32,000 nucleotides of DNA. It comes from Halalkalibacterium halodurans (GTDB lineage Bacteria > Bacillota > Bacilli > Bacillales > Bacillaceae_D). The stretch is from the NCBI RefSeq assembly GCF_004376175.1, contig NZ_SNUY01000015.1, forward strand, positions 1 to 32,000, read 5' to 3'. Positions within the stretch are counted from its first letter, which is position 1, and each line of letters starts with the position of its first letter. The notes below the pieces were generated by a model. That model ran no database searches and had not been told where the DNA came from. It was given only the letters and a program-made list of their open reading frames with translations. A program made the translations under genes and the position numbers. Below are positions 1-32,000 of the stretch, piece by piece.

Positions 1-510
1 GCCCTTGATTGACCTCTGAATAAACCATTGGTGTGTTTGTCAAGAGCGATAGCGTGGCATTTCCACCTAATAAATGGTAGGTAGTATGAACCGTGCTAGT
101 TTTTCATAGAACTTTTGACACTACCCGAGGGGGCTCATCTCGGTTCGGTCTTGCTGATGCCCTTGCTTGTTTGCTGTCTGATTAAATGCGTTGGCATACG
201 GATCATGCAAAATGTAGCGCCATTGCCGCTCGATCACCCCTTTGATCAACCGAGCCATATCAGCATCTTCCTTCACGACCGTCAAATAAGGACGGACTTG
301 CGCGCTCGAGTCTCGCAACCACATGGCGGGAATATCGCCTGTGACGACGAAGGTTCCTTGCTCATCTTCCTGTATGGTCGTTAAATACGTATTCAAAAAA
401 CATTGTTCAAACAATGTTTGCAGCTCTTGATCGTCTGCATAATGTTCCTTTACTTGATCGATGATCGCTTGCAACGATCGCGGTATTTTTCTTTCAGCAG
501 CCATCTCCAT
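1..510 (-). pseudogene. GH125 (DUF1237) exo-alpha-1,6-mannosidase, 5' part, interrupted by in-frame stop codons
   Basis: The ORF at 121..510 carries the GH125 signature TGDIPAMWLRDS and DPYANAFN, but stops after 129 aa at TAG 121-123; family members are roughly 430 aa from memory. The same frame continues CQKFYEKLARFILPTIY to a second TAG at 67-69, and the rest runs off the window. Only fragmentary similarity remains after the first stop. Confidence 0.55.
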
Positions 511-519
511 GTCTCCCTT

Positions 520-3212
520 TTATTCAAATCGTAACGTCACGATTTCTTGTGGTCGAACCTCTATCTGTACATTTCCCGTTCCAAGCTTCTCTATTTGTTC
601 TTCTAAAATGGTGCAACGGTAAATCTGTAAAAAGTGCGTAGACTGCACGATTAGCGCTTCGCCCTCACGCTTAGGGTTGAACCAGCGAAGAATCATCCCA
701 CGGCCATCCATTGTCGGCTTACACGCTGTTAATACAAGCCCTTCTCCTGACCATTGGAAAAGGTTTGTTGCATGAGGAAGGGGACCCATGCTTTGTTCTG
801 TTTGGATCACCGTCGGTTCCACGGGGTCATCATAGGCAGCCACATAGACATTTGCCGATAGAACATCCCCTTTATGTGGTAAAAGGACGAATTGCGCTTC
901 ATTTTGTCCAAAACATTGAGCCTCAGGTGTTTCAAACAGACCCCAATCACCAAGTTCTCCGACTGAGCGGAGCAGCGTAACAGCGATGCTATCACTTACA
1001 ATCTCGTATTCATGCAAGCCCTTCGTTGCAATCGTTAGCCCGTACTCCCCATTATCTAAACTGACCAGTCGTTGCATATGGTGATCAAAGGCTGGATTTT
1101 GCCATTTCGGATCTGGTGTATTCGGACGCTCTACGATTTCGTAGATGCTGTCCGCATAATGGTTGCCGCGGGCTCTTTCTACTGGAAAAAGAGCTCTCAT
1201 TCGGTGGTCCTTTGCCGTATTGTCGATGTTCACGTTCACCTTTAATCCTTTTGCTCCTTGTTCTAACGTCAATTCCGTGCGCAGCGTGATGTCCGTTCGT
1301 TCCTTAGATCTACCTGCCTTTCTGTCAGGATGCCACACTAACCGTTCCTGCTCCTCCTTCAATCGTTCGTCAGCTGCCGCTGGAACAGAGAGCGTCTGGC
1401 AAATCTCAACCGTCGCACATAATGAATTGTTTTCAATGATTCGGATCGATGCCTCACACGCCTCAGTCGTATAGCGAACCCCATCAGATGAAGCTTTGAA
1501 CATATATTCATTGCCAATGTCGCCCACATCTTCATATATTCCTAAGTGACGATATTCGAACCCTGTCGTTTTATCAAGAATAGAGTAGCTCCCATTTCGA
1601 TGAATCATCACCTTCATCGCTTCGTTTTCCAGCGTGTTCATAGACGGATCGCCAATCAACTCTTTTCGTGCCTCTGTTTGTTTCTCTTCAACCGGGACAA
1701 GAAAGCCACACTCGTATCCGAGATAAAGGTCAGAATCATATGAAAAGGTGACTTCTAATTCTCTCGCATAATACGGTCGTCTAAATCCGTCTCTTGGCAG
1801 ATCATAACCGAAGCGAACACCTGCATCTTGCACTTCGATAGGAACGCTTCCTTTGTTCGGGAATTCTAGCCGGTATGTCGGCATCACAATCTCTTTCAAG
1901 CGATCGGGAATATGACGAAAATCCATCTCGTCAAAGTAGATTTTTTCATAGCAACTTTGTGACGGACAACTCTCTTTCCAGACGTTCCGTTCGTCTTCAA
2001 CACAACGAGAGGAATAGCCTCCTCTGAATCATGTAAGGTGTTTATTTGGGTAGCGATTTCCTTTCCCTGCTCCGCAATAAATGTCGTCGCTCCGGCCTCT
2101 ACCTTCTCAAACCGCGTCTTCATTTCGCGGTGAACCGCATCAATGCTACAGCCGCAAATACTGTCATGGGGATGGTTTTCCATTAATAGCTTCCAATAAT
2201 ATTCGGAAAAATCACGATGAAGAGATTTGTTTTCAACTAGAAGACCCATCGGTTCCAATACGTTTGTCAAAAGTGTTTGGCAACGATCATTCGCCTGTTT
2301 CAAATAGATTCTCGCTGAAGCTGTATTGACGAGTGTTGACCAACCATCCGTCTTCTGGTTCCGCAACTCCCCTGTAATTTTTTGTAACTCCTTCGGTAGC
2401 TCTTCCTTTATTTGTGTGAGATAATCGTGAAAATTAGAATGCTTAAACGCTACATCGGGAAATAACGTTTCCGCCACTTTAATGGCTTGAGTGACATCCT
2501 TTTGGACTGGCTGATGATCACAGCCGTTCATAAACAATAACTGTGAAGTAGAGGCAAATCTCTCGGCGTCTCTGAGCTTTTTCACCCAAAATGTCTGCGC
2601 CTCGTCTTCGTCCGTTGGAATTTCGTTTCCATTTGAATACCAGTTTGCAAGCAAAATCCCTAATACTTGTGATCCGTCAGGCGCTTCCCAAATTAATTCA
2701 GAAAAGGGCGACGAATAGTCATCGTGCTGTACTTGGTTATTGAACCCCGTCGGCGTCACACCCCTCCCAAAAACCGCCGCACGGATACCTGCTTGTGCTA
2801 ACAATTGGGGCGCCTGACCGTAAATACCAAACGTATCGGGAAAGTAGCCAATTTGCTCTCTTTTCTGTCCAAAAGTCTCCGTATCTTTTATCCCGTACAA
2901 TAGATTTCGTACATTGGCTTCAGCGCTTGTTAAGAAAGCATCCTGCAAAATATACCAAGGGCCGATCACCAATCGACCGTCTTGAATATATTTTCTAACT
3001 TCCGCCTCTTTTTCTGGCCGAATGTTTAAATAGTCTTCGAGCATAATCGTTTGCCCGTCCATATGAAAGCTTCGAAAGTTCGGATCTGTAGCAAATAGCT
3101 CTAACAAGTCATCCATTAGTTGAATTAAATAGTAACGATGGCATTCGAATGGCATGTACCATTCTCGATCCCAATGGGAATGGGAAATAATATGGGCTGT
3201 TTTTTTCATCAT
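520..3212 (-). pseudogene. GH38 alpha-mannosidase, split into two ORFs by a 1-nt frameshift in a homopolymer
   Basis: ORF 1896..3230 has the classic GH38 N-terminus MKKTAHIISHSHWDREWY; the likely start is ATG 3212, after GGAGAGAGAGGA. ORF 520..1926 is the GH38 central/C-terminal part. The C-terminal frame is open upstream of its first ATG. The two frames meet at the run A6 (plus-strand T6, 1941-1946). One extra A would give the continuous reading ...HKVAMKKIYFDEMDFRHIP... Confidence 0.8.
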
Positions 3213-3244
3213 ACAATCCTCTCTCTCCACTAAAGCTGATCCAG

Positions 3245-3859
3245 TTATTCATTTACTCGAAACTGACGAAAACGATTTAATGCCACTTTCATCACCCAAA
3301 AAGCCGGTAGCGTGCCTAGCGCAAAAGGGATTAATCCGGGCATCTGATAAAGTAAAAAACCGATAACCGTTAGCCCGAGACCGATTAAAATATTTTGCTT
3401 CAAACTTATGAGTGTAATAATGAAAGGCTGCCATAAATACTGTTTCACCGTTTGCTCAAAATGGACATAGTACGAAAACATGTAGAAAAACGAAAATACA
3501 TAAATGACAAGACATGTGATAATGACGATCGTACTAATGAGAGCGATGATCCCCTTTAATTGCGTAACCAAATAAAGATCGAAAACTAACAAGGCACCAA
3601 GGAACAGATACACTGAGCCAATTCCGTTCATTTTCCAAAAGTTTATTCTATAAAACGTATGAAATGACTTCCAAATGGGAAGATCTAATTCCCCGTGCAA
3701 CCATCTCCTCGTCGTTGCAAACAATGCTCCTGTTGCAGGAAACAAGCCAAGAACGACGCCCCCTAATAAAATGTGAGCGAGCCACGCCCAATTCAACTGC
3801 ATCATTCGCCAAATCCAAAAACTCGCCTCGGTGAAAAATCCCCCTAAACGATTAATCAT
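3245..3859 (-). CDS. YesL-family (DUF624) integral membrane protein
   Basis: MINRLGGFFTEASFWIWRMMQLNWAWLAHILLGGVVLGLFPATGALFATTRRW is a typical DUF624 N-terminus, followed by several TM segments. The strong RBS GGGGGAGGGG precedes ATG 3859, and the upstream part of the tracked ORF overlaps the ROK gene. The 8-nt overlap with the ROK stop suggests co-translation. Confidence 0.7.
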   Translation of the reverse strand: MINRLGGFFTEASFWIWRMMQLNWAWLAHILLGGVVLGLFPATGALFATTRRWLHGELDLPIWKSFHTFYRINFWKMNGIGSVYLFLGALLVFDLYLVTQLKGIIALISTIVIITCLVIYVFSFFYMFSYYVHFEQTVKQYLWQPFIITLISLKQNILIGLGLTVIGFLLYQMPGLIPFALGTLPAFWVMKVALNRFRQFRVNE

Positions 3860-4760
3860 CGCCCCTCCCCCTTTGATGTTCGTCGAGCCACCGTTTCGCT
3901 GCTCCGAACAATTGAGCCTGATCAAGATGCTCACAGAGAGCCAAGGAAGGCTTTATTGTTGCCTCCTGACGTCCTGCAAAAATGTCAGCCAGCCGTTTCT
4001 CAAGCTCCTTCATAAACCCAGGCTGTCTCGTAATTCCACCGCCTATGAAAATCTTTTCTGGATCCAACATATATTGCAGGTTAAACACACCCACCGCTAA
4101 CGATTGAAAAAAGACGTCGATTGACTCTTGTGCCTTCTTATGGCCTTTCGCCGCTTCCTCAAACGCAAGATATCCCGTCCATCGCTCATCATGAGGGGGT
4201 TCCCCTTTCAGCCGTTTAACGATGGCGACTGACGAGCCGATTTCACTCCACGATTTGGAATCGCCTCTCTCATCTACATTCATGATCGCATAACCGAATT
4301 CGCCACCGTGTAAATGGGCTCCGCGTCGGAGCTTCCCGTCAAGGACAAAAGCGCCACCGATCCCCGTTCCGCACACAATGCAGGCAAATGTGCTCACACC
4401 TTGTGCTGCCCCATTCCATCCTTCGGCGATCGCCGCACAGTTTGCATCATTCTCCATCGCTACAGGAAGTCCATATGTTTCTTCAAGCGTTCGCTTCAAA
4501 TTGTTCTCATGAACAAATTCAACTGCACTAGAACCGAGAACGTCACCAGTGGATGTGACACTTCCCGGACAGCTCATCGCGATGCCGATAATGTTGTAAC
4601 GCTGACTAAACCTTTCATAATATTCATCTACCATCTGACAAAAGATCGGTAAGCTGCTCGGTGTCGGCTGCTCGATTTTTTCAACCAATTGAGCACGGAC
4701 TGAAACGAGTGCCATTTTTGTAAATGTGCCCCCTATATCAATCGTTAACAAGTACGCCAT
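3852..4760 (-). CDS. ROK-family sugar kinase
   Basis: It has the N-terminal ATP-binding motif LLTIDIGGTFTK, plus DANCAAIAE and CGTGIGG and ROK-type glycine-rich blocks. GAGGG lies 6 nt before ATG 4760; ATG 4766 is the alternative start. Confidence 0.8.
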   Translation of the reverse strand: MAYLLTIDIGGTFTKMALVSVRAQLVEKIEQPTPSSLPIFCQMVDEYYERFSQRYNIIGIAMSCPGSVTSTGDVLGSSAVEFVHENNLKRTLEETYGLPVAMENDANCAAIAEGWNGAAQGVSTFACIVCGTGIGGAFVLDGKLRRGAHLHGGEFGYAIMNVDERGDSKSWSEIGSSVAIVKRLKGEPPHDERWTGYLAFEEAAKGHKKAQESIDVFFQSLAVGVFNLQYMLDPEKIFIGGGITRQPGFMKELEKRLADIFAGRQEATIKPSLALCEHLDQAQLFGAAKRWLDEHQRGRGDD

Positions 4761-4788
4761 CTTCATCCCTCGTTCCACTTAGAATTAT

Positions 4789-4803
4789 AGAAATCGCTTA
4801 CAT
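4789..4803 (-). promoter_or_regulatory. CcpA cre box upstream of the ROK/YesL/GH38 gene string
   Basis: The minus strand reads ATGTAAGCGATTTCT, which matches the cre consensus WTGNAANCGNWNNCW at every constrained position. It abuts a TATAAT hexamer (4784-4789, minus strand). Confidence 0.55.
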
Positions 4804-5076
4804 CCTTTTTGTCTATCTTAGCGAGAAAGAGGCAAAGTTTGAACACGAATGATCTAAATCATTTAAAATGCACATGAAAACTTTAAAATTGACAAGGTTT
4901 ATGGAAAAGCACAAAGCACCGACTTAAAACGGAGCGACTGATCGAAGCACGGATATAAAGGAATGTGATGAGATGTTGCACCGATAGGAATGTTTAGAGG
5001 AGTCGCCTCGTTTTTGACGCCTGCACTAGGCGTCACCAGGTTCTTTACAAAAGGCAAGCTTTCATAAAGAGTAAAC

Positions 5077-5104
5077 AAAAAATAGAGAGGGTCTCCCCCC
5101 TCTA
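5077..5104 (-). terminator. Rho-independent terminator of the GH85 gene
   Basis: The minus strand reads TAGAGGGGGG-AGA-CCCTCTCTA, a 9-bp stem including one G-U pair, followed by TTTTTT. It begins 14 nt after the GH85 stop. Confidence 0.75.
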
Positions 5105-5117
5105 TCGAATGATCCAA

Positions 5118-7781
5118 CTAGAACCCGTGAGCCTCGAATTCATAAATTCGTGCCGCTTGATCGCCACCTTGTGTCGGTTTATCGATCAACAATCTTACAT
5201 ACCGGGCGCTCTCCAATGGAATGGAATGCTCGCTTGTTGCCTTTGTATTATTTACTACTTCGACAACCGGCTTCCACGATTCGCCGTTTATACTCGTTTC
5301 GATCGTATAGGCCTTTGTATTAAAGGCTGCTGGTTCTCCTCCTGCTTCCGCATGCTTAAGTACAAATTTCGCGATCGTGTAGACCTCTCCTAAATCTACT
5401 TGTAACCATTGATTTGTGCCTATAGCACACCATTTGCTGTTGTCAGATACGTTGCCGTCCACCGCCTTGTCTGGTCCTTCGCTTGACGCACATTGGCCAC
5501 TTGCTGTCGCTTTTTTCTGCAACGCAAGATTCGTCATCCTTGCCGCCTCTTCTGTAATCGTCACAAAGTTTTCGCGTATGAGAACATCTTCTCCTTCACT
5601 ATTTTTTGCCACGAGCTTGACGGAATATGTCCCTTCCTCCTGATAAACAATGACTGGATTCAGTTCATCGCTTCTATTCGGTTGACCACCTTCAAACGTC
5701 CATTCCACCGATTCCGTTACCTCGGAGGAATGATTGAAAAACTGAATCGACTCACCAGGTGCTGCAACCGTTTGGCTAACTGAAAAATCGGCTCTCGGCT
5801 TCGGGTATGGTGGCCACTCAAACGTTACCCGCGTACCAGATGGACGACTCGCAAACGTTTCGCTAACAGGAACGACTTCGAGCGTAGTTGCCTCTTCCTT
5901 CCCAACTCTTTTAAGCTTGGAAAGGTAATAAACATTGTTAGGTGTTGCACCTAGAAATTGTTTTTCACCGCTTGCCAGTTGACGATAAAGTTCATAATGA
6001 CGAACATTTTCGCCTCCTGTCCACTCAAGCGAAAGATCAGCATAAATTCCATCCTCAAACGAATGATTGCTCACCTTTACTTCAGTGACCTCTGGTGGCA
6101 CCTGTTGATTGTCATGCTTGTTGCTTATTTTTAATTCACCCACATAAAGGTGGTAATCGGTGATTCGCTGATCGCTCTCCACATAGAGTGATATGGCGGC
6201 GATTTGTTTCCCTTTGTGCTTTTTCAGCTTCACTTTTTCCGTCACCCACTCATGATCACCTTGCTTCTTCAAGTCAAAAAAGATAAACTCATCTGGATCG
6301 TCAAGGAAACTAATCCCTACCTTTAGTCCGTGTTTTTTCACAGGCGTTTTGTAGGTGAGTTGAATCTCTGTATCTTTTTCTATTAATAGATTGGTTTTAT
6401 AGAGCTTGACGTTTGTTGCGTTTTCTTTCGATAAGTCTCCTGATAGTTTCAGAGAGCTCCCTCCGTAAAATGATTCTCCCCAATCAAAGTCTACCGTTAG
6501 AGGCGTTCCGCCGCTTTCAGCCATCCATCTCCATGTTGGCAAAAGGTCTTGCAAGCTCCGATTGTTCCAAGATGCATCCGATTTGGTTTTACCATTGATC
6601 GCAAAAAATTGTCCGCTTCCCGTATTGAAATGGGTCACAAACGGTAGTTCATTAATGACCGTCTTCTCAGGAAAATAAGTAGCCATCCCTTTCCACTCCG
6701 CGTGTTCATCGACTTTAGCTGGATTTCTAGATGGACCGACCCAAAAGAGTTGTTCCCGATCATAGAAATCGCGCATCGTATCAGATGACTTAAAGGCCCA
6801 ATCCGGTCTGTAGATCCCCAGTGATGTGTGCGGCTCGCCACCTTCTGGAAACACTTGTTGCCAATTTACGTAAGTGTTCGTGCCATTAGCCTCTACATCA
6901 ATGCCTGCATATAAATCGTAAGGACTTCTTCCAAGCGATGCTGCTTTCTGTTTTGATCGTTCTTGGCTATGATTCCACCACCAAAAATTGAGAAACATAC
7001 TGTCAGCAACTTTTCGATTTCCAGCTTGAAAGAACATTGCATTTTCGTCGGTTAAATAGTTTTGCCAGCGAATGTCTCCATTCGAAATCATTGAGTCATA
7101 CCACATAATGTGCATTCCTTCTGGCTTATTTTCCTGAAGATAAAGGAGAAATTCCTGCATGTCCTTTGCTGTTTCAGGTGTCCCTCCTTCTGTTTCTTGG
7201 TTAATAAACCAACCATCAAATCCGTAGTATTCGGCTACTTCTAACAACTTATCCGCAGCCGGAAATGATCCGTCCTCCCCACGCGCAAGCATCTTGTCAA
7301 CCCATTCTTCTTGTCCCCCGTAAACTTTCGGTGGGAAAAACACGTTCCCTAAAATAGGCACGCCGTTGCGGTGAGCGGCATCAATGACGTCACCACTTGG
7401 CGGCGTAATGATTCCTTCACCGGCAGAACCTGCCCAATACACCATTAAATCAACGTATTGCCAAAAGCCGAACGTGTTGGCAAAAAATTCATTTCCTCCT
7501 TGGGAAGGAACGCCACTCGTATTGGGATTTAATGCGGATAAGGCCACAAGCTTAGCGTCCGTTTGCTGAATATCGTTCACGGTATACAGCACTTCCCGCT
7601 CACGAAGAGGAATGGAACTTCGGTTAAAGCGCGCATCAGGATCCGTCTCCGGACTCCAATCGAGCAACGTTTCAGGATACCAATATGAAGACTCAGGCTG
7701 ACTTGCAAACCCTTGACTCGGCAGCAACACGAGAATCAACACCGCAATAAACACAAAGGAAAAGACACTACCTTTTTTCAA
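5118..7781 (-). CDS. Secreted GH85 endo-beta-N-acetylglucosaminidase with PKD and F5/8 type C (CBM32-like) domains
   Basis: The signal peptide is MKKGSVFSFVFIAVLILVLLPSQGFASQ. The GH85 catalytic block is GFDGWFINQETEG (N-x-E). A PKD-like module (ADFSVSQTVAAPGESIQFFNHS...GTYSVKLVAKNSEGED) and a C-terminal discoidin module (WLQVDLGEVYTIAKFVLKH...ARYVRLLI...IYEFEAHGF) follow. The start is TTG, preceded by AAGGTGGGGTG. Confidence 0.85.
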   Translation of the reverse strand: MKKGSVFSFVFIAVLILVLLPSQGFASQPESSYWYPETLLDWSPETDPDARFNRSSIPLREREVLYTVNDIQQTDAKLVALSALNPNTSGVPSQGGNEFFANTFGFWQYVDLMVYWAGSAGEGIITPPSGDVIDAAHRNGVPILGNVFFPPKVYGGQEEWVDKMLARGEDGSFPAADKLLEVAEYYGFDGWFINQETEGGTPETAKDMQEFLLYLQENKPEGMHIMWYDSMISNGDIRWQNYLTDENAMFFQAGNRKVADSMFLNFWWWNHSQERSKQKAASLGRSPYDLYAGIDVEANGTNTYVNWQQVFPEGGEPHTSLGIYRPDWAFKSSDTMRDFYDREQLFWVGPSRNPAKVDEHAEWKGMATYFPEKTVINELPFVTHFNTGSGQFFAINGKTKSDASWNNRSLQDLLPTWRWMAESGGTPLTVDFDWGESFYGGSSLKLSGDLSKENATNVKLYKTNLLIEKDTEIQLTYKTPVKKHGLKVGISFLDDPDEFIFFDLKKQGDHEWVTEKVKLKKHKGKQIAAISLYVESDQRITDYHLYVGELKISNKHDNQQVPPEVTEVKVSNHSFEDGIYADLSLEWTGGENVRHYELYRQLASGEKQFLGATPNNVYYLSKLKRVGKEEATTLEVVPVSETFASRPSGTRVTFEWPPYPKPRADFSVSQTVAAPGESIQFFNHSSEVTESVEWTFEGGQPNRSDELNPVIVYQEEGTYSVKLVAKNSEGEDVLIRENFVTITEEAARMTNLALQKKATASGQCASSEGPDKAVDGNVSDNSKWCAIGTNQWLQVDLGEVYTIAKFVLKHAEAGGEPAAFNTKAYTIETSINGESWKPVVEVVNNTKATSEHSIPLESARYVRLLIDKPTQGGDQAARIYEFEAHGF

Positions 7782-7855
7782 CGTTCACCCCACCTTTTTT
7801 GTGGCATCGTCCAGAGAACGGATTGCCCTATAAAAATGCTAAATGCACACACCTA

Positions 7856-7870
7856 ATGTAAGCGCATTCA
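7856..7870. promoter_or_regulatory. CcpA cre box in the GH85 upstream/leader region
   Basis: ATGTAAGCGCATTCA matches WTGNAANCGNWNNCW at all constrained positions. It lies 75-89 nt upstream of the GH85 start. Confidence 0.6.
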
Positions 7871-7925
7871 CTCAGATCGTAGTAAAGCTCCTTCAAGGCG
7901 TCAATCCGCCTTGGCCAATCCCTTT

Positions 7926-7970
7926 AATTTTTGTAGCAAAAATTAACTTTGTCCATTCTAAGATAGTCAA
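7926..7970 (-). promoter_or_regulatory. Candidate sigma-A promoter (TTGACT-17-GTTAAT) overlapped by a perfect 8-3-8 palindrome (operator candidate)
   Basis: On the minus strand, the -35 TTGACT is at 7970-7965 and the -10 GTTAAT at 7947-7942. The palindrome AATTTTTG-TAG-CAAAAATT spans 7926-7944 and overlaps the -10 and the likely transcription start. Confidence 0.35.
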
Positions 7971-8005
7971 GCCTTAATGATAGAAGCGCAACTTTCTTAA
8001 AGTGT

Positions 8006-8041
8006 AAAAAGCAGCTAATCAAATAACACTTGATCAGCTGC
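8006..8041 (-). terminator. Rho-independent terminator (minus strand)
   Basis: The minus strand reads GCAGCTGATCAA-gtgttat-TTGATTAGCTGC, a 12-bp stem with one mismatch, followed by TTTTT. It separates the small ORF 8076..8255 from the GH85 promoter region. Confidence 0.7.
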
Positions 8042-8075
8042 TCATCTCTACCTCAGACCTTTCGGCTAAGATTTT

Positions 8076-8255
8076 TCAACACCAAGGAATTTTTTCCAAT
8101 AAAAACGAAACTTGTTTATAAAAGAAATCGTCTTCCGCCTTAAGCTTATTTACGCGAGGGTCACACTTTTTTCTTGGCGAAGAAATATTAGGTACTCTTC
8201 CTCTAATTGTTGCTTCATAATTATGTAGAAAAGCTCTGGGATTGTCATCGTTCAT
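8076..8255 (-). CDS. Hypothetical small protein (59 aa)
   Basis: The RBS AGAGGTGG precedes ATG 8255 (MNDDNPRAFLHNYEATIRGRVPNISSPRKK...), and the ORF is followed 35 nt later by the terminator at 8006-8041. I recognised no family. Confidence 0.3.
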   Translation of the reverse strand: MNDDNPRAFLHNYEATIRGRVPNISSPRKKCDPRVNKLKAEDDFFYKQVSFLLEKIPWC

Positions 8256-8337
8256 TCCACCTCTGAGCACGGTGGTAGCATTTTTCTTTCCAAATCGAAT
8301 AAGTCTATATGGGAACAAATACATACGACTAAAGTTG

Positions 8338-8346
8338 TGCTATAAT
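8338..8346 (+). promoter_or_regulatory. Extended -10 promoter element (TGcTATAAT) for the histidine kinase gene
   Basis: TGCTATAAT at 8338-8346 lies about 12 nt upstream of the RBS AGGAGGTG. The -35 is weak. Confidence 0.4.
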
Positions 8347-8370
8347 TGAACTAGATAGGAGGTGAGTCTA

Positions 8371-9552
8371 ATGGATCAGAAAGCGACAATATTTATTAAC
8401 GGGATCATTTATACCTCGTTATTTGTCACATGGCTATTTTTGTTTGCTACAAATCCGGACCACCAGCTACACCTTTCACTTCTATGGCTTGGTTACACAC
8501 TAATTTATTTCGTCCGTCACCACAGGCATTACTCTTTAAGCAATCAAGTGATCGTTTTTCTTATGCTTTTGCAGTTACTCCTAGCTTTTTTCATCACCGC
8601 GATCGACGGCTCCTTTGTGCCACAAATTCTTTTATTCATCATCATTGCAGAAAGTGCCTTTTTGATGAATAAAAGAGTCAGCATTCCAATTGCGATCATC
8701 GCCTATGGGTGTTTTGTTGTTGGAGTCGCTGTCAACCTTCATTTTCCTAGCTTCTCAGAGCTTTTGTTTGTCATTCCAAGGTTGTTAGAATACATACTTT
8801 TTTTCGGGTTTAGTTATATATCCAAAATAACAATTGAACAAAAAGAGCAGCTAAACCTTGCCTATGAACGATTATCCTCCGCGGGGAAAGAACTAGAGAA
8901 AAAGACGTTAATGGAAGAACGGGTTCGCCTATCACGGGAAATTCATGATACGATTGGCCATACGTTAACGACCGCGATTGTCGGACTTGAGTCGGTCAAA
9001 CGATTGCTCCAACATCAGCGCACGGAAGAAGCCTTTGAAAAACTAACAAAAGCGCAGGAACATATTAAAAAAGGACTTGCTGAAGTACGTCGTTCCGTTA
9101 AAACCCTACATGAAAAACCTTCGTTTCTTCAATTCGTCCCGAGTTTGGAAGCTCTCGCAAAAGAAACGAGTGAAAGCACAGGAGTTAGTATTCATTGTCA
9201 TATCGGTGATTTGCCAAAGTTAACACCTGAACAGGAGCTCACCCTTTTTCGAGCGTTTCAAGAAGGGTTAACTAACGGAATACGCCACGGACAGAGCACT
9301 GAATTTTTTTTCACATTAGAAGCGAAAGACGAGCGAATTTGGTTTGAGCTCATTGATAACGGGCAAACGACTACTCCGATTAAACCTGGATTTGGTTTAA
9401 CGATGATGAACGACCGCGTCCAAAGTCTCGGAGGCGAAATTCACATTAGCCGCCATGGTTCAGGAGGGGTCCATTTAGGAATCACTCTACCTATGACGAA
9501 ACCAATTGATGGCGATTCCTCTGATAAAGTAGCTTCAACACGAGAGGATTGA
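8371..9552 (+). CDS. Sensor histidine kinase, HisKA_3/NarL-partner type, intramembrane-sensing (about 5 TM, no extracytoplasmic domain)
   Basis: The H-box is RVRLSREIHDTIGHTLT (HisKA_3). The HATPase_c blocks are EGLTNGIRHG, LIDNG and GFGLTMMNDRVQSLGG. The N-terminal about 165 aa is hydrophobic. The RBS AGGAGGTG lies 7 nt before ATG 8371. Confidence 0.85.
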   Translation: MDQKATIFINGIIYTSLFVTWLFLFATNPDHQLHLSLLWLGYTLIYFVRHHRHYSLSNQVIVFLMLLQLLLAFFITAIDGSFVPQILLFIIIAESAFLMNKRVSIPIAIIAYGCFVVGVAVNLHFPSFSELLFVIPRLLEYILFFGFSYISKITIEQKEQLNLAYERLSSAGKELEKKTLMEERVRLSREIHDTIGHTLTTAIVGLESVKRLLQHQRTEEAFEKLTKAQEHIKKGLAEVRRSVKTLHEKPSFLQFVPSLEALAKETSESTGVSIHCHIGDLPKLTPEQELTLFRAFQEGLTNGIRHGQSTEFFFTLEAKDERIWFELIDNGQTTTPIKPGFGLTMMNDRVQSLGGEIHISRHGSGGVHLGITLPMTKPIDGDSSDKVASTRED

Positions 9553-9625
9553 TATCTTTACCATTAATCCTTTTCGGTTGCGCTAGAGATCTTTATTTTT
9601 ATAGTTACATGACTGCTTACAAAGA

Positions 9626-9657
9626 GATTCGCCTGCCTTCTGAAAGGCAAGCGAATC
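9626..9657 (+). terminator. Probable terminator after the kinase gene
   Basis: GATTCGCCTGCCTT-ctga-AAGGCAAGCGAATC forms a 14-bp stem with one mismatch. It is followed by a T-rich tract (CTCTTATTCTTTCTTTTCC) rather than a clean U-run. Confidence 0.5.
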
Positions 9658-9756
9658 ACCTCTTATTCTTTCTTTTCCTGTATACGTCAAACAAGATCCT
9701 ATCCCCCATATTTACCCAATTTCTATCATCTTTTGATTGTTTCATTAAGTCATATA

Positions 9757-9785
9757 TGTTAACATATTTTCTAAACTGGTTAACA
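9757..9785. promoter_or_regulatory. BirA operator (bioO)
   Basis: TGTTAAC-N15-GTTAACA is the inverted repeat typical of Bacillus-type BirA sites. It sits immediately upstream of the bioD RBS and abuts TATAAT at 9786-9791. Confidence 0.75.
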
Positions 9786-9806
9786 TATAATCGGGAGGTG
9801 GTCATT

Positions 9807-10526
9807 ATTCGTTCGTTTTTTATTACAGGAACAGATACTGATGTTGGAAAAACCGTTGTGACCTCTTTACTTACTCGTTTCCTCATCGACATGGGTGTAA
9901 ACGCTTTTCCATACAAACCGGTTCAATCTGGAGCTACTACTAATGGAGCTCGTATGATCCCGCCCGACGCTCAAATGTACCAGCTCGTCCGCCCTGAATT
10001 TGACGTAACCGACTTTAATACATACTTATTAGAAAAGCCGTGCTCTCCCCATTTGGCTGCTGATCTAGCAAACACAACGCTAGATCGGTCCGTCATCATG
10101 AAACAAGTGCATCAATTGGAAGAAACGTATGATGCTGTCCTCATAGAAGGCGCAGGGGGGGTGTATGTTCCGCTTACGAATGATGGGTATTGCTACATAG
10201 ACTTTATGGAAGAGCTTAACGTTCCTACGATTCTCGTTTCCGCTTTACGAGTTGGCACGATCAATCATACGGTCCTTGCCATTGAAGCCATGAAAGGTCG
10301 CAATCTACCAATTGCCGGCATTATCTTTAATCAACTACAAATAGGGGACCCAGTGATTGAGCAGTCCAATGTAGAGACGATTAAACAACTAACGGACACT
10401 CCCATTCTCGGGATTGTTCCATATTCGCCTGACATTCATACGGTGCTTGCCGATGACAAATTACGGAGACACCTATATAAAGATTGGGATAAACGACGAT
10501 TCAAGGAGTTGATTCACAGTGACTAG
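9807..10526 (+). CDS. bioD: Dethiobiotin synthetase
   Basis: It has the P-loop [15 protein letters not shown] and the family block AVLIEGAGG. The start is uncertain: the RBS GGGAGG (9793-9798) is followed only by ATT codons (9804, 9807) at a suitable spacing. GTG 9798 overlaps the RBS, and ATG 9756 lies inside the BirA operator and has no RBS. Confidence 0.8.
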
Positions 10527-11877
10527 CAACGATCTCTTAGCGAAAAGTAAAAAGCACTTATGGCTCCCCTTCACCCAAATGAGTGACTACGAAAAAGACC
10601 CCCTTATTATCGAAAGCGGAAACGGTGTCTATTTAAAGGATATTGAAGGAAACACCTATTTAGACGGATACTCTTCCCTATGGCTTAACGTTCATGGTCA
10701 TCGGAAAAAGGAAATTGATGAAGCGATTGAAAAGCAGCTTCAGTTGATTGCACACTCGACGTTACTCGGAGCAGCTAATATCCCTTCGATACAACTTGCG
10801 GAAAAATTAGTTGAGCTCGCTCCTGAAGCGATCACACGGGTGTTTTACTCCGATAGCGGCGCTGAAGCTGTAGAAATTGCGGTAAAAATGGCTTATCAAT
10901 ACTGGCAAAATCGTGGATACGAAAACAAGAAATCATTTGTTACATTAAGCAACGGCTACCATGGGGATACGGTCGGTACAATGAGTGTCGGGTCCATTGA
11001 ACTCTACCACAAGGTATATACCTCGCTCCTATTTGATGCCATTGTTATCCCATTTCCTTCCTCTCGTCAGGAGGAGCAAACCGAATCAGACCTTTGCCGT
11101 GAAAGCCTTAAGCAACTCCGTGAGCTTTTTGAAGCGAAGCACGAAGAAATTGCCGGCATTACGGTGGAAGCACTTATTCAAGGTGCAGGTGGTATGAATC
11201 TCATGCCCAAAGGCTATTTAAAAGGGGTCGAACAATTGTGCAAGGAGTTTCATATTTTACTCATTGTTGATGAAGTCGCCACTGGCTTTGGTCGCACGGG
11301 GAAAATGTTTGCCGTTGAGCACGAAAACGTCCAGCCTGATATCATGACCGTCGCAAAAGGGATTACGGGTGGCTACCTCCCAATTGCAGCTACCCTTACA
11401 CAAGAACATATTTACGAAGCGTTTTACGGAGAGTATACAGATTTAAAAACATTTTTTCACGGCCATTCCTATACAGGAAACCAGCTTGGTTGTGCCGCCG
11501 CATTAGCTAATCTTGAAATCTTTGAAAAAGAGAACATCATCCAACAAGTGGAAGAAAAAGCCTTGTTTTTAGAAGAGCAGCTTAAACACGTTGCTGAGCT
11601 TGAATTTGTCGGTGCCGTCCGACAATTAGGGCTTATGTGCGGAATTGAACTCGTTCAGCATAAACGAACAAACGAGCCATTCCCCTGGGAACAACGTGTC
11701 GCTTACCGATCCACATTAAAAATGCGAGCCCTCGGGATGCTTACGCGACCTCTTGGAGATGTTATCGTTTTAATGCCTCCTCTTGCAGCAACGAATGACC
11801 AATTAAAGCAAATGGTCGATATTATGAAGGAAGGAATAATGGAAGCGGCGACTGAATGTTTAGAGCAACAAGTTTAG
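10519..11877 (+). CDS. bioA: Adenosylmethionine-8-amino-7-oxononanoate aminotransferase
   Basis: The fold is a class-III aminotransferase ([34 protein letters not shown] with the PLP lysine), and the N-terminus HLWLPFTQM is typical of BioA. The GTG start follows AAGGAG and overlaps the bioD stop by 8 nt. Confidence 0.85.
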
Positions 11878-11893
11878 CTAATTAGAAAAACTT

Positions 11894-11920
11894 CGATCAC
11901 GAGCGAAATTGATCGTTTTT
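11894..11920 (+). terminator. Weak terminator after bioA
   Basis: CGATCA-N10-TGATCG followed by TTTTT. Confidence 0.4.
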
Positions 11921-11930
11921 CACAAAACGC

Positions 11931-11973
11931 AAAAAAGCTAATACCTCTTCAAGCGAGAAGGTATTAGCTTTTT
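11931..11973. terminator. Bidirectional rho-independent terminator between convergent bioA and the antiterminator gene
   Basis: AAAAAA-AGCTAATACCT-tcttcaagcgaga-AGGTATTAGCT-TTTT: an 11-bp perfect stem flanked by an A-run and a T-run. Confidence 0.8.
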
Positions 11974-11976
11974 CGT

Positions 11977-12807
11977 TTATCGATGGATGACTCGATCAAT
12001 ATGGATCGTCAAATAGAGCATTTCTTCGTTTGTCAATTCATAATCGTACTGCTTTTTAATGTATTCTTTAATTTTCTCGGTGCAGGCAAATGAGTCTTTA
12101 TGTTTTTCCTTTACGATATCGAAAAATGTATCATCATCACTGCTTAAAAATGTTCGATTGATTAACCGTTGGCAGAAAAACTTCAAGTGAGTAATAAACC
12201 TGAAGTAGTTTAACGAGTCTTCATCTAAATCTGTGTTAAAATGATATTTAACAATTTTTAGAATGTGCTTCGTTAATTTCGTAATGTTGATCACGTTTGG
12301 CACTTCTTCATTCAACTCGGCATTAACGATATGGAGAGCAATAAACGCAGCTTCATCCTCAGGCAGTGTAATTCCTAGCTTTTTCTCGATAATTTCGATT
12401 GCATGTTGACCGATGGCAAACTCATCTTGGTAAAGCTTACGAATTTCCCAAAGAAGCGCGTTTTTGATTTCATAACCTTTTTTCACCCGTTCAATCGCGA
12501 AGTTTATATGGTCAGTGAGCGCTACATAAATAATGTCATTTAAATCTTTTTTATAGGCCATCTTCGCATGTTGAATGATTTGTTCCGTTACTTCCATCAC
12601 TTCAATCGGTACTTCGCGCAGGAGGGTACGAAACCGCTCGGTCGTCTCTTGACTGTTTAACGTAAAGATCTTTTCGATTTTCGTCTTGTCTACAGGATCA
12701 CCAGATTTCGCTTGAAAACCAATACCTTTCCCCATAATAATCAATTCTTTTTGCTGTTCATTGATTACGCTAATGACGTTATTGTTTATAATTTTTGCGA
12801 TTTTCAC
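11977..12807 (-). CDS. BglG/LicT/SacY-family PRD-containing transcription antiterminator
   Basis: The N-terminal CAT domain is KIAKIINNNVISVINEQQKELIIMGKGIGFQ, followed by two PRD-like halves (IALTDHINFAIER..., FITHLKFFCQR...). The GTG start at 12807 follows GGTGAGG. Confidence 0.85.
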   Translation of the reverse strand: MKIAKIINNNVISVINEQQKELIIMGKGIGFQAKSGDPVDKTKIEKIFTLNSQETTERFRTLLREVPIEVMEVTEQIIQHAKMAYKKDLNDIIYVALTDHINFAIERVKKGYEIKNALLWEIRKLYQDEFAIGQHAIEIIEKKLGITLPEDEAAFIALHIVNAELNEEVPNVINITKLTKHILKIVKYHFNTDLDEDSLNYFRFITHLKFFCQRLINRTFLSSDDDTFFDIVKEKHKDSFACTEKIKEYIKKQYDYELTNEEMLYLTIHIDRVIHR

Positions 12808-12987
12808 TGACCTCACCTGCTCTCAAGTCATTCTCACCATCTACCTAATCTCCATGTTAAAAGGGTTACAGAAAGCGTTTTGCCTTTAACTTTTCCTCAT
12901 TATACATCATTTCCTTTTTAAGACCTAGTTCTTTAGTGAATCGTAAGACCTATTAATCAAAACGATCATTCATAAGATTTTCCCAAT

Positions 12988-13016
12988 AAAAAACAGCGAT
13001 GATTAACACCGCTGCT
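12988..13016 (-). terminator. Terminator after the SorC-family regulator gene
   Basis: The minus strand reads AGCAGCG-gtgttaatcat-CGCTGTT followed by a T-run. It begins 8 nt after the stop at 13024. Confidence 0.6.
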
Positions 13017-13023
13017 TCACTTA

Positions 13024-13974
13024 TTATCCAATTGCATTTATTAACGACTGTGCGGTTGAATCGTCTGTCACTAGTACGTCTAAATACCCACCCTTTAACG
13101 CAGCTTCAACGCTATCGACTTTATGGGCTCCTTCCGAGACACCGATCACGATGGGGATGCGTTTTAGTTCGTCAAGATCGATTCCGATGACGAGCTCGTT
13201 TAGCGGATGATCGATGGGTTGGCCTAGCGCATCGTAAAAGCGAGAGCTCATATCACCAACAGCACCGATTTTCTTTAATGTGGCAATGTCTTCTTCCTTC
13301 AAATAGTTCATAACCTTCATGGTAGAACCTTTAAAAGGGCTACCGATCCCGACGACGGCCATTTTTACATTGCGCCCTTCCTCCAATACGGAGGCAATGT
13401 CTTCTGACTGGATGAGTCGTTCCTTTAGTTCTTTCGCCTCCACCATTGCTGGAGCATAAAGATACGAACACTCACAGTTCATTTTTTTTGCTAATTCGTA
13501 GGCTAACAAGTTCGAATGAAGCTCAACAAATTTCCGTCCCATTCCTCCCACGAGCGGAATTACTTTCAGCTCTCGGTGCTGTTCATACGGGTATTCTTGC
13601 ACAAAGCTCGAAACAGTCGTTCCCCAAGAAATGCCAATGGAATCCATTCCTTTTATATTTTTTGAAACATAATAGGATGTGGCTTTTCCGATCGCCCTTT
13701 TAATCATATCTTGCGTTAATCCAGACGTTGGAACGACGATAGCCTCTTTGAGATGGTATTTCTTTTCAAGCCTTTGTTCTAATTCCACCGTATGAATATT
13801 TTCATCTTTAATATAAATCTCAACAATTCCTTGTTCCTTTGCTTTATTTAATAGCTTCGAAATGACCGGACGTGAAACCCCTATTTTCTTCGCAACTTGT
13901 GCTTGTGTCCATCCTTCAAAATAATACAAGCTCGCCACTTTGACAATGAGTCTGCGCTCTTCCCAGTTTACCAT
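13024..13974 (-). CDS. SorC/DeoR(CggR)-family sugar-binding transcriptional regulator
   Basis: The N-terminal HTH is LIVKVASLYYFEGWTQAQVAKKIGVSRPVISKLL, and the C-terminal sugar-phosphate-binding domain contains GISWGTT and VVGIGSP. ATG 13974 is 6 nt after GGAAGGG; ATG 13980 is the alternative start. Confidence 0.8.
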   Translation of the reverse strand: MVNWEERRLIVKVASLYYFEGWTQAQVAKKIGVSRPVISKLLNKAKEQGIVEIYIKDENIHTVELEQRLEKKYHLKEAIVVPTSGLTQDMIKRAIGKATSYYVSKNIKGMDSIGISWGTTVSSFVQEYPYEQHRELKVIPLVGGMGRKFVELHSNLLAYELAKKMNCECSYLYAPAMVEAKELKERLIQSEDIASVLEEGRNVKMAVVGIGSPFKGSTMKVMNYLKEEDIATLKKIGAVGDMSSRFYDALGQPIDHPLNELVIGIDLDELKRIPIVIGVSEGAHKVDSVEAALKGGYLDVLVTDDSTAQSLINAIG

Positions 13975-14015
13975 CTTCATCCCTTCCCACTTTCATCTCG
14001 CACCCGTTTTCACTA

Positions 14016-14024
14016 ATTATACCA
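14016..14024 (-). promoter_or_regulatory. Extended -10 element (TGgTATAAT) upstream of the SorC-family gene
   Basis: The minus strand reads CTGGTATAAT, about 35 nt upstream of the start codon, inside the 82-nt gap after the E3 gene. Confidence 0.35.
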
Positions 14025-14062
14025 GTAATCGCAAACGAGTATCTACCCATGCTCGTTTCAAT

Positions 14063-15451
14063 TTATGGTTGGTGGACCCCTTGTCCGAGCCAGCTAGCAG
14101 CAGTTTCATAAAGAGCCTCCGACACTGTCGGGTGTGGATGAATCATCGCTTTTAATTCGTCAACCGTCCCTTCTAAATGGATGAAAGCAGCCGGTTCTCC
14201 TATCATCTCTGTCACATGGGGACCGACCATCGTAACCCCTAAAATTTCCCCATAATTAGGGTCGGCAATCATTTTGACGAATCCAGTCGTTTCCCCTAAA
14301 GCCATCGCTTTACCATTCGCTCGAAGATCGACTTTTACAACTTTATATGAATAGCCCTTCTCTTTCGCCTCTTGCTCTGTCAAGCCGACACTCGCGATCT
14401 CCGGTTGTGTATAAATACAGCGCGGGATGACTTGACGATTAATGATTTCCACCTTCCCGCTAGCGTTAGCGGCTGCAACAAGTCCTTCAGCACTTGCCAC
14501 GTGGGCTAGCTGCCAGCCACCAATCACATCACCGATCGCGTAAATCGATGGATCACTCGTCCTCATCTGATCATCCACTTTAAGAAACGGACCTGCCATG
14601 CCCAATCCTAGCTCCTTAACCGCTGAAAGATTTGGTGTGCGTCCAACCGCCAGCAAAATCCGCTCCCCCTCCAGCCAGTCTCGGTCTCCGGTGCTCGTTT
14701 CAATCTCCACCTTCTGTTTATCACCTTGGAGCACCGCTGTTACTTTCGTGTTTGTCAAAAGATGGACACCTTTTGCTGCCAAAGCTTTTGCCAATACTTT
14801 AGCTGCTTCCTCATCCTCTTGTGGCAATATTCGCTTGCCCATTTCGACGATCGTTACATCAACTTGCAAACTAGAAAAAATGCAGGCAATCTCCACACCG
14901 ATCACACCCCCGCCAATAATGACAATCGATTGGGGAATCGAATCGAGTTCAAAAATCGTATCACTCGTGTCAACAACCGCCTCTGCTAATCCAGGAACAG
15001 GGGGAATGGTTGGCTCAGTTCCAGTCGCCACAATAATATTTTCTGTCCTTACACTGACGATTTCTGCTGTTTCTTTCATTTTGATCTTGACTGAATGATC
15101 TCGCTCTATTTTCCCATAACCAAAGTAAACATCAATCTTACCTTGTTTCAGTAAGAAATGGATCCCCGCTCGAAGCTTTTGTATGATTTCATTTTTTCGC
15201 ACAAGCATTTTCGGCAAAGATAACGTGACAGCCCCTGTTTCAATTCCCCATTCCTTCGCCTGCTTGATTTTCTCTATGATCTCTCCTTGATGAAGTAATG
15301 TTTTAGAAGGGATACAGCCGCGATTTAAGCACGTACCTCCAAGATCTTTTGCTTCCACAAGCGCGACTTTCTTTCCTAATTTCGCCGCTTTTATCGCAGC
15401 CACATAACCTCCAGGTCCTCCTCCGATCACCACAATGTCATAGCTCTTCAC
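14063..15451 (-). CDS. lpdA: Dihydrolipoyl dehydrogenase (E3 component)
   Basis: It has the FAD motif VVIGGGPGGY, the redox disulfide GTCLNRGCIPSK, the NAD motif IIGGGVIGVE, and the C-terminal HPHPTVSEAL. The start is GTG. Confidence 0.9.
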   Translation of the reverse strand: MKSYDIVVIGGGPGGYVAAIKAAKLGKKVALVEAKDLGGTCLNRGCIPSKTLLHQGEIIEKIKQAKEWGIETGAVTLSLPKMLVRKNEIIQKLRAGIHFLLKQGKIDVYFGYGKIERDHSVKIKMKETAEIVSVRTENIIVATGTEPTIPPVPGLAEAVVDTSDTIFELDSIPQSIVIIGGGVIGVEIACIFSSLQVDVTIVEMGKRILPQEDEEAAKVLAKALAAKGVHLLTNTKVTAVLQGDKQKVEIETSTGDRDWLEGERILLAVGRTPNLSAVKELGLGMAGPFLKVDDQMRTSDPSIYAIGDVIGGWQLAHVASAEGLVAAANASGKVEIINRQVIPRCIYTQPEIASVGLTEQEAKEKGYSYKVVKVDLRANGKAMALGETTGFVKMIADPNYGEILGVTMVGPHVTEMIGEPAAFIHLEGTVDELKAMIHPHPTVSEALYETAASWLGQGVHQP

Positions 15452-15464
15452 TCTTATCGACCCC

Positions 15465-16061
15465 TTACATCAGTAGTTGAAATGGCTGCTCTAGCATGGA
15501 TTTCACGTCTGTTAAAAAGGCCGCCGCCGGAGCTCCATCAATGACACGATGATCGAATGATAAACTAGCAGTCATCATCGGGCGAAGCTCAATCTGGCCG
15601 TCTATCCCTACCGGCTTTTCTTGAATTCTACCTACACCTAAAATCGCGGATTCCGGTTGATTGATAACTGGTGTAAAGACGTCAATTGCATACATTCCTA
15701 AATTGCTGATCGTAAACGTGCCACCGCTCATCATTTCTTGTGAAAGTCGATTGTCTCTAGCTGCCATAGCTACTGTTTTACACTCGTTTGTTAATTGGGC
15801 CAGTCCTTTTTTGTCTACATGCTTAACGACTGGGACGACCAATCCTCTTTCAACTGCTACGGCTAAACCGATATGCACGTCTTCATGGTAGACGATTTCA
15901 TCCTCAAAGAAAGAGGCATTAATGGCAGGGTGACTCATTAGCGCGTGAGCAACCGCCTTCATCACAATTTCTGTATAGGACAAACGGTAGCCTGTCTGTT
16001 GTTCAATCATCCCTAACAGTTGTGAACGGATTAACGCATGGCAAAGAATTCTATGCCGCAT
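15465..16061 (-). pseudogene. 2-oxoacid dehydrogenase E2 acyltransferase, catalytic domain only (5'-truncated)
   Basis: Only the C-terminal catalytic domain is present (SFDHRVIDGAPAAAFL active-site block, GGTFTISNLG). The lipoyl and E3-binding domains, and any E1 genes, are absent. The reading frame collides with an opposite-strand gene fragment at about 16022-16061. Confidence 0.75.
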
Positions 16062-16507
16062 TGCAACAAGAAAAACCGGAAGCTACAGACGTGATGTACG
16101 AAGGCTTCATGACGTATTTAGACGTACACACAGCCAATCAGCTCCTATTATTTATCGGGCTTTTTATCGCGTTGTTATTTTTCCTTGCCAATGGAAGTCT
16201 CATCTACTTTAAGCTGTTTACTGAATTAGAGGACGATCGGCAAATGTTTTTGATTTTAAGGAAAGTCGGCATGTCGGATCAAGAGATACGACGGGTTTTG
16301 ACGATACAATTGGCCATTCTCTTTTTTCTTCCTGTTCTTGTTGGGACGATCCATACGTTATTTGCCTTTAATAGCGCCCGTGCCGCTTTGTTTGCATCAA
16401 CCGTTTGGCAAACTGGTTCGTTTGCAATTGTCCTCTATTTCCTGTTCCAACTCATCTATTTTCTTCTCGCTCGGACGGTTTATACGAAAAAAGTACTTCG
16501 CTCGTAA
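16022..16507 (+). pseudogene. BceB/FtsX-family ABC transporter permease, C-terminal fragment (5'-truncated)
   Basis: The 161-aa ORF matches only the last FtsX module of these permeases (about 620-650 aa from memory): FKLFTELEDDRQMFLILRKVGMSDQEIRRVL, then three TM segments. There is no upstream ATPase gene, no RBS and no N-terminal TM segments. Confidence 0.65.
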
Positions 16508-16603
16508 GAAAAGCATCCGAGACTACCGGAAACTAGCCACGAGCGATGGCATTGATGGTGAGTTTCCCTTACTTATTTACAAAAAATCCCCCTTTCTCAA
16601 CAA

Positions 16604-17233
16604 TTAATGTGTGGAAGGGGATTTCCTCTTCATTAAATCATTCACTTTCTTGTAATCTTCGCAAGTATCCACATCCACAAGGACCCCTTGATCATGAACA
16701 GGAATAAGCATCCTCTCCAATTCCTCCATGAGTGTCTTTCCTCCTTTATCTCCGTTCACAGCTGAGCAATCCAGAGCGTGAATATTTCCCCAGTATACCG
16801 GATGCCCCTCTTTCTTCTCATACATGGGGCGAACAATAAAGGGCTCTTCTTGAACACGAGTTATCCCTTCATTCAACACTATGTTAACTGTTTCCTTTTC
16901 GATCAATGGTTGATCGGCAAGAAACATCATCACGGCGTCCCCATACTGTCTTGCTTGCTCCATCGCTAGCTTAAACGATGTGCTCTGTCCTTGCTTATAT
17001 TGGTCATTGACCAGCCATTGGACTCGCTTATCTTCCACTTGAATCATCTTCATTACTATGTCCGCCTGATGACCGACGATGACAAAAATGTGTTGAAATG
17101 GGTGGTTGCTCACTTGATCAATTACGTACTTTAGCATGTATGTCCCTTGTATTTTGGCTAACTGTTTCATTTCGTTCATTCTCGTCGATGTGCCTGCAGC
17201 TAAAATGGCGGCGCTAACCGATGGTTTCATCAT
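16604..17233 (-). CDS. MocA/PucB-like nucleotidyltransferase (molybdenum cofactor cytidylyltransferase family)
   Basis: The N-terminus AAILAAGTSTRMNEMKQL (NTP_transf_3 G-rich loop) and the about 200-aa size fit the family. Confidence 0.65.
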   Translation of the reverse strand: MMKPSVSAAILAAGTSTRMNEMKQLAKIQGTYMLKYVIDQVSNHPFQHIFVIVGHQADIVMKMIQVEDKRVQWLVNDQYKQGQSTSFKLAMEQARQYGDAVMMFLADQPLIEKETVNIVLNEGITRVQEEPFIVRPMYEKKEGHPVYWGNIHALDCSAVNGDKGGKTLMEELERMLIPVHDQGVLVDVDTCEDYKKVNDLMKRKSPSTH

Positions 17234-17512
17234 TACCGTTCACTTCCTACAGTAAACTATGTTTCTCTTTGGAGAACGTTCTCCTCTTCACGCGAGCTTG
17301 AATGAGTTGGGCCATGATGCTGATACTAATTTCCTCTGCTCCTTCCGCGTGAAATTTGTCGCTAAGGTCTCTGCTCGCGAGTCTGTTTCATCGCAAACCG
17401 TTCGAATCACTTCATCACAAGATTTCCCCTCGTTTTTCCCTTCTATTCGCTACCACACCACACAACTACTGTGATAGATTTTCTTCATTTTGATTTTCAT
17501 TTAATAAAACTA

Positions 17513-18850
17513 TTACGTTAACGCAGGCATTCGTTTTAGCAACCGTTCGATGGAACGATCCGACTCCCGAAGAACGATGGCTGGATCGATCGTTTTCATC
17601 ACCCGATTTTCCATGACGACGCGGCCATTAATAATCGTCGTCTCCACATCTGCTCGCGTCGCTGAATACACAATTCGTGAAATCGGGTCCACATCAAACG
17701 ACGGGTACGTATGAAAATGACGTAAATTCAAAATCGCAAGGTCTGCCTTTTTTCCTACCTCTAGGCTTCCGATCTCATGATCCATTCCGATGGCTCTTGC
17801 CCCGTTAATTGTCGCCATCTTAAAAACTGTACGAGCATCCATTGCCGTTGGACCGTGCACCGGCTTTTGAATTAATGCAGCGAGTCTCATTTCATTAAAC
17901 ATATCTAAATTGTTGTTGCACGGAGCGCCGTCCGCTCCTAAACTAACGGGGATTGCTTGATCTAACAAACTGGGAATGTCCGCGATTCCGGATGCAAGCT
18001 TTAAATTAGATCCTGGGCAATGGCTCACATGAATACCTCGTTCTTTGATGATCCGTTTTTCGTTTTCACTCAACCAAATGCAGTGTGCTAATATGAGCCG
18101 TTCGTTCGCTAAGCCAACATGATCAAGGTATTCGATGTTTCGCATCCCCGTCTCCTGTTGGACCATTTCAATTTCTCCGCGATTTTCAGAGGCATGGGTG
18201 TGAACATGGACTTGATAATGGGCTGAAAGCTTCCCCACCTCACGCAAAAGCTCCTCGGTACAAGAGACGACAAAGCGAGGTGAAAACGCATAACGTATTC
18301 GACCTCCATCAAAGCTGTGCCACTCTTCAAGCAGTTCGATACTTTTTTCAATCGACTGAGCCGTTTTCTCTTGCAATGGGAGCGGCACTTCCTCCCCTTT
18401 ATCCATCATCACCTTACCTGATATCGCGCGAATGCCGCTTGAAGCAATCGCTGCAAACGCAGAGTCTGTATGATGAACGGTTTCCATATCCACGATGGTC
18501 GTCGTTCCACTTTTGATGAGCTCACCGATACCTAGCAAGGCAGAATAATAGATTGACTCAGAATCATGCGCGGCTTCAAGCGGCCAAATTCGCTTTTTGA
18601 GCCAATCCATTAATTCTAAGTCGTCGCCCTTCCCGCGAAAAAGCGTCTGACATAGATGAATGTGCGTTTGAACAAATCCAGGAATCACCGTCCGTCCAGT
18701 GGCATCAATCACTTTCTCGACTCCCTCTTCGCTTAAGTCTTGACCGATCGCACAAATGAGCCCATCCTTAATCAATAGATCACCGTAAACAATGTCCTCC
18801 TTTGGATTCATGGTTACCATCTCTGCCTGTTTAATTAGGATCGTTGTCAT
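17513..18850 (-). CDS. Amidohydrolase-superfamily nucleobase/nucleoside deaminase (cog0402: guanine / 8-oxoguanine / MTA-SAH deaminase / chlorohydrolase group)
   Basis: The metal ligands are PGFVQTHIHLCQ (HxH), HVHTHASE, AHCIW and GADGA. The size is 445 aa. The RBS GAGGAGG lies 7 nt before the ATG. Substrate cannot be assigned from sequence alone. Confidence 0.8.
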   Translation of the reverse strand: MTTILIKQAEMVTMNPKEDIVYGDLLIKDGLICAIGQDLSEEGVEKVIDATGRTVIPGFVQTHIHLCQTLFRGKGDDLELMDWLKKRIWPLEAAHDSESIYYSALLGIGELIKSGTTTIVDMETVHHTDSAFAAIASSGIRAISGKVMMDKGEEVPLPLQEKTAQSIEKSIELLEEWHSFDGGRIRYAFSPRFVVSCTEELLREVGKLSAHYQVHVHTHASENRGEIEMVQQETGMRNIEYLDHVGLANERLILAHCIWLSENEKRIIKERGIHVSHCPGSNLKLASGIADIPSLLDQAIPVSLGADGAPCNNNLDMFNEMRLAALIQKPVHGPTAMDARTVFKMATINGARAIGMDHEIGSLEVGKKADLAILNLRHFHTYPSFDVDPISRIVYSATRADVETTIINGRVVMENRVMKTIDPAIVLRESDRSIERLLKRMPALT

Positions 18851-18911
18851 ATAAAAGCCTCCTCAAGCATTCGCTTTCTAAATAGCCAATACATCATGTT
18901 CCTCAACGCGC

Positions 18912-19016
18912 AAAAAACCTAGCCACAAAAGAACACATTAACTGCATTCTTTTCGTAGCTAGGTATTTACGGTACCTGTAGAGACCCTCATCCCATATTG
19001 AGAGGATATACGAAGA
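18912..19016 (-). promoter_or_regulatory. Purine (guanine-family) riboswitch aptamer plus overlapping intrinsic terminator (ON-type expression platform)
   Basis: The minus-strand RNA is CUUCGUAUAUCCUCUCAAUAUGGGAUGAGGGUCUCUACAGGUACCGUAAAUACCUAGCUACGAAAAG. P1 is UUCGUA/UACGAA, L2 is AAUAUGG, J2/3 is GUCUCUAC and L3 is CCGUAAA, all cores of the purine riboswitch. A C immediately precedes the 3' strand of P1. It is followed by the terminator CCUAGCUACGAAAAGAA-N13-UUCUUUUGUGGCUAGG-UUUUUU, whose 5' arm is built from aptamer nucleotides. Confidence 0.85.
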
Positions 19017-19115
19017 GTGTTGAGCTCGATTAAGTTACCGTTAGTATATGATGATTTTAGGCGAGAAACCATTCATTTGTAAGGTAACTTATCAGCATTC
19101 TTCAACCCGTTTCCG

Positions 19116-20444
19116 TTAAATCACTATGATTCCCATGAAGATCGCGATGATGAACAAAACCAAACTGTATCCCCATACCCAGAAAAGCGAGTAGCGGATA
19201 TGTTTCCCCATCTCTAACCCTGCCAAACCAAGAGCTAGCCATAATGCTGGCGCAAATGGGCTGACAAACGTACCGATGATGTTACCGATGATTAGAGCAT
19301 AAGCTGCAGTCACACTATCGACACCGTAACCGGTCACGATTTGCTCTACAACTGGTAGCAATGCAAAGTAGTAGGCGTCCGTATTAAGCACTAGCTCAAA
19401 TGGAACACCGAACACACCGATAATTAAGTGTAAATATGGAACCGCAAATGCCGGTAACACTTTTACGATATCTTCAGCGAGCGCATCGAGCATCCCAGTG
19501 CCACCTAAGATCCCTAAAAATGCTCCCGCTGCCAAAATGATGGACGCCATTAATAATGCATTAGGGGCGTGAGCTTTGATTCGCTCCATTTGATCTTTTA
19601 CCTTCGGATAGTTAAGCGGTAAAGCGACGCCTAGCGCGATCATAAAGACAAATCCTGCAGGAATTTCCCCCCAGACGAGCAGACCGATCAACGCGAGCGT
19701 AATCAATAAGTTGACCCAAAGCAATTTTGGACGAGCTAATGAACGATCCTTCTTCTTTGTTTGATCATCAGCTTTAATCTCTGCCTCTTGCGCCGCTGCT
19801 GTCTCTGCGATGGCAGCCGGACCAAGCTTGGCAATACGCCGTTTTTCTCGAATTCCTAATAAGACGGCAAGCCCGATTAAGACAAAGAGTCCGATAATTT
19901 GCAGTGGAATGAGCGGACGCCATAGCTCTGTCGCATCCATTCCTAGTACTGCTGCCGTTCGACCGAGTGGTCCAGCCCACGGAAGCATGTTTAGCACACT
20001 GGCACTCGTTCCGACCAACAATAGGAGCAAGTACGGATTCATATTCAATCGCTTGTATAACGGAAGCAATGCAGGGATCGTAATTAAAAACGTCGACGCC
20101 CCTGATCCGTCCAAGTGAGCGACCGCTGCGATAAGGACCGTCGCTACTGCAACCGCTATCACATTTCCTTTTGAAATAGCAATCATTCGATCAATGATCG
20201 GATCAAACAATCCGGCGTCTTGCATAATACCGAAGTAAAGAATCGCAAAAATGAACATAATGACAACATTAATGACCCTGTCGATTCCTTCATCGAAGAA
20301 CCCGCCGATCTCAATAATGTCGAAGCCAGCTACCAAAGCAGCCACGAGTGGAATGATAACTAATGCAATGATCGGTGTCATTTTGCCACGTAAAAGCATG
20401 ATGACAATGAGCAGGATCGTCGCCAAACCGATAAGACTAAGCAT
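19116..20444 (-). CDS. CitMHS-family citrate (metal-citrate):H+ symporter
   Basis: The N-terminus MLSLIGLATILLIVIMLLRGKMTPIIALVIIPLVAALVAGF and the overall about 12-TM, 442-aa architecture are typical of CitM/CitH. The RBS GGGGGGAGAAAGC precedes ATG 20444. Confidence 0.75.
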   Translation of the reverse strand: MLSLIGLATILLIVIMLLRGKMTPIIALVIIPLVAALVAGFDIIEIGGFFDEGIDRVINVVIMFIFAILYFGIMQDAGLFDPIIDRMIAISKGNVIAVAVATVLIAAVAHLDGSGASTFLITIPALLPLYKRLNMNPYLLLLLVGTSASVLNMLPWAGPLGRTAAVLGMDATELWRPLIPLQIIGLFVLIGLAVLLGIREKRRIAKLGPAAIAETAAAQEAEIKADDQTKKKDRSLARPKLLWVNLLITLALIGLLVWGEIPAGFVFMIALGVALPLNYPKVKDQMERIKAHAPNALLMASIILAAGAFLGILGGTGMLDALAEDIVKVLPAFAVPYLHLIIGVFGVPFELVLNTDAYYFALLPVVEQIVTGYGVDSVTAAYALIIGNIIGTFVSPFAPALWLALGLAGLEMGKHIRYSLFWVWGYSLVLFIIAIFMGIIVI

Positions 20445-20485
20445 GCTTTCTCCCCCCTGAACGATCTTCACACGCCCTATCAAAT

Positions 20486-20500
20486 GTTAAGCGCTTTCAA
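20486..20500 (-). promoter_or_regulatory. cre-like box upstream of the citrate transporter gene
   Basis: The minus strand reads TTGAAAGCGCTTAAC, matching WTGNAANCGNWNNCW at 13/15 positions. It lies 42-56 nt upstream of the start codon. Confidence 0.35.
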
Positions 20501-20659
20501 AATAAGGCGTGAATTGAAGCAATTTTTTTAATATATAGAAACATACCATACAAAAAATACGGAGAAAAAGCTTACTCACATAAAACGAATTTTGTTTATT
20601 TTGTTCACGGAAGAACAAAAGACATCGCCATATAGACGATGCCTAGTTGTTTCATAGTT

Positions 20660-22573
20660 TTATCGTAACAGCCTGAGCCCATTTAGAATGACTAATATTG
20701 TACTTCCTTCATGCCCGATGACTCCCATCGGCAAGTGCAGAAACTGCATAAAGTTCGAGGCAATTAACGCAAGGATGACCACAATGGAGAACACGATGTT
20801 TTGCTTCACGATTCGATTCATTTTTTTCGAAAGTTGGACGGCTTCAGCGATTCGCGGCAAGTGGTTTTTCATGAGCACTACATCCGCCGTCTCTAGCGCC
20901 ACATCGGTTCCTTCCCCCATGGCGATACCGACGGAAGCCGTTGCCAAAGCAGGCGCATCATTAATCCCGTCCCCTACCATCGCGACAGTGCCGTATGCCT
21001 GTTTTAGTTTCTTCATTTCATCTACCTTCGTTTCTGGAAGACATTCTGCAACATACGTATCAATGCCACTTTCCTTCGCAATGGCCGCCGCCGTTTTTTC
21101 GCTGTCTCCCGTTAGCATGATCGTGCGAATCCCTGCTTTTTGCAATTGTTGAATCGCCGCGAGCGTGTCTTTGCGAACCTGGTCCTTAAGAGCGATCACT
21201 CCGGCTATTCCTTGCTCGTCTCTTGCAAAAACGATTGTTTTTCCTTCCTCAGCTAACCGGGTAGCGACTCCGCCTTTAAACTGCTCTGCTTCCACCTTGC
21301 CAACGAAATCAGCCTTCCCGATCTTCCAGGATACACCATTCAGATACGCGCTGACTCCGAACCCAGCCACATCCTCCATGTTTACAGGTTTTAGCTGATC
21401 GTTCATACAGGTGGATGCATGGCGAACAATGGCAGAAGCGAGTGGATGGTTTGAATATTTTTCAATCGACACCACATAGGTGAGTAGCTCCTCCTTCGTC
21501 ATTCCATCACGAACAATAACATCGGTCACCTCTGGTGTGCCTTTCGTCAATGTTCCTGTTTTATCGAACGCAATTGCTCTCAACTGGCCAAGATTCTCAA
21601 GGTGCACACCACCCTTTAGTAATATCCCTTTTCGGGCACCATTCGATATCGCCGATAAAGTCGCTGGCATGATCGATGCTACGAGCGCACAAGGGGACGC
21701 CACGACAAGCAAAATCATCGCTCGGTAAAACGTCTCCGTCCAGCTCCAGCCAAAGGCAAAATGGGGCACAAACATCATGAGCCCGACCGCCACAAGAACT
21801 GTTTTTACATACGGCCCCTCAAATCGTTCAATAAATTGCTGGGACGGCGATTTCTCACTTTGAGCCGTTTGCACTAATTGAATGATTTTTTGAAATAAGG
21901 TCTCGCTATTCGGCTTCGTAATTTCCACCATAATCGTTCCGCGCACATTCACCGTTCCGGCAAATACTTCGTCGTGTAATGACTTGCTAACGGGGATGGA
22001 TTCCCCTGTAATCGCCGCTTCGTCAAGACTTGTCTGACCTTCGATGATCTTTCCGTCGGAAGGCACCCGTTCCCCTGGTTTGATGACAATGACATCCCCG
22101 ACTAGTAACTGACTAACAGGAATTCTTTCCTCACTCCCATTTCTCACCCGTAGCGCTTCCTCCGGCTGTAATTCCATCAAGGCCGAAATTTCTTTATTGC
22201 TTTTGTTCATTGTGTACGTTTCAAGCGCACCGCTTAATGAGAAAATAAAGATTAATATCGCTCCTTCGATCCAGTACCCAATTGCCGCGGAACCAATCGC
22301 CGCAAAGATCATGAGCATTTCAACATTCAATTCTCTATTTGCAATTGTTTCTTCAATGCCTTCCTTTGCCTTCGCATACCCACCGATCACATACGCAGCT
22401 AAATAGACGGCAACAGCTACAGGAATGATTTGCTGATTTTCCAACACCCATCCAATGGAAATGAGCAAGCCGCTAAACAGAGCGGCTAACAGCTCAGCAT
22501 GAGGCTTTAATTTTTCAAACCAACTCGTATCCATTCGATTTGTTTGTTTCAAAGATTTTGTTTCTACAAACAT
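20660..22573 (-). CDS. P1B-4-type heavy-metal P-type ATPase (ZosA/CzcP/CtpD-like; no N-terminal metal-binding domain)
   Basis: It has the phosphorylation site FDKTGTLT, the hinge GDGINDAP, the transmembrane SPC motif (VVASPCALV) and the HEGST motif (GHEGSTILV). The size is 637 aa with no HMA/CxxC domain. The RBS GGAGGAGGAG lies 6 nt before the ATG. Confidence 0.85.
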   Translation of the reverse strand: MFVETKSLKQTNRMDTSWFEKLKPHAELLAALFSGLLISIGWVLENQQIIPVAVAVYLAAYVIGGYAKAKEGIEETIANRELNVEMLMIFAAIGSAAIGYWIEGAILIFIFSLSGALETYTMNKSNKEISALMELQPEEALRVRNGSEERIPVSQLLVGDVIVIKPGERVPSDGKIIEGQTSLDEAAITGESIPVSKSLHDEVFAGTVNVRGTIMVEITKPNSETLFQKIIQLVQTAQSEKSPSQQFIERFEGPYVKTVLVAVGLMMFVPHFAFGWSWTETFYRAMILLVVASPCALVASIMPATLSAISNGARKGILLKGGVHLENLGQLRAIAFDKTGTLTKGTPEVTDVIVRDGMTKEELLTYVVSIEKYSNHPLASAIVRHASTCMNDQLKPVNMEDVAGFGVSAYLNGVSWKIGKADFVGKVEAEQFKGGVATRLAEEGKTIVFARDEQGIAGVIALKDQVRKDTLAAIQQLQKAGIRTIMLTGDSEKTAAAIAKESGIDTYVAECLPETKVDEMKKLKQAYGTVAMVGDGINDAPALATASVGIAMGEGTDVALETADVVLMKNHLPRIAEAVQLSKKMNRIVKQNIVFSIVVILALIASNFMQFLHLPMGVIGHEGSTILVILNGLRLLR

Positions 22574-22612
22574 GGAAATCTCCTCCTCCGATTATCATTA
22601 AACTGAGATTCA

Positions 22613-22641
22613 TTCTCGTTTAATCATTGGTTAAATGAGAA
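22613..22641. promoter_or_regulatory. 11-7-11 inverted repeat in the ATPase leader (operator or RNA hairpin candidate)
   Basis: TTCTCGTTTAA-TCATTGG-TTAAATGAGAA: the arms are complementary at 10/11 positions. It lies 40-68 nt upstream of the start codon. Confidence 0.35.
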
Positions 22642-23129
22642 TAAAAATCATCATTAATACTCACTCTAAATGACCAAAAACCCTTTAAAAATAACACTAA
22701 ATCATGATGAACATACATATCATAACATGAACAAACAAAAATTTAAACAATAATAATTTTAATTTGATAAAAATTATTGATAACGAATTTCATTTTCAAA
22801 GATTCTTGAGTTCTGCTTTGTGTTTTGAATAATTTACTATAAGCAAAAGCGCCGAAAGTGCCACACACCCTCATGGAACAGAAAAGGAACTCCTTGAAAA
22901 ATCAGAGGTTCATTTTTTTAAAAAAGGTAAAAGCCCATAGACTCAAATGTCAAAACAGCTCACCATTAGGTCGAAAGTCACATCATTTAAAACGAAAAAA
23001 GACCACAGAGACACATCTCTCCATGACCTTAGCCTGCACATGTATTACTGCTGCATTTGTTGACCTTGATTAGCTTGCGAAAGTGCTGTATTCGCCGCTG
23101 CCAGATCCACCCTTACTTGCTCTTCCATA

Positions 23130-23822
23130 TTATATGGATGGTAGTACCCGTTTTTCATCATGTATTCGGTCATTTGACCGTGAAAACGGAACGTCAATAC
23201 ATCCGCCAAGCAATCGTCCATTGATGGAGAGTGTTTGCTTTGGAACGCCTTGCCATTTCGTCTTTTCCGTTAAGTGGAACACACACGGAGTTGGTCGCTC
23301 AAAATCCCATTCCTTTTGATACTTTTTCGACGAATGTTGCACAATTGAATCACCTATTTTTGTCGAAAGCACAGGCTGCCACATGGCTGTCGTATCGTCA
23401 GAATACTCACCCCGTAAGTCGACGAGATTGGTCCCGTGAGCCGTGGCTATTCCCGTATTTAACGTTATCGCAAGCAGCAAGAGGCTCGTATCAGAATAGC
23501 CTAATATCCATTTCGGCTCCCATTGTTCAAAATCTAAAAATGGTAAAACTTCAATCAGTAACTGGCCACCCCAAGGCGGAATCATAAGATCAATTGCATC
23601 ATCTTCCATCATTGCTTGAAGCTCGGTCGCCCTTTTTTTCGCCTCAGATGACTTTGCCTTTTCCTGCGTCCACACCGTTTCCCCACAAACGACACGAAAC
23701 CCACGTTCCTCCATGCGCTCACAAGCGGCTTTTACCAAGTCGTGAAGATCTTTAGGTACGCCTGATGAAGGAGCGGTTACGCCAATAGTCGCTCCCTCTT
23801 TTAACACCGGATAGCGAATCAT
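23130..23822 (-). CDS. S66-family LD-carboxypeptidase/MccF-like peptidase, apparently 3'-truncated or frameshifted
   Basis: It has the N-terminal block GATIGVTAPSSG and the nucleophile block ILGYSDTS, followed by LLGGCIDV. The ORF then ends at 230 aa, whereas family members I recall are about 300-340 aa, with catalytic Glu/His downstream of the GG motif. An alternative frame stays open 47 more codons, to about 23047. The RBS GGGAGGA precedes ATG 23822. Confidence 0.6.
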   Translation of the reverse strand: MIRYPVLKEGATIGVTAPSSGVPKDLHDLVKAACERMEERGFRVVCGETVWTQEKAKSSEAKKRATELQAMMEDDAIDLMIPPWGGQLLIEVLPFLDFEQWEPKWILGYSDTSLLLLAITLNTGIATAHGTNLVDLRGEYSDDTTAMWQPVLSTKIGDSIVQHSSKKYQKEWDFERPTPCVFHLTEKTKWQGVPKQTLSINGRLLGGCIDVPFSRSNDRIHDEKRVLPSI

Positions 23823-23956
23823 GTCATATCCTCCCATCATTTTCATTCATTTCTATAACCCTATTAGTTCATTCTACTTTATCCCTCCATTAAATCGCCA
23901 TATCTACTATTTAGCCGAGCTTCTTTTTCCAATATAGACGTAACGTTTACACCAAG

Positions 23957-24895
23957 TCAGCTTACTTTACAAGGTGCCTTTTCTTTCTCCGCGGAGGCTA
24001 TCTCCTTCTCTTTCAGCCATGCCATGATAAAAATCATTCCAAGAATACAAGCTGTTCCTAGCCATTGAAACGCACCGAACGGCTCATGGAGCCAGACAAT
24101 CATCGTCACGACGGCTGCTAATGGCTCAACACTTCCGAGAAGACTCGTTTCTTTCGGGGAAAGAGTTTGCAAGCTTTCGATATAAAACCAAAACGCTAGC
24201 ATCGTCCCGAATACTACGACAAACCCTAAATAAACATACGTTTCTAGCTCAAATTGGGCGAGGTCTACGCGCCACGGCGGGTGGATGATACTTAAAGCGA
24301 CACCACCGATCACCATGGCCCAACCGACAATCACTAAGGAATCGTATTGCTTTAATAAAGGAACAGCGTATAGTGTATAAAAAGCGAGCGCCACGCCGGA
24401 AAGGATCCCCCAAACAATGGCGGGTGTGGGCACCGAAAGCTGAGAAAGTGATCCGTTCGTTAATAAGAAAAAACATCCGAGCAAGGCGAGGGACACAGTC
24501 ACAAAATCTCGACCTGTAAATGGGCTTTGCCTGCGAACGAACAAATACAAGATGATCATTGCTGGCGCTAAATATTGCAGCAATGTGGCCACTGCTGAAT
24601 TGCCATGCTTGATCGAAGCCATGTACGTATATTGAACCGCGAGCATACCTACAATTCCGAAAATAAGTAGCTTCCCTGCTGTCTGTCTCGTCTGCCAAAC
24701 CCGGAAAACTTGCGTCTGATCCTTTAACACACATTGTATAGTTAAAAGCAAGGCTCCTGCCGCAAGCAACCTAGTCGACACAAGCCAATTCACATCGACA
24801 TCGTATTGTTGGAAAAGCTTTTGGGCAACGGTGCCACCTACACCCCAACAAATGGCCCCAGTTAAGACGAGAATAACTCCTATCCACCGCTTCAT
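23957..24895 (-). CDS. EamA/DMT-superfamily transporter
   Basis: The 312-aa protein has ten predicted TM segments in two EamA-like halves ([14 protein letters not shown]..., [11 protein letters not shown]...). The RBS AAAGGTGGAGAG precedes ATG 24895, and the upstream part of the tracked ORF is not coding. Confidence 0.75.
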
Positions 24896-25007
24896 GCTTC
24901 TCTCCACCTTTAAATACCATAATGGTGTTATAATAAGGGAAAAATCAGCTAAAAAATACTCAAATCGGACGAAAAAATATAAGAATATTGAGGTGAATCG
25001 AGTGGAG

Positions 25008-25898
25008 ATGAACGAAGTGATCATTGATGAAAATTTGAAAGAATCGATTGATCTCTGGACATTCATGCTACCCATTATCTCTCATCGAACAACCATTCGA
25101 AAGAACATCCATGGCTACATGCCCCTTCATTGGCACGATGAGCTACAATTTGTCGTCATCATTCAAGGGGAAGCCCGCTTTCAAGTCAATGAGGAAGCCA
25201 TCATCGTTCAAGAGGGGGACGGGTTGTTCATCAATAGCGGGTGCCTTCATATGGCGGAGGATGGGAACGGATCAAACTGTGTCTATATTTGCTTAAATGT
25301 ACCGGCACAATCGATCATATCCCGTGAACTGTATACTGCTTACGTGGCTCCGTACGTTCAAGCGACAAACCTCCCTTACGTGCTTATTCCTTCAAGTGAG
25401 ATGTGGGGACAAAACATAATAGAAGCGACGTTAAATATCCATCAATGTCTCGAGGAGCAGCCCCCGTACTATGAGATGGACATTACGACAAAGCTAACGG
25501 TCATATGGAAAAACTTAATTACAAACGGATTTCCATTGGAATACGATCAGTCCGCCATGATTAAAAACCAACGAATGAAAGCGATGCTTCAATGGATTCA
25601 TCTCCATTACGGGGAGAACATTCGCTTGGATGATATAGCGAAAGCCGGACAGCTAAGCCGCTCTGAATGTTGTCGTTATTTCAAACGAACATTAAAAATG
25701 ACGCCACTTCAATATGTGACAGATTATCGAATCCAAAAAAGCGTAACTCTCCTCCAGCAGCCAGAATCGAACGTCACAGACGTTGCCTATCAAGTGGGCT
25801 TTAACAGCACAAGCTATTTCATCGATCAATTTCGCAAAGCGATGAATATGACACCACTGCGCTACAAAAAGTCAAAGCTCGAACGTTTAATTGATTAG
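25008..25898 (+). CDS. AraC-family transcriptional regulator (cupin sensor domain plus HTH_18)
   Basis: The N-terminal cupin is [20 protein letters not shown], and the C-terminal AraC HTH is [39 protein letters not shown]...[21 protein letters not shown]. It is divergent from the EamA gene. GTG 25002 is an alternative start. Confidence 0.8.
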
Positions 25899-25908
25899 GA
25901 GTGAAGCT

Positions 25909-26352
25909 ATGTATTTTCCTTCTAAAAAAGATATTGGGCTTGGGGGCATCTATTGGCTCGTTATTTTCCTATTCACTCTTCCTCCCGTCGTCTTTTCTGA
26001 CTTCGGTGTGTTCATGTTACCAAGCTTTTTCGATACCTATCCAGTGAGATTAACCTTTTTCTATACAATAGCAGGATTGTTGTTGTGGATTTGGTTTCGA
26101 ACAGGCTATACCGTAACAGAGGATTGGCTCGTCATCGAATACGGCCCTATCCAAAAGAAGGTTGAGATCGAAACGATTGAAAGTATTCGTGAAACAAAAA
26201 ATCCGTTTATCGATCCAGCTCTATCGATAAACAAACTTCAGTTATATTATGGTAACGGTAGACACATTGCTATTTCCCCTAAAGAAAAAGAACATTTTAA
26301 GAAACAGTTAGTAAAACGAAATCCGAAAATAAAAATCATCAATCAAAGGTAA
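25909..26352 (+). CDS. Membrane protein with C-terminal bacterial PH-like domain
   Basis: It has two N-terminal TM segments, then YTVTEDWLVIEYGPIQKKVEIETIESI...LQLYYGNGRHIAISPKEKEHF, which resembles bacterial PH (bPH) domain proteins. The RBS AGGAGTG lies 5 nt before ATG 25909. Confidence 0.55.
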   Translation: MYFPSKKDIGLGGIYWLVIFLFTLPPVVFSDFGVFMLPSFFDTYPVRLTFFYTIAGLLLWIWFRTGYTVTEDWLVIEYGPIQKKVEIETIESIRETKNPFIDPALSINKLQLYYGNGRHIAISPKEKEHFKKQLVKRNPKIKIINQR

Positions 26353-26380
26353 GAGCCAGATCATCACCGGACCTGGCTCT
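26352..26380. terminator. Hairpin between convergent genes (possible terminator, no clean U-run)
   Basis: AGAGCCAG-N13-CTGGCTCT is a perfect 8-bp stem that starts at the stop codon of the PH-domain gene. Confidence 0.3.
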
Positions 26381-26398
26381 TCCTGAGTACTCAAGTGG

Positions 26399-26647
26399 TT
26401 ATGAATGTAGTAAACGCTTTTTGGCAACCAATCTTGTCGTGAAATAAGCAGCCCCTAGCGCTAGTAAAGCAAGGACGACTGGAGGAATCAGACTTGCTTC
26501 TCCAAATACAACCTCTGATTGTAATGATGTGCCCCCTTCAAGCAGAAAGCTCGGTGTATAGAGCATTGTCATGATGAGACCGGCAGCTAGTTGCAAAGCA
26601 ACAAATGCAACAACAAAAACGCCAACAAACCATAGGTATTTTTTCAA
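26399..26647 (-). CDS. Small two-TM membrane protein (82 aa), unknown function
   Basis: The TTG start is 6 nt after GAAGGGA. It has two hydrophobic helices (YLWFVGVFVVAFVALQLAAGLIMTML; LIPPVVLALLALGAAYFTT). I recognised no family. Confidence 0.45.
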   Translation of the reverse strand: MKKYLWFVGVFVVAFVALQLAAGLIMTMLYTPSFLLEGGTSLQSEVVFGEASLIPPVVLALLALGAAYFTTRLVAKKRLLHS

Positions 26648-26868
26648 AACAAATCCCTTCTTTCGTTATAGAGTTGATCATATACCCTATCTACGATCTC
26701 CGCCTTCTTTCGTTTCAAACTTCGTTTATATTTACCATCATTCGTATGCTTGTGAATCATTGCACCCACAACTCTTAAAAAACAACAAAATAAGTAACCC
26801 ACCCTAGCTTAGCTGTCAAGTAGTAGTGGATTACTTTCTCCAAGAGTTATTACTTCAATAAATCAACA

Positions 26869-26884
26869 GGAGGCAACTGCCTCC
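26869..26884 (-). terminator. Short GC-rich hairpin after the heptad-repeat protein gene
   Basis: GGAGGCA-AC-TGCCTCC lies 19 nt after the stop at 26903. It is followed on the minus strand by the T-rich TGTTGATTTATT. Confidence 0.4.
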
Positions 26885-26902
26885 CTTTCTCATGCCCTTA
26901 CT

Positions 26903-28702
26903 TTAGGAAAATAGATGTTTGAGCCGTTGCCAAAAACCTGGTTTCTCTTCTTCCTCTTCTACCGTTGTTTCTCCTTCTTCCACTTCAATCGGCTCGGTTT
27001 TAAGAATGAACTGAACCGAGTGAATGTTTTCGTTTTTTGCTGAAACAAAGGACACGGCTTCAAAATCAGATTTATCATAGTCGTCGATCATAGCATCGAT
27101 CTCTTCTTGCATTTGCTCTGGTAAATCGTTCGTCTCATTCGTTAATTCTTTCGTTCCTTTGTGAAGCTCGTCAACACCCGTTTCTAAATGAGACGTCCCT
27201 TCGGCAATGCCATCAAGACCGGAATGAATCTCGCTGTAGGAATCTGCGAGTTGGGAAATTCCGTCCGTATACGAAATGAGCCCTCCATGAAACTCCCCGT
27301 AATTCGCGGCAAGTTGTGCCACTCCCTCTTGTAGTTCACTCAAGGAATCAAGTCCCTCCATCGTTTCTAACGAGGCTGAGAGCTCACTCGCAAGCGATGC
27401 CAAGTGGTTGCTCATGTCATGAACAGAGCTGCTTGTTTGTTCAAGGGTTGCTTCTACAGCCGCAAAGGCTTCTTTTACTGCATCGTATGTTCCTTTTGCC
27501 GTCTGGGCAGCTACATAAACTTCAAGCAATTGATCGACCGTTTGCCGGTTGGCATCACTCTTATATAATTGCTGAACCTCGGTTTCTGTTATCTGATGGT
27601 TAGGGATTTCATCCATAGCCTCGTCCAAAGCAGCGTACGCTTTCGCATAATTGACTTTTAATTGACTTAATCCATCGGCAACCTCACGAAGACCGTCGGC
27701 TAATTGCGATAAGCCTTCTGGCAATTGAGCTAGCTCACTAAGGTCCATCTCTGCGGATGAACCGCTAAGAGCCTTCTCTAGAGCGATAAGAGATTCTTCA
27801 ATCGTTTCCGACGCTTGAATTAATTCAGAAGAAGAATGCTTTACTTCGCTCATCCCCGCTTCGTATTTACTAGAGCCCTCACGCAGGCGATGAACGCCTT
27901 GATTTAAATCAGAGACTCCTTTATTTAATTCTGAAACACCATCGTTCATTTCTGCAATCGCATCGCTTAATGTCCGCATGTCCTTCGTCATCTCATCTAT
28001 TTCTGGTGCATCAATAGCCATTGACAATGGAATAGCGGAAATGTCTATGCCCTCCATTTCAAAATCAACTACATCTGCTAGGAGACTAAATTCCCCGTCA
28101 CTCTCAGGCATAACATTAAACGCGATTTGTCTTTTTCTCCCTACGTTTATAATCGTCGCATCGGGGGCTTGAATATGGCTAGCAACCTCCGTATCTAACG
28201 TCATCATGATTTGCAATACATAGTTTTCATAGAATACTGGGTCGACCGTCTCATTGGCTGATGTTTTGATCGTGAGAAGTAACCGTCCATCCTTTCCTGC
28301 TAATGACTCTGGAGCGACTTTTTTCCCATCTAACCGATAAGAGATATCAATATCCCATGGTAGTTTTTGATCCTTCATATTTCCTTGGTAATAAAACGTA
28401 CCTGATGAAACGTGTAATTCTACCTTATCCTCTGACTGCTCAATATCAGAGAGGTCTGTAAGATTTTTAACCGTTGTATATGGACCATAATCTATGATAG
28501 AGCCAGGTGTTGTCACCTCTAATATGTTCACTACATATATTTCGTTCAACGTTCCAGCAGCCTTTAAGCTGGCGTATACGACCTCATCCTTCGTCGTGAT
28601 GTTCCCCTCATTTGTAGCATGATTCGTTGCCGCTAACCCTCTATTCGCAGGCATAACAAGCAGCACCGTGATTAAAACGAGAAGTATTCTCTTTGTCTTC
28701 AT
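26903..28702 (-). CDS. Exported YhgE/Pip-like protein with three blocks of G-x-x-x-L-x-x heptad repeats and an acidic C-terminal tail
   Basis: The signal peptide is MKTKRILLVLITVLLVMPANRGLAA. The heptad blocks are DGVSELN-KGVSDLN-QGVHRLR-EGSSKYE-AGMSEVK, EGLSQLA-DGLREVA-DGLSQLK, and DGISQLA-DSYSEIH-SGLDGIA-EGTSHLE-TGVDELH-KGTKELT. There is no C-terminal TM segment. ATG 28702 overlaps the stop of the upstream MMPL gene (ATGA) and follows GGGAGGA. Confidence 0.75.
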   Translation of the reverse strand: MKTKRILLVLITVLLVMPANRGLAATNHATNEGNITTKDEVVYASLKAAGTLNEIYVVNILEVTTPGSIIDYGPYTTVKNLTDLSDIEQSEDKVELHVSSGTFYYQGNMKDQKLPWDIDISYRLDGKKVAPESLAGKDGRLLLTIKTSANETVDPVFYENYVLQIMMTLDTEVASHIQAPDATIINVGRKRQIAFNVMPESDGEFSLLADVVDFEMEGIDISAIPLSMAIDAPEIDEMTKDMRTLSDAIAEMNDGVSELNKGVSDLNQGVHRLREGSSKYEAGMSEVKHSSSELIQASETIEESLIALEKALSGSSAEMDLSELAQLPEGLSQLADGLREVADGLSQLKVNYAKAYAALDEAMDEIPNHQITETEVQQLYKSDANRQTVDQLLEVYVAAQTAKGTYDAVKEAFAAVEATLEQTSSSVHDMSNHLASLASELSASLETMEGLDSLSELQEGVAQLAANYGEFHGGLISYTDGISQLADSYSEIHSGLDGIAEGTSHLETGVDELHKGTKELTNETNDLPEQMQEEIDAMIDDYDKSDFEAVSFVSAKNENIHSVQFILKTEPIEVEEGETTVEEEEEKPGFWQRLKHLFS

Positions 28703-30762
28703 GAATGATCCTCCCGATAAAAATTTGCTTTCCATGTCGTTTTACGTATCGCCTTATCAAACACAAGTAGCATCGCAGGTAAGAAAAAGATTACTAGAAT
28801 AAAAGCAAGTAAAGCCCCTCGGCCAAGCAACAATCCGATCGATGAGACAACAGGGTTTGAAGACGTGAGCCATAAGATAAAACCAACACTTGATAAAATA
28901 GCGGCTGAGATCGAGATTGAAAATGTTTTTTCGGTTAACGTCTTTGTGATCGCTTGTCGTCTCGGCATTTTTCTTCGATTGACGAGATAGCCTTCCGTGT
29001 AGAGAATCGCATAATCAACTGTTGCCGCGAGCTGTACGGTACCGACAATTAAATAGCCTAAGTAAACTAAAGGCGCATCTGTAAAATAAGGCACCGCCAA
29101 GTTTAGCCATACAGCTGATTGAATCGTTAGCAATAAAATGACCGGAATCGAAATCGAGCGGAACGTCAACAGCAAGACGATCGCTATGGCCACAACCGTC
29201 AACAGATTCACAACCCTATTGTCTTTCATAATTGTTGTTTTCATATCATACAAGGAGACACTTTCACCTAGTGACAGGGCGTCATCCCCATAATACGACG
29301 CGGCTATTTCCTGCACCATTTCAACGACTGAGAAAGCCACCTCCCCTTCTACATCGGTTTCCGTATAAAGGATGATCTGACTGTAATGTTCAGAATAGAA
29401 CTGCTCGGTGACCGATTCATCAATATACTCGGATGGAATCGTAGCACTGACTGATTGGTTATAGGAAATTACATTTGTGATGTAGTCTACTTTTTCTAAT
29501 TCTTGCTCCATCTCCACTTCTCTGGCCACATCCCCTTTTGGAACGAGAAGGACGATCGGGGTTGATTTCCCGAATACCTCTTCAATCGTCGCCGTATCAC
29601 TACCTGCACGACTGGACTCCGGTAGTTCCCCGATTCCATAAATAAACGACGTTTGGCCTTGTGCTAGATAGCTAGGAACAATGAGAAGAAAAACAACAGC
29701 TAAACTGATAAATCGTATCTTCATGACCTCGTTCCCAATTGACTGAAAGCGAGGAAAGAACGGTCTATGCTGCGTTTTATCAATCCATTTATAAAAACAT
29801 ATAGTTAAGGCTGGTAAAAATACCATGACACTAATGAAGCTCAATACAATGCCTTTGACGAGATTTAACCCTAAATCTGCCCCGATTTCAAACTGCATAA
29901 ACGTCAGAGCTGTAAAGCCGAAGAACGTTGTGGCAGCACTGGCTGCGATCGCTGGAAACGATTTTCTAACGGCTATTTGCATCGCCTCTTCCGGATCTTC
30001 TGTCTGTTTCCGATAATCTGAAAACCGATGAAGGAGGAAGATGGCGTAGTCGAGGGAAACAGCTAATTGCAAAATCGGACTAACCGATTGAGTGACGAAG
30101 GACACTTCCCCAATAAAGATGTTCGTTCCTAAATTGATAAGCACAGATACACCGATCGCTGTAAGGAAAAACAATGGCTCGATCCACGACGTTGTGGAAA
30201 TGATGAGAATGATTACAATGATCGGGATTAGCAACGATGCGGCGTATATTGTTTCTTTTCCAGTCATTTGCTGCGAGACTGCCGTATTGACAGCTTCCCC
30301 TGACAAGGCATTGTCCTCACCGATTAACTCATAAATAGCATCCGTTACCGCCACTTCATCCCCTTCACGAATCGTTAACGAAAACAGTGCGCTTTCATCT
30401 TTGTAGTACGATTTGACGAGATCTTTATCCGCCATCTCGAGGGGCGTCTCCAAATCGATAACTTCATCGAGCCATATAACATCTGACACGCCATCGATCT
30501 CTTCTAGCTCTTTTTTATACAAAAGCGCTTCTTGCACGGTCACATCACGTATCATGACCCTAGCGTTAGAGACCGTACGATCAAACTCCTCTTCCAAGAC
30601 CTCAATGGCTTTCGTTGATTGTGCTTCGTCTGGTAAGTAGTCGATCATATTGTAGTTAACCGAAACAAAAAACAGTGCAATGGCACTAATGAACGTTAAA
30701 ATGGCAAACGAAAGGACGATCGTTTTTCTTTTTTTTATGATGAACGCTGCGATGTCTGTCAT
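28699..30762 (-). CDS. MMPL/RND-superfamily membrane transporter
   Basis: It has two repeats of one TM segment, an extracytoplasmic loop and five TM segments. Typical blocks are SPILQLAVSLDYAIFLLHRF and LAATVDYAILYTEGY. Start ATG 30762 (MTDIAAFIIKKRKTIVLSF...) has only a weak SD. Codons upstream of it in the tracked ORF lie in a perfect hairpin and are not coding. Confidence 0.8.
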   Translation of the reverse strand: MTDIAAFIIKKRKTIVLSFAILTFISAIALFFVSVNYNMIDYLPDEAQSTKAIEVLEEEFDRTVSNARVMIRDVTVQEALLYKKELEEIDGVSDVIWLDEVIDLETPLEMADKDLVKSYYKDESALFSLTIREGDEVAVTDAIYELIGEDNALSGEAVNTAVSQQMTGKETIYAASLLIPIIVIILIISTTSWIEPLFFLTAIGVSVLINLGTNIFIGEVSFVTQSVSPILQLAVSLDYAIFLLHRFSDYRKQTEDPEEAMQIAVRKSFPAIAASAATTFFGFTALTFMQFEIGADLGLNLVKGIVLSFISVMVFLPALTICFYKWIDKTQHRPFFPRFQSIGNEVMKIRFISLAVVFLLIVPSYLAQGQTSFIYGIGELPESSRAGSDTATIEEVFGKSTPIVLLVPKGDVAREVEMEQELEKVDYITNVISYNQSVSATIPSEYIDESVTEQFYSEHYSQIILYTETDVEGEVAFSVVEMVQEIAASYYGDDALSLGESVSLYDMKTTIMKDNRVVNLLTVVAIAIVLLLTFRSISIPVILLLTIQSAVWLNLAVPYFTDAPLVYLGYLIVGTVQLAATVDYAILYTEGYLVNRRKMPRRQAITKTLTEKTFSISISAAILSSVGFILWLTSSNPVVSSIGLLLGRGALLAFILVIFFLPAMLLVFDKAIRKTTWKANFYREDHS

Positions 30763-30798
30763 CTTTGTATGAGTAAAATTATTGTGGGCAAAATTTAA

Positions 30799-30846
30799 CC
30801 CCCTCATTTGTTGAGGGAACGTTAGAACGCTCAACAAATGAGGGGG
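30799..30846. repeat. Perfect 17-bp-arm inverted repeat (hairpin) between the MMPL gene and the IS
   Basis: The arms are CCCCCTCATTTGTTGAG (30799-30815) and CTCAACAAATGAGGGGG (30830-30846), with a 14-nt loop GGAACGTTAGAACG. On the minus strand it is followed by TTAAATTTT. Confidence 0.9.
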
Positions 30847-30892
30847 CCACCAAGCGAAAGCGCGGTAGTTAATAAGCAAATAACATGAAAAA

Positions 30893-32000
30893 GAGGGTTA
30901 CTCCTTGGTAGAATCTTAGTCAACCAAAACTAAATCACAAACAAAGGAGTAACCCCTCATGCAAAAGAATAACACAGTATATCCAAATTTAAAACAGATT
31001 GAGCAATTAGTTTGGAGGCAATTACAGGAAACCTTCTCAAAGGTCATGAAAACACTATTAGAGGACATGGACAAGCAGATTGCAGAAGAACGAGATAAAA
31101 AACGCTATCGACTCATTGATAAAAGAAAATATCATATAACTAGTCTCTTCGGAGAGATTGAATTAAATCGTAATTATTACCGTGACCGGGAGACAGGGGA
31201 ATATGTTTTTCTCCTTGATCGTTATTTAGAGTTTGAGGATGCAGGTTCTTTTAGCCCATTGATTGAGGAGGTAGCTATTGAATTAGCTGTTCAGGGACCT
31301 TCCTATCGAAAAGCAGCCAGTACGTTAGAAACCCTTTTAGGCTATCGGGTTATTAGTCATGAGGCAATCCGTCAACACTTATTACAAGTTTCGAGTATTC
31401 CAAAAAAGCGTGAGCATGTACATCAACCTGTATTATTTGTAGAGGTCGATGGTTTGTTTGTAAAACGTCAAGGTAAACGAAAAAAGGGAAAAGAAGAGAA
31501 AATAGCCGCAGTTCATCAAGGCTGGGAAGTCAATGGGAAACGAGTAAGACTGAAGAATAAACGCCATTTCGTACATGAAGGGAACCAGCCATTTTGGGAG
31601 GCGTTTGAGGACTTTCTCATCGAAAACTTTGAGTATGATCCAACCATTCATAAGTTGGTAATAAATGGAGATGGTGCAAATTGGATTACAACTTGTCGTG
31701 ACTATTTCAAAGATCGTGCATTCTTTTCGCTTGATCGTTTCCATGTGGCACGGGAGATTCGAAGTTTGTTCCGTCATCACCCACGTTATCGTCCAATTCG
31801 TAAGGCGCTTGCATCATATGATTATGAGAAATTGCTTACAGAGCTTAACAGTGCAGTCGGAACGCTAGAGGATGATGAGCAAGAGGAACGTCTAGAAGCA
31901 TTTATTCGCCAATTAGAGAAATATCCAGAAGCCTTGGGAGATTATCGTAACTGGCTTAAAGAACAGGGTATAGATACAACAGGAATGCGTCCGATGGGTA
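30893..32000 (+). mobile_element. Left part of an ISLre2-family (UPF0236) insertion sequence; the left boundary is uncertain and the right end is outside the window
   Basis: It contains the transposase ORF below and a 5' leader stem-loop. No terminal inverted repeat can be defined without the other end, so the true left end lies somewhere in about 30847-30893. Confidence 0.6.
30959..32000 (+). CDS. ISLre2-family transposase (partial, continues beyond the window)
   Basis: The frame is open for 347 codons from ATG 30959 (AAAGGAG 8 nt upstream) to the window edge: MQKNNTVYPNLKQIEQLVWRQLQETFSKVMKTLLEDMDKQIAEERDKKRYRLIDKRKYHITSLFGEIELNRNYYRDRETGEYVFLLD...VEVDGLFVKRQ...INGDGANWI...LDRFHV. This pattern is typical of UPF0236/ISLre2 transposases. 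It is not in the ORF track because it has no stop in the window. Confidence 0.8.
   Translation, partial: MQKNNTVYPNLKQIEQLVWRQLQETFSKVMKTLLEDMDKQIAEERDKKRYRLIDKRKYHITSLFGEIELNRNYYRDRETGEYVFLLDRYLEFEDAGSFSPLIEEVAIELAVQGPSYRKAASTLETLLGYRVISHEAIRQHLLQVSSIPKKREHVHQPVLFVEVDGLFVKRQGKRKKGKEEKIAAVHQGWEVNGKRVRLKNKRHFVHEGNQPFWEAFEDFLIENFEYDPTIHKLVINGDGANWITTCRDYFKDRAFFSLDRFHVAREIRSLFRHHPRYRPIRKALASYDYEKLLTELNSAVGTLEDDEQEERLEAFIRQLEKYPEALGDYRNWLKEQGIDTTGMRPMG

Follow-up and report, generated by a model that had tools for sequence, protein, structure and literature searches.

The question raised by this locus is what a purine riboswitch with an altered binding-pocket junction senses, and in which direction it switches the deaminase gene behind it. 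The locus lies in a 32,000-nt stretch of DNA (hereafter, the window) from Halalkalibacterium (formerly Bacillus) halodurans, and the encoded deaminase is 99% identical to a protein of that species. A first-pass annotation made by reading the sequence had assigned the element to the guanine family, and suggested that it either belongs to the 8-oxoguanine class or is another variant, sensing some other ligand.

A search with Rfam/Infernal matched RF00167 (Purine) at 19033..18936 of the minus strand, covering the full model (1–102) with 54.8 bits (E = 6.4e-07; the gathering score of the family is 37 bits). This was the sole Rfam family matched in the window. The aptamer was resolved into the following parts.

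19017..18949, minus strand: guanine-type purine riboswitch aptamer, P1-P2-P3 three-way junction (RF00167 and sequence reading)
19017..19009 with 18957..18949, minus strand: P1, containing one C·A mismatch (sequence reading)
19008..19006, minus strand: J1/2, UAU (sequence reading)
19005..19000 with 18992..18986, minus strand: P2, with U 18990 bulged (sequence reading)
18999..18993, minus strand: L2, AAUAUGG (exact motif match)
18985..18978, minus strand: J2/3, GUCUCUAC, of full length (8 nt), with U47 at 18984 (Infernal, high posterior probability)
18977..18973 with 18965..18961, minus strand: P3, AGGUA/UACCU, 5 bp (sequence reading)
18972..18966, minus strand: L3, CCGUAAA (exact motif match)
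18960..18958, minus strand: J3/1, A-G-C, comprising an extra or unpaired A72, G73 and the discriminator C74 at 18958 (sequence and Infernal)

In the Infernal alignment, J2/3 matched the consensus GUUUCUAC column for column, which indicates that U47 and U51 are present. All four ligand-contacting nucleotides (U22, U47, U51, and C74) are in place, and C74 is that of the guanine type. C54 is deleted and positions 72/73/74 are A/G/C, and the canonical C54-G72 pair and A73 are hence absent from the window aptamer. This alignment to RF00167 was the check named by the first-pass annotation, and it showed that the manual reading was not off by one; the A-G-C junction, the short P3 and the bulged U of P2 were all seen in both the sequence and the alignment. 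The C54-G72 pair and A73 are no strict defining feature of the guanine-I class, because conservation of position 73 reaches only ~90% and good binding is known for LM-pbuG, a natural G73 aptamer (PMC2018637), and G73 occurs in at least 120 species as described below. The sequence of the aptamer and terminator was identical in six independent H. halodurans assemblies encoding the same protein, between which the leader differed at only one base located far upstream. This indicates that the odd P3 and J3/1 are not a sequencing error. The element is a guanine-I-type purine riboswitch, as the guanine-family assignment had held.

The direction of switching was examined by folding the leader, which gave the following features around and upstream of the start codon.

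19083..19054, minus strand: promoter-like site, −35 CTTACA, 18-nt spacer, −10 TAAAAT (consensus scan, 9/12 matches)
18963..18918, minus strand: intrinsic terminator hairpin of ~20 pairs, 5′ arm CCUAGCUACGAAAAGAAUGCA (RNAfold, −25.6 kcal/mol)
18917..18912, minus strand: U6 tract of the terminator (sequence)
18864..18858, minus strand: Shine-Dalgarno GAGGAGG, 7 nt 5′ of the ATG (sequence)

The terminator hairpin runs from CCUAGCUACGAAAAGAAUGCA to UGUGUUCUUUUGUGGCUAGG in the minimum-free-energy fold. Its 5′ arm is made up of J3/1, the 3′ strands of P3 and P1 on either side of it, and flanking bases. Since this strand is common to both folds, the aptamer and terminator cannot coexist, and a separate antiterminator is unneeded. 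The energy of the whole leader was −37.7 kcal/mol for the terminator conformer and −16.6 kcal/mol when the aptamer helices were enforced. This suggests that termination is the default, and that read-through should follow when the ligand is captured during transcription. The terminator and U6 tract reported earlier were hence real, while the stem is not of 16 bp but of ~20 pairs, and the ON logic that had been deduced from a sole terminator sharing P3-3′, J3/1 and P1-3′ with the aptamer agrees with these folds and energies. From the fold overlap, the window riboswitch is predicted to act as an ON switch, in vivo as well. A simple terminator scan reported no terminator in this leader because the stem is long. 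Promoter-like sites were no commoner in the consensus scan than expected by chance, and the evidence for the site at 19083..19054 is weak.

A guanine aptamer with such a junction has been described. Mulhbacher and Lafontaine analyzed 89 guanine aptamers in 2007 (PMC2018637), including one from B. halodurans that was named BH-ssnA after the downstream SsnA-like aminohydrolase, and in which an additional nucleotide directly precedes position 73 and P3 is unstable. As the species, gene type, extra nucleotide and unstable P3 all fit, the window element is very probably BH-ssnA. BH-ssnA was placed in the weakest-binding group, with an apparent KD for guanine of 414 ± 387 nM, a value with a very large error, in comparison with 4.7 nM for xpt (~100-fold weaker). 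Guanine induced structural modulation of BH-ssnA, whereas no significant modulation by 1 µM adenine, xanthine, or hypoxanthine was observed in in-line probing, and the binding of 2-aminopurine (2AP) was undetectable. An A73G substitution in the xpt context also abolished 2AP binding (PMC2018637). It is therefore very probable that both the odd junction and the guanine selectivity of the window aptamer were already published in 2007, in a paper that treats guanine riboswitches as OFF switches and contains no discussion of ON wiring. The non-canonical J3/1 is known natural variation and not a new ligand class.

The gene under control and its 3′ neighbor were assigned as follows.

18850..17513, minus strand: 445-aa cog0402 amidohydrolase regulated by the riboswitch (NCBIfam NF005557, Pfam Amidohydro_1)
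17233..16604, minus strand: MocA/YgfJ/PucB-like molybdenum-cofactor nucleotidyltransferase (TIGR03310, TIGR03202, Pfam NTP_transf_3)

These matches bear out the earlier assignment of the regulated gene to the cog0402 amidohydrolases. The enzyme scored 740.7 bits against NF005557 (PRK07228, cut-off 522), the NCBIfam equivalog for “5′-deoxyadenosine deaminase”, and PGAP gives it the same name. Its scores against NF006055 (8-oxoguanine deaminase; 295.9 bits, cut-off 532) and TIGR02967 (guanine deaminase; 264 bits, cut-off 375) were below the respective cut-offs, and its SsnA matches were also sub-threshold. A sequence search of the PDB gave MTA/SAH deaminases as the nearest solved structures and 8-oxoG deaminase as slightly more distant; the enzyme is about equally far from both, and this search favors neither substrate. 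In other H. halodurans strains, the genes for the FAD and Mo subunits of xanthine dehydrogenase (XDH) lie directly 3′ of the deaminase. The Domibacillus orthologue adjoins pucR, OHCU decarboxylase, HIU hydrolase, and xdhC, and the Geobacillus orthologue adjoins a xanthine permease and XDH. This purine-catabolic context and the C74 riboswitch favor a guanine deaminase feeding XDH, which is probably what the 445-aa enzyme is. The automatic name “5′-deoxyadenosine deaminase” is probably over-propagated or wrong for this Bacillaceae/Paenibacillaceae protein. A guanine-deaminating subgroup of the Tm0936-family deaminases was reportedly described by Hitchcock et al. in 2013, which serves here as background and not as evidence.

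In the window itself, the next gene encodes the MocA/PucB-like protein, which scored 136.8 bits with TIGR03310 and 72.8 bits with TIGR03202 (pucB), both below the cut-offs. No terminator was found in the 280-nt spacer between the deaminase and this gene, and the two are possibly co-transcribed. E. coli ssnA likewise adjoins a ygfJ/mocA-like gene, and this neighbor and the sub-threshold SsnA matches are in keeping with the identification as BH-ssnA. Two of the other H. halodurans loci collected (L122 and L124) diverge from the window right after the deaminase stop (position 4346 onward in these loci; 17506 in the window), where genes for the FAD-binding and Mo-binding subunits of XDH replace the MocA/PucB-like gene. 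The riboswitch-controlled unit is therefore strain-dependent.

The significance of G73 was examined by a pattern scan for purine aptamers carrying this base, using one genome per species. G73 purine aptamers were found in at least 120 species, including Listeria loci that match the published G73 of LM-pbuG. Among the matches listed, the genes behind these aptamers were mostly those of pbuG-like permeases, xpt, purE, purL, guaA, purC, and adenine deaminase (ade), and deaminase orthologues were also present. As G73 is common before ordinary genes of the guanine regulon, it does not by itself signal a new ligand. The scan selects G73 by design and is uninformative on the share of deaminase leaders carrying A73, for which gene-centered look-ups are partly corrective. 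The comparison of nearest-neighbor aptamers is only suggestive, as its comparison set is made up of G73 aptamers alone. A spurious ORF in each of two high-GC Paenibacillus loci (L019 and L045), which arose from naive ORF calling, was left out.

Deaminases of 75–80% identity obtained by the gene-centered look-ups, combined with the scan matches, provided us with 11 orthologous leaders, from Halalkalibacterium, Halalkalibacter (4), Domibacillus, Niallia, Alkalicoccobacillus, and Paenibacillus (3). Every one of them matched the Purine family (55–85 bits) and possessed U47 and G73-C74, while the canonical C54-G72 pair occurred in none (0/11). The base of P3 varied between U-A, U·G, C·A, A·G, and the missing 5′ base of the window; a MAFFT alignment of the leaders mis-registered this base and the U47 gap. 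Conservation of the A-G-C junction among homologous leaders, a point raised by the first-pass annotation, hence held for G73-C74 (11/11). In all 11 leaders, the first base of the terminator 5′ arm is either G73 or lies a few bases before it, which indicates that the ON wiring is conserved. In every orthologue, the terminator stem includes a G-C pair made by G73; this pair closes the stem directly before the U tract in 6/11 leaders, and the stem is longer in the others. G73 may thus be favored by the design of the terminator instead of the choice of ligand. No aptamer was found for the deaminase orthologues of Geobacillus, Bacillus solitudinis, and Metabacillus.

Several further observations were made on these relatives. 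The leader of Alkalicoccobacillus gibsonii (L136, ~3841..3941) carries C53G (J2/3 GUUUCUAG) and L3 CCUUAAA; it still scores 55 bits with an ON terminator, and is either a drifting or a compensated copy. A G73 purine aptamer was also located 44 nt 5′ of a guanine deaminase gene in a Peptostreptococcaceae MAG (L008, reverse strand, ~1644). The enzyme is a genuine guanine deaminase by its score of 382 bits with TIGR02967, and this locus is a precedent for such an enzyme behind a G73 purine riboswitch. In its minimum-free-energy fold, the Shine-Dalgarno region is taken up by pairing with the 5′ strand of P1, suggesting that guanine deaminase is switched ON here at the level of translation. Among the matches listed, a COG2509-like FAD-dependent protein of ~480 aa without an NCBIfam match is encoded behind 18 of the G73 purine riboswitches (L003, L018, L026, L063, L066, L067, L083, L086, L094, L095, L103, L108, L118, and L119, with the Clostridium loci L009, L010, L013, and L023). 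When six of these leaders from Brevibacillus and Paenibacillus were folded, the 5′ arm of the terminator was again composed of P3-3′, J3/1, and P1-3′, and they therefore look like guanine-type ON switches.

Comparison with the known purine-sensing RNAs places the window element as follows. It shares with guanine-I (xpt) the three-way junction, the L2 and L3 motifs, and U22/U47/U51/C74, and differs from it in G73 for A73, in the absence of C54 and of the C54-G72 pair, and in the unpaired A72. The usual guanine-I riboswitches are OFF switches of biosynthetic and transport genes, whereas the window one is predicted to be an ON switch, with P1-3′ serving as the terminator 5′ arm, of a catabolic gene. 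In this respect it resembles pbuE (ydhL), where stabilization of P1 by the ligand deprives an intrinsic terminator of its 5′ arm and turns expression ON, although pbuE has U74 and senses adenine and the window has C74. An adenine riboswitch (U74) was rejected on the basis of the C at 18958. Xanthine-II, which has U51G and a two-nucleotide insertion in J2/3, was rejected as U51 is present and the insertion is missing. Guanine-II is associated with PRT genes, is predicted to be an ON switch of Paenibacillaceae/Bacillota, and rejects xanthine and hypoxanthine (PMC9295807). Its structure (PMC12445698) has G63 at the equivalent of A73, the same base as in the window, together with an A inserted in J2/3 and a J3/1 insertion (C59..A61-G62) that leads to a C40-G62 pair and two non-canonical pairs. 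The window aptamer differs from it in its 8-nt J2/3, in one extra J3/1 A that is unable to pair with C53, and in its gene association. With J2/3 of canonical length, a single extra A, and no G to pair with C53, guanine-II was also rejected.

The 8-oxoguanine (8-oxoG) riboswitch (Hamal Dhakal et al. 2023, PMC10556655) requires closer comparison. This class has lost U47, occurs exclusively with 8-oxoG deaminase genes in Paenibacillaceae, and is an ON switch whose terminator overlaps P1 and P3; it prefers 8-oxoG ~10-fold over guanine, which is bound as a non-cognate ligand with a KD of 351 nM (PMC10556655). In the cryoEM numbering, its J2/3 reads C32-N33-C34-U35-A36 and is one nucleotide shorter than that of guanine-I (PMC12982123). 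A metagenome scan for the U47-less pattern recovered three genuine leaders of this type on metagenome contigs (L139 and L146, which are identical, and L149). They exhibited J2/3 GCUCUAC (7 nt), U54, and A73-C74 as in canonical aptamers, and their terminators share sequence with P3 and P1. All three precede an 8-oxoG deaminase gene of NF006055; the one behind L139 scored 597 bits with this model, and its product is 32% identical to the window protein. Rfam 15 still calls these leaders “Purine” (54–59 bits), and no separate or better-scoring family is therefore reported for them.

It was on such grounds that the window riboswitch could be thought to sense 8-oxoG and to turn on an 8-oxoG deaminase. 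Both are C74 derivatives of guanine-I found in Bacillales, both have the ON architecture and precede a deaminase of the cog0402 superfamily, and in both position 48 is C and position 54, at the foot of P3, is not; the weak guanine affinity reported for BH-ssnA would also suit this idea. The overlap of the terminator with P1 and P3 is, however, common to other ON purine riboswitches and non-diagnostic. The window retains U47, whose loss defines the class, in an 8-nt J2/3 (GUCUCUAC) followed by A-G-C, in contrast to GCUCUAC and A73-C74 in the recovered leaders. The gene directly downstream is of NF005557 and not an 8-oxoG deaminase gene, scoring 296 bits with NF006055 against the cut-off of 532. 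The host is one of the Bacillaceae instead of the Paenibacillaceae, and the neighboring XDH genes fit xanthine and not urate as the product. Membership of the 8-oxoG class was hence rejected on the basis of U47, the A-G-C J3/1, and the NF005557 gene, and we regard the suggestion as extremely unlikely. For 8-oxoG as a ligand of a BH-ssnA-like aptamer, a small residual possibility is left, as the ligands in PMC2018637 were other purines. A broader form of the idea is that the deaminase lineage with G73, no C54-G72 pair, and ON wiring is a specificity variant, for which guanine is a weak surrogate of a guanine derivative or another purine. G73 and the disrupted 54-72 pair in all 11 leaders are consistent with this, as are the G at the equivalent position of guanine-II and xanthine-II, the changed specificity that results there from junction alterations beyond the pocket (PMC12445698), and the loss of 2AP binding upon A73G in xpt. 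The substrate of the enzyme is deduced from context, and the guanine KD of BH-ssnA, ~100-fold weaker than that of xpt, has a large error and is close to the 351 nM of the 8-oxoG riboswitch for guanine, so a better ligand than guanine is conceivable. Against it, the ligand is contacted by four canonical nucleotides, ordinary guanine-regulated genes are frequently preceded by G73 aptamers and the natural G73 aptamer LM-pbuG binds normally, BH-ssnA responded to guanine but not to 1 µM xanthine, hypoxanthine, or adenine, and the P3 base is unconserved in the lineage, contrary to what would be expected of a new structured element in the pocket; a weak KD is also what suits a catabolic ON switch. 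This form is unlikely, and the further-variant claim of the first-pass annotation is weakened by the commonness of G73 and the guanine binding of BH-ssnA (PMC2018637).

Similarly improbable is the evolutionary version, in which the G73/non-C54-G72 ON riboswitches before NF005557-type amidohydrolases are a separate lineage that prefers a guanine derivative (e.g., 8-oxoG or a damaged or modified purine), which would also be the substrate of the enzyme, and from which the 8-oxoG class may have arisen through loss of U47. In Bacillaceae and Paenibacillaceae, riboswitches of a similar kind are carried by COG2509-like FAD proteins and by XDH genes. It could also be supposed that the aptamer is decaying, being a poor binder with its extra A and weak P3, so that the leader is mainly a constitutive attenuator with no physiological switching. 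Its Rfam score is the lowest among the orthologous leaders (54.8 versus 55–85 bits), P3 has 5 bp, P1 a mismatch, and P2 a bulge, BH-ssnA fell in the weakest-binding group in 2007, and three orthologues have no aptamer altogether. We consider this very unlikely, since the sequence is identical in 6 assemblies, the pocket and loop-loop residues are all intact, guanine-induced structural modulation was published for BH-ssnA, and a terminator of −25.6 kcal/mol without relief would silence a conserved, intact gene.

Three observations were made elsewhere in the window. Between 21850 and 16029 its gene order and sequence (99.7–99.9% identity) follow those of three further H. halodurans assemblies, from which it diverges near 16029 inside an FtsX-type ABC permease gene (region 15465..16507). 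There, a truncated permease ORF (16022..16507, plus strand) abuts a truncated E2 acyltransferase ORF containing only the catalytic domain (15465..16061, minus strand), and the breakpoint is either a strain-specific rearrangement/deletion or an assembly join. A GH38 alpha-mannosidase (520..3230, minus strand) is split into two overlapping ORFs, with the N-terminal and middle domains in 1896..3230 and the C-terminal ones in 520..1926, suggesting a frameshift or a pseudogene. A gene for a BglG/LicT-type PRD antiterminator with CAT_RBD and PRD domains is located at 11977..12816 (minus strand).

The best explanation, which we hold to be likely, is that this guanine-I riboswitch, very probably BH-ssnA, acts under kinetic control to turn ON the transcription of a gene for a probable guanine deaminase. 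The aptamer, pocket, terminator overlap, conservation, and gene family come from the present analysis, and guanine binding comes from the literature; we infer the identity with BH-ssnA, the ON behavior in vivo, and the substrate of the enzyme. Without ligand, the nascent RNA would fold into the far more stable terminator, and transcription would stop at U6. When guanine is abundant, it would pair with C74 in the three-way junction and stabilize P1 and P3, which would withhold the 5′ arm from the terminator and allow the polymerase to read into the amidohydrolase gene. The enzyme, most likely a guanine deaminase, would then supply xanthine to xanthine dehydrogenase. Such a circuit would be substrate-induced purine catabolism, with the low guanine affinity (~0.4 µM) setting a high threshold, and G73 and the lost C54-G72 pair would be lineage features of an ON-switch family instead of markers of a new ligand.

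The riboswitch itself is of little discovery value, given that a paper of 2007 very probably already covers its aptamer, odd junction, and selectivity for guanine. The additions made here are modest, namely the ON wiring and G73 conserved in 11 leaders, and the enzyme as a probable guanine deaminase. The apparent tie of G73 to the design of the terminator calls for caution in variant-hunting screens that flag any junction change. For the organism and its relatives, this is a clear, conserved case of a guanine-I aptamer used as a transcriptional ON switch for catabolism, in which the low affinity of the aptamer fits a high threshold of induction.

What the first reader, a model, noticed from the sequence alone, without database searches (positions are those of the whole stretch)
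26903..30762. Translationally coupled MMPL/RND-superfamily pump and an exported Pip-like coiled-coil protein: a possible monoderm adaptor pair
The MMPL stop and the start of the 599-aa protein overlap (ATGA at 28699-28702, with GGGAGGA inside the MMPL 3' end), which implies fixed stoichiometry or co-assembly. The partner has a cleavable signal peptide, an about 200-aa beta-rich N-terminal domain, three blocks of perfect G-x-x-x-L-x-x heptads (the YhgE/Pip 'phage infection protein' repeat) and a poly-Glu tail. Unlike YhgE/Pip proteins, it has no membrane-spanning C-terminus. Long coiled-coil hairpins attached to RND pumps are the hallmark of the periplasmic adaptor (membrane fusion) proteins of diderm bacteria. 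A secreted heptad-repeat partner for an MMPL pump in a monoderm is, to my knowledge, functionally uncharacterised. It could be an export conduit, a wall-spanning scaffold or a phage-receptor-related module.
Basis: partly seen in the sequence, partly recalled or inferred. Interest (0 to 1): 0.6.

Follow-up and report, generated by a model that had tools for sequence, protein, structure and literature searches.

The report
MMPL pump with separate stalk subunit
A membrane pump of the MMPL type in Halalkalibacterium halodurans is encoded together with an uncharacterised exported protein that has a beta-sheet base and a long helical stalk; this pairing holds across single-membrane Bacillota, so the protein is probably an undescribed pump accessory subunit.

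Summary
On the minus strand, a 687-aa MMPL transporter (28699-30762) ends in an ATGA overlap with a 599-aa protein (26903-28702).

**The partner protein.** It has these parts:
- a signal-type N-terminus;
- a double beta-sandwich base;
- a roughly 300-aa antiparallel coiled coil with xxxLxxG heptads;
- a return strand and an acidic linker;
- a conserved C-terminal amphipathic helix.

**It is not a truncated YhgE/Pip.** It shares only the coil repeat with that family. Full-length relatives run to thousands of clusters.

**The pairing is conserved.**
- An orthologous MMPL sits directly upstream in 107 of 107 loci found with the partner sequence.
- A partner sits downstream in 12 of 14 further MMPL loci tested with a profile.
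- The pair ranges from Bacillaceae to Clostridia.
- Natural MMPL-partner fusions exist.

**Best reading.** The partner is a dedicated extracytoplasmic accessory subunit. It supplies in trans what mycobacterial MmpL4/5 obtain from MmpS plus the built-in coiled-coil tube. No physical contact was shown, and neither substrate nor assembly was determined.

**Specific to this window.** The TetR repressor gene, operator, promoter and Shine-Dalgarno found in relatives are absent. A hairpin and an IS lie there instead.

**Prior reports.** No paper describing the pair was found. This scan had already noted the module on other DNA, in at least 21 genomes.

I class it as a new variant of a known kind, interest 0.6.

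The parts
28699..30762 (-). MMPL-family (RND superfamily, HAE3-like) transporter, 687 aa. It has about 12 hydrophobic segments and two extracytoplasmic loops (about residues 34-170 and 368-525). There is no coiled-coil insert. The Asp-Tyr pairs D238-Y239 and D583-Y584 are invariant.
   Evidence: Pfam MMPL 2e-43 and TIGR00921/TIGR00833 hits. Hydropathy scan. Invariant DY pairs in A3, aligned to the DY motifs of MmpL4. Closest solved relatives are MmpL4/MmpL5, profile E 4e-12.
26903..28702 (-). Partner gene, 599 aa (BH0721 in H. halodurans): an exported protein with a beta base and a coiled-coil stalk.
   Evidence: 99% identical to the H. halodurans protein named BH0721. AF2 mean pLDDT 86.7. Family of 5355 clusters at E<=1e-3 and 1214 at E<=1e-30.
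28699..28715 (-). Coupling junction: Shine-Dalgarno GGGAGGA (28709-28715), a 6-nt spacer, and the ATGA stop/start overlap (28699-28702).
   Evidence: Read from the sequence. Junctions are tight in 96/106 related loci, with the SD inside the MMPL 3' end.
28631..28702 (-). N-terminal signal-type segment (residues 1-24): basic start, hydrophobic run, conserved Pro18, Ala24 at position -1 of an A-x-A-like site. A variable, low-confidence linker follows.
   Evidence: Alignments A1 and A2. pLDDT below 50 at residues 20-27. Cleavage is predicted, not shown. The fused forms keep this segment.
28028..28612 (-). Beta base (residues 31-225): two beta-sandwich subdomains. This is among the best-conserved parts of the protein and matches no Pfam or NCBIfam model.
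   Evidence: AF2 of the domain alone gives pLDDT 94.2 and pTM 0.83. VIA best match is the mu-homology domain, Z 9.3, rmsd 4.7, 182 aligned; the second subdomain is Ig/MG-like. Conservation by region.
27077..27997 (-). Antiparallel coiled-coil stalk (residues 236-542), with helices 236-313, 321-364, 386-446 and 451-542. It holds three xxxLxxG heptad blocks.
   Evidence: AF2 secondary structure. TIGR03057 4e-16. Heptad positions. VIA matches to the PrgA stalk (Z 13.8), YscO and SMC coils. Length varies between relatives.
26987..27070 (-). Return segment (residues 545-572) with the conserved motif SDFExVSFVS...VQF. Strand 560-569 rejoins the beta base.
   Evidence: AF2 strand 560-569 at pLDDT above 95. 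Invariant S551, Q564 and F565. VIA alignments to mu-homology domains run to residue about 571.
26906..26986 (-). Variable acidic linker (residues 573-588), then the conserved C-terminal amphipathic helix GFWxRLxxLF (589-599).
   Evidence: Alignment A1. W591, L597 and F598 are invariant or nearly so. The motif is kept in Clostridia relatives at 25-30% identity.
26868..26885 (-). Terminator-like hairpin 17 nt after the partner's stop codon. It marks the end of the two-gene unit.
   Evidence: Consensus scan.
30799..30846 (-). Perfect 17-bp-arm hairpin followed by TTAAATTTT, 36 nt upstream of the MMPL ATG. It occupies the place where relatives have the operator, promoter and SD.
   Evidence: Sequence. 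Partly picked up by the terminator scan. Relatives' upstream regions. The relatives' operator-like motif is not found in the window.
30893..32000 (+). IS element (UPF0236/ISLre2-type transposase ORF from 30959, running off the window). It sits where 74/80 relatives carry a divergent TetR_C_8 regulator gene.
Evidence: Pfam UPF0236 2.7e-107. TetR cluster in relatives. No TetR remnant in the window.

Best explanation
The 599-aa protein is a dedicated extracytoplasmic accessory subunit of the MMPL transporter encoded just upstream.

Shown here:
- The two genes form a two-gene unit with coupled translation. The unit is kept from Bacillaceae to Clostridia and is sometimes fused into one polypeptide.
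- The pump lacks the coiled-coil insert that many other MMPL proteins carry in their second outer loop.
- The partner is exported. It is built from a conserved double beta-sandwich base, closed by a C-terminal strand, from which an antiparallel coiled coil projects. The coil is about 12 nm long if folded back, and up to about 19 nm if fully extended.
- The partner ends in a conserved amphipathic helix on an acidic tether.

Inferred:
- The base and the C-terminal helix dock on the pump's outer-face domains or on the membrane surface.
- The stalk projects into the wall zone.
- By analogy with MmpS5 plus the coiled-coil tube of MmpL5, the partner stabilises an oligomeric pump and provides a path, or hand-off point, that carries hydrophobic substrates away from the membrane.
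- The pump is proton-driven, because the Asp-Tyr relay pairs are kept. In relatives it is under a divergent TetR repressor, which fits inducible efflux of an amphiphilic compound.
- In this strain that control region has been replaced by a hairpin and an IS.
For: Synteny:
- MMPL lies directly upstream on the same strand in 80/80 species loci and in 27/27 loci from an even sample of 401 Bacillota genomes, with partner identity down to 24%.
- With a profile, 12 of 14 further MMPL loci have a partner directly downstream.
- Only one MMPL paralogue per genome, the roughly 690-700 aa one, is linked to a partner.

Coupling: 96/106 junctions fall between -14 and +20 nt, with the SD inside the MMPL 3' end.

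Fusions:
- Four fused lineages were found (P0174, P0273, P0274, P0275).
- The P0174 form recurs in at least 4 separate Lachnospiraceae assemblies.
- The junction keeps the hydrophobic segment. That segment would cross the membrane outward from the pump's cytoplasmic C-terminus.

Structure and conservation:
- AF2 models.
- The base, return strand and C-terminal helix are more conserved than the coil. Coil length varies from about 436 to over 900 aa of total protein.
- The pump has no coil. Other MMPLs carry the same repeat in cis.
- A weak hit links the partner coil to the insert region of the TIGR00833 profile.
- DY pairs are invariant and align to MmpL4.

Regulator: TetR_C_8 gene in 74/80 relatives.

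Precedent from the literature:
- The MmpL5 coiled coil forms a trimeric tube and is needed for efflux. The MmpS5 Ig-like domain stabilises it, and mmpS5-mmpL5 share an ATGA overlap (PMC12501195, PMC12346298).
- The MmpL10 coil drives trimerisation (PMC12183618).
Against: - No physical interaction was computed or measured. The structure tool takes one chain of at most 1200 aa and returns no coordinates, so neither the complex nor the fused form could be examined.
- The beta base shows no detectable relation to MmpS. Its best fold matches (mu-homology domains, Z 8-9, rmsd about 5 A) lie in the range of common arrangements.
- Coil matches are generic for long helices.
- Whether the N-terminal segment is cleaved or acts as an anchor is unknown. 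If it is cleaved, retention at the pump rests on unproven docking.
- The substrate is unknown.
- Two distant MMPL loci (27-29% identity) have a TetR gene downstream and no partner.
- In this strain the native promoter, operator and SD are missing. The only sign of expression is RNA-library contigs from a related strain, which is weak evidence.
Confidence: 0.6

Rival explanations
1. The partner is a surface or wall protein with its own job (adhesion, wall scaffold, or a phage-receptor-type stalk as in Pip/YueB). It is co-expressed with the pump, or depends on it for placement or for a lipid it needs, without being part of the transport path.
For: It shares the xxxLxxG coil with the phage receptors Pip and YueB/EsaA. 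The best coil match is the stalk of the enterococcal surface protein PrgA. The second beta subdomain resembles Ig-like modules of pilins and adhesins. Variable stalk length is typical of surface stalk proteins.
Against: It has no wall-anchoring motif or known binding domain. A merely co-regulated gene would not be expected to keep strict adjacency, tight coupling and repeated fusion to one MMPL paralogue across the phylum. The most conserved parts are the membrane-proximal base and C-terminal helix, not the distal tip.
Confidence: 0.15
2. The partner is a substrate-binding or hand-off protein (a chaperone for the exported lipid). It receives cargo from the pump and then dissociates, so it is not a fixed structural stalk or conduit.
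For: A cleavable-looking signal peptide suggests a soluble exported protein. Beta-sandwich domains often bind ligands. Mycobacterial MmpL systems also use periplasmic helpers such as Rv0455c (PMC12501195).
Against: A 300-aa rigid coil is hard to explain for a shuttle. The fused forms tether it to the pump. No lipid-binding fold was recognised.
Confidence: 0.15
3. The partner is a degenerate YhgE/Pip that recently lost its C-terminal membrane domain.
For: NCBI names it 'YhgE/Pip domain-containing protein'. It shares the heptad repeat.
Against: There is no match to the YhgE N-terminal or C-terminal domain models, whereas a true YhgE from a related genome matches both at about 1e-62. Profile comparison aligns only about 90 coil residues. 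Hundreds of full-length relatives of about 600 aa share a conserved C-terminus.
Confidence: 0.03
4. The partner is a homologue of diderm periplasmic adaptor (membrane fusion) proteins and works the same way.
For: It has a coiled-coil hairpin next to an RND-superfamily pump. VIA gives weak matches to HlyD (Z 9.2) and LipC (Z 9.5) over the coil.
Against: Pfam gave no hit to HlyD/MFP domains at E<=0.01. The matches cover helices only and fall below the noise level quoted for helical models. The base fold and domain order differ, and there is no outer-membrane channel to dock to.
Confidence: 0.02

Closest known systems
MmpS5-MmpL5 and MmpS4-MmpL4 of Mycobacterium tuberculosis/smegmatis (MMPL family pumps with an MmpS adaptor and a built-in coiled-coil tube)
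   Same: - The MMPL pump has conserved Asp-Tyr relay pairs, and MmpL4/5 are its closest solved relatives.
- An accessory gene is joined by an ATGA overlap.
- The accessory has an N-terminal hydrophobic helix, a flexible linker and a beta-sandwich domain.
- A 12-13 nm antiparallel coil projects from the outer face.
- A repressor gene lies next to the operon in relatives (PMC12346298, PMC12501195).
   Different: - Here the coil sits on the accessory protein, not in the pump's second outer loop.
- The gene order is reversed: pump first.
- The base is a roughly 200-aa double sandwich with no sequence match to MmpS.
- There is an extra C-terminal amphipathic helix.
- The host has a single membrane.
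- The oligomeric state is unknown.
YhgE/Pip phage infection proteins and T7SSb EsaA/YueB
   Same: xxxLxxG heptad coiled coil on the outer face of the membrane in Gram-positive bacteria.
   Different: The partner has no YhgE N-terminal domain, no C-terminal multi-span membrane domain and no EsaA N-terminal domain. It is linked to an MMPL gene instead.
MMPL/RND pumps with a coil insert in cis (ActII-3-type TIGR00833 members, e.g. the 1056-aa Paenibacillus protein at L109, and P0276)
   Same: The same transporter superfamily and the same repeat type in a long outward coil.
   Different: Those carry the coil inside one polypeptide and show no beta base. The window's pump has a plain 158-aa second loop.
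Periplasmic adaptor (membrane fusion) proteins AcrA/HlyD of diderm tripartite pumps
   Same: An accessory protein with an alpha-helical hairpin, encoded with an RND-superfamily pump.
   Different: No homology was detected, the domain set differs and there is no outer-membrane partner.
FarR-FarE of Staphylococcus aureus (TetR-regulated MMPL fatty-acid efflux pump; from my own knowledge, not tested here)
   Same: A monoderm MMPL pump with a divergent TetR-family regulator, as in 74/80 relatives.
   Different: FarE is not known to have a coiled-coil partner. The regulator is missing from this window.

Membership tests
MMPL family (Pfam PF03176; RND superfamily) | Two MMPL repeats matching the family model above its cut-off | tested here: met
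   PF03176 E 2e-43, 149 bits against a cut-off of 20.5, two stretches. TIGR00921 and TIGR00833 hits fall below their equivalog cut-offs.
MMPL family (Pfam PF03176; RND superfamily) | About 12 membrane spans with two large outer loops | tested here: met
   The hydropathy scan gives 11 segments in a 1+5/6 and 5 pattern, with loops at 34-170 and 368-525. This is a crude method.
MMPL family (Pfam PF03176; RND superfamily) | Asp-Tyr proton-relay pairs in the fourth and tenth spans | tested here: met
   D238-Y239 and D583-Y584 are invariant in 13 orthologues. The second pair, the only one covered by the printed alignment, aligns to both DY motifs of MmpL4.
YhgE/Pip family | N-terminal domain TIGR03061 | tested here: not met
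   No hit at E<=0.01. A true YhgE scores 1e-61. hhalign aligns only the coil.
YhgE/Pip family | C-terminal multi-span membrane domain TIGR03062 | tested here: not met
   No hit. There is no hydrophobic segment after residue 25.
YhgE/Pip family | xxxLxxG heptad repeats (TIGR03057) | tested here: met
   E 4e-16. Three period-7 blocks.
MmpS adaptor family | Sequence match to the MmpS domain | tested here: not met
   Pfam gave no such hit at E<=0.01.
MmpS adaptor family | N-terminal helix, flexible linker, Ig-like beta domain that binds the pump | tested here: inconclusive
   The layout is similar. MmpS was not among the listed fold matches, which does not exclude it. Binding was not testable here.
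Periplasmic adaptor / membrane fusion proteins (HlyD, AcrA) | Lipoyl, beta-barrel and membrane-proximal domains around an alpha-hairpin | tested here: not met
   No HlyD-type Pfam hit. Only the helices align, at Z 9.2-9.5, which is within noise for helical models.
T7SSb EsaA/YueB | EsaA N-terminal domain TIGR03929 | tested here: not met
   No hit in the partner. The domain is present in the true YhgE control.
Conserved MMPL + beta-base/stalk partner module (unnamed) | Partner directly downstream of a roughly 690-aa MMPL gene, on the same strand and tightly coupled | tested here: met
   ATGA overlap in the window. 107/107 loci. 96/106 tight junctions.
Conserved MMPL + beta-base/stalk partner module (unnamed) | Divergent TetR_C_8 regulator with a conserved operator and promoter | tested here: not met
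   Present in 74/80 relatives. Absent from this window.

The most novel reading that the evidence does not exclude
The pump and its partner form a fixed oligomeric machine. In it, several partner stalks assemble into a hollow or grooved helical conduit that carries lipophilic substrates from the membrane through the inner wall zone of a single-membrane bacterium. This would be a trans-encoded counterpart of the mycobacterial MmpL5 coiled-coil tube. It would show that such envelope-spanning export stalks are not a speciality of bacteria with an outer membrane.
Probability: 0.25. Interest if true: 0.8.

Novelty: new variant of a known kind. Interest (0 to 1): 0.6.

Why it matters
Structures published in 2025-2026 showed that mycobacterial MmpL pumps need a coiled-coil tube and an MmpS adaptor. 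Where substrates go after the tube, and why a tube is needed, remain open questions.

A widespread module in Bacillota places the coil and a beta-sandwich base on a separate protein. It was found in about 340 species by one motif scan and in roughly a tenth of a phylum-wide genome sample. Because these hosts have no outer membrane, the module offers a simpler, genetically separable system for asking what the stalk does.

It would also assign a role to a large protein family that databases currently label 'YhgE/Pip domain-containing' or 'hypothetical'.

Tried and rejected
- Whole-genome search of the window's own genome: no genome is held.
I could therefore not read beyond the IS to see whether the TetR gene survives there, and could not compare other H. 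halodurans strains.
- Modelling the complex: not possible. The structure tool takes one chain of at most 1200 aa, the natural fusions are 1294-1347 aa, and no coordinates are returned.
- Sequence search of solved structures with the partner profile returned only designed or generic coiled coils.
- Foldseek and VIA did not list EsaA, MmpS or any lipid-binding fold for the base. That does not exclude them.
- The protein atlas gave only unnamed Bacillota clusters.
- Six literature searches found no paper on the pair (MMPL+YhgE; BH0721/BH0722; MMPL+heptad repeat+Bacillus; MMPL+Clostridia+coiled-coil+accessory; xxxLxxG; MmpL5 structures).
- RNA-library contigs from a related strain cover 26849-30758 and stop 4 nt short of the MMPL ATG. 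Contigs cannot show starts, strand or level, and all three runs come from one study, so this is only a weak hint of expression. Nothing covered 30824-32000.
- Truncated YhgE was rejected.
- Homology to membrane fusion proteins was rejected.
- I first took the fusions for singleton assembly errors. I dropped that view for the Lachnospiraceae form.
- An 'either coil in cis or partner in trans' rule does not hold. A related 804-861-aa MMPL subgroup has a roughly 95-aa loop insert and also a very large ORF directly downstream, which shows detectable similarity to the partner's coil in 2 of the 5 loci.

Full report
**What is in the window**

Two overlapping genes lie on the minus strand.
- The upstream gene is open from a TTG at 30879. 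Orthologues align from the ATG at 30762, giving a 687-aa protein.
- It matches Pfam MMPL (E 2e-43, two stretches) and the HAE3 and ActII-type RND models.
- Its stop (TGA, 28701-28699) overlaps the ATG (28702-28700) of a 599-aa ORF. GGGAGGA lies 6 nt upstream of that ATG.
- A terminator-like hairpin follows the second gene (26868-26885).
- The partner is 99% identical to the protein named BH0721 of Halalkalibacterium halodurans.

**Anatomy of the pump**

- A hydropathy scan shows about 12 hydrophobic segments. The two outer loops are at roughly 34-170 and 368-525, with no long insert.
- D238-Y239 and D583-Y584 are invariant among 13 orthologues. In the printed alignment, the second pair lines up with both Asp-Tyr motifs of MmpL4.
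- MmpL4 and MmpL5 are the closest solved relatives by profile (E 4e-12).
- In MmpL3 these Asp-Tyr pairs form the proton relay (my own knowledge), so the pump looks functional and proton-driven.

**Anatomy of the partner**

Its only hydrophobic segment is N-terminal. That segment has a conserved Pro and an Ala at position -1 of an A-x-A-like site, followed by a variable linker.

AlphaFold2 with 76 relatives gives mean pLDDT 86.7. The model shows:
- a beta domain at residues 31-225;
- helices at 236-313, 321-364, 386-446 and 451-542;
- a strand at 560-569 that rejoins the beta domain;
- a low-confidence acidic linker;
- a terminal helix at 590-598.

Folded alone, the beta domain reaches pLDDT 94.2 and pTM 0.83. 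It consists of two beta-sandwich subdomains.
- Its best matches are mu-homology domains (Z 9.3, rmsd 4.7 A, 182 residues aligned).
- The second subdomain resembles Ig- or macroglobulin-like modules.
- These scores lie in the range of common arrangements and assign no function.

The coil matches the PrgA stalk (Z 13.8), YscO and SMC coils. Such matches are generic for long helices.

The helix lengths allow two arrangements:
- a folded four-helix rod of about 12 nm;
- a single hairpin of up to about 19 nm with a matched break.

I could not inspect coordinates, so this stays open.

Three blocks of period-7 [LIVMF]xxG are present, and TIGR03057 scores 4e-16.

The protein ends in an amphipathic helix of the type GFWxRLxxLF. 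That helix is kept even in Clostridia relatives at 25-30% identity.

**It is not a truncated YhgE/Pip**

- The partner does not match the YhgE N- or C-terminal domain models or the EsaA model.
- A true YhgE from a related genome matches both YhgE models at about 1e-62.
- Profile comparison aligns only about 90 coil residues between the two proteins.
- Full-length relatives of about 600 aa are abundant. There are more than 120 at 48-63% identity. Among 1.84 billion representatives, 5355 clusters match at E<=1e-3 and 1214 at E<=1e-30.

**The pairing is conserved**

- A motif scan of one genome per species found 340 species with a relative. In all 80 loci kept, an orthologous MMPL (65-78% identity) lies directly upstream on the same strand.
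- In an even sample of 401 Bacillota genomes, 26 had a partner hit at E<=1e-20. All 27 of their loci have the MMPL upstream, down to 24% partner identity.
- Searching the same sample with the pump gave 49 genomes. I fetched 14 MMPL loci that lacked a single-sequence partner hit. In 12 of them a profile found a partner directly downstream (509-908 aa; split into two ORFs in one locus). Two distant pumps (27-29% identity) had a TetR gene downstream instead.
- A related subgroup of 804-861-aa pumps is followed by ORFs that reach over 1100 aa; two of the five show detectable similarity to the partner's coil.
- Within one genome, only the roughly 690-700-aa MMPL paralogue is linked to a partner.
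- Stop-to-start distance is -14 to +20 nt in 96 of 106 loci. Start codons were chosen by a heuristic.
- The module reaches Dehalobacter and Lachnospiraceae.

**Natural fusions**

- Four proteins of 1294-1347 aa join the pump and the partner in one frame.
- All four keep the partner's Met and hydrophobic segment at the junction.
- The Lachnospiraceae form recurs in at least four assemblies, so it is not an assembly error.
- The pump's C-terminus is cytoplasmic. The retained hydrophobic segment would therefore carry the partner outward, which makes the fusion topologically sound. This topology argument is an inference.
- Fusions of this kind are classical evidence for a functional link.

**Conservation pattern**

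- The base, the return strand and the terminal helix are more conserved than the coil.
- The coil varies greatly in length between relatives.
- This fits a docking base with a spacer-like stalk.

**Regulation, and what is peculiar to this strain**

- In 74 of 80 relatives a divergent TetR_C_8 regulator lies upstream of the pump.
- The intergenic region in relatives carries a conserved inverted repeat overlapping a TTGA/TATAAT promoter, plus a strong CAAGGAG Shine-Dalgarno.
- None of this is present in the window.
- Instead, 36 nt upstream of the ATG lies a perfect 17-bp-arm hairpin with a T-rich tail (30799-30846). There is no good SD.
- From about 30893 there is an IS with a UPF0236 transposase.
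- RNA-library contigs from a related strain cover both genes and stop at 30758. This is a weak hint only.

**Mechanism proposed**

Recent work supplies the precedent:
- The coiled-coil insert of MmpL5 forms a trimeric tube of about 13 nm and is required for efflux.
- The Ig-like domain of MmpS5 stabilises that tube.
- mmpS5 and mmpL5 share an ATGA overlap (PMC12501195, PMC12346298).
- The MmpL10 coil drives trimerisation (PMC12183618).

The Bacillota module has the same ingredients, distributed differently. The pump is plain, and one accessory protein carries both a beta-sandwich base and the coil. Other MMPLs in related genomes carry the same repeat in cis. The partner's coil also weakly matches the insert region of the ActII-type profile.

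I therefore read the partner as a trans-encoded accessory subunit that docks by its base and C-terminal helix and projects a stalk into the wall zone. Whether the stalk is a conduit, an oligomerisation scaffold or a hand-off arm is not resolved.

**Novelty**

No paper describing the pair was found in six searches. This scan had already noted the same module on other DNA, in at least 21 genomes. Two follow-ups there reached a similar reading. I came to the MmpS/MmpL analogy before reading those notes, and I checked the fusion and synteny claims independently.

Noticed in passing
window 30763-30960: The conserved TetR gene, inverted-repeat operator, promoter and CAAGGAG Shine-Dalgarno seen upstream of the MMPL gene in relatives are all missing here. 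A perfect 17-bp-arm hairpin (30799-30846) lies 36 nt before an ATG that has no SD, next to the IS end. The operon may be silenced, deregulated or transcribed as a near-leaderless mRNA in this strain.
   Followed up: partly
window 30959-32000 (+): A UPF0236/ISLre2-type transposase ORF (Pfam E 2.7e-107) runs off the window end. It sits where relatives have the TetR regulator.
   Followed up: partly
L124-L128 (e.g. L124:3420-6005:- and L124:2-3445:-): A related MMPL subgroup (804-861 aa) has a roughly 95-aa insert in the second outer loop. It is followed, with overlap, by a large ORF (complete ones 1121-1166 aa; the others run off the locus or contig end); two of the five show detectable similarity to the partner's coil. 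This looks like a larger version of the same module.
   Followed up: partly
L110:2329-4019:+: In one Bacillota genome the partner downstream of the MMPL gene is split into two ORFs (144 + 412 aa). This is either a frameshifted pseudogene or a sequencing error.
   Followed up: no
L119:2174-2749:+ and L123:2846-3427:-: The most distant MMPL relatives (27-29% identity, GC-rich genomes) have a TetR-like gene directly downstream and no stalk partner.
   Followed up: partly
window 26813-26849: RNA-library contigs of a related strain replace 35 bases here with 512 other letters. This is a strain difference just downstream of the operon's terminator.
   Followed up: no
window 24831-26352 (+): An AraC-family regulator and a bacterial PH-domain (bPH_4) gene converge on the operon's 3' end. 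They are not conserved next to the module in the 80 related loci.
   Followed up: partly
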